In this document: positions 1-64,000 of the stretch, in pieces | Position numbering within the stretch: position 1 is the stretch's first letter | Layout: each line of letters starts with the position of its first letter | Sequence record: NC_054906.1 | Length of the DNA: 64,000 nt | Direction: 5' to 3' (one strand) | From: Enterobacteria phage RB18 | The notes under the pieces: generated by a model | Databases searched by the model: none | What the model was told of the DNA's origin: nothing | The model's input: only the letters and a program-made list of their open reading frames with translations | Translations under genes and position numbers: made by a program

Positions 1-51
1 CTGAAATGCCATCATCCCCATCATCTAAATCATACCAGCGAGTTTTTAAAA

Positions 52-426
52 TCATTTAATTTTCCTACAATCACTCACAAACTCTTCCATTGATTCTTTT
101 TCAATATAAGACATGTAGTTATTATATTCTTTTAATTGTATTTTGTAATCTTTTTTTCTTTGCCAATTTATTTTAAAATTATCATAATGAAAATATAACA
201 TGGTACCAAAGAATGAAAATAATGAAATCGCTATAGTATAATGAAGTTCACTCCAAACTTCTATTATATCTATTATACCGCTGACGTTACTACGGATGTT
301 TAAAATAAAACAGTCAATTAACAATCCAATAAGACTACCTGCAAGAGCTGCAAATGCTGATACGGCAAGAATTAATAGTGCCTCTGGAAACGAATATTTA
401 ACTTTATTTAGTTTTGGCTTTTGCAT
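52..426 (-). CDS. hypothetical small membrane protein (two hydrophobic helices)
   Basis: 124-aa ORF with ATG start; hydrophobic stretches LLILAVSAFAALAGSLIGLLI and IAISLFSFFGTMLYF. Confidence 0.5.
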   Translation of the reverse strand: MQKPKLNKVKYSFPEALLILAVSAFAALAGSLIGLLIDCFILNIRSNVSGIIDIIEVWSELHYTIAISLFSFFGTMLYFHYDNFKINWQRKKDYKIQLKEYNNYMSYIEKESMEEFVSDCRKIK

Positions 427-800
427 CGTGATTCCTTAACAAATTTCATAATTTCATCAAATTCATACGCAGCAAGTTTAAGCTGGTGTTCATTTTTAAT
501 CTTTTTACACTGAGCTTTCCATTCGCGTACGCGTTTACGATAATGTCTTCCTTGATACCAGTATCCTACCCAATTTATAGGTACTAATAAAAATGGAACT
601 ACTAATGGAAGAATTAATACTAACAGAAATATTACGCCAGATTCAATATCAGTCATAAAGTCTATAATCATTCCAACAATCAATAGAATTACAAATGATA
701 TAGCTGTCACAGGACCTATTAATACATCAGTAGAAATTATCTGACGCTTTAATTCATACTTCAACGGTTTACTTGGAAGGTATAGTGATGGTTTTGACAT
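408..800 (-). CDS. hypothetical small membrane protein
   Basis: Track ORF 408..821 begins at a TTG; first ATG at 800; hydrophobic segments VLIGPVTAISFVILLIVGMII and VIFLLVLILPLVVPFLLVPI; short overlaps with both neighbours. Confidence 0.45.
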   Translation of the reverse strand: MSKPSLYLPSKPLKYELKRQIISTDVLIGPVTAISFVILLIVGMIIDFMTDIESGVIFLLVLILPLVVPFLLVPINWVGYWYQGRHYRKRVREWKAQCKKIKNEHQLKLAAYEFDEIMKFVKESRCKSQN

Positions 801-1377
801 ATTCTCTACATTCCTTAACAAATTTTTCTAATAATAAATCGCTTTCAAAATTGGGATTTTCTACGAATTTATCAAAAAGATCATCAACAATAGTTAAGAT
901 ATTCTTTTTACTAAGAATACGTTTATTTTCATGCTTCGTTTCAGAATCAACTATAAGAGTAAAGAAATATTTCTTGCCCTGAAATTTTACAGTAGTATCA
1001 ATATAGAATAAATTTGACTTTTGTAAATTACGTTTAAACCATGCATCACTTAAACTATAAACGCCAAGATAATCATAATCGTCGTTTAAATAACAGACCG
1101 TCCATTCAGGAGAAACAAAATCAGTAAATTCAACATCAAAATCACATGTCAATGAATGAATTGATTCAATACTGTTAATAAGTATTCCAGGACGTATTAA
1201 AGACTTTTTACCTCTAGAAAATCTTCCAGAAAGACTTTCATCAGTTTCATATGAAGAACCCCAATAATAATTACGTCCTTCTGCCATACGTTTAAGAGCA
1301 TTTAATAATTGGTCTGGAACATCAACTTGTCTTTGGAATTCTTCAAACATTGAATTGAAATCACTTTGCATTTTCAT
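769..1377 (-). CDS. hypothetical protein (202 aa)
   Basis: Long ORF with ATG start in a same-strand gene array; no recognisable motif. Confidence 0.5.
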   Translation of the reverse strand: MKMQSDFNSMFEEFQRQVDVPDQLLNALKRMAEGRNYYWGSSYETDESLSGRFSRGKKSLIRPGILINSIESIHSLTCDFDVEFTDFVSPEWTVCYLNDDYDYLGVYSLSDAWFKRNLQKSNLFYIDTTVKFQGKKYFFTLIVDSETKHENKRILSKKNILTIVDDLFDKFVENPNFESDLLLEKFVKECREYVKTITIPSK

Positions 1378-1398
1378 TCCTATTTACTCCAAGTAATA

Positions 1399-1412
1399 GG
1401 GGCCGAAGCCCC
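1399..1412 (-). terminator. GC hairpin GGGGCCGAAGCCCC between two minus-strand genes (terminator or RNA-stability stem-loop)
   Basis: Perfect 5-bp GC stem with 4-nt loop; identical 14-mer recurs at 43321 and 63836. Confidence 0.4.
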
Positions 1413-1418
1413 TTATCA

Positions 1419-2012
1419 TTATTTCAGAGAATTAATATATTCCTGAACATCGGCAGAGGTAGTTTCAACCCCAGAAATATTACCATTAAAGGTTTCAACT
1501 CGAGCAAGAGTATCTTCAATATCAACCTTAGTCAGTGCTGCAATTTCAACTACATCATCGGCAGTACTAATTCCGAGGTCATTCGCGGCGCGAGTTTCAC
1601 GGATATATTCCAATTTAACTGCAAGTTCTTGGCGAGCATCATCTAACTCAACTACTTTCTTGGCGATTTCAATTCGCATTTCAGCATAACCATCAGCTTT
1701 AGTAGTCAACTGCTCAGCTGTTCGACGATATAGTAAACCAAGTTTAGCATGCATTGTTACATCTTGACCTTCCGAAAGAAGCTTGCGAATTTCACGCTCT
1801 TTTGATTCGGCCTGCTTATTCTTTTCGACAATAAGTTCACGAATACGCTTTTCTTCATTAATAGATTTAACAGAAGCAGTTTTTAGATCTTTAATCTTAT
1901 CAAGTAGTTTTGCTGCTGCAGCAGTATACTGTTCTTCAACAGATAGATTTTTAGCCATAGCAGAACCAAGTTTAGTGCGAATAAACTCAACAATTTTCTT
2001 CAGTGTGTTCAT
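1419..2012 (-). CDS. coiled-coil protein (197 aa); PspA/IM30-like character is speculative
   Basis: ATG start with AAGGAAA Shine-Dalgarno; highly charged helical heptad-like sequence throughout. Confidence 0.5.
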
Positions 2013-2068
2013 AGTATTTCCTTAGGTTGGTATAATTAGATAATATCACGTTTTAATAGATTGTAAAC

Positions 2069-2404
2069 TTATTCTTCGTCTAGCTCGTCGATAAAGACGT
2101 TGATGGCCTCGATAACGGCATCATTGATAGCTAATAAAATAAAATCATCGTCAGTACCTTTAGAAGATTCTAAAGCATTGATATATGCTTGGTTGGCGAG
2201 TTCCCAAGCCTTTTTAAAATAAGGAGCTTCATCATCAGGACAAATATCCCGCACGCCTTCAAAGATACGTTTGGCATAATCTAACACCCATTGTACAGGC
2301 ATGTTTTGAGAACGTTCGTTAAACTCTTTAAAGTCCTTAGATTCAAAAAGCTCTTCAGGATAATTATTTCTATTACAAAAAGCTTTACTAAAGTTACGTT
2401 TCAT
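2069..2404 (-). CDS. hypothetical protein with acidic C-terminus (111 aa)
   Basis: ORF in same-strand array; C-terminal ...FIDELDEE. Confidence 0.5.
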   Translation of the reverse strand: MKRNFSKAFCNRNNYPEELFESKDFKEFNERSQNMPVQWVLDYAKRIFEGVRDICPDDEAPYFKKAWELANQAYINALESSKGTDDDFILLAINDAVIEAINVFIDELDEE

Positions 2405-2460
2405 AATGTTTTCCTCATTTGTATAGGCTCATAATATCTCAATCATGAGCCTATGTAAAC

Positions 2461-2736
2461 TTATTTCATATTATTGAAATATTCTTCTGCGATTTCGTCG
2501 TTATCATGGTAAACTTTAGAAGACAGTTTAACATAACTTTCAGCAGTGAACATGTTAATCACAACCTTTACAGTATACCACTGACCGTCTTCATTGCCCA
2601 TTACCGCATAAGTTTCAAACATCGGATGATCAGGACCGATAACTTTAATATCATTCACTGTACGACCGAAATCTTCTGAAACACATTTCATAAAGAAGTT
2701 GAACAGTTCGCCGTAATTATCCATTTCGTTCTCCAA
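2461..2736 (-). CDS. hypothetical protein (91 aa)
   Basis: ORF immediately downstream of an early-type promoter element. Confidence 0.5.
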   Translation of the reverse strand: MENEMDNYGELFNFFMKCVSEDFGRTVNDIKVIGPDHPMFETYAVMGNEDGQWYTVKVVINMFTAESYVKLSSKVYHDNDEIAEEYFNNMK

Positions 2737-2767
2737 GTTGTTTTCTGTATCAGTAGTTGATAGTTGT

Positions 2768-2797
2768 ATAGTACCATGGAAGAACAGGGATGTAAAC
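2768..2797 (-). promoter_or_regulatory. early-type sigma70-like promoter (minus strand: -35 GTTTACA, 17-nt spacer, -10 TACTAT) with A/T-rich upstream tract
   Basis: Minus-strand reading TTTAAAAATTTTTTCACAAAACTGTTTACA-N17-TACTAT; same architecture recurs at 7304 and 7604. Confidence 0.45.
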
Positions 2798-2927
2798 AGT
2801 TTTGTGAAAAAATTTTTAAAAAGTTTTAGGGAATTCTAGGGTCAGGAGGGGCAATTAAAAGATAGGATAATATATTATAAAGGGTAGAAACTAAATGATG
2901 CCTAGAGAGGCCCAGAAAGGCCTAGAT

Positions 2928-2958
2928 ACCAAAAAGCCCCAACCTTTTGGTCGGGGCT
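2928..2958 (-). terminator. rho-independent terminator (minus strand) downstream of ORF 2966..3439
   Basis: Minus-strand hairpin AGCCCCGACC-AAAA-GGTTGGGGCT followed by a T-run; near-identical copy at 3484..3513. Confidence 0.6.
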
Positions 2959-2965
2959 AAGAATG

Positions 2966-3439
2966 TTATTTGATTTGTTTAGCAGACCAAATGCGGTCTT
3001 TAATAATTTTTTGGATGTCTTCAACATACTCTAGGTCATGAGCATGTGGGTTATCTTTAAAACTATAAGCACGAGCTAACTTTTGACCTTCAGTTTTGAT
3101 TACTAAAAGCTCTTTAAGGATAGCTTCATATCTGGAGATAATTCCTTTAACAATATTTTTTTCTTGTGTAGCTTTAGGATCTGCTTTAGGAGCAGGTTTA
3201 CCCGAAGCCTTTGCAAAAGCAGCGCCAGTAGCAACTAAACTTTTCCAGGCCATACTAACTGCATTCCCTGTAAATCCTTCGGCTTTCATATCACGAGCAA
3301 ATTGGAATCGTGATTCATCGGAAGCATCTTTATAGGAATATTTACCCGCGGCAATGGCTGCTTTTGCGACAGCTTGAATTTCGGTGCTAGATGCTTCATT
3401 TAACACCGCTTCATTTAAAAATTGAGCATATGATTTCAT
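2966..3439 (-). CDS. capsid-targeted internal protein candidate (N-terminal CTS-like leader MKSYAQFLNE|A)
   Basis: N-terminus resembles the T4 internal-protein capsid targeting sequence with an L-x-E cleavage motif for prohead protease; own TATAAATA late promoter and AGGAAA Shine-Dalgarno; Ala/Lys-rich. Confidence 0.55.
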   Translation of the reverse strand: MKSYAQFLNEAVLNEASSTEIQAVAKAAIAAGKYSYKDASDESRFQFARDMKAEGFTGNAVSMAWKSLVATGAAFAKASGKPAPKADPKATQEKNIVKGIISRYEAILKELLVIKTEGQKLARAYSFKDNPHAHDLEYVEDIQKIIKDRIWSAKQIK

Positions 3440-3475
3440 CTTATTTCCTGTTTTAATTCGTGGTTTTAATATACT

Positions 3476-3483
3476 TATTTATA
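3476..3483 (-). promoter_or_regulatory. T4-type late promoter TATAAATA (minus strand) for ORF 2966..3439
   Basis: Exact TATAAATA on minus strand, about 37 nt upstream of the ATG, directly after a terminator. Confidence 0.5.
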
Positions 3484-3513
3484 CCAAAAAGCCCCAACCT
3501 TTCGGTCGGGGCT
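3484..3513 (-). terminator. rho-independent terminator (minus strand) after the tRNA-like RNA
   Basis: Minus-strand hairpin AGCCCCGACC-GAAA-GGTTGGGGCT followed by TTTTTGG; paralogous to 2928..2958. Confidence 0.6.
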
Positions 3514-3564
3514 AAGCCTTGCGGCAACCTTGTCGGGGTTCCACCTGCTAAGGCAAGTGTTTGT

Positions 3565-3656
3565 ACGAAACGCCGGGATTCGAACCCGGTTATTAAGCAG
3601 TTGACGCTACTTAATATTTTTAAAAGGCCATATCTCGACCATATCCGAACGTTCCG
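3565..3656 (-). ncRNA. tRNA-like small stable RNA (T-arm and acceptor stem present, no canonical anticodon arm)
   Basis: Minus strand has T-arm CCGGG-TTCGAAT-CCCGG and a 7-bp acceptor-like pairing CGGAACG/CGTTTCG, but the internal region does not fold as a standard cloverleaf; T4-type phages encode such stable RNAs next to the tRNA cluster. Confidence 0.4.
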
Positions 3657-3822
3657 TCAAAAACGCTACTCGGCTTACGGCAAAGATATTTCCTCGAATC
3701 GATAATTCGGTGCGCCGTTTCTGCTGTGATGTAAGAGGGCATCAATAAACGCAAAGATTATTAACGCAATTCCTTACTCAGGGAACATCAGTCCGACGAC
3801 TTACCGGTAGCGACCCGGTTTC

Positions 3823-4173
3823 TTAATATTCTTTTAAAGCATCAATCTGCTCACGGCGTTTACGCCACAAATCAATTGCTTCATACGCGGATTCAGCATT
3901 TCGAATTAGCCGGCATTTATGTAAAGACTTATGATTTTGATATTGTGTAGATAACGGAATTTTATCTAAAAGGTCTTTACGTTCAAAGTATTCGTAACCA
4001 TCTAAGCCAAATGAACGATTTTTAAGAAATTGCCAATGACCATATTCGTTTTCGATATAAACATAATCTGCGTGCTGATAAAGCAAATTAATTACGCGTT
4101 CAGAAATAACAGTGTCATTGTGATTAAAATAGAATGTTAAATCATGAACTACTAAATAAACATTACCTTTCAT
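3823..4173 (-). CDS. hypothetical protein (116 aa) within the tRNA region
   Basis: ORF with ATG start between the tRNA-like RNA and tRNA-Arg. Confidence 0.5.
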   Translation of the reverse strand: MKGNVYLVVHDLTFYFNHNDTVISERVINLLYQHADYVYIENEYGHWQFLKNRSFGLDGYEYFERKDLLDKIPLSTQYQNHKSLHKCRLIRNAESAYEAIDLWRKRREQIDALKEY

Positions 4174-4191
4174 ATTTTCCTCACTTATAAT

Positions 4192-4267
4192 TGGTCGAGG
4201 CAGTAGGGATCGAACCTACGACCCAGGACTTAGAAGGTCCTTGCTCTTCCTTCTGAGCTATGCCCCG
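4192..4267 (-). tRNA. tRNA-Arg (anticodon UCU)
   Basis: Hand-folded cloverleaf: acceptor CGGGGCA/TGCCTCG, D-stem GCTC/GAGC, anticodon loop CTTCTAA, T-loop GGTTCGATCC, encoded CCA. Confidence 0.8.
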
Positions 4268-4271
4268 TAAT

Positions 4272-4347
4272 TGGGGTGACCGATGGGAGTCGAACCCATG
4301 ACTACGAGAATCACAATCTCGAGTTCTACCAACTGAACTACGGCCAC
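4272..4347 (-). tRNA. tRNA-His (anticodon GUG)
   Basis: Hand-folded cloverleaf: acceptor GTGGCCG/CGGTCAC, anticodon loop TTGTGAT, T-loop GGGTTCGACTCCC, encoded CCA. Confidence 0.75.
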
Positions 4348-4461
4348 ATTAATACCTACTCCAACAATCAAGATGTCTTCACACGAAATTAAGAGAAGAG
4401 TGATCAGTTCAACCCTTATAATCGCGTCAAGTAGATATTAATGTGACAGTTGTCACAAATT

Positions 4462-4536
4462 TGGCGGACGTGATAGGATTCGAACCTATAACCAATCGCT
4501 TAACAGGCGATCGCTCTGCCATTGAGCTACACATCC
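4462..4536 (-). tRNA. tRNA-Asn (anticodon GUU)
   Basis: Hand-folded cloverleaf: acceptor GGATGTG/CACGTCC, anticodon loop CTGTTAA, T-loop AGGTTCGAATCCT, encoded CCA. Confidence 0.75.
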
Positions 4537-4540
4537 AAAT

Positions 4541-4627
4541 TGGTGGGGAGTGATGGAGTCGAACCACCCGAGTCGCAATGACAATGGATTTACAGTCCAC
4601 ACCGCTACCTCTACGGGATAACTCCCC
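4541..4627 (-). tRNA. tRNA-Tyr (anticodon GUA), class II with long variable arm
   Basis: Acceptor GGGGAGT/ACTCCCC, anticodon stem-loop GTGGA-CTGTAAA-TCCAT, 15-nt variable arm, T-loop GGTTCGACTCC, encoded CCA. Confidence 0.75.
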
Positions 4628-4633
4628 TTAATT

Positions 4634-4708
4634 TGGTGGCCCTGGGTGGAATTGAACCACCATCTGGCGATTATGAGTCGCTTGCTTGAACCTTCCAGCT
4701 ACAGGGCC
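4634..4708 (-). tRNA. tRNA-Ile (anticodon CAU, Ile2/lysidine type; Met not excluded)
   Basis: Acceptor GGCCCTG/CAGGGCC; anticodon stem-loop GCGACTCATAATCGC is the Ile2-type context; encoded CCA. Confidence 0.7.
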
Positions 4709-4709
4709 T

Positions 4710-4785
4710 TGGTGCTGATTGACGGAATCGAACCGCCGACCTTCTCATTACAAGTGAGTTGCTCTACCTATTGAGCTAAATCAGC
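4710..4785 (-). tRNA. tRNA-Thr (anticodon UGU)
   Basis: Acceptor GCTGATT/AATCAGC, D-stem GCTC/GAGC, anticodon loop CTTGTAA, T-loop GGTTCGATTCC, encoded CCA. Confidence 0.8.
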
Positions 4786-4790
4786 AAAAC

Positions 4791-4880
4791 TGGCGGAGGC
4801 GATAGGATTTGAACCTATGAGTCGCCGGAGCGACTGCCGGTTTTCAAGACCGGTGCATTAAACCACTCTGCCACGCCTCC
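4791..4880 (-). tRNA. tRNA-Ser (anticodon UGA), class II with long variable arm
   Basis: Acceptor GGAGGCG/CGCCTCC, anticodon loop CTTGAAA, long variable arm, T-loop GGTTCAAATCC, encoded CCA. Confidence 0.8.
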
Positions 4881-4886
4881 AAATAT

Positions 4887-5537
4887 TTATATATTGTTAA
4901 TTTGATTTAGAATTCTTTTTGCTTGAGTATGACTTACGCCAATATGCTTAGCATATTTAGACAATTCGCCACGTTTAGAAAAATCATATAATTTAGAAAT
5001 TTCTATTCTTCTTTTTCTTTCATCCGCAGAAACTTTTGCTTCGTTCGCTTTTGCTATTTTACGTTTAGCTTCTTGAGAATGAGTTTTACCAGCAAAGCCA
5101 TTCTTCATTAATCCATTTGAAGACCATCCTTTTAATTTTCCGTTAGAATGTGCCTTTTTAACACCCAATGAAATTAATTCGCGCTGCTGATCTGTCATAG
5201 GATAATTATTTATATGGTCCCATCCACCTTCACCTCCAAGTTTTAAATTATACACATCTGGTCTATTTAAAAACTCTTCTGTGACAATATTTTTCTCGGC
5301 TTCAAGCATAGATTCTTTATCGTCAAAATACTCTAATATTTCTTTAGAAAAATTTTCTATACCATATTTATCTTGGGCTCTTTTTAATAATTTACCAGAA
5401 CCCATATATCCATCATCTAAATTTTCGGTAGAATGCACACCAATATAAATTTTATTATTAATTTTATTTGTTATTTTATAAAGATAAAAATGCATATCAG
5501 TCCCTAATAAAGAACTGAGCGTCTCACGACGAGTCAT
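4887..5537 (-). CDS. segB: GIY-YIG homing endonuclease SegB-like, inserted within the tRNA cluster
   Basis: N-terminal GIY-YIG signature YLYKITNKINNKIYIGVHS...GYMGSG; basic C-terminal DNA-binding-like region; sits between tRNA-Gly and tRNA-Ser as segB does in T4-type phages; true start may be the internal ATG at 5495, which has a better Shine-Dalgarno. Confidence 0.8.
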   Translation of the reverse strand: MTRRETLSSLLGTDMHFYLYKITNKINNKIYIGVHSTENLDDGYMGSGKLLKRAQDKYGIENFSKEILEYFDDKESMLEAEKNIVTEEFLNRPDVYNLKLGGEGGWDHINNYPMTDQQRELISLGVKKAHSNGKLKGWSSNGLMKNGFAGKTHSQEAKRKIAKANEAKVSADERKRRIEISKLYDFSKRGELSKYAKHIGVSHTQAKRILNQINNI

Positions 5538-5541
5538 AAAT

Positions 5542-5615
<74 letters not shown>

Positions 5616-5620
5616 AAATT

Positions 5621-5707
5621 TGGTGCGAGAAGTGGGACTCGAACCCACAAGGAAATCATTCCGCAGCATTTTAAGTGCTGTGCCTTTACCAATTTGACCA
5701 TTCTCGC
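5621..5707 (-). tRNA. tRNA-Leu (anticodon UAA), class II
   Basis: Acceptor GCGAGAA/TTCTCGC, anticodon loop CTTAAAA, long variable arm, T-loop GGGTTCGAGTCCC, encoded CCA; abuts tRNA-Gln as a Gln-Leu dimer. Confidence 0.8.
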
Positions 5708-5708
5708 G

Positions 5709-5781
5709 CTGGGAATAAAGGACTCGAACCTTTGCATCCTGGAATCAAAATCCAGTGCCTTACCAACTTGGCTAATTCCCA
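5709..5781 (-). tRNA. tRNA-Gln (anticodon UUG)
   Basis: Acceptor TGGGAAT/ATTCCCA, anticodon stem-loop CTGGA-TTTTGAT-TCCAG, T-loop AGGTTCGAGTCCT; CCA not encoded. Confidence 0.8.
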
Positions 5782-5793
5782 ATTATTAACAAA

Positions 5794-5811
5794 GGCTCTC
5801 AAATAAGAGCC
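5794..5811 (-). terminator. hairpin plus T-run (minus strand) between ORF 5868..6392 and tRNA-Gln
   Basis: Minus strand GGCTCT-TATTTG-AGAGCC followed by TTTGTTAATAATT. Confidence 0.4.
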
Positions 5812-5867
5812 CTTGATGATAGAGGGTATTAATCAGTGCGGTATGAGTTAATAATAACAAATAATTC

Positions 5868-6392
5868 TTAAAGCAAATTAAACATTTTAACGGTCGGCAA
5901 AACAATTTCTTTTTCTATATAAGAGTATTTAACACTCTCAACTACGCGCAGAAAATCATAATCATAATATTCAGAAGCACTGCCTAAAATATTAATAAGT
6001 CCTTCAAGCACTTTATTACAATTCACAAAGAATAAGTCAAATACACGTTCTTCATCTTCTTCAGATTTATTACCAAGGTCAACTTCTATATCAAAGACCT
6101 TTTTAATGAATTCTGGATAAAGCTGGTCTGAGAACAGTCCTTCAACCAAGTATTCATAGATAAAAAGCGATTGCTCGCTGAACAAGCCATTACCACAATA
6201 ACGTTCAGCTTTAGTACTAGAATGTCTGCTTTTAAACTTCTTTAAAAGATATTGGAACTGTAAGATTTCATGCTCTTCTACGCCAAACAGTGTTTTAGTT
6301 TTATAGTTGTCACCATCATTTTCCCAGGTAGTGACATCAATTACGTAACCCTGCGGAATTGTAGTACCTAAACAAATATTCATTTTCACCAC
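5868..6392 (-). CDS. hypothetical protein (174 aa)
   Basis: ORF in minus-strand array upstream of the tRNA cluster. Confidence 0.5.
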   Translation of the reverse strand: MVKMNICLGTTIPQGYVIDVTTWENDGDNYKTKTLFGVEEHEILQFQYLLKKFKSRHSSTKAERYCGNGLFSEQSLFIYEYLVEGLFSDQLYPEFIKKVFDIEVDLGNKSEEDEERVFDLFFVNCNKVLEGLINILGSASEYYDYDFLRVVESVKYSYIEKEIVLPTVKMFNLL

Positions 6393-6682
6393 GCTGCATT
6401 AATATAAGTATATTTAATACATTCAAGACTTAAAGGATTCTTGAAAATATCATATTCAAGAGGACCTTTTTCTGTTTCAATAAAGAAATCAAAATTTACT
6501 GTATTAAATTTACGGTCTTCCTTCACTAATTTAACCTGAGAAGATGAACGGTCAATGTAAACCTTTTCAACTTCAAAACATGTTAAAATGCCATAATCAT
6601 CAATCAAGGCTTTAGCTGCTTCTTGATCATATTTATATCCATTTTCAATGGACGATACTTTCGCATAAAGTATCATTATCAA
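6386..6682 (-). CDS. hypothetical protein (98 aa)
   Basis: ORF with short start/stop overlaps to both neighbours. Confidence 0.5.
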   Translation of the reverse strand: MIMILYAKVSSIENGYKYDQEAAKALIDDYGILTCFEVEKVYIDRSSSQVKLVKEDRKFNTVNFDFFIETEKGPLEYDIFKNPLSLECIKYTYINAAW

Positions 6683-7089
6683 CCTCTATCAACAATAGCA
6701 TGAGTATGGGCATTTACGATTTGCCACCAGTCGAAACGATTGGAACCATAATCTGGTTTATTTTCATTTTCTTTAATGATATCACGCAGTTTATCTTCTG
6801 TTTCAGCATACGCAATTAAATCATCATATCCACCGCAAGGATAATAATTATCACCTGCGAATAAAAGAAAATTTACCTTAGATGGATTTACGTAATAATG
6901 GTCTTTAGGATATTTAGTTCCTCTCCAATCAGTTACTTCAACATAACGGTAAGAAAATCCATTTTTACTTTCAATCCAACTCCACGCTTCAAAAGGAGTA
7001 TTAAAAACTTTATCAGGTATTAAATTACCTTCAAAATGAGAAGGATTTGCATAATCCCCGGCATAAACATAATATTCGTTAATACTCAT
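6679..7089 (-). CDS. hypothetical protein (136 aa)
   Basis: ORF with ATGA-type overlap to the downstream gene. Confidence 0.5.
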   Translation of the reverse strand: MSINEYYVYAGDYANPSHFEGNLIPDKVFNTPFEAWSWIESKNGFSYRYVEVTDWRGTKYPKDHYYVNPSKVNFLLFAGDNYYPCGGYDDLIAYAETEDKLRDIIKENENKPDYGSNRFDWWQIVNAHTHAIVDRG

Positions 7090-7275
7090 TTATTCACCTT
7101 TAGAAATTTTATCCATAACGATAGCGATTAAACCAATTAAAAATGCTACTACAAGCGAAAACACATTTTCTGCTGTAGTTAATAATCCGCATATAAATCC
7201 AACAAACATTGAAAAACTAAAAGCGGAAGCAGAAATTGCAATAGCAACATTTCGAATTAATTCACAACGTTTCAT
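7090..7275 (-). CDS. hypothetical small hydrophobic protein (61 aa)
   Basis: Single long hydrophobic segment SAFSFSMFVGFICGLL...VVAFLIGLIAIV; early-type promoter element immediately upstream. Confidence 0.45.
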   Translation of the reverse strand: MKRCELIRNVAIAISASAFSFSMFVGFICGLLTTAENVFSLVVAFLIGLIAIVMDKISKGE

Positions 7276-7303
7276 TTTATTCTCCTCGGTAGTTGATAGG
7301 GTA

Positions 7304-7333
7304 ATAGTATCACTACCCTATCTAAAAGTAAAC
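7304..7333 (-). promoter_or_regulatory. early-type promoter element (minus strand: -35 GTTTAC, 18-nt spacer, -10 TACTAT)
   Basis: Minus strand GTTTACTTTTAGATAGGGTAGTGATACTATTACCCTATCAA; shares an identical 24-mer with the copy 300 bp upstream. Confidence 0.45.
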
Positions 7334-7567
7334 TTATTTTTTACGAAAAATTGATTTATATTTATCAGCCCATTTCTCAATGACTTTTGCCGGGCCATAG
7401 ATAACAAAGTAATCGCCAAACTCTTCACCACCGAGTTGACCGAAATCATCTAATGCATCACGAAGAACTCCATGAGGCATTTCACCCATTTTATCTTTCT
7501 TGCCAGTGTAAATAAACTCAACTTTTACATCAGCAGTTTCAGCAATAAATTCTTGATACGTTTTCAT
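7334..7567 (-). CDS. ipI: internal protein I-like capsid-targeted protein (CTS leader MKTYQEFIAE)
   Basis: ATG at 7567 with GGAG Shine-Dalgarno (track ORF starts at an upstream GTG); N-terminus is the internal-protein capsid targeting sequence with L/I-x-E cleavage motif; position between 57B and the tRNA region matches the ipI locus. Confidence 0.7.
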   Translation of the reverse strand: MKTYQEFIAETADVKVEFIYTGKKDKMGEMPHGVLRDALDDFGQLGGEEFGDYFVIYGPAKVIEKWADKYKSIFRKK

Positions 7568-7603
7568 TTTGTTCTCCAATTTCACATTTGTTTTGATAGG
7601 GTA

Positions 7604-7633
7604 ATAGTATCACTACTAAAACCCCATGTAAAC
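7604..7633 (-). promoter_or_regulatory. early-type promoter element upstream of the ipI-like gene (minus strand: -35 GTTTACA, 17-nt spacer, -10 TACTAT)
   Basis: Minus strand TTTAAAATAATTTCACAAAGTTGTTTACATGGGGTTTTAGTAGTGATACTATTACCCTATCAA. Confidence 0.45.
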
Positions 7634-7645
7634 AACTTTGTGAAA

Positions 7646-8330
<685 letters not shown>

Positions 8331-8331
<1 letters not shown>

Positions 8332-9056
8332 TATAGTACCTTTAGTGTATTTTTAATTTTAGAAAAAAGTTCTTCAAGAGAACCATCGTTTGTAATTACT
8401 AAATCGCCATCACGAATTGGCAATCCAGCTTCTGTAATATGAGTATCATTGGATTTTTGACCAGGACGAACTACATGAATTACTGTAGCACCCATCGCCC
8501 TAGCCGCATCCATTTCATGATCTTGACGAGTATCAGGAACGATATAATAATCATAACCTGAGTTAAATTTATCAAGATAATCTAAAGCAAATAATTTTAC
8601 CCAGTACATGCGGTCGAAGTTATTAACAATCAAATCCGTACCTAGGGCTTGCATCAGACGACGGACTGACCATTGATCTTCAATATTATTTATAACGTCA
8701 GTAATTTTGTTAAATGCTACGAAATTAACTGATTCTTTTCCTTCGTCATCAAAAACAAACACACCTTTAATTGGGCTTTTACCATTAAGATAGCAAAATG
8801 CTTGTTCCATAATCGTGATTACTTCTAATTTAGTCAGATTTAAATTAGTCTCACGATCATAGTCAATTCCTTCAAACTCTTTACGAGTTAAGCAAGGATA
8901 GTCAGTGTTTGCTGCAAATACTCCCCATGCATAAGCCAATGCATCCTTAATAGGACCAGCAAGTTGATATTTAACTGCAGAATAATTGCTCATGATAAAA
9001 TCAGCAGTAGTATCTTTTCCACTACGCTTTACACCGCTTAAAAAGATTAGTTTCAT
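8331..9056 (-). CDS. 1: gp1 deoxynucleoside monophosphate kinase (241 aa)
   Basis: P-loop GVKRSGKDT near N-terminus; start refined to the ATG at 9056 with GAGGAG Shine-Dalgarno; size equals T4 gp1. Confidence 0.9.
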
Positions 9057-9105
9057 GTGTTTCTCCTCAAATTTAATTAAAATTATAACACACAAAACTG
9101 AAGCA

Positions 9106-9636
9106 TTAAACTTCTGCTATAATTTTTCCATCTTTTTCTACTTGAAAATAGGTGTAAGGAATCGTTGCTGTACATACTAAAGCCGGGTCTGAATCTTCCG
9201 TATAGCTAAATTCTACTTCAGATAGGTCAGAAACCCAAGGCTTATAAAAATTTATTGACATCACGATTTCAGTTTTGCTATTATCTAAGATGTAAAGCGT
9301 AATGTACTCAGGACCTGTTTTTTGGGCAGTATTTTCACCTGTAAGATAGTTGCTAGTTCCTAGCATCCATTCATACATTCCTATCCATGACTTAAGTTCT
9401 TCATCAACTATAAATCTCACGATGAGTGGATCATACTCGAATGTAACACCAGGACGTTGTGCTCGGCCCAGTCCAAACGGCCCAGTCACGGTATCAGTAA
9501 CAGGTATTCTAATTCCTGGAATAGGAACTGACTGAGCATTTAAAGTAAAAGCAGATGTAGTATTACTGTGCGGTATTGATACTACAAAGTTAGTTGTATT
9601 TGCTTGGTTAAAAATTTGTTGCAGAGCTTGCGACAT
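9106..9636 (-). CDS. 3: gp3 tail tube terminator / sheath stabiliser (176 aa)
   Basis: Start refined to the ATG at 9636 (GAGGAA Shine-Dalgarno), giving the 176-aa size of T4 gp3; gene order 1-3-2-4. Confidence 0.85.
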   Translation of the reverse strand: MSQALQQIFNQANTTNFVVSIPHSNTTSAFTLNAQSVPIPGIRIPVTDTVTGPFGLGRAQRPGVTFEYDPLIVRFIVDEELKSWIGMYEWMLGTSNYLTGENTAQKTGPEYITLYILDNSKTEIVMSINFYKPWVSDLSEVEFSYTEDSDPALVCTATIPYTYFQVEKDGKIIAEV

Positions 9637-9742
9637 ATATTCCTCATAATGCTTTATAACTGTTGGTGGTATAATGGGTCTAAGTCCCTTCCATTCAATT
9701 CCATTTAGAACAAACAATAGAAAAGAATGGAAGATAATAGAA

Positions 9743-10567
9743 TTAGATATTTGACCAGACTTTGTTTGCAGAGAAACGTTTTCCTTTTGAAACGAACTGC
9801 TGAAGTGGCATTAACACAACGTTCGCCCAGTCTTTCGGGGCGATTTCAACAAGGCTACCCATAATATTACCAGGTATATATGCCTTAATCATTTGGTCTG
9901 CACCCCTAAATCCTTTCACTTGACTCCAATCAATTTTTAATTTCGTTTTATTAGTAATAGTAGGTGTATTTGCATATTGCTTTAAAAGCTCTTCTAGGAA
10001 TTGCTGACGAGCTTTAGGTGGAATATAGTGCAAGTTTAATCCGTACATTAAATTATGCTTACCTAAACCAAGGTAAATTACCAAAGGAAATTTATCCCAA
10101 TAAGGAAGAGTTTCCTTGTGTTTAGCATCATAAGCAAAAGCATATATTCGTCCCGGCTGCGGGCGAACAACTTTATGTCCTTTTACTTGCTTAATAGTTT
10201 CAGCAAACCATTTTCTGGTTTTATTATTAATTGCTGCGCCTTCATTACGAATTTTATCGCGCAATGTTTGTCTGAATGAATTTATCATAAGCAGTTGTCT
10301 TTCTTGCTTATTGAGCTTATTCATTGGTTTTGATTCAAGCTTTTGAATCTTTTCAGCCGTTTTAATTCCTGAAGCATATTTTGACATTGCCGAAGTAAAC
10401 GTAGAGTATTTGATTCCTCTTTCTTCAGCAAATTGTTTTCCTGTCATTCCTTTTGCTTTGGCCTTTTTATATTCAAGACCTATTTGAATCCATTTCTTTT
10501 CGTTTAATGATTGCTTAACCTTTGGAACTTGGGGAGTGCTTTCATTAATTATTTGAAAAATAGCCAT
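9743..10567 (-). CDS. 2: gp2 DNA end-protector protein (274 aa)
   Basis: Size and position match T4 gp2; basic protein; TAATG overlap with gene 4 stop. Confidence 0.9.
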
Positions 10568-11019
10568 TATGCCCCCTTAAAGCCAAGAGCTCGTAATCCA
10601 TCTTCTGTTAGAATTCTAAATTTTATTCCACGCTTTTCAGCTAAAGATTGTGCTGCTTTCCATTTATCAGTGTTCACAGACCAGGTATAAATTTCATTCA
10701 TAAATCTTTTCTTCGCTGCGGTTGTTAGATGTGCTGGTTTAACTGGTGGTTGTGTTTCTTTTTTAGGTTTTATTTCAATAAAAAATTCTTGTCCAGAAGA
10801 ATCTTTCATCCAAATATCCATGAAGTATCTACGTTTTTTCCCTTCTGCATTACAAAAATAAGGAATTACTGCTGTTTCACTACCCCATGCAATAATTTCT
10901 GGATTTTTATCTAACCATTCAAAAAAGAATTTTTCCCAATTTGATCTATACGTAATTTTTTTAGGGTCACCTCTATACTTTGATATATTTTTAGGAACCC
11001 ATTTTCCAGAATATGCCAT
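10567..11019 (-). CDS. 4: gp4 head completion protein (150 aa)
   Basis: Size and position match T4 gp4, divergent from gene 53. Confidence 0.9.
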
Positions 11020-11030
11020 TGGATTCTCCT

Positions 11031-11038
11031 TATAAATA
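11031..11038 (+). promoter_or_regulatory. late promoter TATAAATA for gene 53
   Basis: Exact T4 late-promoter core about 29 nt upstream of the gene 53 ATG. Confidence 0.6.
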
Positions 11039-11045
11039 GATAATA

Positions 11046-11053
11046 TATTTATA
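11046..11053 (-). promoter_or_regulatory. late promoter TATAAATA (minus strand) for gene 4
   Basis: Exact TATAAATA on the minus strand, divergent from and interleaved with the gene 53 promoter. Confidence 0.55.
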
Positions 11054-11066
11054 AACAGGAGGGCCC

Positions 11067-11657
11067 ATGCTCTTTACATTTTTTGATCCGATTGAATATG
11101 CGGCCAAAACGGTGAATAAAAACGCGCCGACTATTCCTATGACAGATATTTTTAGAAACTATAAAGACTATTTTAAACGCGCTCTTGCGGGATACCGCTT
11201 ACGTACTTATTATATTAAAGGTTCACCACGCCCGGAAGAATTAGCAAATACTATATATGGAAATCCACAGTTGTATTGGGTTTTATTGATGTGTAATGAT
11301 AATTATGATCCATATTATGGATGGATTACTTCACAAGAAGCTGCTTATCAAGCATCTATACAAAAATACAAAAATGTAGGTGGAGACCAAATAGTATATC
11401 ATGTGAATGAGAATGGTGAAAAATTTTATAATTTAATATCATACGATGATAATCCATATGTTTGGTATGATAAAGGCGATAAAGCTAGAAAATATCCTCA
11501 ATATGAAGGAGCACTTGCTGCGGTCGATACGTATGAAGCGGCTGTTCTTGAAAATGAAAAACTTCGTCAAATAAAAATAATAGCAAAATCAGACATTAAT
11601 TCATTTATGAACGACCTTATACGTATAATGGAGAAATCTTATGGAAATGATAAGTAA
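11067..11657 (+). CDS. 53: gp53 baseplate wedge protein (196 aa)
   Basis: Size and position match T4 gp53; overlaps gene 5 start by 17 nt. Confidence 0.9.
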   Translation: MLFTFFDPIEYAAKTVNKNAPTIPMTDIFRNYKDYFKRALAGYRLRTYYIKGSPRPEELANTIYGNPQLYWVLLMCNDNYDPYYGWITSQEAAYQASIQKYKNVGGDQIVYHVNENGEKFYNLISYDDNPYVWYDKGDKARKYPQYEGALAAVDTYEAAVLENEKLRQIKIIAKSDINSFMNDLIRIMEKSYGNDK

Positions 11658-13368
11658 TAACCTTAATTGGTTTGTTGGTGTTGTTGAAGATAGAATGGAC
11701 CCATTAAAATTAGGTCGTGTTCGTGTTCGTGTGGTTGGTCTACATCCACCTCAAAGAGCACAAGGTGATGTAATGGGTATTCCAACTGAAAAATTACCAT
11801 GGATGTCAGTTATTCAACCTATAACTTCTGCAGCGATGTCAGGAATTGGAGGTTCTGTTACAGGGCCAGTAGAAGGAACTAGAGTTTATGGTCATTTTTT
11901 AGACAAATGGAAAACTAATGGAATTGTCCTTGGCACGTATGGTGGAATAGTTCGCGAAAAACCGAATAGACTTGAAGGATTTTCTGATCCAACTGGGCAA
12001 TATCCTAGACGTTTAGGAAATGATACGAACGTATTAAACCAAGGCGGAGAAGTAGGATATGATTCCTCTTCTAACGTTATTCAAGATAGTAACTTAGACA
12101 CCGCAATAAATCCCGATGATAGACCACTATCAGAGATTCCAACCGATGATAATCCAAATATGTCAATGGCTGAAATGCTTCGCCGTGATGAAGGATTAAG
12201 ATTAAAAGTTTATTGGGATACCGAAGGATATCCGACAATTGGTATTGGTCATCTTATCATGAAGCAGCCAGTTCGTGATATGGCTCAAATTAATAAAGTT
12301 TTATCAAAACAAGTTGGTCGTGAAATTACAGGAAATCCAGGTTCTATTACAATGGAAGAGGCGACGACTTTATTTGAGCGTGATTTGGCTGATATGCAAC
12401 GTGACATTAAATCGCATTCTAAAGTAGGACCAGTCTGGCAAGCTGTTAACCGTTCTCGTCAAATGGCATTAGAAAATATGGCATTTCAGATGGGTGTTGG
12501 TGGTGTAGCTAAATTTAACACAATGTTAACTGCTATGTTAGCAGGAGACTGGGAAAAAGCATATAAAGCCGGTCGTGATTCATTGTGGTATCAACAAACA
12601 AAGGGTCGTGCATCCCGTGTTACCATGATTATTCTTACGGGAAATTTGGAATCATATGGTGTTGAAGTGAAAACACCAGCTAGGTCTTTATCTGCAATGG
12701 CTGCTACTGTAGCTAAATCTTCTGACCCTGCTGATCCTCCTATTCCAAATGACTCGAGAATTTTATTCAAAGAACCAGTTTCTTCATATAAAGGTGAGTA
12801 TCCTTATGTGCATACGATGGAAACTGAAAGTGGACATATCCAAGAATTTGATGATACCCCTGGGCAAGAACGATACAGATTAGTTCATCCAACTGGAACT
12901 TATGAAGAAGTATCACCGTCAGGAAGAAGAACAAGAAAAACTGTTGATAATTTGTATGATATAACAAATGCTGATGGTAATTTTTTGGTAGCCGGTGATA
13001 AAAAGACTAACGTCGGTGGATCAGAAATTTATTACAACATGGATAATCGTTTACATCAAATCGATGGAAGCAATACAATATTTGTACGTGGCGATGAAAC
13101 TAAGACGGTTGAAGGTAATGGAACTATCCTAGTTAAAGGTAATGTTACTATTGTAGTTGAAGGTAATGCTGACATTACAGTTAAAGGAGATGCTACCACT
13201 TTAGTTGAAGGTAATCAAACTAATACAGTAAATGGAAATCTTTCTTGGAAAGTTGCTGGGACAGTTGATTGGGACGTTGGTGGTGATTGGACAGAAAAAA
13301 TGGCATCTATGAGTTCTATTTCATCTGGTCAATACACAATTGATGGATCGAGGATTGACATTGGCTAA
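11641..13368 (+). CDS. 5: gp5 baseplate hub / cell-puncturing device with tail lysozyme domain (575 aa)
   Basis: Central lysozyme domain EGLRLKVYWDTEGYPTIGIGHL (T4 lysozyme-like); C-terminal VxGxxxxx beta-helix repeats (VEGNGTILVKGNVTIVVEGNADITVKGDATTLVEGN); size equals T4 gp5. Confidence 0.95.
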   Translation: MEMISNNLNWFVGVVEDRMDPLKLGRVRVRVVGLHPPQRAQGDVMGIPTEKLPWMSVIQPITSAAMSGIGGSVTGPVEGTRVYGHFLDKWKTNGIVLGTYGGIVREKPNRLEGFSDPTGQYPRRLGNDTNVLNQGGEVGYDSSSNVIQDSNLDTAINPDDRPLSEIPTDDNPNMSMAEMLRRDEGLRLKVYWDTEGYPTIGIGHLIMKQPVRDMAQINKVLSKQVGREITGNPGSITMEEATTLFERDLADMQRDIKSHSKVGPVWQAVNRSRQMALENMAFQMGVGGVAKFNTMLTAMLAGDWEKAYKAGRDSLWYQQTKGRASRVTMIILTGNLESYGVEVKTPARSLSAMAATVAKSSDPADPPIPNDSRILFKEPVSSYKGEYPYVHTMETESGHIQEFDDTPGQERYRLVHPTGTYEEVSPSGRRTRKTVDNLYDITNADGNFLVAGDKKTNVGGSEIYYNMDNRLHQIDGSNTIFVRGDETKTVEGNGTILVKGNVTIVVEGNADITVKGDATTLVEGNQTNTVNGNLSWKVAGTVDWDVGGDWTEKMASMSSISSGQYTIDGSRIDIG

Positions 13369-13402
13369 TATACTTCCAATGAGCGCTGATTTAGGAGAAT
13401 CC

Positions 13403-13897
13403 ATGGAAGGTTCTTCTATCGACGTCACCTTTACCGCTCAATTAGAAACAGGTGAAACGTTAGTATCTATAAATATAACTAGTTACGAAGAAACTCCTGG
13501 GGTTTTAGTAGAAGAAAATCGCTTATATGGAACATATGAATCTGTGTTTGGATTTGGAGATGACGCGTTGAAATATCGTTTAGGCGATGAATTTAAAACT
13601 GCTGCTTCATGGGAAGAACTTCCTACTGATTCTGATACTCAGTTGTATTTGTGGAAAGCTCCTCAAAATCTCCAGAAGACATTCACTTACGAAGTAACAT
13701 TAATATATGACTACCAAGAACAAAGTGAATCTGGAGGTTCTGGCAGTAATTCTAGGTCATCTTCTGATACTACTGAACCGACGGATCCTCCTGCTCCAGT
13801 AAGAAAAACTCTCGTTAAAAATTATACTAAAACTATAGTTGGAAATTGGAGTCGTTGGGCTAATAAATTGAGAAGCTATGTGTATGAGAGGCCATAA
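13403..13897 (+). CDS. 5.1: gp5.1-like hypothetical protein
   Basis: ORF between genes 5 and 5.4; start placed at the ATG with AGGAG Shine-Dalgarno (track ORF begins at 13340 inside gene 5; ATG at 13379 is an alternative). Confidence 0.55.
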
Positions 13898-14191
13898 ATG
13901 TCAGGATTAAGTTATGATAAGTGTGTTACTGCTGGCCATGAAGCGTGGCCTCCAACAGTTGTGAATGCTACACAAAGTAAAGTATTCACTGGAGGAATTG
14001 CTGTTCTAGTAGCAGGCGATCCAATTACAGAACATACAGAAATTAAAAAGCCATATGAAACACATGGCGGAGTGACACAACCCAGAACTTCTAAGGTATA
14101 TGTCACTGGAAAGAAAGCTGTTCAAATGGCTGATCCAATATCATGCGGTGATACTGTGGCTCAGGCATCATCTAAAGTATTCATTAAATAG
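13898..14191 (+). CDS. 5.4: gp5.4 PAAR-like spike tip protein (97 aa)
   Basis: 97-aa protein directly after 5.1 and before gene 6; size and position match T4 gp5.4. Confidence 0.8.
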
Positions 14192-14199
14192 GATTTAAA

Positions 14200-16182
14200 A
14201 TGGCAAATACCCCTGTAAATTATCAATTAACAAGAACAGCAAATGCTATTCCCGAGATATTCGTCGGGGGTACGTTTGCTGAAATAAAACAAAACCTCAT
14301 TGAATGGCTTAATGGCCAAAATGAATTTTTGGATTATGATTTTGAAGGCTCAAGATTAAACGTTCTGTGTGACCTTTTAGCTTATAATACATTATACATT
14401 CAGCAGTTTGGTAATGCTGCTGTGTATGAAAGCTTTATGCGTACTGCTAACTTACGAAGTTCAGTTGTTCAAGCTGCACAAGATAACGGATATTTACCTA
14501 CTTCAAAATCCGCTGCGCAGACCGAAATTATGTTAACATGCACCGACGCATTGAATAGGAATTACATTACAATTCCTCGCGGAACTCGCTTTTTAGCATA
14601 TGCAAAAGATACTTCTGTTAATCCATACAACTTCGTTTCTACCGAAGACGTTATTGCTATTCGTGATAAAAATAACCAATATTTTCCGCGTTTAAAATTG
14701 GCCCAGGGACGTATAGTAAGAACTGAAATCATTTATGATAAATTAACACCTATTATCATTTATGATAAAAATATTGATAGAAACCAGGTTAAATTATATG
14801 TTGATGGAGCGGAATGGATTAACTGGACGAGAAAGTCAATGGTTCATGCTGGTTCAACATCAACGATTTACTATATGCGTGAAACTATTGATGGAAACAC
14901 TGAATTCTATTTTGGCGAAGGTGAAATTTCTGTTAATGCTTCTGAAGGAGCTTTGACCGCTAATTATATCGGAGGTCTTAAACCTACCCAGAACTCTACG
15001 ATTGTTATTGAGTACATCAGTACTAACGGTGCAGATGCGAATGGCGCAGTCGGATTTTCATATGCAGATACATTAACAAATATAACTGTCATCAATATTA
15101 ATGAAAATCCAAACGACGACCCAGATTTTGTCGGAGCAGATGGCGGCGGTGATCCAGAAGATATTGAACGTATTCGTGAATTGGGTACTATTAAGCGTGA
15201 AACTCAGCAGCGATGTGTAACTGCGACAGATTATGATACATTTGTCTCAGAAAGATTTGGTTCTATTATTCAAGCCGTTCAGACTTTCACTGATTCTACT
15301 AAACCTGGTTATGCATTTATTGCTGCTAAACCTAAATCAGGATTGTATTTAACTACTGTGCAGCGTGAAGATATTAAAAATTATCTCAAAGATTATAATT
15401 TAGCACCTATTACGCCATCAATTATTTCTCCTAATTATCTTTTCATTAAGACTAATTTAAAAGTCACATATGCTTTAAATAAGCTGCAAGAATCTGAACA
15501 GTGGCTTGAAGGTCAAATAATTGATAAAATTGACCGCTATTATACTGAAGATGTAGAAATTTTTAACTCATCTTTCGCTAAGTCTAAGATGTTAACTTAT
15601 GTAGATGATGCAGATCATTCTATCATTGGTTCATCAGCGACTATTCAAATGGTTCGTGAAGTACAAAACTTCTATAAAACGCCTGAAGCGGGTATTAAAT
15701 ACAATAATCAAATAAAAGATCGTTCTATGGAATCTAATACGTTTTCATTTAATTCTGGACGAAAGGTTGTAAATCCTGATACTGGTTTAGAAGAAGATGT
15801 ATTATATGACGTTCGTATAGTATCAACAGACCGAGATTCTAAAGGAATTGGTAAAGTTATTATTGGTCCATTTGCTTCTGGCGATGTTACAGAAAATGAA
15901 AACATTCAGCCGTATACAGGCAACGATTTTAACAAATTAGCAAATTCTGATGGACGCGACAAATATTATGTTATCGGTGAAATAAATTATCCAGCTGACA
16001 TGATTTATTGGAATATCGCTAAAATTAATTTAACATCTGAAAAATTTGAAGTTCAGACTATTGAATTATATTCTGACCCAACCGATGATGTTATCTTTAC
16101 TCGCGATGGTTCACTGATTGTATTTGAAAATGACTTACGTCCACAATACTTAACTATCGATTTGGAGCCTATATCACAATGA
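14200..16182 (+). CDS. 6: gp6 baseplate wedge protein (660 aa)
   Basis: Size and order match T4 gp6; AGGA Shine-Dalgarno; ATGA overlap with gene 7. Confidence 0.95.
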   Translation: MANTPVNYQLTRTANAIPEIFVGGTFAEIKQNLIEWLNGQNEFLDYDFEGSRLNVLCDLLAYNTLYIQQFGNAAVYESFMRTANLRSSVVQAAQDNGYLPTSKSAAQTEIMLTCTDALNRNYITIPRGTRFLAYAKDTSVNPYNFVSTEDVIAIRDKNNQYFPRLKLAQGRIVRTEIIYDKLTPIIIYDKNIDRNQVKLYVDGAEWINWTRKSMVHAGSTSTIYYMRETIDGNTEFYFGEGEISVNASEGALTANYIGGLKPTQNSTIVIEYISTNGADANGAVGFSYADTLTNITVININENPNDDPDFVGADGGGDPEDIERIRELGTIKRETQQRCVTATDYDTFVSERFGSIIQAVQTFTDSTKPGYAFIAAKPKSGLYLTTVQREDIKNYLKDYNLAPITPSIISPNYLFIKTNLKVTYALNKLQESEQWLEGQIIDKIDRYYTEDVEIFNSSFAKSKMLTYVDDADHSIIGSSATIQMVREVQNFYKTPEAGIKYNNQIKDRSMESNTFSFNSGRKVVNPDTGLEEDVLYDVRIVSTDRDSKGIGKVIIGPFASGDVTENENIQPYTGNDFNKLANSDGRDKYYVIGEINYPADMIYWNIAKINLTSEKFEVQTIELYSDPTDDVIFTRDGSLIVFENDLRPQYLTIDLEPISQ

Positions 16183-19100
16183 CAGTAAAAGCACCTTCAG
16201 TCACTAGTCTCAGAATTTCCAAGTTATCCGCAAATCAGGTGCAAGTACGCTGGGATGACGTTGGTGCTAATTTCTACTATTTTGTAGAAATCGCTGAGAC
16301 AAAAACAGACTCGGGGGAAAAACTCCCGAGTAATCAATATCGTTGGATTAATTTAGGATATACTGCAAATAACAGCTTCTTTTTTGATGATGCTGATCCA
16401 TTAACAACATACATTATTAGAGTAGCCACAGCTGCGCAAGATTTTGAGCAGTCTGATTGGATTTATACCGAAGAGTTTGAAACTTTTGCTACAAATGCTT
16501 ATACATTTCAAAACATGATTGAAATGCAATTAGCCAATAAATTCATTCAGGAAAAATTTACTCTTAATAATTCTGATTATGTTAATTTTAATAATGACAC
16601 TATAATGGCTGCATTGATGAATGAATCGTTTCAATTCAGCCCATCATATGTTGATGTTTCATCAATAAGTAATTTTATTATTGGTGAAAATGAGTATCAT
16701 GAAATACAGGGCTCTATTCAGCAGGTATGTAAGGATATTAACCGAGTTTATTTGATGGAATCAGAAGGGATTCTATATCTTTTTGAGCGTTATCAACCTG
16801 TAGTTAAAGTATCTAATGATAAAGGACAAACCTGGAAAGCTGTGAAGCTCTTCAATGACCGTGTAGGATATCCTTTATCTAAGACAGTATATTACCAATC
16901 TGCGAACACAACATACGTTCTAGGATACGACAAGATTTTCTACGGCCGTAAATCAACTGATGTTAGATGGTCAGCTGATGATGTCAGATTTAGTTCTCAG
17001 GATATAACATTTGCTAAACTTGGCGACCAATTACATCTAGGATTTGATGTAGAAATTTTTGCCACTTACGCGACTTTGCCAGCGAATGTATACCGCATTG
17101 CAGAAGCTATTACTTGCACCGATGATTACATTTACGTTGTCGCCAGAGACAAAGTTAGATACATAAAAACGAGTAATGCACCTATAGATTCTGATCCATT
17201 ATCTCCAACATATTCGGAAAGACTTTTTGAACCTGACACAATGACTATAACCGGAAATCCTAAAGCAGTATGCTATAAAATGGATTCTGTTGGTGATAAA
17301 GTTTTTGCTCTTATTATTGGTGAAGTTGAAACATTAAATGCCAATCCGAGAACATCAAAAATAATTGATTCCGCTGATAAAGGAATATATGTTTTAAACC
17401 ATGATACGAAAACGTGGAAAAGAGTTTTTGGTAATACTGAAGAAGAAAGAAGACGTATTCAACCTGGATATGCGAATATGTCAACTGACGGTAAATTAGT
17501 TTCTCTGTCTTCGAGTAATTTTAAATTTTTAAGCGATAACGTTGTTAATGACCCTGAAACTGCAGCAAAATATCAGTTAATTGGTGCTGTCAAATATGAA
17601 TTTCCTCGTGAATGGTTAGCTGATAAGCATTATCATATGATGGCATTTATAGCGGATGAAAAATCTGATTGGGAGACTTTTACTCCTCAACCAATGAAAT
17701 ACTACGCAGAACCGTTCTTTAACTGGTCTAAAAAATCTAACACACGCTGTTGGATAAACAACTCTGATAGAGCTGTAGTAGTTTATGCGGATTTAAAATA
17801 CACCAAAGTTATAGAAAATATTCCGGAAACATCACCAGATAGATTAGTTCATGAATACTGGGATGATGGTGATTGCACTATAGTAATGCCAAATGTCAAA
17901 TTCACTGGATTTAAAAAATACGCATCAGGAATGCTTTTCTATAAAGCCTCTGGTGAAATAATTTCTTACTATGATTTTAACTATCGTGTGAGAGATACAG
18001 TAGAAATTATTTGGAAACCTACTGAAGTATTTTTAAAAGCGTTTTTACAAAACCAAGAGCATGAAACCCCTTGGTCGCCTGAAGAAGAGCGTGGATTAGC
18101 TGACCCTGATTTAAGACCATTAATTGGCACAATGATGCCTGATTCTTATTTGTTACAGGATTCGAATTTTGAGGCATTTTGCGAAGCATATATTCAATAT
18201 CTTTCTGATGGATATGGAACTCAGTATAATAATTTACGAAATTTAATTCGTAACCAATATCCACGAGAAGAGCATGCGTGGGAATATTTGTGGTCAGAGA
18301 TATATAAAAGAAACATTTATTTAAATGCTGATAAACGTGATGCTGTTGCAAGATTTTTTGAATCACGCAGCTATGATTTTTATTCTACTAAAGGAATTGA
18401 AGCATCATACAAATTTCTTTTTAAAGTTCTTTATAATGAAGAAGTTGAAATTGAAATTGAATCGGGAGCAGGTACTGAATATGATGTAATCATTCAATCT
18501 GATTCTCTTACAGAAGATTTAGTAGGACAGACTATCTATACTGCAACCGGAAGATGCAATGTTACTTATATAGAAAGAAGTTATTCTAACGGTAAATTGC
18601 AATGGACCGTGACTATACATAATCTTTTGGGGCGTTTAATAGCAGGACAAGAAGTTAAAGCAGAAAGACTTCCAGGCTTTGAAGGCGAAATTATTCGTGG
18701 GGTTAAAGGAAAGGATTTGCTTCAAAATAATATAGACTATATTAATAGAAGTCGGTCATATTATGTAATGAAAATTAAATCCAATTTACCTTCTTCCCGC
18801 TGGAAATCTGACGTTATTCGTTTTGTTCACCCAGTAGGATTTGGATTTATAGCAATTACACTTTTAACAATGTTTATTAATGTCGGTTTAACTCTTAAAC
18901 ACACAGAGACAATAATTAATAAATATAAAAACTACAAATGGGATTCTGGATTGCCTACTGAATATGCTGATAGAGTAGCTAAATTAACTCCTACCGGTGA
19001 AATTGAACACGATTCAGTAACAGGCGAAGCAATTTATGAACCTGGTCCAATGGCTGGTGTAAAATATCCTCTTTCTGATGACTATAATGCTGAAAATAAT

Positions 19101-19277
19101 AATTCAATGTTTCAAGGTCAATTGCCGTCTGAACGACGTAAATTAATGAGTCCTCTATTTGATGCATCTGGAACAACATTTGCGCAATTTAGAGATTTAG
19201 TTAATAAACGTCTAAAAGACAATATAGGAAATCCAAGAGACCCTGAAAATCCAACACAGGTTAAAATAGATGAATGA
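16179..19277 (+). CDS. 7: gp7 baseplate wedge initiator (1032 aa)
   Basis: Size and order match T4 gp7. Confidence 0.95.
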   Translation: MTVKAPSVTSLRISKLSANQVQVRWDDVGANFYYFVEIAETKTDSGEKLPSNQYRWINLGYTANNSFFFDDADPLTTYIIRVATAAQDFEQSDWIYTEEFETFATNAYTFQNMIEMQLANKFIQEKFTLNNSDYVNFNNDTIMAALMNESFQFSPSYVDVSSISNFIIGENEYHEIQGSIQQVCKDINRVYLMESEGILYLFERYQPVVKVSNDKGQTWKAVKLFNDRVGYPLSKTVYYQSANTTYVLGYDKIFYGRKSTDVRWSADDVRFSSQDITFAKLGDQLHLGFDVEIFATYATLPANVYRIAEAITCTDDYIYVVARDKVRYIKTSNAPIDSDPLSPTYSERLFEPDTMTITGNPKAVCYKMDSVGDKVFALIIGEVETLNANPRTSKIIDSADKGIYVLNHDTKTWKRVFGNTEEERRRIQPGYANMSTDGKLVSLSSSNFKFLSDNVVNDPETAAKYQLIGAVKYEFPREWLADKHYHMMAFIADEKSDWETFTPQPMKYYAEPFFNWSKKSNTRCWINNSDRAVVVYADLKYTKVIENIPETSPDRLVHEYWDDGDCTIVMPNVKFTGFKKYASGMLFYKASGEIISYYDFNYRVRDTVEIIWKPTEVFLKAFLQNQEHETPWSPEEERGLADPDLRPLIGTMMPDSYLLQDSNFEAFCEAYIQYLSDGYGTQYNNLRNLIRNQYPREEHAWEYLWSEIYKRNIYLNADKRDAVARFFESRSYDFYSTKGIEASYKFLFKVLYNEEVEIEIESGAGTEYDVIIQSDSLTEDLVGQTIYTATGRCNVTYIERSYSNGKLQWTVTIHNLLGRLIAGQEVKAERLPGFEGEIIRGVKGKDLLQNNIDYINRSRSYYVMKIKSNLPSSRWKSDVIRFVHPVGFGFIAITLLTMFINVGLTLKHTETIINKYKNYKWDSGLPTEYADRVAKLTPTGEIEHDSVTGEAIYEPGPMAGVKYPLSDDYNAENNNSMFQGQLPSERRKLMSPLFDASGTTFAQFRDLVNKRLKDNIGNPRDPENPTQVKIDE

Positions 19278-20274
19278 TTCAAGTGTTATCTATCGTGCGA
19301 TAGTTACTTCAAAATTTAGAACAGAAAAAATGTTGAATTTTTATAATTCAATTGGAAGTGGTCCGGATAAAAACACTATCTTTATCACATTTGGAAGATC
19401 AGAACCATGGTCATCAAATGAAAATGAGGCGGGCTTTGCCCCGCCTTATCCCACTGATTCTGTATTAGGTGTAACTGACATGTGGACGCATATGATGGGA
19501 ACAGTAAAGGTTCTTCCATCGATGCTCGATGCAGTTATTCCTCGTCGAGATTGGGGAGATACTAGATATCCGGATCCATACACGTTTAGAATTAATGATA
19601 TTGTAGTGTGTAACTCAGCTCCTTACAACGCTACTGAATCAGGCGCAGGCTGGTTAGTATATCGTTGTTTAGATGTTCCTGATACCGGAATGTGTTCAAT
19701 CGCATCTTTAACTGATAAGGATGAATGCCTTAAGTTAGGTGGAAAATGGACTCCTTCTGCTAGGTCAATGACTCCTCCTGAAGGTCGAGGAGATGCTGAA
19801 GGAACAATTGAACCTGGGGACGGATATGTTTGGGAATATCTATTTGAGATTCCGCCTGATGTATCTATAAATAGATGCACGAATGAATATATCGTGGTTC
19901 CTTGGCCTGAGGAATTAAAAGAAAATCCGACTAGATGGGGATATGAAGATAATCTCACTTGGCAACAAGATGATTTTGGATTAATTTACCGTGTTAAGGC
20001 AAATACTATCCGTTTTAAAGCATATTTAGATTCAGTTTATTTTCCTGAAGCTGCATTGCCGGGAAATAAAGGATTTAGACAAATATCAATAATCACGAAT
20101 CCTCTTGAAGCTAAAGCTCATCCAAATGACCCAAATGTTAAAGCTGAAAAGGATTATTATGATCCGGAAGATTTAATGAGGCATTCGGGCGAAATGATTT
20201 ATATGGAAAATAGGCCACCTATTATTATGGCAATGGATCAGACAGAAGAAATCAATATTCTGTTTACATTTTAA
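19270..20274 (+). CDS. 8: gp8 baseplate wedge protein (334 aa)
   Basis: Size and order match T4 gp8. Confidence 0.95.
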   Translation: MNDSSVIYRAIVTSKFRTEKMLNFYNSIGSGPDKNTIFITFGRSEPWSSNENEAGFAPPYPTDSVLGVTDMWTHMMGTVKVLPSMLDAVIPRRDWGDTRYPDPYTFRINDIVVCNSAPYNATESGAGWLVYRCLDVPDTGMCSIASLTDKDECLKLGGKWTPSARSMTPPEGRGDAEGTIEPGDGYVWEYLFEIPPDVSINRCTNEYIVVPWPEELKENPTRWGYEDNLTWQQDDFGLIYRVKANTIRFKAYLDSVYFPEAALPGNKGFRQISIITNPLEAKAHPNDPNVKAEKDYYDPEDLMRHSGEMIYMENRPPIIMAMDQTEEINILFTF

Positions 20275-20279
20275 ATTAA

Positions 20280-20305
20280 GGGAGCCCATGGGCTCCCTTT
20301 TTCTT
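20280..20305 (+). terminator. rho-independent terminator after gene 8
   Basis: Hairpin GGGAGCCCATGGGCTCCC followed by TTTTTCTT. Confidence 0.7.
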
Positions 20306-20313
20306 TATAAATA
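20306..20313 (+). promoter_or_regulatory. late promoter TATAAATA for gene 9
   Basis: Exact TATAAATA 25 nt upstream of the gene 9 ATG. Confidence 0.6.
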
Positions 20314-20337
20314 CTATAAACTCATAAGGAAACCGCT

Positions 20338-21204
20338 ATGTTCATTCAAGAACCAAAGAAATTGATTGATACCGGCGAAATTGGTAACGCTTCTACTGGT
20401 GATATCTTATTCGACGGTGGTAATAAAATTAATAGTGATTTTAACGCAATTTATAATGCGTTTGGCGATCAACGTAAAATGGCAGTAGCAAATGGCACTG
20501 GAGCAGATGGTCAAATTATCCATGCTACTGGATATTATCAAAAACACTCTATTACAGAGTACGCAACTCCAGTGAAAGTTGGCACTAGACATGATATTGA
20601 TACTTCTACCGTAGGCGTAAAAGTTATTATTGAAAGAGGAGAACTTGGTGATTGTGTTGAATTTATTAACTCTAATGGATCAATATCAGTTACTAATCCT
20701 TTAACTATTCAAGCCATTGATTCAATTAAAGGCGTTTCAGGTAATTTAGTAGTAACTAGCCCATATAGTAAAGTTACTTTACGCTGTATTTCATCTGATA
20801 ATTCTACGTCGGTTTGGAATTATTCTATTGAAAGCATGTTTGGACAAAAGGAATCACCAGCTGAAGGTACATGGAATATTTCTACATCTGGATCAGTTGA
20901 TATTCCACTATTTCATCGTACTGAATACAATATGGCTAAATTGCTAGTTACGTGCCAATCGGTAGATGGAAGAAAAATTAAAACAGCAGAAATAAATATT
21001 CTTGTGGATACTGTTAATTCAGAGGTAATTTCTTCTGAATATGCTGTCATGCGGGTTGGGAATGAAACCGAAGAAGACGAAATCGCTAATATTGCATTTA
21101 GTATTAAAGAAAATTATGTAACGGCGACTATAAGTTCTTCAACTGTCGGTATGAGAGCAGCAGTTAAAGTTATCGCTACGCAGAAAATCGGGGTGGCTCA
21201 ATAA
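20338..21204 (+). CDS. 9: gp9 baseplate wedge, long tail fibre attachment (288 aa)
   Basis: Size and order match T4 gp9. Confidence 0.95.
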   Translation: MFIQEPKKLIDTGEIGNASTGDILFDGGNKINSDFNAIYNAFGDQRKMAVANGTGADGQIIHATGYYQKHSITEYATPVKVGTRHDIDTSTVGVKVIIERGELGDCVEFINSNGSISVTNPLTIQAIDSIKGVSGNLVVTSPYSKVTLRCISSDNSTSVWNYSIESMFGQKESPAEGTWNISTSGSVDIPLFHRTEYNMAKLLVTCQSVDGRKIKTAEINILVDTVNSEVISSEYAVMRVGNETEEDEIANIAFSIKENYVTATISSSTVGMRAAVKVIATQKIGVAQ

Positions 21205-23012
21205 TGAAACAAAATATTAATATCGGTAATGTTGTAGATGATGGTACCGGTGACTACCTGCGTAAAGGTGGTATAAAAATAAATGAAAACTTTGATGAGC
21301 TTTATTATGAACTCGGTGATGGTGATGTTCCATATTCAGCCGGTGCCTGGAAAACTTATAATGCTTCATCAGGACAAACATTAAAAGCTGAATGGGGAAA
21401 ATCATACGCTATTAATACATCTTCTGGAAGAGTGACTATAAATCTTCCAAAGGGTACAGTTAATGATTACAACAAGGTAATTAGAGCTAGAGACGTATTT
21501 GCTACATGGAACGTCAACCCAGTTACACTAGTAGCTGCTTCCGGCGATACGATTAAAGGGTCTGCAGTACCAGTTGAAATTAATGTTCAATTCAGCGATT
21601 TAGAACTAGTGTATTGTGCCCCAGGACGTTGGGAATATGTCAAAAATAAACAAATTGACAAAATTACCAGTTCAGACATTAGTAATGTAGCTCGCAAAGA
21701 ATTTTTAGTTGAAGTTCAAGGACAAACGGACTTTTTAGATGTTTTCCGTGGAACTAGTTATAATGTAAATAACATCAGAGTAAAACATCGCGGTAACGAA
21801 TTGTATTACGGTGATGTGTTTAGCGAAAACAGCGATTTTGGCTCTCCGGGCGAAAATGAAGGAGAACTAGTTCCTCTTGATGGATTTAATATTCGATTAA
21901 GACAGCCTTGTAATATTGGTGACACTGTTCAAATTGAAACATTTATGGATGGTGTATCGCAGTGGAGAAGTTCATATACAAGACGTCAAATTAGATTGTT
22001 AGATTCAAAATTAACGTCAAAAACTTCTTTAGAAGGAAGCATTTACGTTACTGATTTATCAACAATGAAATCAATTCCATTTTCTGCTTTTGGATTAATT
22101 CCAGGAGAACCTATTAATCCTAACTCTCTTGAGGTTCGTTTTAACGGGATTTTGCAGGAATTGGCTGGCACAGTTGGAATGCCATTATTTCATTGTGTTG
22201 GTGCCGATTCAGACGATGAAGTAGAATGCTCTGTTTTAGGTGGAATTTGGGAACAATCTCATACCGATTATTCAGTTGAAACTGATGAAAACGGCATACC
22301 GGAAATTTTACATTTCGATAGAGTATTTGAGCATGGTGACATTATCAATATCACCTGGTTTAATAATGATTTGGGTACATTATTAACAAAAGATGAGATT
22401 ATTGATGAAACTGATAATCTCTATGTATCGCAAGGACCGGGAGTAGATATTTCTGGTGATGTAAATTTAACAGACTTCGATAAAATTGGTTGGCCAAATG
22501 TAGAAGCAGTTCAATCTTATCAACGCGAATTTAATGCTGTTTCAAATATTTTCGATACGATTTATCCTATTGGAACTATATATGAAAACGCTGTTAATCC
22601 AAACAACCCTGTTACATATATGGGATTCGGCTCATGGAAATTATTTGGGCAAGGAAAAGTTTTAGTTGGATGGAATGAAGATATTTCGGACCCTAACTTT
22701 GCTCTAAATAACAACGATTTAGATTCGGGTGGAAATCCTTCACATACTGCAGGTGGAACAGGTGGTTCTACTTCTGTTACATTGGAAAATGCTAATCTTC
22801 CTGCAACTGAAACAGATGAAGAAGTTCTAATAGTTGATGAAAATGGATCAGTCATTGTTGGTGGGTGTCAATACGATCCAGATGAATCCGGTCCAATCTA
22901 CACTAAATACCGTGAAGCTAAAGCATCTACTAACTCTACTCACACTCCGCCAACATCAATAACTAACATTCAACCATATATTACAGTTTATCGTTGGATA
23001 AGGATTGCATAA
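21204..23012 (+). CDS. 10: gp10 baseplate wedge / tail pin (602 aa)
   Basis: Size and order match T4 gp10; TAATG overlap with gene 11. Confidence 0.95.
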
Positions 23013-23667
23013 TGAGTTTACTTAATAATAAAGCGGGAGTTATTTCCCGCTTAGCCGATTTTCTTGGTTTTAGACCCAAAGCTGGTAATATAGACGTAAT
23101 GAATCGTCAATCAGTTGGGTCAGTGACAATTTCTCAATTAGCGAAAGGATTTTATGAACCAAACGTAGAATCAGCTATTAATGACGTTCATAATTTTTCT
23201 ATAAAAGACGTTGGTACAATTATTACTAATAAAACTGGTGTTTCTCCTGAGGGTGTTTCTCAAACTGATTATTGGGCATTTTCTGGAACTGTAACAGACG
23301 ATTCTCTTCCTCCGGGTTCTCCTGTTACGGTATTAGTATTTGGTCTTCCAGTTTCAGCAACAACTGGAATGACGGCAATTGAGTTTGTTGCAAAAGTTCG
23401 TGTTGCCCTTCAAGAAGCTATTGCGTCATTTACTGCTATCAACTCATATAAAGACCATCCAACAGATGGTAGTAAATTAGAAGTTACTTATTTAGATAAT
23501 CAAAAACATGTATTAAGCACATATTCTACATATGGAATAACTATTTCGCAGGAAATTATTTCTGAGTCTAAACCTGGCTACGGTACATGGAATTTATTAG
23601 GCGCACAAACTGTAACTTTAGATAATCAGCAGACTCCTACAGTATTTTATCATTTTGAGAGAACAGC

Positions 23668-23671
<4 letters not shown>
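23012..23671 (+). CDS. 11: gp11 baseplate wedge, short tail fibre attachment (219 aa)
   Basis: Start refined to ATG at 23012 ([20 protein letters not shown]...); track ORF begins upstream at a non-ATG codon. Confidence 0.9.
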
Positions 23672-26711
<3,040 letters not shown>

Positions 26712-26742
26712 CATGGGGCCGCAAGGCCCCAAAGGATTTTAA

Positions 26743-28444
<1,702 letters not shown>

Positions 28445-28485
28445 TAAATATTATAAACTAATTAAAGCCCAGATTAGGAGAAATC

Positions 28486-31626
<3,141 letters not shown>

Positions 31627-31654
31627 TATTAAAGCATATTAAAGAGGATTAAAA

Positions 31655-33634
31655 ATGACTTTATTATCTCCGGGCATTGAGCTCAAAGAAACTACGGTTC
31701 AAAGCACCGTGGTTAATAACTCTACTGGTACAGCAGCTTTGGCCGGTAAATTCCAGTGGGGTCCTGCTTTTCAGATTAAACAGGTTACAAATGAAGTAGA
31801 TTTAGTTAATACTTTTGGTCAACCAACCGCTGAAACTGCTGACTATTTTATGTCTGCGATGAATTTCTTGCAGTACGGAAATGATTTACGAGTAGTTCGT
31901 GCTGTTGATAGAGATACCGCTAAAAACTCATCACCAATTGCTGGTAATATTGAATACACAATTTCTACCCCAGGTAGTAACTATGCAGTTGGAGATAAAA
32001 TCACGGTCAAATATGTTTCAGATGATATTGAAACTGAAGGTAAAATTACTGAAGTAGACGCAGATGGAAAAATTAAGAAAATTAATATTCCTACTGCAAA
32101 AATTATCGCTAAAGCTAAAGAAGTCGGTGAATACCCAACATTAGGTTCTAACTGGACTGCAGAAATTTCTTCGTCTTCCTCTGGTTTAGCCGCAGTAATA
32201 ACTCTTGGAAAAATTATTACTGATTCTGGTATTTTATTAGCTGAAATTGAAAATGCTGAAGCTGCTATGACAGCGGTTGACTTTCAAGCAAATCTCGAAA
32301 AATACGGAATTCCAGGAGTAGTAGCTCTTTATCCAGGCGAATTAGGCGATAAAATTGAAATTGAAATCGTATCTAAAGCTGACTATGCAAAAGGAGCTTC
32401 TGCATTACTCCCAATTTATCCAGGTGGTGGTACTCGTGCATCTACTGCTAAAGCAGTGTTTGGATATGGACCACAAACTGATTCACAGTACGCTATTATA
32501 GTTCGTCGTAATGATGCTATTGTTCAGAGTGTTGTTCTTTCAACTAAGCGTGGTGAAAAAGATATTTACGATAGTAACATCTATATCGATGACTTTTTCG
32601 CAAAAGGTGGTTCAGAATATATTTTTGCAACTGCACAAAACTGGCCAGAAGGCTTCTCTGGAATTTTAACTCTGTCTGGTGGATTATCATCAAATGCTGA
32701 AGTAACAGCAGGAGATTTGATGGAAGCTTGGGACTTCTTTGCTGACCGCGAATCTGTTGACGTTCAACTGTTTATTGCGGGTTCTTGTGCCGGTGAATCT
32801 TTAGAAACAGCATCTACTGTCCAAAAACACGTCGTTTCAATTGGGGATGCTCGTCAAGATTGCTTAGTATTGTGCTCACCACCACGTGAAACTGTAGTTG
32901 GAATTCCTGTAACTCGTGCTGTTGATAACTTAGTCAATTGGAGAACTGCAGCAGGTTCATACACTGATAATAACTTTAATATCAGTTCAACCTATGCAGC
33001 AATCGATGGCAACTACAAATATCAGTATGACAAATATAATGATGTGAATCGTTGGGTTCCATTAGCAGCTGATATTGCTGGTTTATGCGCGAGAACCGAT
33101 AACGTTTCTCAGACTTGGATGTCTCCAGCTGGTTATAATCGTGGCCAGATTCTTAACGTTATTAAACTTGCTATTGAAACTCGCCAGGCTCAGCGCGACC
33201 GTTTATACCAAGAAGCTATCAACCCGGTAACTGGTACAGGTGGTGATGGTTACGTATTGTATGGTGATAAAACAGCTACTTCTGTTCCTTCTCCGTTTGA
33301 TCGTATTAACGTTCGTCGTCTGTTTAATATGTTGAAAACGAACATCGGACGTAGTTCAAAATATCGTTTGTTCGAATTAAACAATGCGTTTACTCGTTCA
33401 TCATTCCGCACAGAAACTGCCCAGTACTTGCAGGGAATTAAAGCTCTCGGTGGAATTTATGAATATCGTGTAGTTTGCGATACAACAAATAACACTCCGT
33501 CAGTAATTGATAGAAATGAGTTTGTTGCAACATTCTACATCCAACCTGCTAGAAGCATTAACTACATTACCTTAAACTTCGTAGCAACTGCTACTGGTGC
33601 AGACTTCGATGAGTTAACTGGTCTTGCAGGTTAA
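31655..33634 (+). CDS. 18: gp18 tail sheath protein (659 aa)
   Basis: Size and order match T4 gp18. Confidence 0.97.
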   Translation: MTLLSPGIELKETTVQSTVVNNSTGTAALAGKFQWGPAFQIKQVTNEVDLVNTFGQPTAETADYFMSAMNFLQYGNDLRVVRAVDRDTAKNSSPIAGNIEYTISTPGSNYAVGDKITVKYVSDDIETEGKITEVDADGKIKKINIPTAKIIAKAKEVGEYPTLGSNWTAEISSSSSGLAAVITLGKIITDSGILLAEIENAEAAMTAVDFQANLEKYGIPGVVALYPGELGDKIEIEIVSKADYAKGASALLPIYPGGGTRASTAKAVFGYGPQTDSQYAIIVRRNDAIVQSVVLSTKRGEKDIYDSNIYIDDFFAKGGSEYIFATAQNWPEGFSGILTLSGGLSSNAEVTAGDLMEAWDFFADRESVDVQLFIAGSCAGESLETASTVQKHVVSIGDARQDCLVLCSPPRETVVGIPVTRAVDNLVNWRTAAGSYTDNNFNISSTYAAIDGNYKYQYDKYNDVNRWVPLAADIAGLCARTDNVSQTWMSPAGYNRGQILNVIKLAIETRQAQRDRLYQEAINPVTGTGGDGYVLYGDKTATSVPSPFDRINVRRLFNMLKTNIGRSSKYRLFELNNAFTRSSFRTETAQYLQGIKALGGIYEYRVVCDTTNNTPSVIDRNEFVATFYIQPARSINYITLNFVATATGADFDELTGLAG

Positions 33635-33650
33635 TACGGTGCATTCTAAA

Positions 33651-33668
33651 GGCCTGTTTCGGCAGGCC
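33651..33668 (+). terminator. hairpin GGCCTGTTTCGGCAGGCC after gene 18 (attenuator/terminator)
   Basis: 6-bp GC stem with 6-nt loop directly abutting a TATAAATA element. Confidence 0.45.
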
Positions 33669-33669
33669 A

Positions 33670-33677
33670 TATAAATA
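33670..33677 (+). promoter_or_regulatory. late promoter TATAAATA (first of two upstream of gene 19)
   Basis: Exact TATAAATA. Confidence 0.5.
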
Positions 33678-33728
33678 CACTATATCCTTAATTCTTTAAT
33701 TCTATATGCCCTAGGTTAAACATAGGGA

Positions 33729-33736
33729 TATAAATA
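33729..33736 (+). promoter_or_regulatory. late promoter TATAAATA (second, proximal to gene 19)
   Basis: Exact TATAAATA 15 nt upstream of the gene 19 ATG, preceded by hairpin CCCTAGG-TTAAACA-TAGGG. Confidence 0.55.
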
Positions 33737-33750
33737 CTACAGAGGCTAAT

Positions 33751-34242
33751 ATGTTTGTAGATGATGTAACACGAGCGTTTGAATCTGGTGATTTTGCTCG
33801 ACCTAACTTATTCCAAGTAGAAATTTCTTATCTTGGACAAAATTTTACGTTTCAATGTAAAGCCACTGCTTTACCAGCTGGTATTGTAGAAAAAATTCCA
33901 GTCGGATTTATGAACCGTAAAATTAACGTAGCAGGCGATCGTACATTCGATGACTGGACTGTTACAGTAATGAACGATGAAGCTCATGATGCTCGCCAGA
34001 AGTTCGTTGATTGGCAAAGCATTGCTGCGGGACAAGGAAACGAAATTACTGGTGGAAAACCTGCAGAGTATAAAAAGAGCGCTATCGTTCGTCAATATGC
34101 TCGTGACGCTAAAACAGTAACAAAAGAAATTGAAATTAAAGGTCTGTGGCCTACTAACGTGGGTGAACTTCAATTAGATTGGGATTCAAACAATGAAATC
34201 CAAACATTTGAAGTAACTCTTGCTCTCGATTATTGGGAATAA
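33751..34242 (+). CDS. 19: gp19 tail tube protein (163 aa)
   Basis: Size and order match T4 gp19. Confidence 0.97.
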   Translation: MFVDDVTRAFESGDFARPNLFQVEISYLGQNFTFQCKATALPAGIVEKIPVGFMNRKINVAGDRTFDDWTVTVMNDEAHDARQKFVDWQSIAAGQGNEITGGKPAEYKKSAIVRQYARDAKTVTKEIEIKGLWPTNVGELQLDWDSNNEIQTFEVTLALDYWE

Positions 34243-34274
34243 AATGAATGGGGAGAAATCCCCATCCTGCTTAA

Positions 34275-35899
<1,625 letters not shown>

Positions 35900-35900
<1 letters not shown>

Positions 35901-36145
35901 TGGAAGGTTTAATTGAAGCTATTAAATCAAACGACCTCGTAGCCGCTCGTAAATTATTTGCTGAAGCCATGGCTGCAAGAACGATTGATTTAATTAAAGA
36001 AGAAAAAATCGCTATCGCTCGTAATTTCTTAATCGAAGGTGAAGAACCTGATGACGAGGATGATGACGAAGACGAAGACGAAGATAGTGATGATAAAGAC
36101 GACAAAAAAGACAAAGACTCTGACGAAGACGAGGATGATGAATAA
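35900..36145 (+). CDS. 67: gp67 prohead core protein with poly-acidic C-terminus (81 aa)
   Basis: Small protein ending in [34 protein letters not shown]; position between 20 and 68. Confidence 0.9.
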
Positions 36146-36570
36146 TGCTTCTGATCCCTGAAACTCATGAATTAGTTCTCGAGAATGTCGAAGCACTTAT
36201 TCCTGAAGCACAGGGTCGCTTTGACGAATTGTCTTCTGCTTTAAATAAAGACGATATAAATACAATTGTCGAGAATATGCTTGATGATGAAACTGATTTA
36301 GCGGTTGCATTAGCTTCTATTAATGAAAATATGCCGTTAAATGAATTTATCGTTAAACATGTTTCCGCCCGTGGTGAAATTACTCGCACTAAAGACCGCA
36401 AAACGCGTGAACGTAATGCATTTCAAACCACTGGGCTGTCTAAAGCAAAACGTAGACAAATTGCTCGTAAAGCTACCAAAACGAAGATTGCCAATCCAGC
36501 AGGTCAATCTCGTGCTCAGCGTAAGCGTAAAAAAGCTCTTAAACGCCGTAAAGCATTAGGATTAAGCTAA
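36145..36570 (+). CDS. 68: gp68 prohead core protein (141 aa)
   Basis: Size and order match T4 gp68; basic C-terminus. Confidence 0.9.
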
Positions 36571-37208
36571 TGAATGAACCCCAATTACTAATTGAAACTT
36601 GGGGTCAACCTGGCGAAATTATTGATGGCGTACCAATGCTTGAATCTCATGATGGAAAAGACTTAGGTTTAAAACCGGGTTTATACATCGAAGGAATATT
36701 CATGCAAGCGGAAGTTGTCAATAGAAATAAACGTCTTTATCCAAAACGTATATTAGAAAAAGCGGTAAAAGACTATATTAATGAGCAAGTTTTAACTAAA
36801 CAAGCTCTCGGAGAATTAAATCATCCTCCACGCGCTAATGTTGACCCGATGCAAGCCGCTATCATTATAGAAGATATGTGGTGGAAAGGAAATGACGTAT
36901 ACGGACGAGCTCGTGTTATTGAAGGTGACCATGGTCCTGGAGATAAATTAGCAGCTAATATTCGTGCCGGATGGATTCCAGGAGTTTCTTCTCGTGGATT
37001 AGGTTCATTGACTGACACAAATAAAGGTTATCGTATCGTAAACGAAGGATTCAAATTAACTGTAGGTGTTGATGCAGTATGGGGTCCAAGTGCTCCAGAT
37101 GCATGGGTAACTCCTAAGGAAATTACCGAATCACAGACGGCGGAAGCCGATACAAGTGCCGATGACGCCTATATGGCTCTCGCAGAGGCCATGAAAAAAG
37201 CGTTATAA
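36570..37208 (+). CDS. 21: gp21 prohead core scaffold and protease (212 aa)
   Basis: Size and order match T4 gp21. Confidence 0.95.
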   Translation: MNEPQLLIETWGQPGEIIDGVPMLESHDGKDLGLKPGLYIEGIFMQAEVVNRNKRLYPKRILEKAVKDYINEQVLTKQALGELNHPPRANVDPMQAAIIIEDMWWKGNDVYGRARVIEGDHGPGDKLAANIRAGWIPGVSSRGLGSLTDTNKGYRIVNEGFKLTVGVDAVWGPSAPDAWVTPKEITESQTAEADTSADDAYMALAEAMKKAL

Positions 37209-37211
37209 ATA
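37204..37211 (+). promoter_or_regulatory. late promoter TATAAATA for gene 22 (overlaps gene 21 stop)
   Basis: Exact TATAAATA 28 nt upstream of the gene 22 ATG. Confidence 0.6.
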
Positions 37212-37238
37212 TTATTATCTAAACAACAGGACTACAAA

Positions 37239-38048
37239 ATGCTTAAAGAACAACTGATTGCCGAAGCGCAGAAAATTGATGCTTCCGTTGCTCTTGATAG
37301 TATTTTCGAATCAGTTAATATTTCTCCGGAAGCAAAAGAAACTTTCGGCACTGTATTCGAAGCTACCGTCAAGCAGCACGCCGTTAAATTAGCTGAATCT
37401 CATATCGCTAAAATTGCTGAAAAAGCAGAAGAAGAAGTAGAAAAAAATAAAGAAGAAGCCGAAGAAAAAGCTGAGAAGAAAATCGCTGAGCAAGCTTCTA
37501 AATTCATTGACCATCTTGCGAAAGAATGGCTCGCTGAAAATAAATTAGCAGTTGATAAAGGCATCAAAGCCGAACTGTTTGAATCCATGCTTGGTGGATT
37601 AAAAGAGCTCTTTGTTGAACACAACGTTGTTGTTCCAGAAGAATCAGTTGATGTTGTAGCTGAAATGGAAGAAGAGCTGCAAGAACATAAAGAAGAATCA
37701 GCTCGTCTGTTCGAAGAACTCAATAAGCGTGACGCATATATCAATTATGTGCAGCGTGAAGTGGCATTGAGCGAAAGTACTAAAGATCTGACTGAGTCTC
37801 AAAAAGAAAAAGTCTCTGCTCTGGTCGAAGGTATGGATTATTCAGATGCATTCTCAAGTAAATTGAGTGCAATCGTAGAAATGGTGAAGAAATCTAATAA
37901 AGATGAAAGCACTATTACTGAGAGTATAAATACTCCTGATACTGAAGCAGCCGGACTGAATTTCGTCACTGAAGCTGTAGAAGATAAAGCTGCACAGGGT
38001 GCAGAAGATATTGTAAGTGTATATGCGAAAGTCGCATCTCGTTTCTAA
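37239..38048 (+). CDS. 22: gp22 major prohead scaffolding core protein (269 aa)
   Basis: Glu/Lys-rich helical protein; size equals T4 gp22. Confidence 0.95.
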   Translation: MLKEQLIAEAQKIDASVALDSIFESVNISPEAKETFGTVFEATVKQHAVKLAESHIAKIAEKAEEEVEKNKEEAEEKAEKKIAEQASKFIDHLAKEWLAENKLAVDKGIKAELFESMLGGLKELFVEHNVVVPEESVDVVAEMEEELQEHKEESARLFEELNKRDAYINYVQREVALSESTKDLTESQKEKVSALVEGMDYSDAFSSKLSAIVEMVKKSNKDESTITESINTPDTEAAGLNFVTEAVEDKAAQGAEDIVSVYAKVASRF

Positions 38049-38066
38049 TTTTAAAGGTTAACACAA

Positions 38067-39632
38067 ATGACTATCAAAACTAAAGCTGAACTTTTGAACA
38101 AATGGAAGCCATTACTGGAAGGTGAAGGTTTACCGGAAATTGCTAATAGCAAACAAGCGATTATCGCTAAAATCTTTGAAAACCAGGAAAAAGATTTCCA
38201 GACAGCTCCGGAATATAAAGACGAAAAAATTGCTCAGGCATTCGGTTCTTTCTTAACAGAAGCTGAAATCGGCGGTGACCACGGTTACAATGCTACTAAC
38301 ATCGCTGCAGGTCAGACTTCTGGCGCAGTAACTCAGATTGGCCCAGCTGTTATGGGTATGGTACGTCGTGCTATTCCTAACCTGATTGCTTTCGATATTT
38401 GTGGTGTTCAGCCGATGAACAGCCCGACTGGCCAGGTATTCGCACTGCGTGCAGTATATGGTAAAGATCCAATCGCTTCCGGTGCTAAAGAAGCATTCCA
38501 CCCAATGTATGGTCCAGATGCAATGTTCTCTGGTCAGGGTGCTGCTAAGAAATTCCCAGCTCTTGCTGCTAGCACACAAACCGTTGTAGGTGATATCTAT
38601 ACTCACTTCTTCCAGGAAACTGGTACTGTGTATCTGCAAGCTTCCGCTGTAGTAACAATCGATGCTGGTGCGACTGATGCTGCTAAATTAGATGCCGAAG
38701 TTAAGAAACAAATGGAAGCTGGTGTACTGGTAGAAATCGCTGAAGGCATGGCTACTTCTATCGCTGAACTTCAGGAAGGTTTCAACGGTTCTACCGATAA
38801 CCCATGGAATGAAATGGGCTTCCGTATCGATAAACAAGTTATCGAAGCTAAATCTCGTCAGCTGAAAGCTGCTTACTCTATCGAATTAGCACAGGACCTC
38901 CGCGCTGTTCACGGTATGGATGCTGATGCTGAACTGTCTGGTATTCTGGCTACAGAAATTATGCTGGAAATCAACCGCGAAGTTGTTGATTGGATTAACT
39001 ACTCAGCTCAGGTTGGTAAATCTGGTATGACCCTGACTCCGGGTTCTAAAGCTGGTGTATTTGACTTCCAGGATCCGATTGATATTCGTGGTGCTCGCTG
39101 GGCAGGTGAATCCTTTAAAGCTCTGTTGTTCCAGATTGACAAAGAAGCAGTTGAAATTGCTCGTCAGACCGGTCGTGGTGAAGGTAACTTCATTATCGCT
39201 TCCCGTAACGTAGTTAACGTTCTGGCTTCAGTTGATACCGGCATTTCTTATGCTGCACAGGGTCTGGCTACCGGCTTTAACACTGATACTACCAAGTCAG
39301 TATTTGCTGGTGTTCTGGGTGGTAAATACCGTGTATATATCGACCAGTATGCTAAACAGGATTATTTCACTGTAGGTTATAAAGGTCCGAACGAAATGGA
39401 TGCTGGTATTTACTATGCTCCATATGTAGCTCTGACTCCGCTGCGTGGTTCCGATCCGAAGAACTTCCAACCGGTAATGGGATTCAAAACTCGTTACGGT
39501 ATCGGTATCAACCCATTTGCAGAATCCGCTGCTCAGGCTCCGGCTTCTCGCATCCAGAGCGGTATGCCTTCTATTCTGAATAGCCTTGGTAAAAACGCTT
39601 ACTTTAGACGTGTATATGTTAAAGGTATCTAA
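38067..39632 (+). CDS. 23: gp23 major capsid protein (521 aa)
   Basis: Size and order match T4 gp23; strongly biased codon usage typical of a highly expressed gene. Confidence 0.97.
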   Translation: MTIKTKAELLNKWKPLLEGEGLPEIANSKQAIIAKIFENQEKDFQTAPEYKDEKIAQAFGSFLTEAEIGGDHGYNATNIAAGQTSGAVTQIGPAVMGMVRRAIPNLIAFDICGVQPMNSPTGQVFALRAVYGKDPIASGAKEAFHPMYGPDAMFSGQGAAKKFPALAASTQTVVGDIYTHFFQETGTVYLQASAVVTIDAGATDAAKLDAEVKKQMEAGVLVEIAEGMATSIAELQEGFNGSTDNPWNEMGFRIDKQVIEAKSRQLKAAYSIELAQDLRAVHGMDADAELSGILATEIMLEINREVVDWINYSAQVGKSGMTLTPGSKAGVFDFQDPIDIRGARWAGESFKALLFQIDKEAVEIARQTGRGEGNFIIASRNVVNVLASVDTGISYAAQGLATGFNTDTTKSVFAGVLGGKYRVYIDQYAKQDYFTVGYKGPNEMDAGIYYAPYVALTPLRGSDPKNFQPVMGFKTRYGIGINPFAESAAQAPASRIQSGMPSILNSLGKNAYFRRVYVKGI

Positions 39633-39658
39633 TCTCTAACGATAGAAACACAATTTTA

Positions 39659-39688
39659 GGGAACCTTCGGGTTCCCTTTTTCTATTTT
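39659..39688 (+). terminator. rho-independent terminator after gene 23
   Basis: Hairpin GGGAACCTTCGGGTTCCC followed by TTTTTCTATTTT; lies between convergent genes 23 and segD. Confidence 0.75.
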
Positions 39689-40353
39689 ATACGATAGCAA
39701 TCAGGCATATCATCCGCATTTATCCAATTGCGAATAGTTTTAGGACTAACTTTAAAATGCTCCGCTGCGTAATCAGGATTATCAAATTTAACGCCCTTTA
39801 TACATATTGGAATAAATTTTTTAATACCACCAAGTTTTTCAGAAATAGCTTTACGATGTGAAATCGATATAGGTTTATTTTTTCGTGGATGAACATGTGT
39901 TTTATAATATTCATTGCGCCCTTTAACTCGCTTCGCAATAGTTTCATCAGATTGCTTAACGCCTGTTTTTGCCTTTGATATTTTTCGTTTAGCTTCCACA
40001 GTCATTCCTTCTTTTGTTCGTATTGATAACATATTACGATATGAAGGATCTTGCAAATGAACTATAACTGGATTTCCTCTGCCACCAATAGCAGCATTAT
40101 AGGTATCAGTTCTCATAACGAATTCCTCATTGACTAGTAAAGCTTCCATTTTATACATCTCCTCAGATGAGGAGAAAGAATAAAGAATTTCTTTTTTAAA
40201 GTTATGAATACCATATTTTTTGATGGATTTTTTGATGTTTACGCCAGAACCCATATAACCATCGTTTTCGTCAAGAGTAGCATGAGCTCCGATGTAAATT
40301 TTTCCATTGATGATATTAGTAATTTGATATATTAAATATTTCATTTTAAACAT
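39682..40353 (-). CDS. segD: GIY-YIG homing endonuclease SegD-like (223 aa)
   Basis: GIY-YIG signature YLIYQITNIINGKIYIGAHA...GYMGSG; basic C-terminus; inserted on the opposite strand between genes 23 and 24; start set at the ATG with GGAG Shine-Dalgarno (track ORF extends to 40383). Confidence 0.85.
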   Translation of the reverse strand: MFKMKYLIYQITNIINGKIYIGAHATLDENDGYMGSGVNIKKSIKKYGIHNFKKEILYSFSSSEEMYKMEALLVNEEFVMRTDTYNAAIGGRGNPVIVHLQDPSYRNMLSIRTKEGMTVEAKRKISKAKTGVKQSDETIAKRVKGRNEYYKTHVHPRKNKPISISHRKAISEKLGGIKKFIPICIKGVKFDNPDYAAEHFKVSPKTIRNWINADDMPDCYRIK

Positions 40354-40408
40354 CGCTCCGTTTGTATATGAATATAATATCATATTACTTTGGTCTTGTA
40401 AATAACTT

Positions 40409-40416
40409 TATAAATA
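40409..40416 (+). promoter_or_regulatory. late promoter TATAAATA for gene 24
   Basis: Exact TATAAATA 28 nt upstream of the gene 24 ATG. Confidence 0.6.
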
Positions 40417-40443
40417 GTATTATATTTCAACAAGGAAAATACA

Positions 40444-41727
40444 ATGGCTAAAATCAACGAACTTCTGCGCGAATCAACCACAACGAATAGCAACTCAATC
40501 GGTCGCCCAAATCTCGTTGCTTTGACTCGCGCTACCACTAAATTAATATATTCTGACATTGTAGCAACGCAAAGAACTAATCAACCTGTTGCTGCTTTTT
40601 ATGGTATCAAATACCTTAACCCAGACAATGAATTTACATTTAAAACTGGTGCTACTTACGCTGGCGAAGCTGGATATGTAGACCGAGAACAAATCACAGA
40701 ATTAACAGAAGAGTCTAAATTAACTCTCAATAAAGGCGATTTATTCAAATATAATAATATCGTTTATAAAGTATTAGAAGATACTCCATTTGCTGATATT
40801 GAAGAAAGCGACTTAGAGTTAGCTCTTCAGATTGCAATTGTTCTTTTAAAGGTTCGTCTATTTTCTGACGCAGCGTCAACAAGCAAATTTGAAAGCTCTG
40901 ATAGTGAAATTGCGGATGCTAGATTCCAGATTAATAAATGGCAAACCGCAGTTAAATCTCGTAAACTTAAAACTGGCATCACAGTTGAATTAGCACAAGA
41001 TTTAGAAGCAAATGGATTCGATGCTCCTAATTTCTTGGAAGATTTGCTTGCAACTGAAATGGCAGATGAAATCAATAAAGATATTCTGCAGTCTTTGATT
41101 ACAGTGTCAAAACGCTATAAAGTTACAGGAATTACTGATAGTGGATTCATCGATTTGAGTTATGCATCTGCTCCTGAAGCTGGTCGTTCATTATACCGAA
41201 TGGTATGTGAAATGGTTTCGCATATCCAAAAAGAATCAACTTATACAGCAACGTTCTGTGTTGCTTCAGCTCGTGCTGCTGCGATTCTTGCTGCATCAGG
41301 TTGGTTAAAACATAAACCAGAAGATGACAAATATCTTTCACAAAATGCCTATGGGTTCTTAGCTAATGGTTTACCGCTTTATTGCGATACTAACAGCCCA
41401 TTAGATTATGTAATCGTTGGCGTAGTAGAAAATATCGGTGAAAAAGAAATTGTTGGATCAATTTTCTATGCTCCGTATACAGAAGGTCTCGACTTAGATG
41501 ACCCTGAACATGTGGGTGCATTTAAAGTTGTTGTTGATCCAGAAAGCTTACAACCGTCTATCGGTTTATTAGTTAGATATGCTTTATCAGCAAATCCTTA
41601 TACCGTAGCAAAAGATGAAAAAGAAGCAAGAATAATTGACGGTGGAGACATGGATAAAATGGCGGGTCGTTCAGATTTGTCTGTTTTATTAGGTGTTAAA
41701 TTACCAAAAATTATTATTGATGAATAA
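40444..41727 (+). CDS. 24: gp24 capsid vertex protein (427 aa)
   Basis: Size and order match T4 gp24. Confidence 0.95.
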   Translation: MAKINELLRESTTTNSNSIGRPNLVALTRATTKLIYSDIVATQRTNQPVAAFYGIKYLNPDNEFTFKTGATYAGEAGYVDREQITELTEESKLTLNKGDLFKYNNIVYKVLEDTPFADIEESDLELALQIAIVLLKVRLFSDAASTSKFESSDSEIADARFQINKWQTAVKSRKLKTGITVELAQDLEANGFDAPNFLEDLLATEMADEINKDILQSLITVSKRYKVTGITDSGFIDLSYASAPEAGRSLYRMVCEMVSHIQKESTYTATFCVASARAAAILAASGWLKHKPEDDKYLSQNAYGFLANGLPLYCDTNSPLDYVIVGVVENIGEKEIVGSIFYAPYTEGLDLDDPEHVGAFKVVVDPESLQPSIGLLVRYALSANPYTVAKDEKEARIIDGGDMDKMAGRSDLSVLLGVKLPKIIIDE

Positions 41728-41733
41728 AGCAAA

Positions 41734-41757
41734 GGGACCTTTCGGTCCCTTTTTATT
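41734..41757. terminator. bidirectional hairpin terminator between convergent genes 24 and rnlB
   Basis: Hairpin GGGACCTTTCGGTCCC followed by TTTTTATTT on plus and a T-rich tract on minus. Confidence 0.7.
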
Positions 41758-42761
41758 TAGCTCACCAACTCAATCCAAGCTGGACGAAGTACATCTTGTA
41801 CCATTTTAACTAATTCCTTCTTAATCAAAGAAGGATTATCCGCTTGAGTTAGAGTAATACCTTCACGAGAAGTTTCTTCCAAAATATCTTGAACAGTTAG
41901 CCCCATCACCTTTCCAAAATCCTTTGGACCAATTTCACCAATTTTAGAAATAACGTTATTTACTCGGTTTAGTGTAACGTAACAAGCTAAAATCCCCACC
42001 AATTTGTTATCAGCTTCTGACAGTTCAACTTTAGCTTTAATAGGCTTATCAGACTTTTTCTTTTCACTAAATTTGGAATTCTTGCATTTAATCGCTACAC
42101 GATTGCGATTAGGCAGCCAAGAAGGATAACAAGGTTTCAATACATATCCTTCAGCGGTAAATACTTCGCCTTTTGCTTCGGCATTCCAAACGCATTTATT
42201 TGCATCAACTAATCCAGCATGGTCTACTGTAAAATTATAATCTTGGACAACAGAATCTAAATCATTTGGCAATTTAATAAGCTCTTCAAATTTACCGCGA
42301 CCTAAAAGTGGAGCCATTTTAAATTTAAATGTATTGCAGAATGATTCCATCATATAATCGTCGACATAAGTCACATCGCCACTTTCTGTAGTGACAATAA
42401 TGTCAAATACATAAAAATCTTTATCACCATAATCGACATTCTTCTGAATGCCAGGTCCAGCGAATTCGCCAAAGACTTGATAAGATACAACCGCTGAGGT
42501 TTCCATAATATCTTGTACTGCTTTAATGGAATCAGCGTAATTCTTTAAAATAATTTCATACCCAAAGAAATCTTCAGCAGGAAGAATCGGTCCAGTACGT
42601 TTAGCGCAAGTTACTTTATCACGCTCAATAATCAATGAGAAATTTGTGCCGTGAATCTTTTCACGAGCTACCCATTCGCCGCCAGTCAATCCTAAGCTAT
42701 AAAGTTTTTCAATAAATTTAGAGTTGTAATGATTTTCAAGACTGCTATACTTTTTAAACAT
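41757..42761 (-). CDS. rnlB: RNA ligase 2 (Rnl2 family, 334 aa)
   Basis: Nucleotidyltransferase motif I KIHGTN near N-terminus; size equals T4 Rnl2. Confidence 0.95.
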
Positions 42762-42770
42762 AATTAATCC

Positions 42771-43049
42771 TCAAAATGTAATTTCTAACCAATCACCATC
42801 ACGCTGATCACTATTAACTTTAAAGCTGAATCCTTCTTTTCTCAGCCAATCACCAATTTCTTCAGTAATCAATTTATCACGAGCAATACAATAATAATTA
42901 AAATGTGTTTTACCTTGTTCAGCTGCTTTATTAGCAAGTTCCGAAAAATCTTTAATAAAACACTCTAGCTTAAACTGTTTACTTTTAAGTGCTTTTTCGC
43001 GCAATTGATTAGCAAAAGATTCATTTTCATAAAGATCATACTGTTCCAT
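42771..43049 (-). CDS. hypothetical protein (92 aa), T4 24.2 position
   Basis: ORF in the rnlB-hoc interval. Confidence 0.6.
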   Translation of the reverse strand: MEQYDLYENESFANQLREKALKSKQFKLECFIKDFSELANKAAEQGKTHFNYYCIARDKLITEEIGDWLRKEGFSFKVNSDQRDGDWLEITF

Positions 43050-43251
43050 TTTTCACCTTTTTATTGATATGTCTTTTTCTATAGACAACTTTTTCTCGAG
43101 TTTCAAATTTATTCTTAGCAGTCATAGCTCGAGCCCATAATACAGCCACTTCTTTTGCCTGTAAGTTTAATTCACGAGCAATTTCAATGAATGGCTTTCC
43201 AGACTCATGAAGAGTAAACACCACAACCTCAGTTCTCATAATCAATCTCAT
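43036..43251 (-). CDS. hypothetical protein (71 aa), T4 24.3 position
   Basis: ORF overlapping the downstream gene by 14 nt. Confidence 0.55.
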   Translation of the reverse strand: MRLIMRTEVVVFTLHESGKPFIEIARELNLQAKEVAVLWARAMTAKNKFETREKVVYRKRHINKKVKNGTV

Positions 43252-43308
43252 GTTATCGAGTTGGTGCCATTATATACATCATTTTCTGATTGTGTTTTGT
43301 GTGCTTTC

Positions 43309-43334
43309 AAAATGAAGAAAGGGGCCGAAGCCCC
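43309..43334 (-). terminator. rho-independent terminator (minus strand) after hoc
   Basis: Minus-strand GGGGCTTCGGCCCC followed by TTTCTTCATTTT. Confidence 0.65.
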
Positions 43335-43339
43335 TATGA

Positions 43340-44470
43340 TTATGGATAGGTATAGATGATACCAGTTTCTAAAGCAGTTTTATGAATGATGTATCCATTA
43401 CGCGATTCTTGGACATCAACTTCTGGATAGTCTTTCATCATCTTCTGAAGAGTGTAACGATGCAAGTAGTACTTACTATCTGGATCGTCAGTTTTCCAAT
43501 CTTTACCTTCTTCGGTCATTTTTTGGATTTCATCCATAACCCACCAACCGCACCAGATGTAAGCTGAAGTACGATGTGGAAGAGGATGAACATAAGGTAA
43601 TTCACCTTCTGGTTCTGGAGCAACTTTATCAGTTACCTGAACTTGACCTTCTGCTGTAATAGTTTTGCTATCATAATCAGTAGCAGTAACAATTGCAGTA
43701 ACTTCAATAGTTTGACTTCCAATAGATGAGGTATCAACGGTATATACATTAGTTGACCCTTCTACAGGAGAAGAATCTTTCTTCCATGAATACTCAATTT
43801 GCGCTTCTTCTGGAGCATCAGTGACATTAGCGGTAAATGTAGCCGAAGCATCTTGCTGAACGTTAATAGAAGGAGGAGTCAATGTAACCTGTGGATTCAT
43901 TGTCTTCTTATTAACTGTTAATGATACTTCATTAGAAGTAACTTCCTTTGCATCATAATCTGCCGCGGTTACTTGAGCCACACACTTAATTCTTTTTACT
44001 CCGCTTTCGGCAGGAGTGTAATTGAACGTAGCGTTAGTTGCTTCGCCCACAGGAGAATCATCTACATACCATTGATAAGTAGCGTTTGCGCCCGCTGGCT
44101 GCGAAGCTAAAGCGGCAGTAAATTCAACAGCTGTTCCGATTACTCCAGCAGCAGGGCTATCAGGAGTTACAGCCAATGTAGTCGTCTGTGTCTTATTTTG
44201 AACTGTGATAGTTGTAGTAGCTTCTGCTGTTTCAGCTTCAGCTTCTGGAACTGTATTTGTTGCAACTACTTTAATAGTCTTTTGTCCAGCAGGTCCTTTT
44301 AATACATAATCAAAAGTTTCTTCAGCTCCATCTTGTGGAACATTATCTACAGTCCAAGCATATGTAATAGGTCCATCTCCAGTTTGACCACTGGGTGTAG
44401 CAGTAAACTGCTTGGTTTCATCAATAACCCCTGTCGGTGTTTTAGGAGTTATATCAACTGTAAAAGCCAT
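43340..44470 (-). CDS. hoc: Hoc, highly immunogenic outer capsid protein with tandem Ig-like domains (376 aa)
   Basis: Repeated Thr/Val-rich beta-strand modules (internal repeats such as VTA.DYD.K); size equals T4 Hoc. Confidence 0.92.
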   Translation of the reverse strand: MAFTVDITPKTPTGVIDETKQFTATPSGQTGDGPITYAWTVDNVPQDGAEETFDYVLKGPAGQKTIKVVATNTVPEAEAETAEATTTITVQNKTQTTTLAVTPDSPAAGVIGTAVEFTAALASQPAGANATYQWYVDDSPVGEATNATFNYTPAESGVKRIKCVAQVTAADYDAKEVTSNEVSLTVNKKTMNPQVTLTPPSINVQQDASATFTANVTDAPEEAQIEYSWKKDSSPVEGSTNVYTVDTSSIGSQTIEVTAIVTATDYDSKTITAEGQVQVTDKVAPEPEGELPYVHPLPHRTSAYIWCGWWVMDEIQKMTEEGKDWKTDDPDSKYYLHRYTLQKMMKDYPEVDVQESRNGYIIHKTALETGIIYTYP

Positions 44471-44479
44471 AAGTTATCC

Positions 44480-45160
44480 TTATTTTAATGTTACGAAAGA
44501 AGAATTGCGTGTTTCACGAATTAAAACTGATCCGTCACGGTTAATGTAATAAATTAAGCTAAATAAAGTTTGGTGTGCTGACGCATGCTCAAAACTTGTT
44601 GGGTGAGATTTCCAATCCGGAGTTTCAGCAATCCATTGATAAATCCACCAAGGAACAGTACAGAATCCTGGATTTTTTCCAATCAACTGAAGATTCGGGC
44701 TAAAGTTTTCCGGAAGAGTAAATACAGACGGCTTTTCAGATTCAATAATCTCAGCTACAGCCTGTTCAAATTTTTCTTCAACAAAAGGAGTATCTTCAAT
44801 CAAAACATCGGTATTTTCAGGAATTTTATCCGTTTCTACTACTTCAATTTTAATGTCAGATTTAACCGGAGAATCAATCAAAAGTGCTGCTTCTGGATTG
44901 ACTTCTTCATCGTCATATTTTAATCCCTCTGCAGCATCAGCAGCATCAATTAAGTCTTTAATAGATAACCCATCAGTCTCTGGCATAGGTTCACTAGCGA
45001 GCTTCTGGAGGGCTTCTTCAATATCAACAACGATATTATCAAAAGATTTATTCTTTTTGACCTTTATACCAAACTGTTCAGCATATTCAGCTAATTTAGC
45101 TTTAGCTTCTTTGTTATCATCAAGAGCCTTCAGCTCTGCAATATAATCTTTATCTATCAT
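44480..45160 (-). CDS. inh: Inh-like protein, inhibitor of prohead protease (226 aa)
   Basis: Size and position match T4 inh between hoc and uvsW. Confidence 0.8.
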   Translation of the reverse strand: MIDKDYIAELKALDDNKEAKAKLAEYAEQFGIKVKKNKSFDNIVVDIEEALQKLASEPMPETDGLSIKDLIDAADAAEGLKYDDEEVNPEAALLIDSPVKSDIKIEVVETDKIPENTDVLIEDTPFVEEKFEQAVAEIIESEKPSVFTLPENFSPNLQLIGKNPGFCTVPWWIYQWIAETPDWKSHPTSFEHASAHQTLFSLIYYINRDGSVLIRETRNSSFVTLK

Positions 45161-45173
45161 AATATTTCCTCAG

Positions 45174-45181
45174 TATAAATA
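45174..45181 (+). promoter_or_regulatory. late promoter TATAAATA upstream of uvsW
   Basis: Exact TATAAATA 30 nt upstream of the uvsW ATG. Confidence 0.55.
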
Positions 45182-45210
45182 TAGATATATTTATTACATG
45201 GTATTTAGAC

Positions 45211-46722
45211 ATGACTGACATTAAAGTACATTTTTATGATTTTAGTCACGTGAGAATTGATTGTGAAGAAAGTACATTTCATGAACTCCGTGATTTCTTT
45301 AGCTTTGAAGCTGATGGGTATCGTTTTAATCCGAAATACAAATATGGCCACTGGGATGGACGAATCCGTCTTTTAGATTATAATCGTCTTCTTCCATTCG
45401 GCTTAGTCGGGCAAATTAAAAAGTTCTGTGATAACTTTGGCTATAAAGCCTGGATTGACCCACAAATTAACGAAAAAGAAGAATTATCAAGAAAAGATTT
45501 TGATGAATGGCTTTCTAAATTAGAAATCTATTCAGGAAATAAAAGAATTGAACCACACTGGTATCAAAAAGATGCAGTGTTCGAAGGATTAGTTAATCGT
45601 CGTAGAATTCTTAATCTTCCAACATCCGCTGGTAAATCGTTAATTCAAGCTTTGCTTGCGCGATATTATTTGGAAAATTATGAAGGTAAAATTCTTATCA
45701 TTGTTCCAACAACTGCTTTAACAACTCAGATGGCTGATGACTTCGTTGACTATCGTTTATTCAGTCATGCAATGATAAAGAAAATTGGTGGCGGAGCATC
45801 AAAAGATGATAAATATAAAAATGATGCACCAGTTGTTGTTGGTACATGGCAAACTGTAGTAAAACAACCAAAAGAATGGTTCTCACAGTTTGGAATGATG
45901 ATGAATGATGAATGCCATCTTGCTACAGGAAAAAGTATTTCATCTATCATATCAGGTTTAAATAACTGCATGTTCAAATTCGGTTTGTCTGGTTCATTAC
46001 GTGATGGCAAAGCCAATATCATGCAGTATGTTGGAATGTTTGGTGAAATATTTAAGCCAGTAACGACTTCTAAATTAATGGAAGATGGACAAGTAACTGA
46101 GCTAAAAATTAATAGTATTTTTCTTCGCTATCCCGATGAGTTCACTACTAAATTAAAGGGAAAAACTTATCAAGAAGAAATAAAAATTATTACTGGGCTT
46201 AGTAAAAGAAATAAATGGATCGCTAAATTAGCTATTAAGCTTGCGCAAAAAGATGAAAACGCTTTTGTCATGTTTAAACATGTATCACATGGTAAAGCTA
46301 TTTTCGATTTAATTAAAAATGAATACGATAAAGTTTATTACGTATCAGGGGAAGTTGATACCGAAACCCGCAATATAATGAAAACCTTAGCTGAAAATGG
46401 TAAAGGAATAATTATAGTAGCTAGTTATGGTGTATTTTCTACTGGTATTTCAGTTAAAAATCTGCATCACGTTGTTTTAGCGCACGGTGTTAAATCAAAA
46501 ATCATTGTATTACAAACAATCGGTCGTGTATTACGTAAGCATGGTTCTAAGACAATAGCAACCGTCTGGGACCTCATAGATGATTGTGGCGTTAAGCCAA
46601 AATCTGCTAATACGAAAAAGAAATATGTTCATTTGAACTATCTTTTAAAACACGGCATTGATCGTATTCAGCGCTACGCAGATGAAAAATTTAATTACGT
46701 AATGAAAACAGTTAATTTATAA
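45211..46722 (+). CDS. uvsW: UvsW, SF2 DNA/RNA helicase for recombination and repair (503 aa)
   Basis: Walker A PTSAGKS; DExH box MNDECH; size equals T4 UvsW. Confidence 0.95.
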   Translation: MTDIKVHFYDFSHVRIDCEESTFHELRDFFSFEADGYRFNPKYKYGHWDGRIRLLDYNRLLPFGLVGQIKKFCDNFGYKAWIDPQINEKEELSRKDFDEWLSKLEIYSGNKRIEPHWYQKDAVFEGLVNRRRILNLPTSAGKSLIQALLARYYLENYEGKILIIVPTTALTTQMADDFVDYRLFSHAMIKKIGGGASKDDKYKNDAPVVVGTWQTVVKQPKEWFSQFGMMMNDECHLATGKSISSIISGLNNCMFKFGLSGSLRDGKANIMQYVGMFGEIFKPVTTSKLMEDGQVTELKINSIFLRYPDEFTTKLKGKTYQEEIKIITGLSKRNKWIAKLAIKLAQKDENAFVMFKHVSHGKAIFDLIKNEYDKVYYVSGEVDTETRNIMKTLAENGKGIIIVASYGVFSTGISVKNLHHVVLAHGVKSKIIVLQTIGRVLRKHGSKTIATVWDLIDDCGVKPKSANTKKKYVHLNYLLKHGIDRIQRYADEKFNYVMKTVNL

Positions 46723-46747
46723 GGGCTTCGGCCCTTTGGAGAAAAAG

Positions 46748-46978
46748 ATGTTACTAGAATTTAAACAATTTCTTTATGAAGCTTCTATTGATGAATTTAT
46801 GGGTAAAATTGCCTCTTGTCAAACATTAGAAGGTCTAGAAGAACTTGAAGCTTATTATAAGAAAAGAGTCAAAGAAACTGAATTAAAAGATACTGATGAC
46901 ATCTCAGTCAGAGATGCTTTGGCAGGAAAAAGAGCTGAATTAGAAGATTCAGACGATGAAGTAGAAGAAAGCTTTTAA
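46748..46978 (+). CDS. uvsW.1: UvsW.1 small acidic protein (76 aa)
   Basis: ATG at 46748 with GGAG Shine-Dalgarno (track ORF begins at a TTG); stem-loop GGGCTTCGGCCC separates it from uvsW. Confidence 0.8.
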   Translation: MLLEFKQFLYEASIDEFMGKIASCQTLEGLEELEAYYKKRVKETELKDTDDISVRDALAGKRAELEDSDDEVEESF

Positions 46979-47033
46979 ATTAAAAAAGGCCCAACCAAAA
47001 AGGAAGGGCCAAAACTATAGACTAAAGGTCACA

Positions 47034-47201
47034 CTATAGCAAAAGTTGTGTTTCATTTAATTGTTCTTCCGAACTTTCTGAAACTGGTAGTTCTTTAATG
47101 TAATTATAGCAAGGCCCAGGATGTACAGGACCTTTGTCTGTTTCAACAACCAATGCAGAATCGATTGGAGTTTTACAGACAACACAAATCTTATCTGACA
47201 T
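47034..47201 (-). CDS. small hypothetical protein (55 aa; MSDKICVVCKTPIDS...), not in the ORF track
   Basis: ATG with GGAG Shine-Dalgarno on minus strand; CxxC pair near N-terminus; fills the uvsW.1-uvsY interval. Confidence 0.45.
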   Translation of the reverse strand: MSDKICVVCKTPIDSALVVETDKGPVHPGPCYNYIKELPVSESSEEQLNETQLLL

Positions 47202-47324
47202 GATTGTCTCCTCTGAATTATATATCTATTTATAACCCCATCTTAAAGCGCATTTCTTGTACACGCTTTAAACATGCTTCCATTTCTGCTAAAAGTCTAA
47301 ATACTTCTTTATAATTTGTCATAT

Positions 47325-47552
47325 TTACCCCATATCTCTCATATGCATATCAATGCCCATATCTTTAGAATAAAAATATTCATCAAGATATCCGGCAAAT
47401 TTTCCTTTAATATAAAGGACATCTTCACCACACGGGTGGTCGGCCAGAATACGAATATCCTGACGCTTAAGATTATGCTTTTTCATTAAGAATTGAATCT
47501 CAGTTTCAAATTCTTCTTCATAATTAAAAGCATCATCAATGCTATATCTCAT
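47325..47552 (-). CDS. hypothetical protein (75 aa) downstream of uvsY
   Basis: ORF with ATGA-type overlap with the uvsY stop. Confidence 0.6.
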   Translation of the reverse strand: MRYSIDDAFNYEEEFETEIQFLMKKHNLKRQDIRILADHPCGEDVLYIKGKFAGYLDEYFYSKDMGIDMHMRDMG

Positions 47553-47965
47553 TATTTTCCAGCCTCAAATGCTCGCATGTCTTGAATATGCTTAATAGCA
47601 AATCCGCGTGATTTGATAGCATCAAGAGCTCCGCTACAGAAATCTAATAAAATTCCCCAATATTGTAATGAAGTATCAACCTTTAAAACATCCTTATCAG
47701 CTGATAGAACTGTCTTCATTTCTGATTTCTCGTAACGATCCATACTAAATTCATCACCATCTCCTCGTCCCGAGTAGTAGTCTAATTTAGCTTTAAGAGC
47801 AACTTTTTTCTGTGCATCAATTCTAAGCATTTCCTTTTTAATACTTGAATGCTTATTAAGCCATTTACTATATAACATCACATTATTAGCTGCTTCATAC
47901 TGTAATTTAGTCGAATCTATAAACACATCTTTCTTCAATTCTTCTTGAAGATCTTCTAATCTCAT
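47552..47965 (-). CDS. uvsY: UvsY recombination mediator protein (137 aa)
   Basis: Size and position match T4 UvsY; MotA-box-type middle promoter upstream. Confidence 0.92.
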   Translation of the reverse strand: MRLEDLQEELKKDVFIDSTKLQYEAANNVMLYSKWLNKHSSIKKEMLRIDAQKKVALKAKLDYYSGRGDGDEFSMDRYEKSEMKTVLSADKDVLKVDTSLQYWGILLDFCSGALDAIKSRGFAIKHIQDMRAFEAGK

Positions 47966-48005
47966 ATTGTTCTCTATTCAATTGTTATTGGATGGACTTA
48001 GATTC

Positions 48006-48031
48006 ATTATACCACGTTTATACGTGAAGCA
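48006..48031 (-). promoter_or_regulatory. middle-type promoter for uvsY (minus strand: MotA-box-like TAATGCTTCA, 13-nt spacer, -10 TATAAT)
   Basis: Minus strand GTATAATGCTTCACGTATAAACGTGGTATAATG in the gp25-uvsY intergenic region. Confidence 0.5.
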
Positions 48032-48430
48032 TTATACTCTGTTACTGGAAGCCAGTTGTAGTTTTATCTGCTCAATATCATCAGGGTTATCGATGACCGA
48101 AAAGCGTATTTCTACTATCAGAGTATAATCATCATAAACCGGTATTACATTAACTGCTAATTTATCAATACGTGGCTCATAGTTTCTTACTGCGCTTTCG
48201 ATATTACGCTCAACCGTGTCAGCAGTAAGAGGAGTCATATTCTCAAAAAGTTGGTCAGATAAATCGCATCCAAATTCAGGGTCAAACGGTCTTGAACCTT
48301 TTCTTGTTGTAATAATTCCTAAAAGACTATTTTTAATTGACCTTAATCCAAGTGATCTTGAAACGTCTTTGTTCCAATCCATTTTCATTTCTGGGTCAAT
48401 ATCAGAATAAAGCTTATTAATATTTGCCAT
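48032..48430 (-). CDS. 25: gp25 baseplate wedge protein (132 aa)
   Basis: Size and order match T4 gp25. Confidence 0.93.
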   Translation of the reverse strand: MANINKLYSDIDPEMKMDWNKDVSRSLGLRSIKNSLLGIITTRKGSRPFDPEFGCDLSDQLFENMTPLTADTVERNIESAVRNYEPRIDKLAVNVIPVYDDYTLIVEIRFSVIDNPDDIEQIKLQLASSNRV

Positions 48431-49056
48431 TACAATAGCTCAAAGAATTCTTTGAGTCCTCTTATTACGTGAGCATGGGTTTTTCCACACTCTGGACACT
48501 TAATTGGAACAGCCAAATAAACAGTAGGCTTTAAAAGCATATCTTTTATAGCTACAATATCTGACTCTGTGATGATAGAATATAAATCTTCCAGTTCTTT
48601 TTCATTTAAGTCTTCAACTGGAATGCTTTCCCCGTTAGCATGAATCGTTTCTATGCATGATACTATCATGTGGGCTATATTTTTATCATCAAAAATTTTA
48701 GGGTAATGGAATTTAATTTTAATGTCATCCAGTGTATACCAGAGGTCTTCTGGTGCATCTATTTGTGTATGTAATAGATTTATATGGGTTGGTATTTCAG
48801 TTCCACAGGTGCACTTCCAGGAGTTTTCGTGATTAACTTCTCCAAGAGAATGCGCCCATAAATGAATCAGTAATAGTTCTGATTCTTGGCGGTTTAAATC
48901 TTTTGCATTTGTACAGTCTTTGATTAGCTTTTTAACAATCTCTTCTACTGAACCATTCTTTTTAGCAGTAATAAGTTCTAGATATTCTTTAAGAGTAAAT
49001 GCGCGACAGTTGATTATTTTAGAACCAACTCTCACATCAAATTTGTATTCATACAT
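48430..49056 (-). CDS. 26: gp26 baseplate hub protein (208 aa)
   Basis: Size and order match T4 gp26. Confidence 0.93.
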
Positions 49057-49077
49057 ATTTAGCTCCTTTATTTATCA

Positions 49078-49085
49078 TATTTATA
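49078..49085 (-). promoter_or_regulatory. late promoter TATAAATA (minus strand) for genes 26-25
   Basis: Exact TATAAATA on minus strand, interleaved with the divergent gene 51 promoter. Confidence 0.55.
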
Positions 49086-49089
49086 AATA
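49082..49089 (+). promoter_or_regulatory. late promoter TATAAATA for gene 51
   Basis: Exact TATAAATA 18 nt upstream of the gene 51 ATG. Confidence 0.55.
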
Positions 49090-49106
49090 GAATAAAAGGA
49101 GCATCT

Positions 49107-49859
49107 ATGGCAAACATTATTCGTTGTAAATTACCAGATGGTGTTCATCGTTTTAAACCATTTACGGTAGAAGATTATCGAGATTTTTTGTTAGTTCGAA
49201 ACGATATAGAACATCGGTCACCACAAGAACAAAAAGAAGTAATTGCTGATTTAATTGCTGATTATTTTGGAGATTATCCAAAGACTTGGCAACCATTTAT
49301 ATTTTTGCAGGTATTTGTAGGGTCAATAGGTAAAACTAAAGTACCAGTCACATTTGTATGTCCAAAATGTAAAAAAGAAAAGACAGTTCCATTTGAAATA
49401 TATCAAAAAGAATTAAAGGAACCTGTTTTTGATGTAGCTAATGTTAAAATTAAATTAAAGTTTCCTTCTGAGTTTTATGAAAATAAAGCAAAGATGATTA
49501 CTGAAAATATTCATTCTGTCCAAGTAGATGAAACGTGGTATGATTGGAAGGAAATTAGTGAATCAAGTCAAATAGAACTTGTTGACGCCATCGAGATAGA
49601 AACATTAGAAAAAATTCTCGATGCAATGAATCCTATTAATTTAACATTGCATATGTCATGTTGTAATAAGTATGTAAAAAAATACACTGATATAGTAGAT
49701 GTGTTTAAGCTATTAGTTAACCCAGATGAAATATTTACTTTTTATCAAATCAATCACACGCTTGTAAAAAGTAATTATAGCTTAAATTCAATAATGAAAA
49801 TGATTCCTGCCGAGCGCGGATTCGTATTAAAACTGATTGAGAAGGATAAACATCAATGA
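49107..49859 (+). CDS. 51: gp51 baseplate hub assembly catalyst (250 aa)
   Basis: Size and order match T4 gp51. Confidence 0.93.
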
Positions 49860-51031
49860 GTATGTTACAACGCCCTGGATATCCAAATCTCAGCGTTAAA
49901 TTATTTGAGAGTTATGACGCTTGGAGTAATAATAGATTTGTTGAATTAGCTGCTACTATTACCACATTAACTATGCGTGACTCTCTTTATGGTCGAAATG
50001 AAGGAATGCTACAATTTTATGATTCTAAAAACATTCATACAAAAATGGATGGAAATGAAATAATTCAGATTTCTGTAGCTAATGCAAACGATATTAATAA
50101 TGTTAAAACACGAATTTATGGATGCAAGCATTTTTCCGTGTCAGTAGATTCAAAAGGCGATAACATCATTGCTATTGAATTAGGAACTATTCATTCTATA
50201 GAAAATCTTAAATTTGGTAGACCATTTTTCCCTGATGCCGGTGAATCTATAAAGGAAATGCTTGGCGTAATTTATCAAGATCGTACATTATTAACTCCAG
50301 CGATAAATGCTATTAATGCTTATGTTCCTGATATTCCATGGACTAGCACATTTGAAAACTATTTGTCCTATGTAAGAGAAGTTGCTCTAGCTGTAGGAAG
50401 TGACAAATTTGTATTTGTGTGGCAAGACATCATGGGAGTTAACATGATGGACTATGATATGATGATAAATCAAGAACCATATCCAATGATTGTAGGTGAG
50501 CCAACTTTAATAGGTCAATTCGTCCAAGAATTGAAATATCCATTAGCATATGATTTTGTTTGGTTGACTAAATCAAACCCGCATAAACGTGATCCAATGA
50601 AAAATGCTACTATCTATGCTCATTCATTTTTAGATTCTTCATTACCAATGATTACTACAGGAAAGGGTGAAAACTCTATTGTAGTGTCAAGGTCAGGTGC
50701 TTATTCTGAAATGACTTATAGAAATGGATATGAAGAAGCTATTCGTCTTCAGACTATGGCGCAGTATGATGGTTACGCTAAATGTTCTACTGTCGGTAAT
50801 TTTAACTTGACTCCTGGCGTTAAAATTATTTTTAATGATAGTAAAAACCAATTTAAAACAGAATTTTATGTTGATGAAGTTATCCATGAATTATCAAATA
50901 ATAATTCAGTAACTCATCTTTATATGTTCACTAATGCAACGAAACTGGAAACAATAGACCCAGTTAAGGTTAAAAATGAATTTAAATCTGATACTACCAC
51001 TGAAGAAAGTAGTTCTTCCAATAAGCAATAA
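49856..51031 (+). CDS. 27: gp27 baseplate hub protein (391 aa)
   Basis: Size and order match T4 gp27. Confidence 0.95.
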
Positions 51032-51509
51032 AGAAGTTTCTATTCCTAAAATGGGTCTTAAACATTATAACATTTTAAAGGATGTTAAAGGTCCTGATGA
51101 AAATTTAAAACTTCTTATTGATTCTATTTGTCCGAATTTATCACCGGCAGAAGTTGATTTCGTTTCTATTCATTTATTGGAATTTAATGGAAAGATTAAA
51201 TCTCGTAAAGAAATAGATGGCTATACTTATGACATTAATGATGTCTATGTATGCCAAAGATTGGAATTTCAATACCAAGGAAATACATTTTATTTTAGAC
51301 CTCCTGGAAAATTTGAACAATTTTTAACGGTGAGCGATATGTTATCTAAATGCTTACTTAAGGTCAATGATGAAGTTAAAGAAATTAATTTTCTTGAGAT
51401 GCCAGCATTCGTTTTAAAATGGGCAAATGATATTTTTACAACTTTAGCAATTCCTGGCCCTAATGGTCCAATAACTGGAATTGGCAATATTATTGGATTA
51501 TTTGAATGA
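50976..51509 (+). CDS. 28: gp28 baseplate hub distal subunit (177 aa)
   Basis: ATG with AAGG Shine-Dalgarno; overlaps the 3' end of gene 27 by 56 nt in another frame; size equals T4 gp28. Confidence 0.85.
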
Positions 51510-53278
51510 AAAAGCCACAAGAAATGCAAACGATGCGTAGAAAAGTTATTTCAGATAATAAACCAACACAGGAAGCGGCTAAATCTGCTTCTAACACTTT
51601 ATCTGGACTTAATGATATATCTACGAAATTGGATGATACTCAAGCTGCTTCTGAATTAATAGCTCAGACTGTTGAAGAAAAATCAAATGAAATAGTTGGA
51701 GCAATTGATAACGTTGAAAGCGCAGTAAGTGATACTACTGCCGGTTCTGAGTTAATTGCTGAAACTGTTGAAATTGGAAACAATATTAATAAAGAAATCG
51801 GTGAATCGCTCGGAAGCAAATTAGATAAATTAACAAGTTTACTGGAACAAAAAATTCAGACAGCTGGAATTCAGCAAACTGGAACGAGTTTAGCAGTAGT
51901 CGAAAATGCTATTCCTGTTAAAGTCGTCGAGGATGATACAGCTGAATCTGTGGGTCCTTTATTACCGGCTCCTGAAGCAGTTAATAATGATCCTGATGCT
52001 GATTTTTTCCCTACTCCTCAGCCAATTGAACCAAAACAAGAGTCTCCAGAAGAGAAGCAAAAAAGAGACGCATTTAACTTAAAATTATCTCAAGCTTTAG
52101 ATAAATTAACAAAGACAGTTGATTTCGGATTTAAGAAATCTATTTCAATTACTGATAAAATATCTAGCATGCTATTTAAGTATACCGTCAGTGCTGCTAT
52201 TGAAGCTGCTAAAATGGTTGCATTGATAATGGCTGTTGTTATTGGAATAGACCTGCTGATGGTTCATTTTAAATACTGGTCAGATAAATTTTCAAAAGCC
52301 TGGGATTTATTTAGCACTGATTTTAAAACTTTCTCAAGCGAAACAGGAACTTGGGGCCCTTTATTACAAAGCATCTTTGAATCTATTGATGAAATTAAAA
52401 AGTTCTGGGAAGCTGGAGATTGGGGCGGATTAACAGTAGCTATTGTTGAAGGGCTTGGAAGTGTTCTTTATAATTTAGGAGAGCTTATTCAATTAGGTAT
52501 GGCTAAATTATCTGCAGCAATTCTTCGAGTTATTCCTGGCATGAAGGATACTGCTGATGAAGTAGAAGGAAGAGCATTAGAAAATTTTCAAAATTCTACT
52601 GGAGCATCTCTTAATAAAGAAGACCAAGAAAAAGTAGCAAATTATCAAGATAAACGAATGAATGATGATCTTGGCCCAATAGCAAAAGGATTAGACAAAA
52701 TTGCGAACTGGAAAACTCGTGCATCTAACTGGATTCGTGGTGTAGATAATAAAGAAGCATTGACTACTGACGAAGAACGTGCAGCAGAAGAAGAAAAATT
52801 AAAACAACTTTCACCGGAAGAAAGAAAAAATGCTTTAATGAAAGCTAATGAAGCTCGTGCTGCGATGATTCGTTTTGAAAAATACGCTGATTCAGCTGAT
52901 ATGAGCAAAGACTCGACAGTTAAATCAATTGAAGCTGCTCATGAAGACCTTAAAAAACGAATGAATGATCCGGATTTAAATAATTCACCAGCAGTTAAAA
53001 AAGAACTTGCTTCTAGATTTGCTAAAATTGATGCCACTTATCAAGAGCTCAAGAAAAATCAACCTGAAGCAAAACCTGAAACTTCTGCTAAATCACCAGA
53101 AGCAAAACAGGTCCAGGTGATTGAAAAGAACAAAGCACAACAAGCTCCTGTTCAACAAGCATCTCCTTCAATCAATAATACTAATAATGTTATTAAGAAA
53201 AATACTGTCGTTCATAATATGACACCTGTCACAAGCACAACTGCTCCTGGTGTATTTGGTGCGACGGGAGTTAATTAA
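51506..53278 (+). CDS. 29: gp29 tail tube tape-measure / baseplate hub protein (590 aa)
   Basis: Size and order match T4 gp29; Ala/Glu/Lys-rich extended protein. Confidence 0.95.
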   Translation: MKKPQEMQTMRRKVISDNKPTQEAAKSASNTLSGLNDISTKLDDTQAASELIAQTVEEKSNEIVGAIDNVESAVSDTTAGSELIAETVEIGNNINKEIGESLGSKLDKLTSLLEQKIQTAGIQQTGTSLAVVENAIPVKVVEDDTAESVGPLLPAPEAVNNDPDADFFPTPQPIEPKQESPEEKQKRDAFNLKLSQALDKLTKTVDFGFKKSISITDKISSMLFKYTVSAAIEAAKMVALIMAVVIGIDLLMVHFKYWSDKFSKAWDLFSTDFKTFSSETGTWGPLLQSIFESIDEIKKFWEAGDWGGLTVAIVEGLGSVLYNLGELIQLGMAKLSAAILRVIPGMKDTADEVEGRALENFQNSTGASLNKEDQEKVANYQDKRMNDDLGPIAKGLDKIANWKTRASNWIRGVDNKEALTTDEERAAEEEKLKQLSPEERKNALMKANEARAAMIRFEKYADSADMSKDSTVKSIEAAHEDLKKRMNDPDLNNSPAVKKELASRFAKIDATYQELKKNQPEAKPETSAKSPEAKQVQVIEKNKAQQAPVQQASPSINNTNNVIKKNTVVHNMTPVTSTTAPGVFGATGVN

Positions 53279-53286
53279 GGAATAAT

Positions 53287-54381
53287 ATGGCAATTGTTAA
53301 AGAAATAACTGCTGATTTAATTAAAAAGTCCGGTGAAACAATTTCAGCCGGACAGAGTACTAAATCAGAAGTAGGAACTAAAACATACACAGCCCAGTTT
53401 CCAACTGGGCGTGCTAGTGGTAATGACACTACAGGGGACTTCCAGGTAACAGATCTATATAAGAATGGATTATTATTTACTGCATACAATATGTCATCTA
53501 GGGATTCTGGAAGTCTTAGAACGATGAGATCTAACTACTCTTCTTCATCTTCGAGTATTTTACGTACAGCCAGAAACACTATCAGTAATACAGTATCAAA
53601 ACTATCAAATGGACTAATATCAGATAATAATTCAGGAACAATAAGTAAAGTTCCTGTTGCAAATATTCTTTTACCTAGATCTAAATCTGACGTCGATACG
53701 TCATCACATAGATTTAATGATGTTCAAGATAGTCTTATTACAAAAGGCGGAGGAACTGCTACGGGCGTATTAAGTAATATGGCTTCAACTGCAGTATTTG
53801 GCGCGCTTGAAAGTATAACACAAGGAATAATGGCTGATAATAATGAACAGATTTATACGACAGCCAGAAGTATGTATGGAGGTGCTGAAAATAGAACTAA
53901 AGTGTTTACATGGGATTTGACTCCACGTTCAACAGAAGATTTAATGGCTATTATTAATATCTATCAATATTTTAACTATTTTTCTTATGGTGAAACGGGT
54001 AAATCTCAATATGCTGCTGAAATAAAAGGATATTTAGATGAGTGGTATCGTTCTACATTTATTGAACCATTAACGCCAGAAGACGCGATTAAAAACAAGA
54101 CGTTATTTGAAAAAATGACATCGAGTTTAACGAACGTTCTTGTAGTTTCAAACCCGACAATTTGGATGGTGAAAAACTTTGGTGCAACTTCTAAATTTGA
54201 TGGAAAGACTGAAGTATTCGGTCCATGCCAAATACAGAGTATTAGATTTGATAAAACACCAAATGGTAACTTTAATGGATTAGCTATTGCTCCTAACCTT
54301 CCAAGTTCTTTTACACTCGAGATTACTATGAGAGAGATTATTACGTTAAACCGTGCTTCTTTATATACGGGGACTTTCTAA
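53287..54381 (+). CDS. 48: gp48 baseplate-tail tube junction protein (364 aa)
   Basis: Size and order match T4 gp48. Confidence 0.95.
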   Translation: MAIVKEITADLIKKSGETISAGQSTKSEVGTKTYTAQFPTGRASGNDTTGDFQVTDLYKNGLLFTAYNMSSRDSGSLRTMRSNYSSSSSSILRTARNTISNTVSKLSNGLISDNNSGTISKVPVANILLPRSKSDVDTSSHRFNDVQDSLITKGGGTATGVLSNMASTAVFGALESITQGIMADNNEQIYTTARSMYGGAENRTKVFTWDLTPRSTEDLMAIINIYQYFNYFSYGETGKSQYAAEIKGYLDEWYRSTFIEPLTPEDAIKNKTLFEKMTSSLTNVLVVSNPTIWMVKNFGATSKFDGKTEVFGPCQIQSIRFDKTPNGNFNGLAIAPNLPSSFTLEITMREIITLNRASLYTGTF

Positions 54382-55346
54382 TGTATTCTTTAGAGGAATT
54401 TAATAATCAAGCAATAAACGCAGACTTCCAACGTAATAATATGTTCAGCTGTGTTTTTGCTACAACTCCATCAACTAAAAGCTCATCGTTAATAAGCTCA
54501 ATTAGTAACTTTGCTTATAATAACTTGGGTCTAAATTCAGATTGGTTGGGATTAACTCAAGGTGATATTAATCAGGGAATTACCACGCTAATTACCGCTG
54601 GCACACAAAAACTAATAAGAAAATCGGGAGTCAGTAAATATCTTATTGGCGCTATGAGTCAGCGTACTGTCCAGAGTTTATTAGGCTCATTTACAGTTGG
54701 TACATATTTAATTGACTTCTTTAACATGGCATATAATTCATCTGGATTGATGATATATTCTGTAAAAATGCCAGAAAATAGATTATCTTATGAAACTGAC
54801 TGGAACTATAACTCTCCTAATATTCGTATAACTGGAAGAGAATTAGACCCTTTGGTTATTTCATTCAGAATGGATTCAGAAGCTTGTAACTATCGTGCAA
54901 TGCAAGACTGGGTTAACGCTGTTCAAGACCCAGTAACTGGATTGCGTGCTTTACCGCAAGATGTCGAGGCAGATATTCAGGTTAATCTTCATTCTCGCAA
55001 TGGATTACCACATACTGCGGTGATGTTCACTGGCTGTATTCCAATATCTGTGAGTGCTCCTGAGTTATCGTATGATGGAGATAACCAAATAACTACATTT
55101 GATGTTACTTTCGCTTATAGAGTCATGCAGGCTGGAGCAGTTGATAGACAAGCTGCCCTTGAATGGCTTGAATCTGCTACTATAAATGGTATTCAAAGCG
55201 TTCTCGGAAATAGTGGAGGTGTTACTGGACTATCTAATTCGCTTTCACGACTTAGTAGATTAGGAGGAACTGCAGGAAGCATTTCAAATATTAATACTAT
55301 GACAGGAATTATCAATTCGCAAAGTAAAATATTAGGAGCAATATAA
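54381..55346 (+). CDS. 54: gp54 baseplate-tail tube initiator (321 aa)
   Basis: Size and order match T4 gp54. Confidence 0.95.
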   Translation: MYSLEEFNNQAINADFQRNNMFSCVFATTPSTKSSSLISSISNFAYNNLGLNSDWLGLTQGDINQGITTLITAGTQKLIRKSGVSKYLIGAMSQRTVQSLLGSFTVGTYLIDFFNMAYNSSGLMIYSVKMPENRLSYETDWNYNSPNIRITGRELDPLVISFRMDSEACNYRAMQDWVNAVQDPVTGLRALPQDVEADIQVNLHSRNGLPHTAVMFTGCIPISVSAPELSYDGDNQITTFDVTFAYRVMQAGAVDRQAALEWLESATINGIQSVLGNSGGVTGLSNSLSRLSRLGGTAGSISNINTMTGIINSQSKILGAI

Positions 55347-55350
55347 CAAT

Positions 55351-55380
55351 GGGGACCGAAAGGTCCCCATATTTTTATTT
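55351..55380. terminator. bidirectional hairpin terminator between convergent gene 54 and the alt region
   Basis: Hairpin GGGGACCGAAAGGTCCCC followed by ATATTTTTATTT. Confidence 0.7.
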
Positions 55381-55665
55381 ACGGAATGAAATAAAAGCAG
55401 CAACTGAAGCAACAGAGGTTTCTTCAATATAAACTTCAATTTTTACCGGAGCTTCTGACTCAAATTTACCTGTTACTACACCCTGAAAAATACTTTCAGT
55501 CTGTTCTGGCTTTGAAAAATTTTCAGAAGGAAAAATTCCGAACTTTTTATCTGTTCCAAAAATTTTAATAAATTCATCGTAAACTGCTTCATTAAAAGCA
55601 TTATCAGCAGGAATAACGCCTTCAACTACAAGTTCTTGACCTAAAAAGCGCAAAGAAGATTTCAT
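55375..55665 (-). CDS. hypothetical protein (96 aa) downstream of the Alt paralogs
   Basis: ORF at the distal end of the alt transcription unit. Confidence 0.6.
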   Translation of the reverse strand: MKSSLRFLGQELVVEGVIPADNAFNEAVYDEFIKIFGTDKKFGIFPSENFSKPEQTESIFQGVVTGKFESEAPVKIEVYIEETSVASVAAFISFRK

Positions 55666-55725
55666 TTTGTGTTCCTCATGTTATGTCAGTAAGACTACTA
55701 TAACACAATATGAGGGACTTGTAAA

Positions 55726-57783
55726 CTACATTTTGAACTTTTTAGACATTCCGTTGATGTTAACCAAAGAAGCTAAGATTTGAGAAACTTCGTTTTCCTC
55801 TTCTTTTGATTCTTCTACAAGGAATTGATTAAATCCAGCCATTGGACGAACTTCTCCGGTTTCCATTAGATAGTCACCATCATATACTGATTCTTCTAAT
55901 TGTTCAGAAGGAGGAACGATTGTACCTTCGATTAGATACTTGTTATAAGCAGTTTCTTTCATAAAGTAAGTACTTACTTTATTAATCTTCAGTAAAATTC
56001 CACGCGGTAGAATAACTTCAGCTTCTGATGGAAATCCTGTTAAATGACCTGGAACGATAACTTTGATTCGCTCAGCTCCTTTAATTACCATACCCACGCT
56101 AGTTTCAGCATCTTCATTAGCATATGTAGAATGACTACCCATATGCATCAAATCTTCTGCATCAACAGAACCTTCTCCTTCACCAGAAAATACTGCGCCG
56201 GAATCATCTAGAGCCATATAGTTTTTACCATGCTCACCGAAGATATTTGGTTTAAGTGATGTCGATACGAAGTTCTTGAAATAGAACATTTTGTTTTCAA
56301 TGTTATGACGCAAAGTTTTAAAGGTAACTTCTTGTCCACGATAAAGCGTAGTTCCTGGAGGAAGAACTGAACCTTTAGCGAATGCAGAATCCAACGTCTC
56401 GATGTGCTTAATAGCTCGTTCCATATATTCTTCACGGGTAGAATCTGGTTTACCCAAAAGGAACGAGTTCATTTCAACATATGAATCTGCACAATAATCT
56501 TCAATTACATCAGATTCAGCTTGAGTTAATCCTTTTGGAGTTACTTCGGTGCTTGCGTATTCATATGCCTGAGCAGCAGATTCATTAATCAATTTATAAA
56601 TGCCATTCATGACAAATTGAATAATAGCTGTCTTTTCATCTGGCGTAGCTTTAGAACCTTTAACCAAATCATTGATAATTTTCTTAATAACATCAAAGCT
56701 ATTAGAAATATTAATATCAGCAAGATCGCTTAAAATTTTATCAGTTTTATAATCAAAGAATTCTTTATTCTTTAAATATTCTTGAGAACCTTGATATGTT
56801 ATATCGCTCTGCAACTTGATGGATGGATCACGTAAACGTGCATGGGCTAATGCAATATGATTTCGGAAGTTTTCTAGTTCATAATCGCTAGATTTAAAAC
56901 GAGAAGCACTCCTCATACCACCGATAGCTCCTTTGTTGAAGTTTGAACCAATCTGAATAACGCCAGAGTTCATTGGTCCTTCTGCTTTATATACCGGAAC
57001 TTTGGATTCAAACTCTTGATATTTCTTAGCAGCGAAGCTATCACCCTGAAGTGAAGCATCAACAGTAGAATATTGAGCTTGTGCTGCTAATCGACGACTA
57101 ATTTTAGTTTTCTGAATAACAGCTTGGTCAGTGCGCTTATCATTTTCTAAAGCAATAGAAGCAGCAACTGCGACAGCTTTAGGAACAGCATTACCTGTTT
57201 TAACGTCTACATAAACATCACCAACCTTTGATTCAACTTTTGTGAATAACTCAGCTGAAATAGGAGGTACACCTGGAATGTCTTCTAAATTGGCATTTTT
57301 ACGGTAAACCATAATATATGCATATTTCTTATCATAGTCCCAGATTTCCTTTAAAAGAACATATCGGCCTGCTCCTTTAGTACGTACTAAACGGTCAGCA
57401 ATAACTTGCATTTGACGAGCAGCGCCATTTGTTTTACTCTTTAGTACGCGGAATAAGCATGCATCAATTTTATACTGTTTCATTGTTTGAAGAGCAGTAT
57501 CAAAAACAGCATTAATGACGCCAATTGGATTTCCACCCAAGTTTTTAAGCTTAACTAATGATAGTTTCTCATTAACACCTATCATTACGATATGCATCAT
57601 TTTGTCGCCTGGCTTAACGTTTTTATTCGTATCACCGCCAGAGGTGTATGTACAAAATCTAAATCCGGGGAGAACGCTTTCTTCACCGGCTTGAATAGCA
57701 AAAATTTGTGGTATTTTATGCTTAGGATTTAAGTTAACAACCGGCGCCGAAGCGCCGTCAAATAATTCTGTAATAAGTTCCAT
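55726..57783 (-). CDS. Alt-like ADP-ribosyltransferase paralog (685 aa)
   Basis: Paralogous to the upstream alt gene along its length (N-terminus MELITELFD..., shared blocks KYAYI..., NFVSTSL); ART motifs R (YRGQ), S-T-S (FVSTSL), E-x-E (SEAEVILPRG). Confidence 0.85.
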   Translation of the reverse strand: MELITELFDGASAPVVNLNPKHKIPQIFAIQAGEESVLPGFRFCTYTSGGDTNKNVKPGDKMMHIVMIGVNEKLSLVKLKNLGGNPIGVINAVFDTALQTMKQYKIDACLFRVLKSKTNGAARQMQVIADRLVRTKGAGRYVLLKEIWDYDKKYAYIMVYRKNANLEDIPGVPPISAELFTKVESKVGDVYVDVKTGNAVPKAVAVAASIALENDKRTDQAVIQKTKISRRLAAQAQYSTVDASLQGDSFAAKKYQEFESKVPVYKAEGPMNSGVIQIGSNFNKGAIGGMRSASRFKSSDYELENFRNHIALAHARLRDPSIKLQSDITYQGSQEYLKNKEFFDYKTDKILSDLADINISNSFDVIKKIINDLVKGSKATPDEKTAIIQFVMNGIYKLINESAAQAYEYASTEVTPKGLTQAESDVIEDYCADSYVEMNSFLLGKPDSTREEYMERAIKHIETLDSAFAKGSVLPPGTTLYRGQEVTFKTLRHNIENKMFYFKNFVSTSLKPNIFGEHGKNYMALDDSGAVFSGEGEGSVDAEDLMHMGSHSTYANEDAETSVGMVIKGAERIKVIVPGHLTGFPSEAEVILPRGILLKINKVSTYFMKETAYNKYLIEGTIVPPSEQLEESVYDGDYLMETGEVRPMAGFNQFLVEESKEEENEVSQILASLVNINGMSKKFKM

Positions 57784-57786
57784 GAT

Positions 57787-59880
57787 TTATCCTTGAACGA
57801 ACTTGTAAGGCATGTTTGTAATATCTATGCAAGACGCAATAATTCCAAGAGATGATTCTACTTTCTGTTTAACATTTGATGAAACAAATGATGCAAAGTC
57901 AACTCTGTCTTCTATTTCAATATCACCTGTCATTGCAACCAATTCACCAGTTTCCATTAAATGGTCTCCGTCATAGATTACCGATTCGGTGAGTTCTTCG
58001 GTGGTCATAACTTCAGCTTGAATGAGTTTTGTATTATTAGACGTGGTTCCGTCATTATTAGAAGCATCAGTTATTTTATTAACTTTGACCATCAATCCGC
58101 GCGGTAGAATAACTTCAGCTTCTGTTGCTATTCCGAGATTTCCTGGATATACAACATTAACTTTATGAGCTCCATCAATTGCCCATCCTATTTGAACTTT
58201 AACGTATTCAGGATTTTCTTTATACGCTCTTATTTCGCTTGGATTAATAGTTATTCCTTCTTCATTTTTATCAACTGTCAATTCATTACGAGCTTCTGGT
58301 TCTAAAAGACCAATACCAGCATGTGTAATTCCAAAACGTCCAAAAATGATAGGAGTTAAAGAAGTAGATACAAAATTTCTGAAATAGAACACTTTATTTT
58401 TAACTAGTGCTTCGTATATAGGAGCAGTCATACTTTGAGCACGATAAACTGTGATGCCTTCCGGTATGCGGTCACCATTTTCAAAAGCTGAATCTAAGTT
58501 ATTTATAGCAGATTCAATTTCTTTTTCACTCATTACATCATATCGTTCTGGATTGTAACGACCTAAAAGAAGATTATTGATGTCAGTATATCCTGAACCG
58601 CAATATTCTCTAATGCCACGCTTTTGTGATGGAGTATATTTAGAACCATCGCGGGCAATAGTAATATCAATCATTGGACCAGCACCAATTCCAGAAAAAC
58701 TGTAAATCATTCGTTTGAGGAATTTAGTTTTTGCTGCGTTCCAGGAATTTTTAGTTATTTCTTCCCAGACTTCATCTGGTTGTCCTTTACGATTTTTATT
58801 ATGATTAGCAAGCCATTTATCTTTATAATCTTCAAAGAATTGATTTACAGCTGCTGCGTATTTCTCTAAACATTTTATTGAAGTAGTTGGTTCATTTTTA
58901 ATTGCATTAAAAATTACTTCTTTAATTTTTTCTGAAACTTCACCGACTTGACTCATTGGAAAGAATTTATAATCATAGTGAAGTTCATCTGCCGTTCCTT
59001 CAGCAATAATTTTTGCTGCCTTTGTTTTAGAAGCTAATGAATTAATTCCAATTTTCATTTCTTCTGCTTCGGGAATTAAAGGTGCAGTAGCTGGTTTATT
59101 AAAATTAGCTGCTGTAGATTCATACTTCTGGAATAATTCACTTTCAAATCTAGAAGATTCCAATGACTGACTTTGTGCAATTGCTCTACGGGAAATTTTA
59201 ACTTTAACGATTACAGCTTGGTCAGAACGTTTATCATTTTCTTGCGCAATAGATGCTGCAATTGCCTCATTTTTAGTTACTTGGGCTCCAGTATCTTTAT
59301 TGATATAAACATCACCGACTTTCGATTCAACTTTAGTAAAGAGCTCGGTACTAATTTCCGGAACTCCTGGAATGTCTTCTAGTGATACATTTTTGCGATG
59401 TATAAGAATATATGCATACTTTTTATCGTAATCCCAGAGTTCCTTAAGAAGGACGTATCTACCACCTGAACGACTACGGATAAGTCTATCAGCAATAACT
59501 TGAATTTGTCGAGCTTGGCCAGCAGTTTTAGACTTAAGAATACGAAGCATACAAGCATCAATTTTATATTGACGCATTGTTTGCATTGCAACAGTAAAAA
59601 CTGAATTGATATAATTAATCGGGCTTGGACCAAGACCTTTTAATTTGGCAATTGAACCTTTAGCAGTTAATGTAAAAGGAACAATATGCATCATTTTATC
59701 GCCCATCTTTAAATCGCGATTAGTATCACCTCCAGATGTATAGGTACATAAACGAAAGCCTGGTTGTTCAATTGCATCATCAACATGAACTGAAAAAATT
59801 TGTGGTATTTTCTTCTTTGGATTTAAGTTTGTAATCGGAAGAGTAGTATCTTCGTCAAATAATTCTGTAATAAGTTCCAT
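57787..59880 (-). CDS. alt: Alt ADP-ribosyltransferase, virion-packaged (697 aa from second ATG)
   Basis: ART motifs R (YRAQ), S-T-S (FVSTSL), E-x-E (TEAEVILPRG); own TATAAATA late promoter; N-terminus MELITELFDE. Confidence 0.9.
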   Translation of the reverse strand: MELITELFDEDTTLPITNLNPKKKIPQIFSVHVDDAIEQPGFRLCTYTSGGDTNRDLKMGDKMMHIVPFTLTAKGSIAKLKGLGPSPINYINSVFTVAMQTMRQYKIDACMLRILKSKTAGQARQIQVIADRLIRSRSGGRYVLLKELWDYDKKYAYILIHRKNVSLEDIPGVPEISTELFTKVESKVGDVYINKDTGAQVTKNEAIAASIAQENDKRSDQAVIVKVKISRRAIAQSQSLESSRFESELFQKYESTAANFNKPATAPLIPEAEEMKIGINSLASKTKAAKIIAEGTADELHYDYKFFPMSQVGEVSEKIKEVIFNAIKNEPTTSIKCLEKYAAAVNQFFEDYKDKWLANHNKNRKGQPDEVWEEITKNSWNAAKTKFLKRMIYSFSGIGAGPMIDITIARDGSKYTPSQKRGIREYCGSGYTDINNLLLGRYNPERYDVMSEKEIESAINNLDSAFENGDRIPEGITVYRAQSMTAPIYEALVKNKVFYFRNFVSTSLTPIIFGRFGITHAGIGLLEPEARNELTVDKNEEGITINPSEIRAYKENPEYVKVQIGWAIDGAHKVNVVYPGNLGIATEAEVILPRGLMVKVNKITDASNNDGTTSNNTKLIQAEVMTTEELTESVIYDGDHLMETGELVAMTGDIEIEDRVDFASFVSSNVKQKVESSLGIIASCIDITNMPYKFVQG

Positions 59881-59903
59881 CATAGCCTCTCTAGTGTTTA
59901 TTC

Positions 59904-59911
59904 TATTTATA
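59904..59911 (-). promoter_or_regulatory. late promoter TATAAATA (minus strand) for alt
   Basis: Exact TATAAATA on minus strand 24 nt upstream of the alt ATG. Confidence 0.55.
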
Positions 59912-59919
59912 AAATTAAA

Positions 59920-59931
59920 GGCCCGAAGGCC
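59920..59931 (-). terminator. hairpin terminator (minus strand) after the gene 30 / alt.1 unit
   Basis: Minus strand GGCCTTCGGGCC followed by TTTAATTTT. Confidence 0.5.
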
Positions 59932-59932
59932 T

Positions 59933-60121
59933 TTAATAATCTAGTGGTAAGAGAGTACGGTATATTTCAAACTTTGGACCTTTTTCATAGGCATCAAATG
60001 TTTCTGTGAATTTATTATAAGCATATGCATCTACAAATTCGAGAATGACTTGTGATACAGAAGTAGAAACATCTCCACCTTCTTTTTGAGCAATGACAAT
60101 TGTTTCTAAGTAAGCTTTCAT
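59933..60121 (-). CDS. hypothetical protein (62 aa) between gene 30 and alt
   Basis: Small ORF overlapping the gene 30 stop by 4 nt. Confidence 0.55.
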   Translation of the reverse strand: MKAYLETIVIAQKEGGDVSTSVSQVILEFVDAYAYNKFTETFDAYEKGPKFEIYRTLLPLDY

Positions 60122-61581
60122 AAACCAGTTACCTCATGAAAATCACCAAATACATCCTCGAATGTATTAGCTTTAGTTTTATCTTCACGTAAACGAATCG
60201 CAATCGGAAGAAATAATTTAACGTAATCAGTGCGGCCATCAGATTTTAACCAACCGTTACATTCGCACTCTAGAATTTTTCCAATATAATAATTTTGGTT
60301 TTCCATAATGCGAGTACGGTCAAGTTCATGTGATTTTACGCCGGCTTTATCTTTTAAGCCTGAACCAGCATTTACCTTAATTTTTCCACACTCTGACTCA
60401 AGAATAAATCCACCCGCTTTAGTAGGGTCTTTACGGTGAGGATAAATTCCTACAATTTTTAAATCAACATCAATTACTTCTTTAAATTTATAGAGATTTT
60501 TTGAACGAGCATTTTCCCATAATCCATCGATATTTTTGAGAATAATACCTTCAAGACCTTGGTCAATATACTTTTTATAAATTACCTTAGCTTCATCTAG
60601 GTTATTTACTACTTGGTTTTCAATTAAAATTACTTTATCATATCCTGATGTCATTTGTTCTAGTTTAGAAAAACGTACATCATATTTTAAACGAAACACC
60701 GGAAGACCATATATTTCTACTAATGGAACATAGTCCCAGACCTGAAACTTCATGCATTGAGCTTCTTTTTCTGAAATAGTTCCCTTTAAAGATTTATTGG
60801 CGATGCCATTAGATGCAGTACGTGATTCAGCTACTTCGGCGAATTCTTTAGCTTTACTAATTTCAGGATAAGCATCAAAAAGAAAATCTAGGCCTTCTGG
60901 CTCCTTTTTAACTTGCTCATGGTATACCAATTCGCCATCAATTAACACACCTTCTGGATGAATCTGGCGGGCTTCAGCGGTCATTTTAATTAACTCTTCC
61001 TTAAGAAGATCTAATCCTAGATATTCATTACCAGCTCGTGATAAAAGACGAACATCATCTAATTCATCACCTCTGACTTCAGCAAAGCACCGAGCTCCAT
61101 CAGCTTTTAACTGGGCAAAAGCTGGAAATTTGATATTCTTATTAATGCCTTTTTCATCATAAGAACTTGCAAGCATTTGAGGTTGTTCAGGAATTAAACC
61201 TGGCCAAACTTTGTTTGCAATAGATACTGAAGCACCGCATTCAAGGTCTCGCATCATCACACGACGCAAAACTTCAACATCATCTTTTTTACCGTCAGTA
61301 ATATATCCAGTTAATTCCTCAATTGCCGCATTTCCAGTCAATTTCCGAGTAGCTAACGTTAATTCAATGAAGTCAAGCATATCGGTAAGAGTCAACATTC
61401 CAAAACTCTGGGTAGCAATACCCGGTTTAGGCCATTTCTTGATATAATACTGTAACCCGCGAGAATAAGTCAGACGATATACTCGTTTAAGCAATTCATT
61501 ATCTTTGTTCTTTTCAAGAATTGCTTGCTTCTGCTTAGTTGAACCAATAGATGCTATTTCGTTCAGAATTTTAAGAATCAT
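60118..61581 (-). CDS. 30: gp30 ATP-dependent DNA ligase (487 aa)
   Basis: Adenylation motif KADGARC; N-terminus MILKILNEIASIGSTKQKQAIL; size equals T4 DNA ligase. Confidence 0.97.
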   Translation of the reverse strand: MILKILNEIASIGSTKQKQAILEKNKDNELLKRVYRLTYSRGLQYYIKKWPKPGIATQSFGMLTLTDMLDFIELTLATRKLTGNAAIEELTGYITDGKKDDVEVLRRVMMRDLECGASVSIANKVWPGLIPEQPQMLASSYDEKGINKNIKFPAFAQLKADGARCFAEVRGDELDDVRLLSRAGNEYLGLDLLKEELIKMTAEARQIHPEGVLIDGELVYHEQVKKEPEGLDFLFDAYPEISKAKEFAEVAESRTASNGIANKSLKGTISEKEAQCMKFQVWDYVPLVEIYGLPVFRLKYDVRFSKLEQMTSGYDKVILIENQVVNNLDEAKVIYKKYIDQGLEGIILKNIDGLWENARSKNLYKFKEVIDVDLKIVGIYPHRKDPTKAGGFILESECGKIKVNAGSGLKDKAGVKSHELDRTRIMENQNYYIGKILECECNGWLKSDGRTDYVKLFLPIAIRLREDKTKANTFEDVFGDFHEVTGL

Positions 61582-61847
61582 TGTTCATCCTTTAGAGTTT
61601 GGTTTACAGCTCTATTATAAATCAATTCATCATTAAGCTCAGTCAAAGACCTGTGGTACGTGGTTCTAACTTTATTTCCTTGCATCCAGTGCTTGACGTA
61701 AATGAAACCTTGCTCTACACATTTTTTAAAAATTCGTTCGTCTTTTTGAGCTCGGAATTCTGGATTGCATCTAAAAAATTGATTTACGTGACCGTAATCA
61801 CGTGTAGTATTACCTTCATTTTCATAAATAGTGTGAACGACAAACAT
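61578..61847 (-). CDS. hypothetical protein (89 aa), 30.1 position
   Basis: ORF with ATGA-type overlaps on both sides. Confidence 0.6.
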   Translation of the reverse strand: MFVVHTIYENEGNTTRDYGHVNQFFRCNPEFRAQKDERIFKKCVEQGFIYVKHWMQGNKVRTTYHRSLTELNDELIYNRAVNQTLKDEQ

Positions 61848-62683
61848 TAGAATGCTCCTTGGAAAATATTATCACCACTAGTAGGTCTATTATACAAATA
61901 CTCTATGCCACCAGGTTTAATATAGTTCCATGTCTGAAACGGATGTGTCTGATATGGATGATATAGATTATAAGGATTAAATCCAGGAGTTCTCCAGGTA
62001 GTGTTCCAAGGAAAAGAATCATTTTTAATCATCTTTTCAATTACATCTTTTATAACTTTTTCACTATCAAAACTTTCTTTATTTTCCTTCGATGGAAAAA
62101 GCTTATTCTCTACATCATTCCATGTATAAACTCGCTGAGCGGTTTTTGGAATACTGTCACGCTCCCCTCGAGCCATCCAATAAACAGGAACATTTAATAT
62201 TTCACTCGCGTGATCGCAATGGTGAGCGAGATCGTCAATATAACAAATTACGTTATATTTCTCTTTTGCCTTTTTGAACAACTCTTCTTTTGAAGAATCA
62301 TGACCACACATCAATACTTCTGAGAAGGCACCAGGAAAAAGAGCATTCAAATTAAATTGACGATTCAGCAGAGCGTCAATAGAATCACCCAATGCTGTAA
62401 CAGCTACAAAATTATAATCTTCTTTTAATTTGTTAATTACACACAGGGCATCTTTATATGGAGACAAGTAACGAATAAAATCTGAACGATTATACTTTTC
62501 GATTAATTTAACACCGAGTTCTTCATCGCAATTAAAGAGCTTACCAGGAGAAATAAATTTTTCGTCCTGAATCATTTTTAAAATATGTTCCAACGGAAGA
62601 TTATATTTTTGGGCAAAATAAGGAAGGCCCGATTGCCAGCTTAAACATACCCCGTCAATATCAGTCAAAATAGTAGGCTTCAT
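61847..62683 (-). CDS. HAD-superfamily phosphatase-like protein (278 aa), 30.2 position
   Basis: HAD motif I LTDIDGV near N-terminus and a later IDDL acid motif. Confidence 0.6.
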   Translation of the reverse strand: MKPTILTDIDGVCLSWQSGLPYFAQKYNLPLEHILKMIQDEKFISPGKLFNCDEELGVKLIEKYNRSDFIRYLSPYKDALCVINKLKEDYNFVAVTALGDSIDALLNRQFNLNALFPGAFSEVLMCGHDSSKEELFKKAKEKYNVICYIDDLAHHCDHASEILNVPVYWMARGERDSIPKTAQRVYTWNDVENKLFPSKENKESFDSEKVIKDVIEKMIKNDSFPWNTTWRTPGFNPYNLYHPYQTHPFQTWNYIKPGGIEYLYNRPTSGDNIFQGAF

Positions 62684-63144
62684 AGAGAGTCTCTTAATAG
62701 GTTTAACACATCAATAAATTCAGCTTCGGTTAGTATTGTATCATCTTTTGTTAGACCGCTGGCCATGCTGTGCTTCAAAATTTTTCCTTTAGAGGCTTGT
62801 AAGGCATCACGAAACCCCTTGTTTTGAATCGCTGCTTCAAAATATGCATTTGTGTACAACTCTTTCCACGCTGGTGAGTATCTTGAAAACGGAACTCCAA
62901 GCCAGAAGAGGGTCCCACGGTCCTGAGCTCTAGCATAAGACCTTCCAGCTTGTTGGGCGGCAAGCCCGGATAACCCAAATATACGTCTTTGCTGCTCAAC
63001 ATTTTTCACCTTGCATCCTTGGAGGAATCCTTCGAGACCTCCAAATTGAATACCATCCATGACGAAAGGCCATTGGGCGAAATTACTTAATGCGCATGAT
63101 GGCCATCTAAAATTGCTTCTAATCTCTAACTCAGACATTTTCAA
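62680..63144 (-). CDS. NADAR / YbiA-like (DUF1768) domain protein (154 aa), 30.3 position
   Basis: Block LSNFAQWPFVMDGIQF...EGFLQGCK matches the YbiA/NADAR signature FSNFAxWP..VDG...E.YFQ..K as recalled. Confidence 0.55.
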   Translation of the reverse strand: MKMSELEIRSNFRWPSCALSNFAQWPFVMDGIQFGGLEGFLQGCKVKNVEQQRRIFGLSGLAAQQAGRSYARAQDRGTLFWLGVPFSRYSPAWKELYTNAYFEAAIQNKGFRDALQASKGKILKHSMASGLTKDDTILTEAEFIDVLNLLRDSL

Positions 63145-63337
63145 TACTTATAATTTCAACATCAGCCCAATGACCATAACAAGGAAGACGAAATTCAACT
63201 GGCCAGTTAGGGTCCTTTTCTAATATAATAGACTTAACTTGTGGTTCTTCATGTTCATCAGTATATGGATTTTTATCTGTTACTTTATATGTGACCTTAA
63301 TGTACTGAATTCCAAAAATCTTATTAATTATATTCAT
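63131..63337 (-). CDS. hypothetical protein (68 aa)
   Basis: Small ORF in the 30.x array with overlapping start/stop. Confidence 0.5.
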   Translation of the reverse strand: MNIINKIFGIQYIKVTYKVTDKNPYTDEHEEPQVKSIILEKDPNWPVEFRLPCYGHWADVEIISIENV

Positions 63338-63531
63338 GCTAATTCCTTTAATCCGTAAATAGGAGATAATTCATCACCCATACGAAGGTCTTCATTTCCA
63401 TCTACCCAGGAAACAATATAAGCCTCTTTTATTTGAACACCACTCCATTTAAATGGAGGTAGAACCTTAGAAATTAATCCAGGTATACCAACTCCCTTTA
63501 ATTCAACAGTTTGACCTAAAAAGAATTTCAT
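63334..63531 (-). CDS. hypothetical protein (65 aa)
   Basis: Small ORF in the 30.x array with overlapping start/stop. Confidence 0.5.
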   Translation of the reverse strand: MKFFLGQTVELKGVGIPGLISKVLPPFKWSGVQIKEAYIVSWVDGNEDLRMGDELSPIYGLKELA

Positions 63532-63818
63532 TAGAACCTCATCTGAAAACCGTGCGATTTAACATTACCACCGCCAATATCAGAAATGTTAATTTCACTC
63601 GCAATTGAAGGGTCAATGTCAATTTCACGATTAAGTTTAGTGATAGCTAAAGTATCGCGCCCATTTACAGTACGGAACTCTAAAGGGCAGACTACATTAA
63701 CGTAGTTTTTAATCGATTCACTGGTAGGCTGCAAATGAGCAGGAAGGTCTTTGGGCGCCTTTGAGAAAACAACTTCACAGAAATTTTTGCGGGTGTCAAA
63801 ATAAGTAGTCATAAACAT
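63531..63818 (-). CDS. hypothetical protein (95 aa from the ATG at 63818)
   Basis: Track ORF extends to 63854 but that start lies inside the GGGGCCGAAGCCCC hairpin; the ATG at 63818 has a GAGGA Shine-Dalgarno. Confidence 0.5.
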   Translation of the reverse strand: MFMTTYFDTRKNFCEVVFSKAPKDLPAHLQPTSESIKNYVNVVCPLEFRTVNGRDTLAITKLNREIDIDPSIASEINISDIGGGNVKSHGFQMRF

Positions 63819-63835
63819 AATATTTTCCTCAGTAA

Positions 63836-63849
63836 GGGGCCGAAGCCCC
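63836..63849 (-). terminator. GC hairpin GGGGCCGAAGCCCC (third identical copy), terminator or RNA-stability element
   Basis: Identical 14-mer to 1399..1412 and 43321..43334. Confidence 0.45.
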
Positions 63850-64000
63850 CTCATTCATTTTAAATATCAAATTCGTTAAGAACTACATCAAAGATTGCTT
63901 CAAGATGCTCAGGTTTAGCTCTGTTACTCAGAATATGACGAATCCAAGTTTTAACCAAAAGCTTGCGATTAACGCCATTCCAGCAAGGATGAGTCCCTAA

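Follow-up and report, generated by a model that had tools for sequence, protein, structure and literature searches.

Two tandem Alt-type ADP-ribosyltransferase genes in phage RB18, one of them reduced to remnants in T4

Organisation of the alt locus

We analysed a window of 64,000 nucleotides from Enterobacteria phage RB18 (NC_054906.1). It encodes two adjacent genes that the initial annotation had described as tandem paralogous Alt-type ADP-ribosyltransferase genes, of which the upstream one has its own late promoter. The two open reading frames, of 685 and 697 aa, are on the minus strand at the positions it gave. We refer to the downstream gene as A and to the upstream gene as B. The features of the locus are:

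60118-61581: DNA ligase gene 30, next after alt.1
59933-60121, minus strand: alt.1 homolog, 62 aa, Pfam Phage_blade, neighbour upstream of B
59917-59934, minus strand: GC-rich hairpin AAAGGCC-TTCG-GGCCTTT and, after it, a T-rich run, read from the sequence
59904-59911, minus strand: late promoter box TATAAATA of the alt operon, exact match to the T4-type box
57787-59880, minus strand: gene B, T4 alt ortholog, 697 aa ORF (698 aa from the ATG at 59883)
55726-57783, minus strand: gene A, second Alt paralog, 685 aa ORF
55725-55697: early-type promoter-like site GTTTAC-17-TATAGT, between A and alt.-3
55375-55665, minus strand: alt.-3 homolog, 96 aa, DUF5498, final gene ahead of the terminator
55349-55370: bidirectional terminator hairpin between alt.-3 (minus) and gene 54 (plus), 9-bp stem, 6 GC pairs, T-runs on both strands

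In the family, the genes keep this place, with ligase/alt.1 on one side and alt.-3/baseplate gene 54 on the other, and run opposite to the baseplate genes. The late promoter is indeed upstream of B only, with the TATAAATA box 20 nt before the first ATG, and the box scan of the window found none near the start of A. The only other such box on the strand of A (58500-58507) lies inside B, 717 nt upstream of A, and could be a chance match (the whole window has 24 boxes, with 9.9 expected by chance). The start of A follows the stop codon of B after 3 nt and is preceded by its own Shine-Dalgarno sequence, AAGGA. Downstream of the start of B, the terminator scan detected nothing before the hairpin at 55349-55370, where the late alt transcript likely ends. 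The short 3-nt gap and the lack of a terminator between the genes lead us to infer that A is co-transcribed with B and expressed late. The hairpin at 59917-59934, absent from the output of the terminator consensus scan, overlaps the alt.1 stop codon directly before the late promoter and is likely a terminator for upstream transcription. The region would then form a late operon of a T2/T6-like Tequatrovirus, in the order terminator hairpin, TATAAATA, B, A, alt.-3, and terminator.

Two full-length paralogs with unrelated central regions

The products of A and B are 41% identical over their full length (BLASTP, E 1e-161). Both match end to end PHROG 802, 'Alt-like RNA polymerase ADP-ribosyltransferase' (E 2e-255 for A and 7e-274 for B), and both match Pfam PF03496 ADPrib_exo_Tox (E 1.8e-19 and 1.6e-37, respectively). 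Database records assign another profile, PF26846 Tevenvirinae_ADPRT, to homologs with 98% identity and to a tandem pair from a metagenome contig. The tandem duplication is visible in the DNA as direct repeats ~2094-2103 nt apart and 70-78% identical. The first 28 nt of the two genes are the same (repeat family D7: 31 nt, 97% identical), and the proteins share the N-terminus MELITELFD. These matches and the catalytic residues described below bear out the paralogy claimed initially, and A and B are almost certainly full-length Alt-type paralogs. Their parts are:

59863-59880, minus strand: B N-terminal propeptide MELITE (ITE-6), same as in T4 Alt
59167-59862, minus strand: B N-terminal basic alpha/beta domain, aa 7-238 (AF2 pLDDT ~70-87; pI 9.5)
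58606-59166, minus strand: B central all-helical variable region, aa 239-425 (AF2 helices, pLDDT ~73-91)
57985-58605, minus strand: B ART catalytic domain, aa 426-632 (R480 58441-58443, STS 58360-58368, EAE 58114-58122)
57985-57993, minus strand: B cleavage motif LTE-632, end of the ART domain
57790-57984, minus strand: B C-terminal propeptide, aa 633-697, motif YDGDxLMETGE, end ...KF, aligns to the 63-residue C-propeptide of T4 Alt
57766-57783, minus strand: A N-terminal propeptide MELITE (ITE-6)
57070-57765, minus strand: A N-terminal basic alpha/beta domain, aa 7-238 (AF2 pLDDT ~65-87; pI 9.7, net charge +13)
56509-57069, minus strand: A central all-helical region, aa 239-425 (AF2 helices, pLDDT mostly 80-92, ~50-75 at 239-260)
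55891-56508, minus strand: A ART catalytic domain, aa 426-631 (R482 56338-56340, STS 56257-56265, EAE 56017-56025)
55891-55899, minus strand: A cleavage motif LEE-631, end of the ART domain
55729-55890, minus strand: A C-terminal propeptide, aa 632-685, YDGDYLMETGE, end ...KFKM, from the alignment

The predicted plan is common to both proteins: a 6-residue N-propeptide MELITE, a conserved basic N-domain, a variable helical centre, the ART domain, and a conserved acidic C-propeptide. The structural models behind it are of moderate confidence (mean pLDDT 74-75, from alignments of only 19-21 sequences). Comparing A with B region by region gives 68% identity for the N-domain (aa 1-238), 15% for the centre (aa 239-425), 37% for the ART domain, and 44% for the tail, which places the strongest divergence in the centre, as initially annotated. 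Within the ART domain, it falls to 12-28% between STS and ExE, and the third residue before ExE is Phe in A, Ile in B, and Pro in T4 Alt in the alignment. The central region of A has no Pfam match and no relatives among 1.84 billion representative proteins; judging from these comparisons, it is specific to the A/altb lineage. A strongly basic N-domain would be expected of a head protein embedded in DNA. A GNAT acetyltransferase fold was considered for this domain and rejected, as a specific structural match together with the pyrophosphate-binding loop for acetyl-CoA (Q/R-x-x-G-x-G/A) was not found.

Catalytic residues and selection

The R-S-E residues are R482, S507-T508-S509, and E587-A-E589 in A, and R480, S505-T-S507, and E587-A-E589 in B. 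They are invariant across the alignment of 21 sequences, and neither copy has lost them, as would be expected of the pseudo-enzyme that the initial annotation had envisaged. In R-S-E ADP-ribosyltransferases, Glu-x-Glu goes with arginine specificity. A and B are thus predicted to be active arginine-specific R-S-E mono-ADP-ribosyltransferases with a C3/VIP2/Vis-like ART domain. The substitution E577A abolishes the activity of T4 Alt (PMC11404850). With numbering from the upstream ATG, this residue is probably the second Glu of ExE, since the pair is numbered E574 and E576 in the 682-aa version of T4 Alt. The dN/dS is 0.052 for A (versus wV7), 0.038 for its ART domain, and 0.019 for B: both are functional genes under strong purifying selection. 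The 25 nt around the Glu-x-Glu codons are the same in A and B, and synonymous sites are saturated elsewhere.

Prohead processing and packaging

The mature T4 head contains ~40 copies of Alt, which are injected with the DNA. The protease gp21 cuts T4 Alt at ITE-6 and LTE-619, taking off a 63-residue C-propeptide (PMC5694885), and the loss of the six N-terminal residues is on record (X15811 annotation; PMC5694885). In both A and B, residues 4-6 are I-T-E, and the aligned C-terminal site reads L-x-E with S after it; the Glu of this site is invariant in the 21 sequences. The YDGDxLMETGE motif of the C-propeptide is invariant too. The AF2 models have pLDDT <50 at aa 629-685 of A and at aa 652-697 of B (~72-75 at 633-651), suggesting at least partial disorder of the region after the C-terminal site in both.

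If they behave like T4 Alt, A and B would be made late and built into the prohead core, and gp21 would trim both their ends to give proteins of about 69-70 kDa. They would enter the host with the DNA and ADP-ribosylate host proteins very early in infection, using host NAD+. The propeptides and the N-domain, common to the two proteins, would serve packaging. We found no experiment and no proteomic dataset for A in the searchable literature, and its packaging, activity, and targets therefore rest on homology; on the T4 Alt precedent, A is quite probably head-packaged and injected.

Distribution of the pair and loss of A in T4

Both genes are present in ~400 of the 497 Tequatrovirus records, including T2 and T6, and A is cleanly deleted in 91, including T4. 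Of the two, A varies less from phage to phage, with at least 90% identity in ~400 records. The canonical alt is found as two strongly differing alleles, and B is of the wV7/T2/T6 type (99.7% identical to the Alt of wV7 and 97.3% to those of T2 and T6). Natural chimeras with the N-terminus of B on the body of A also exist. Gene A corresponds to the 'alt.-1'/'alt.-2' hypothetical proteins of T2 and T6 (AYD82791, AXN58232), which have 685 aa, the same position, and 98.8% (T2) or 99.1% (T6) identity, and to the second 'Alt-like RNA polymerase ADP-ribosyltransferase' of wV7, RB32, RB51, and others. What distinguishes the T2/T6/wV7-type copies is only how they are annotated: as 'hypothetical protein', as 'apparent insertion in alt.-2', or as 'Alt-like ...'.

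The pair is thus already known at the annotation level: hundreds of annotated entries share 98-99% identity with these genes, and the T4 annotation, Nolan et al. 2006 (PMC1524935), and the annotation of JS98 all record the duplication. The 'diverged second copy' of the initial annotation is real and intact, but it is not unusual. The two-gene arrangement is the majority and ancestral state of Tequatrovirus, and T4 is the exception. The duplication is also old, because the Dhakavirus JS98 has the orthologous genes alta and altb in the same order.

A comparison of T4 with the window (blastn) showed that T4 lacks ~1.69 kb (55746-57435), flanked by 9-bp direct repeats, CTAAA(A/G)AGT:

57436-57444, minus strand: direct repeat CTAAAGAGT, upstream end of the T4-deleted segment (blastn)
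55737-55745, minus strand: direct repeat CTAAAAAGT, downstream end of the T4-deleted segment (blastn)

Over the first 348 nt of gene A, identity with the DNA of T4 alt.-1 (NP_049810) and alt.-2 (NP_049809) is 96%, and the two T4 proteins (PHROGs 23015 and 15247) match residues 1 to ~117 of the A protein. A 1-nt deletion in a run of A nucleotides caused the frameshift that split the T4 remnant in two, and A is the intact form of alt.-1 plus alt.-2. The T4 annotation calls this segment 'an old duplication of the first part of gene alt'. Such a partial duplication is ruled out by the segment missing between the repeats and by the frameshift, which point to the deletion of a full-length gene. Hence, T4 does not have two established redundant genes, as the initial annotation had considered, but alt and a decayed remnant.

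Do the two enzymes share their targets?

We favour, with a probability of roughly three in four, the reading that A and B are two head-packaged and injected arginine ADP-ribosyltransferases with different target-recognition parts. Target choice would lie with the modules they do not share, namely the centre and the ART-domain loops, so that the targets of A and B probably differ or overlap only partly. The unrelated centres, the differing loop before ExE, and the conservation of each type across genera suggest a different substrate, with a chance somewhat better than even that the two modify different or only partly overlapping targets.

The main competitor, which we regard as rather unlikely, makes A a redundant copy or a source of extra dosage. 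It would reach the host in the virion as Alt does and act on the same targets (the alpha subunit of RNA polymerase and other Alt substrates), contributing nothing beyond additional enzyme copies or robustness. A and B are alike in domain plan, in catalytic residues, and in propeptide sites, and Glu-x-Glu, which goes with arginine specificity, is present in both. Furthermore, A is missing without known phenotype in T4 and in 91 records. T4 and ~18% of its relatives do without it with no obvious harm on laboratory hosts, so that A may be largely redundant. However, simple redundancy fits poorly with centres that are unrelated (15%), ART domains only 37% identical, and the strong purifying selection on A (dN/dS 0.05). 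The gene is kept by ~80% of relatives, and the two types have been separate since before the split of Tequatrovirus and Dhakavirus; that each was kept across genera argues against this explanation.

Two other roles for A seem much less probable. It could, like ModA/ModB, act without being injected, working late inside the producing cell, e.g., on host or phage proteins during assembly. Direct evidence for A in virions is absent, and the inferred late expression would place the protein in the cell before lysis. Yet A keeps the MELITE propeptide (within the 28 identical nt), the N-domain, the L-x-E/S site, and the C-propeptide, features that go with prohead incorporation and gp21 processing in T4 Alt, which makes this role improbable. 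Even harder to sustain is a catalytically dead core protein that fills or organises the head. It would agree with the description of alt as a head core protein besides an enzyme (PMC11404850) and with the packaging of more DNA by alt- mutants (PMC3012670), but R482, S507-T-S509, and E587-x-E589 are intact and invariant, the dN/dS of the ART domain is 0.038, and the 25 nt at the Glu-x-Glu codons equal those of B despite synonymous saturation elsewhere.

A bolder version of the favoured reading, with two injected enzymes, can be proposed tentatively: A may be a second injected effector with host targets unlike those of classical Alt, maybe a counter-defence or host-range factor on natural hosts, which half a century of T4 genetics would have missed since the gene is deleted in the reference phage. 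The N-domain and propeptides would make up a shared 'packaging chassis' evolving in concert, onto which effector cassettes (centre plus ART) could be swapped. This picture fits the two alt alleles and the natural chimeras.

Alt is the classic case of a phage enzyme that enters with the DNA and reprograms the host. To our knowledge, nearly all functional work on Alt was done in T4, which is without the second paralog. Most relatives of T4, including T2 and T6, encode and perhaps inject two such enzymes with unrelated centres. If A has its own targets, the T4-based pictures of early host takeover are incomplete. T4, with its natural deletion, and T2/T6, with intact genes, provide a ready-made comparison.

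Comparison with known systems

T4 Alt (NP_049811, 682 aa), a head-packaged and injected NAD+:arginine mono-ADP-ribosyltransferase, is the positional ortholog of B; its biochemistry is reviewed in PMC5512222 and PMC9503650. The two proteins are 72% identical overall (N-domain 100%, centre 35-37%, ART 65%, C-propeptide 94-99%) and share the cleavage motifs, the late-promoter arrangement, and R/STS/ExE, with EAE in B and EME in T4 Alt. Across the cassette of centre and ART (nt ~720-1850), however, DNA identity between them is only 45-75%, with sharp boundaries, indicating that B is a different alt allele from that of T4. A shares the whole domain plan with T4 Alt (47% identity), but has an unrelated centre (17%) and an ART domain of 37% identity.

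The closest parallel to the pair is in Dhakavirus JS98/JS10, with the same synteny (30 - alt.1 - alta - altb - alt.-3 - 54). By centre, ART, and C-propeptide, A is the ortholog of altb (46% identity in the centre and 59% in ART) and B that of alta (34% and 62%). The N-domains group instead by genome and not by paralog (A-B 67%, alta-altb 65%, cross-genus pairs 42-47%), which indicates concerted evolution of this module.

The ModA and ModB enzymes of T4 are small (~200 aa), expressed early, and not packaged. They are not encoded in this region of the window, and they belong to the same Alt/VIP2 clade of R-S-E ADP-ribosyltransferases (PMC5512222). More distant are the C3-like and binary-toxin enzymes (Vis 4xzj, C3bot 1r45, VIP2 1qs1, CPILE-a 5gtt, Certhrax 4fxq; 13-25% identity), which are secreted bacterial toxins or effectors with eukaryotic or bacterial targets and do not have the N-domain, helical centre, and gp21 propeptides of the phage proteins.

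Two intact Alt paralogues in tandem

The source of the window is a T4-like phage of the genus Tequatrovirus, and the locus shows the T4-like gene order, the plus strand carrying the baseplate genes 29, 48, and 54 and the minus strand carrying alt.-3, two large ORFs, alt.1, the DNA ligase (gene 30), 30.1, and 30.2. Over the 4.9 kb surrounding the two large ORFs, the DNA is 97%–98% identical to that of REP1, AV122, wV7, and hundreds of other phages. The ORFs, hereafter A and B, are the following:

55726–57783, minus strand: A, 685 aa
57787–59880, minus strand: B, 697 aa (698 aa if the ATG one codon upstream is used)

The initial annotation had described them as tandem paralogues of the Alt type, and both points hold: the positions are exact, and full-length alignment of the proteins gives 41% identity (E 1e-161). 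The duplication is also visible in the DNA, where direct repeats are spaced by about 2.1 kb. Both proteins match the Pfam profile ADPrib_exo_Tox, and both align over their full length with the PHROG family of Alt-like RNA polymerase ADP-ribosyltransferases. It is nearly certain that A and B are two intact paralogous genes for Alt-type ADP-ribosyltransferases (ART). B is assigned as the orthologue of T4 alt, to whose product it is 100% identical over the first 238 residues and 94%–99% identical over the last 65 or so.

Elsewhere in the window, ten tRNA genes lie on the minus strand at 4192–5781 (Arg-tct, His, Asn, Tyr, Met-cat, Thr, Ser, Gly, Leu, and Gln). T4 has eight (Arg, Ile, Thr, Ser, Pro, Gly, Leu, and Gln), so that RB18 would have extra genes for His, Asn, and Tyr tRNAs and none for Pro.

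Domain architecture

AlphaFold2 models, made from small alignments (mean pLDDT of 75 for A and 74 for B), give the two proteins a common plan: an alpha/beta N-terminal domain (around aa 12–235), an all-helical central region (250–470), an ART domain (470–625), and a C-terminal tail mostly of low confidence. The shared N-terminus and diverged centre noticed initially are borne out by the pairwise alignment, in which identity is 68% in the N-domain and 15% in the centre, with 37% in the ART domain and 44% in the tail. The strongly basic N-domains (pI 9.5–9.7, net charge +10 to +13) contrast with an acidic ART domain and tail.

Sequence searches of the PDB found no solved Alt structure; B gave only weak matches, to CdtA and iota Ia (E about 5e-4), and A gave none. 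Pfam searches with the isolated N-domains and central regions returned nothing meaningful at E values up to 10. A GNAT-like fold for the N-domain was rejected because the match was non-specific. When the centre of A was searched with phmmer against 1.84 billion representative proteins, the sole match was P0121, a repeat protein that matched one 30-residue stretch nine times and that we discarded as spurious. Known A-type relatives were also missed, and this search thus says little on the true distribution of the A centre. A search of 54500–61000 against Rfam produced a single match, far under threshold.

Expression of the locus

The late promoter attributed to the upstream copy is present, and the regulatory features of the locus are as follows:

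Upstream of B: GC-rich hairpin overlapping the alt.1 stop codon, with the late box directly next to it
59904–59911, minus strand: late promoter box TATAAATA, followed by the Shine-Dalgarno sequence GAGAGG and the ATGATG start of B
58500–58507, minus strand: second exact TATAAATA, on the coding strand inside B, 717 nt before the start of A
55697–55725, minus strand: early-promoter-like site, GTTTAC, 17-nt spacer, TATAGT with a preceding TG

A starts 3 nt past the TAA of B and has its own ribosome-binding site, AAGGA. There is no terminator-like site between B and the bidirectional hairpin at 55349–55370, and the simplest reading of the sequence would be a single late transcript spanning B, A, and alt.-3. 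We rejected a separate late promoter for A because no box is adjacent to it, the nearest being the one inside B. The latter may work as a late promoter within the gene or may be due to chance; the window holds 24 late boxes, about 10 being expected. The early-promoter-like site overlaps the A stop codon upstream of alt.-3 (DUF5498), from which this gene may be expressed early besides its place in the late transcript. At 49078–49089, in the short gap between the divergent ORFs 48430–49056 (minus strand) and 49107–49859 (plus strand), two TATAAATA boxes overlap on opposite strands (TATTTATAAATA) in what looks like a back-to-back late promoter pair.

Predicted processing, activity, and targets of the second paralogue

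In T4, the prohead protease gp21 cuts Alt at both ends, after ITE-6 and LTE-619 as determined by mass spectrometry, removing 63 C-terminal residues and leaving a mature protein of 68.2 kDa (PMC5694885); the removal of six N-terminal residues is also recorded in GenBank X15811. Both A and B begin with MELITE, and both have the C-terminal L-x-E/Ser at the aligned position (L629-E-E631/S in A, L630-T-E632/S in B), the Glu of this cleavage motif being invariant across the alignment. The site is followed in both by the invariant motif YDGDxLMETGE. The region past the site is modelled with low confidence, throughout in A (629–685) and only in its distal part in B (652–697). The predicted mature masses are 69.2 kDa for A and 70.1 kDa for B. 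Mainly on account of these conserved gp21 cleavage motifs, we consider it likely, with a probability of roughly 0.7, that A is incorporated in the prohead, processed, and injected like Alt. The competing and unlikely reading, that A acts late inside the cell without being packaged, would agree with a place in the late transcript and gives the cleavage motifs no part. We found no functional or proteomic work on the second paralogue in the searchable literature, in which most subscription journals are not covered, and its function appears to be unstudied there.

A further rival reading, less likely still, has A as a catalytically dead structural protein. The catalytic motifs reported initially are complete in both proteins (R482, S507-T-S509, and E587-A-E589 in A; R480, S505-T-S507, and E587-A-E589 in B), and the R-S-E residues are invariant in alignments of 19–21 diverse homologues. 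T4 Alt loses its activity when a glutamate of the E-x-E motif is mutated (E577A; PMC11404850). The Glu-x-Glu of the 682-aa T4 sequence is E574 and E576, so E577 is probably the second Glu if numbering starts at the upstream ATG. The dN/dS values relative to wV7 are 0.052 for A, 0.038 for its ART domain, and 0.019 for B. Judged by sequence, neither gene is a pseudogene or an obvious pseudo-enzyme. If A is an active enzyme, it could simply be redundant with B, with which it shares the catalytic residues, or it could have targets of its own. We consider differing targets an even bet or somewhat better, because the central helices are unrelated, conservation is poor between STS and Glu-x-Glu (12%–28% identity), and the residue three positions before Glu-x-Glu differs (Phe in A, Ile in B, and Pro in T4). 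In C3-like and iota-like toxins, this position takes part in substrate recognition.

Evolution of the modules

Comparison with JS98 (Dhakavirus), whose pair is named alta and altb, bears on the age of the duplication. In the centre, ART domain, and C-propeptide, altb pairs with A (46%, 59%, and 58% identity) and alta with B (34%, 62%, and 53%), a grouping by paralogue type which implies that the duplication predates the split of the two genera. The N-domains, compared between window positions 57070–57765 and 59167–59862 and the JS98 locus (L007, 2499–6713), group by genome: 67% identity for A and B, 65% for alta and altb, and 42%–47% across genera. Such grouping marks concerted evolution of this module, or co-adaptation to each phage’s own head core. 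Recent gene conversion was rejected as the source of the 68% N-domain identity in RB18 because synonymous sites between A and B have reached saturation (dS about 1.5); the comparison across genera continues to favour concerted evolution at an earlier time. Despite the saturation elsewhere, two tracts are identical in nucleotides: the first 28 nt, encoding MELITELFD (57756–57783 and 59853–59880), and 25 nt around the Glu-x-Glu codons (56011–56035 and 58108–58132). A constrained translation-initiation region could account for these tracts, as could micro-conversion.

Canonical alt has a sharply mosaic sequence. B (57787–59880) and T4 alt (locus L001, 5455–7503) are about 98% identical in DNA over nt 1–720, 45%–75% over nt 720–1850, and 93%–98% over the remainder; nt 1–720 and 1850–2094 together range from 93% to 100%, and the divergent 1.1-kb middle corresponds to the central region and ART domain. 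In protein searches, about 291 records have the window allele of B at ≥95% identity, and 212 fall in a 60%–80% band that includes T4 Alt (about 71%). By contrast, A is ≥90% identical in all of the approximately 400 records having it. The mosaic indicates exchange of cassettes within canonical alt. Four proteins from metagenome assemblies (P0003–P0006) join a B N-terminus to an A body, with crossovers at four different points (about residues 50, 100, 200, and 220). The gene of P0006 (locus L003, 5001–7061) lies directly after alt.1 on a contig that ends about 30 nt past it, and is possibly a real recombinant, perhaps a single fused alt gene, or an assembly chimera. On another metagenome contig (SRR23924977_2808; L004, 2242–6423), a tandem pair that has diverged further occupies the syntenic position. 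Identity to A is 74% for the second gene of this pair (centre 60%, ART 72%), and identity to B is about 64% for the first, so both lineages diversify in uncultured relatives.

The pair in T4 and other phages

The T4 annotation calls alt.-1 and alt.-2, two small ORFs, an old duplication of the first part of alt. Direct DNA comparison with the window shows instead that T4 lost most of a full-length gene and that no fragment was duplicated: about 1.69 kb (55746–57435) are missing from T4, the ends of the deletion lie in a 9-bp direct repeat (CTAAAGAGT and CTAAAAAGT), and an A-run short by 1 nt breaks what remains into two ORFs. Gene A represents alt.-1 plus alt.-2 in intact form. In the phage collection, the body of A occurs at 90%–99% DNA identity in 400 records, and the T4-type junction is found in one piece in 91 of the 497 records holding the locus, including T4, RB55, RB59, and natural isolates.

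A pair of 685 and 697 aa is also present in T2 and in T6, whose A proteins are 98.8% (T2) and 99.1% (T6) identical to that of the window but carry only the annotations ‘hypothetical protein; alt.-1’ and ‘apparent insertion in alt.-2’. In JS98, both genes bear names and stand in the corresponding arrangement (30, alt.1, alta, altb, alt.-3, 54), and alt paralogues were listed earlier in several T4-like genomes (Nolan et al. 2006; PMC1524935). Together with the census, these cases show that the tandem pair is common, ancestral, and already annotated. It is real and was correctly identified, yet it is ordinary, since almost identical genes are annotated in hundreds of entries and the duplication had been noted, and its research value is limited to the function of the second paralogue. 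To what was known from the T4 annotation, from Nolan et al., and from JS98, our analysis adds the conservation of both gp21 sites in the second paralogue, domain-by-domain evidence that a packaging module evolving in concert is joined to exchangeable effector cassettes, the deletion mechanism behind T4 alt.-1 and alt.-2, and a census in which T4 is the exception.

Follow-up and report, generated by a model that had tools for sequence, protein, structure and literature searches.

Gene 30.3 of Enterobacteria phage RB18 probably encodes an AdfN-type NADAR enzyme acting against DarT1 modification of phage DNA

What is encoded upstream of the DNA ligase gene of phage RB18, and which function does it serve? 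In the 64,000-nucleotide stretch of record NC_054906.1 analysed here (the window), an earlier sequence-only reading had proposed that the minus-strand frame at 62680..63144 specifies a 154-residue NADAR/YbiA-like protein, next to DNA ligase and two ADP-ribosyltransferases. The locus belongs to a T4-like (Tequatrovirus) genome and has the gene order 30.4-30.3-30.2-30.1-30, as in T4. A 1-kb stretch around 30.3 matches 671 phage records, mostly of Escherichia and Shigella T4-like phages, with up to 97.7% identity. All the genes around it lie on the minus strand. On one side are 30.4 (63131-63337), 30.5 (63334-63531) and 30.6, listed as an open reading frame at 63531-63854; as T4 30.6 has 95 residues, the real start of this gene is probably internal to the listed frame. 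On the other side are 30.2 (61847-62683), 30.1 (61578-61847), the ligase gene 30 (60118-61581), alt.1 (59933-60121) and two genes for Alt-type ADP-ribosyltransferases (PF03496) of 698 residues (57787-59883) and 685 residues (55726-57783). The proposed adjacency is thus correct at the level of the region only: 30.2 and 30.1 intervene between 30.3 and the ligase gene, and the Alt-type genes are 2.8-7 kb off, past the ligase gene and alt.1. The two Alt-type paralogues of RB18 form a tandem, are both full-length and are 41% identical, whereas in T4 the position of the second one is taken up by nothing more than two short remnants, alt.-1 and alt.-2; the T4 annotation describes these as an old partial alt duplication.

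An open reading frame is indeed present at 62680..63144 (-) in the ORF listing of the window, and the block quoted in the sequence-only reading is real: LSNFAQWPFVMDGIQF and EGFLQGCK correspond to residues 17-32 and 36-43 of the frame at 62680..63138, in the numbering of a 152-residue protein. The length of 154 residues, in contrast, stems from an upstream in-frame TTG. The listing opens each frame at the first ATG, GTG or TTG that follows a stop and therefore took the TTG at 63144, which adds two codons, TTG AAA (63139..63144, -), upstream of the ATG. T4 30.3 is annotated from the ATG (NC_000866 128307..128765, 459 nt, 152 residues), which is equivalent to 62680..63138 of the window, and the published numbering of E36 and K43 is compatible with this start only. 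The likely start of 30.3 is thus the ATG at 63138, giving a coding sequence at 62680..63138 (-) of 152 codons plus the stop, and the codons at 63139..63144 are probably outside the translated gene.

Sequence and ORF coordinates show that 30.3 overlaps its neighbours at both ends. Within ATGTCTGA (63131..63138, -), its start codon shares nucleotides with the stop codon of 30.4, the gene upstream, which suggests translational coupling, and its stop codon overlaps the start of the downstream 30.2 in an ATGA (62680..62683, -), as it does in T4. The gene is thus located inside a tightly packed co-directional array. Scanning of the interval 59800-64000 for promoters and terminators gave counts that were not above those of shuffled sequence and thus provides no basis for assigning 30.3 a transcription signal of its own. 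At the DNA level, RB18 and T4 30.3 differ at 22 of 459 nucleotides; 20 of these differences fall on third codon positions and two change an amino acid, a pattern that indicates strong purifying selection on the 30.3 frame. The T4 record NC_000866 also contains a CDS named 30.3', described as 'internal translation in a different reading frame'. Its counterpart in RB18 is a 75-codon frame, shifted by +1 and contained within 30.3 (62775..63002, -). The 13 nucleotide differences between RB18 and T4 over this stretch alter 12 of the 75 residues of 30.3' and a single residue of gp30.3, and in a Dhakavirus the ATG of 30.3' is shifted by one codon. As purifying selection is not apparent in this frame, 30.3' is probably not a selected protein and was judged unlikely as a second gene product.

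The protein encoded by 30.3 is nearly the same as its T4 counterpart. The two share 150 of 152 residues (99% identity), as well as length, genomic position, gene overlaps, residues E36, K43 and H123 and a C-terminal helix; the two differences, V120I and I125M, are both conservative. We compared RB18 gp30.3 with 84 homologues in an alignment of 85 full-length sequences, which shows that both substitutions occur at naturally variable positions, position 125 being M in 38 sequences and I in 39. A protein identical to RB18 gp30.3 is encoded by phage UoN_LDJ77_1. Used as a single sequence, RB18 gp30.3 matches the Pfam family PF08010 (Phage_30_3) over the whole profile (positions 1-138 of 138) with E=5.3e-70 and 234 bits, the cut-off being 36. 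Judged by sequence, RB18 30.3 is orthologous to the T4 gene, now called adfN, and its product belongs to the T4-type PF08010/AdfN family and to the NADAR superfamily.

The gp30.3 family is widespread. Our homologue search retrieved 104 relatives, all carrying PF08010, and several JGI entries among the homologues bear the source name 'YbiA (DUF1768 family)'. Members were found in 1,509 of 50,697 phage records, with hosts that include Escherichia, Klebsiella, Aeromonas, Acinetobacter and Vibrio. Among the records listed, the feature under the match is nearly always labelled 'hypothetical protein'; in Klebsiella phage Roth16 the label is 'anti-CBASS protein acb1', apparently a mis-annotation. Many homologue clusters consist of truncated fragments of 86-126 residues. 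Others also match PF06919, PF06019, PF11097 or PF26911, which are unrelated phage protein families, and these additional matches suggest fusions. Together, truncated and fused clusters (P0004-P0007, P0013-P0018, P0053 and P0093) point to recurrent frameshifts and deletions in the array, comparable to the crippled allele of phage RB69 described below.

The relationship of gp30.3 to NADAR proteins is remote in sequence. The single RB18 protein fails to match PF08719, the Pfam model for NADAR, with the threshold relaxed to E<=1, finds one chance match only among PDB sequences (E=0.66) and has no match in NCBIfam. A simple Pfam test for NADAR, as had been proposed for this protein, would thus be a false negative, and it takes profile and structure methods to reveal the relationship, which we examined along three independent lines. 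When the 85 members of the family alignment were scanned individually, 31 of them matched PF08719, with a best E value of 1.5e-7. Searching the PDB with the family profile gave E. coli YbiA (2b3w) as the best match (E=0.0065), over the segment that runs from LSNF to the E...Q..K residues. Direct comparison of the family profile with E. coli K-12 YbiA by hhalign led to a probability of 94.4% and E=9.3e-8 over 91 columns. Finally, the structure predicted for gp30.3 (AF2 model) confidently matches the NADAR fold, which it shares with YbiA. Fold, profile homology and catalytic residues thus support the assignment of RB18 gp30.3 to the NADAR superfamily, and bear out the NADAR/YbiA-like domain first proposed.

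None of the conserved catalytic residues has been lost in RB18. Residues invariant in all 85 aligned sequences include P13, A16, L17, S18, N19, F20, F25, E36, G37, F38 and Q40, and also Q50, H123, T134, L136 and T137, while K43 is kept in 83 of 85. The invariant LSNF motif (codons 17-20, 63079..63090, -) faces FSNF in the alignment with E. coli YbiA. The glutamate and the lysine of an E-x3-Q-x2-K motif, aligned to 'EHYFQAQK' of YbiA, are conserved in the family: E36, the catalytic glutamate (codon GAA, 63031..63033, -), faces the glutamate of YbiA 'SEHYFQAQK', and K43, the lysine that contacts the ADP-ribose phosphate (codon AAG, 63010..63012, -), faces the YbiA lysine. These two residues are equivalent to E43 and K50 of the P. 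nicotianae NADAR, both in contact with ADP-ribose, and their counterparts in E. coli C7 DarG1 are E88 and K95, the mutation of which impairs guanine de-ADP-ribosylation (PMC11543638). The invariant H123 (codon CAC, 62770..62772, -) follows the last strand and marks the phage gp30.3 subfamily. It lies one residue beyond the end of the hhalign match and, when the match is extended by one, stands opposite the glutamate of YbiA 'KLVEH', so that 'KLVEH' is replaced by 'ILKHS' in gp30.3 at the catalytic position of the last strand. This third catalytic position is a glutamate in YbiA, an aspartate in BC4488/DarG1 proteins and a histidine in phage gp30.3 (PMC11543638, PMC11125620). At the end of the protein, codons 138-151 (62686..62727, -) form an alpha-helix in the AF2 model, which is needed for full activity (PMC11825919). 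Residues 138-152 are identical in RB18 and T4, showing that the helix is complete in RB18 gp30.3.

The function of 30.3 is already known from T4: publications of the years 2012 to 2025 cover its fold, its chemistry and its biological role, and the RB18 allele is essentially the T4 protein. De Souza and Aravind had placed gp30.3 in the NADAR superfamily by bioinformatics, as cited in PMC11543638. Johannesman et al. (Nat Commun 2025) mapped the resistance of T2 and T4 to DarTG1 to 30.3, which they renamed adfN, for anti-DarT factor NADAR, and identified its product as a guanine-specific DNA ADP-ribosylglycohydrolase (PMC11825919). T2 and T4 lacking adfN form no plaques on DarTG1 hosts, the gene being dispensable on hosts without DarTG1 and essential on hosts that carry it. 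Ectopic adfN fully rescues the DarTG1-sensitive phage RB69, whose own 30.3 allele has lost the last 15 residues through a frameshift. In vitro, purified AdfN takes ADP-ribose off DNA, an activity that E36A abolishes; E36A, K43A and a C-terminal truncation all weaken rescue. AdfN neither binds DarT1 nor affects the thymidine-modifying DarTG2 (all PMC11825919). In an independent study, Cihlova et al. (Toxins 2024) showed that the T4 phage NADAR hydrolyses guanine-ADP-ribose in vitro (PMC11125620), and the HIDEN-SEQ preprint of 2025 reports that T4 30.3/adfN transposon insertions are lost specifically on DarTG1 hosts (10.1101/2025.11.20.689424).

RB18 30.3, with its orthology to the T4 gene, its NADAR fold, its intact E36, K43, H123 and C-terminal helix and the purifying selection on its frame, thus very probably encodes an AdfN orthologue, a stand-alone NADAR enzyme that reverses the ADP-ribosylation of guanines introduced into phage DNA by DarT1. 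Upon infection of a DarTG1-carrying cell, the DarT1 toxin would ADP-ribosylate guanines of the phage DNA and block replication; AdfN would hydrolyse the bond between guanine and ADP-ribose, restoring normal DNA and allowing replication to proceed. With this enzyme the phage would bring along an 'orphan antitoxin', one that does not bind the toxin itself. The removal of ADP-ribose from DNA guanines against DarT-like toxins, one of the roles the sequence-only reading had suggested, is experimentally established for the 99%-identical T4 protein (PMC11825919, PMC11125620, 10.1101/2025.11.20.689424), and we infer that the RB18 allele would behave as T4 AdfN does, including protection from DarTG1.

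Comparison with characterized NADAR proteins sets gp30.3 apart from DarG1 and YbiA. DarG1 antitoxins (BC4488-type NADARs, such as those of E. coli C7 and Geobacter lovleyi, 8bat) are encoded beside DarT1, whereas RB18 30.3 is an orphan: no DarT1 toxin gene lies beside it, its neighbours being 30.4, 30.2, 30.1 and the ligase gene, and the ADP-ribosyltransferases of the region are all of the Alt type (PF03496). The catalytic aspartate of DarG1 is replaced by the invariant histidine in the gp30.3 family, and gp30.3 is smaller (152 residues against 219 in DarG1 8bat). Membership of the DarG1/BC4488 subfamily was rejected on two of these grounds, the lack of an adjacent DarT1 and the histidine in place of aspartate. 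In uninfected cells, moreover, T4 AdfN cannot replace DarG1 (PMC11825919, PMC11125620). In its mode of action gp30.3 resembles DarG1, of which it is not a member. Nor does it belong to the YbiA subfamily. E. coli YbiA (2b3w) and the P. nicotianae NADAR (8bau), both of the YbiA subfamily (PF08719), are about 20% identical to gp30.3, in which the glutamate of the YbiA 'LVEH' is a histidine. In E. coli, YbiA is encoded in a LexA-controlled host operon beside dinG, is linked to riboflavin metabolism and does not protect cells from DarT1 (PMC11125620).

AdfN proteins are also known from phages Bas32 (T5-like) and Bas60 (Vequintavirinae). Like gp30.3, these are phage-encoded orphan NADARs that are guanine-specific and neutralise DarTG1; they were independently acquired, however, and belong to other NADAR clades. 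They are also active outside any phage context, in contrast to the T4-type protein, which reaches full activity in T-even infection only. Two further anti-DarTG factors of the same phage group, AdfA (T4 gp61.2) and AdfM (the macrodomain protein T4 Tk.4), are not homologues of gp30.3. The R164H variant of RB69 AdfA binds DarT1, in contrast to the enzymatic reversal carried out by AdfN (PMC11825919), and the AdfM macrodomain targets the thymidine-ADP-ribose made by DarTG2 (10.1101/2025.11.20.689424).

We weighed the restoration of phage DNA against other explanations of the gene. If gp30.3 regulated ADP-ribosylation by the phage itself, as also considered in the sequence-only reading, its main role would be the erasing or tuning of the modifications made by the two Alt paralogues nearby and by ModA and ModB, encoded elsewhere. 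The two full-length Alt-type enzymes (PF03496) encoded 2.8-7 kb away in the same early region could be taken in its favour, and the restriction of full T4 AdfN activity to T-even infection could hint at a phage-internal role. However, the targets of Alt and Mod enzymes are proteins, with arginine as the main site of modification, and no Alt gene was found near the family members of RB43 and of metagenomic phage contigs within the flanking stretches examined. The NADARs tested so far act on guanine-ADP-ribose in DNA and not on thymidine-ADP-ribose (PMC11825919, PMC11543638, PMC11125620), and the requirement for 30.3 in the presence of DarTG1 only (PMC11825919, 10.1101/2025.11.20.689424) leaves this role without support. 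We consider it very unlikely.

It is highly improbable that gp30.3 is instead a YbiA-like metabolite N-glycosidase, detoxifying reactive intermediates of the riboflavin pathway as the product of an auxiliary metabolic gene. Fold and Glu/Lys motifs are common to gp30.3 and E. coli YbiA, and an N-glycosidase role of YbiA in riboflavin metabolism has been published (as cited in PMC11543638 and PMC11125620). Yet the glutamate that defines the YbiA subfamily is an invariant histidine in gp30.3, no riboflavin genes lie nearby, and the T4 protein has been shown to de-ADP-ribosylate DNA and has a phenotype specific to DarTG1 (PMC11825919, 10.1101/2025.11.20.689424). As for a chance resemblance of motifs or an inactive remnant allele, the missing PF08719 match of the single sequence, the numerous truncated or fused clusters in public data and the crippled RB69 allele could all be read that way. 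RB18 gp30.3, however, is full length and retains every invariant residue, its AF2 model matches the fold confidently and its substitution pattern is that of strong purifying selection, which leaves this explanation a practically negligible probability.

A mechanism in which the enzyme alone is enough is nevertheless incomplete. In E. coli cells that are not infected, T4 AdfN fails to neutralise DarT1, and its rescue of T5 and Bas25 is only weak (PMC11825919, PMC11125620). Its full activity is seen during T-even infection only, DNA hypermodification has been ruled out as the reason, and Johannesman et al. suggest an additional T-even factor (PMC11825919). A phage-encoded partner of T4-type AdfN might be sought in gp30.2, which could bring AdfN to the DNA of the phage or process the ADP-ribose once it is set free. 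The 278-residue gp30.2 is annotated as 'hypothetical' in T4, and the start of its gene overlaps the 30.3 stop. It displays the motif layout of HAD phosphatases (D8-x-D10, T96, K132, D150-D151), conserved across four diverged phages and kept in Tequatrovirus, Dhakavirus and Acinetobacter phage Acj61, and on this motif pattern alone gp30.2 is a putative HAD phosphatase. A C-terminal extension of about 80 residues, rich in Pro, Trp and Tyr, is found in the Tequatrovirus proteins (RB18, T4) only. Searches of Pfam, PHROGs and NCBIfam gave weak matches to HAD_PNKP (E=0.17) and to the polynucleotide kinase phrog_415 (E=0.0037), and a PDB search a 5'(3')-deoxyribonucleotidase at E of about 0.4-1. Nothing significant was found in the PDB with a profile of four gp30.2 sequences, and the single-sequence AF2 model (pLDDT 38) yielded no usable fold.

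The linkage 30.3-30.2-ligase is kept in Tequatrovirus, a Dhakavirus and Acinetobacter phage Acj61, and is absent from RB43 and the distant metagenomic homologues within the flanking stretches examined. Over these same stretches, the RB43 and metagenomic homologues have neither neighbours in common nor a ligase or Alt gene nearby. Two of the metagenomic homologues, both at 6001-6468 of the stretches examined (L003, from a 308-kb contig, and L006, from an 82-kb contig), are 38% identical and lie on phage-like contigs, among arrays of small unannotated frames without ligase, 30.2 or Alt neighbours. In L003, nearby genes encode a Thg1-like enzyme as well as a NUDIX hydrolase; those near the L006 homologue include genes for a GGDEF protein and for SprT-like proteins. 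A 254-residue gene downstream in L003 was considered as a counterpart of gp30.2 and rejected, being unrelated to it. The available part of the T4 transposon preprint names 30.3/adfN as the sole DarTG1 hit and does not mention 30.2 (10.1101/2025.11.20.689424). With this and the unproductive profile and structure attempts, a partnership between gp30.2 and AdfN is a speculation to which we give a low probability.

RB18, which carries an intact adfN, is predicted to be resistant to DarTG1, while phages with truncated or fused gp30.3 are predicted to be sensitive. The status of adfN is thus relevant to the choice of therapeutic T4-like phages against DarTG1-carrying strains. The practical value of the present assignment is one of annotation, as nearly all of the listed phage records still call gp30.3 a 'hypothetical protein'.
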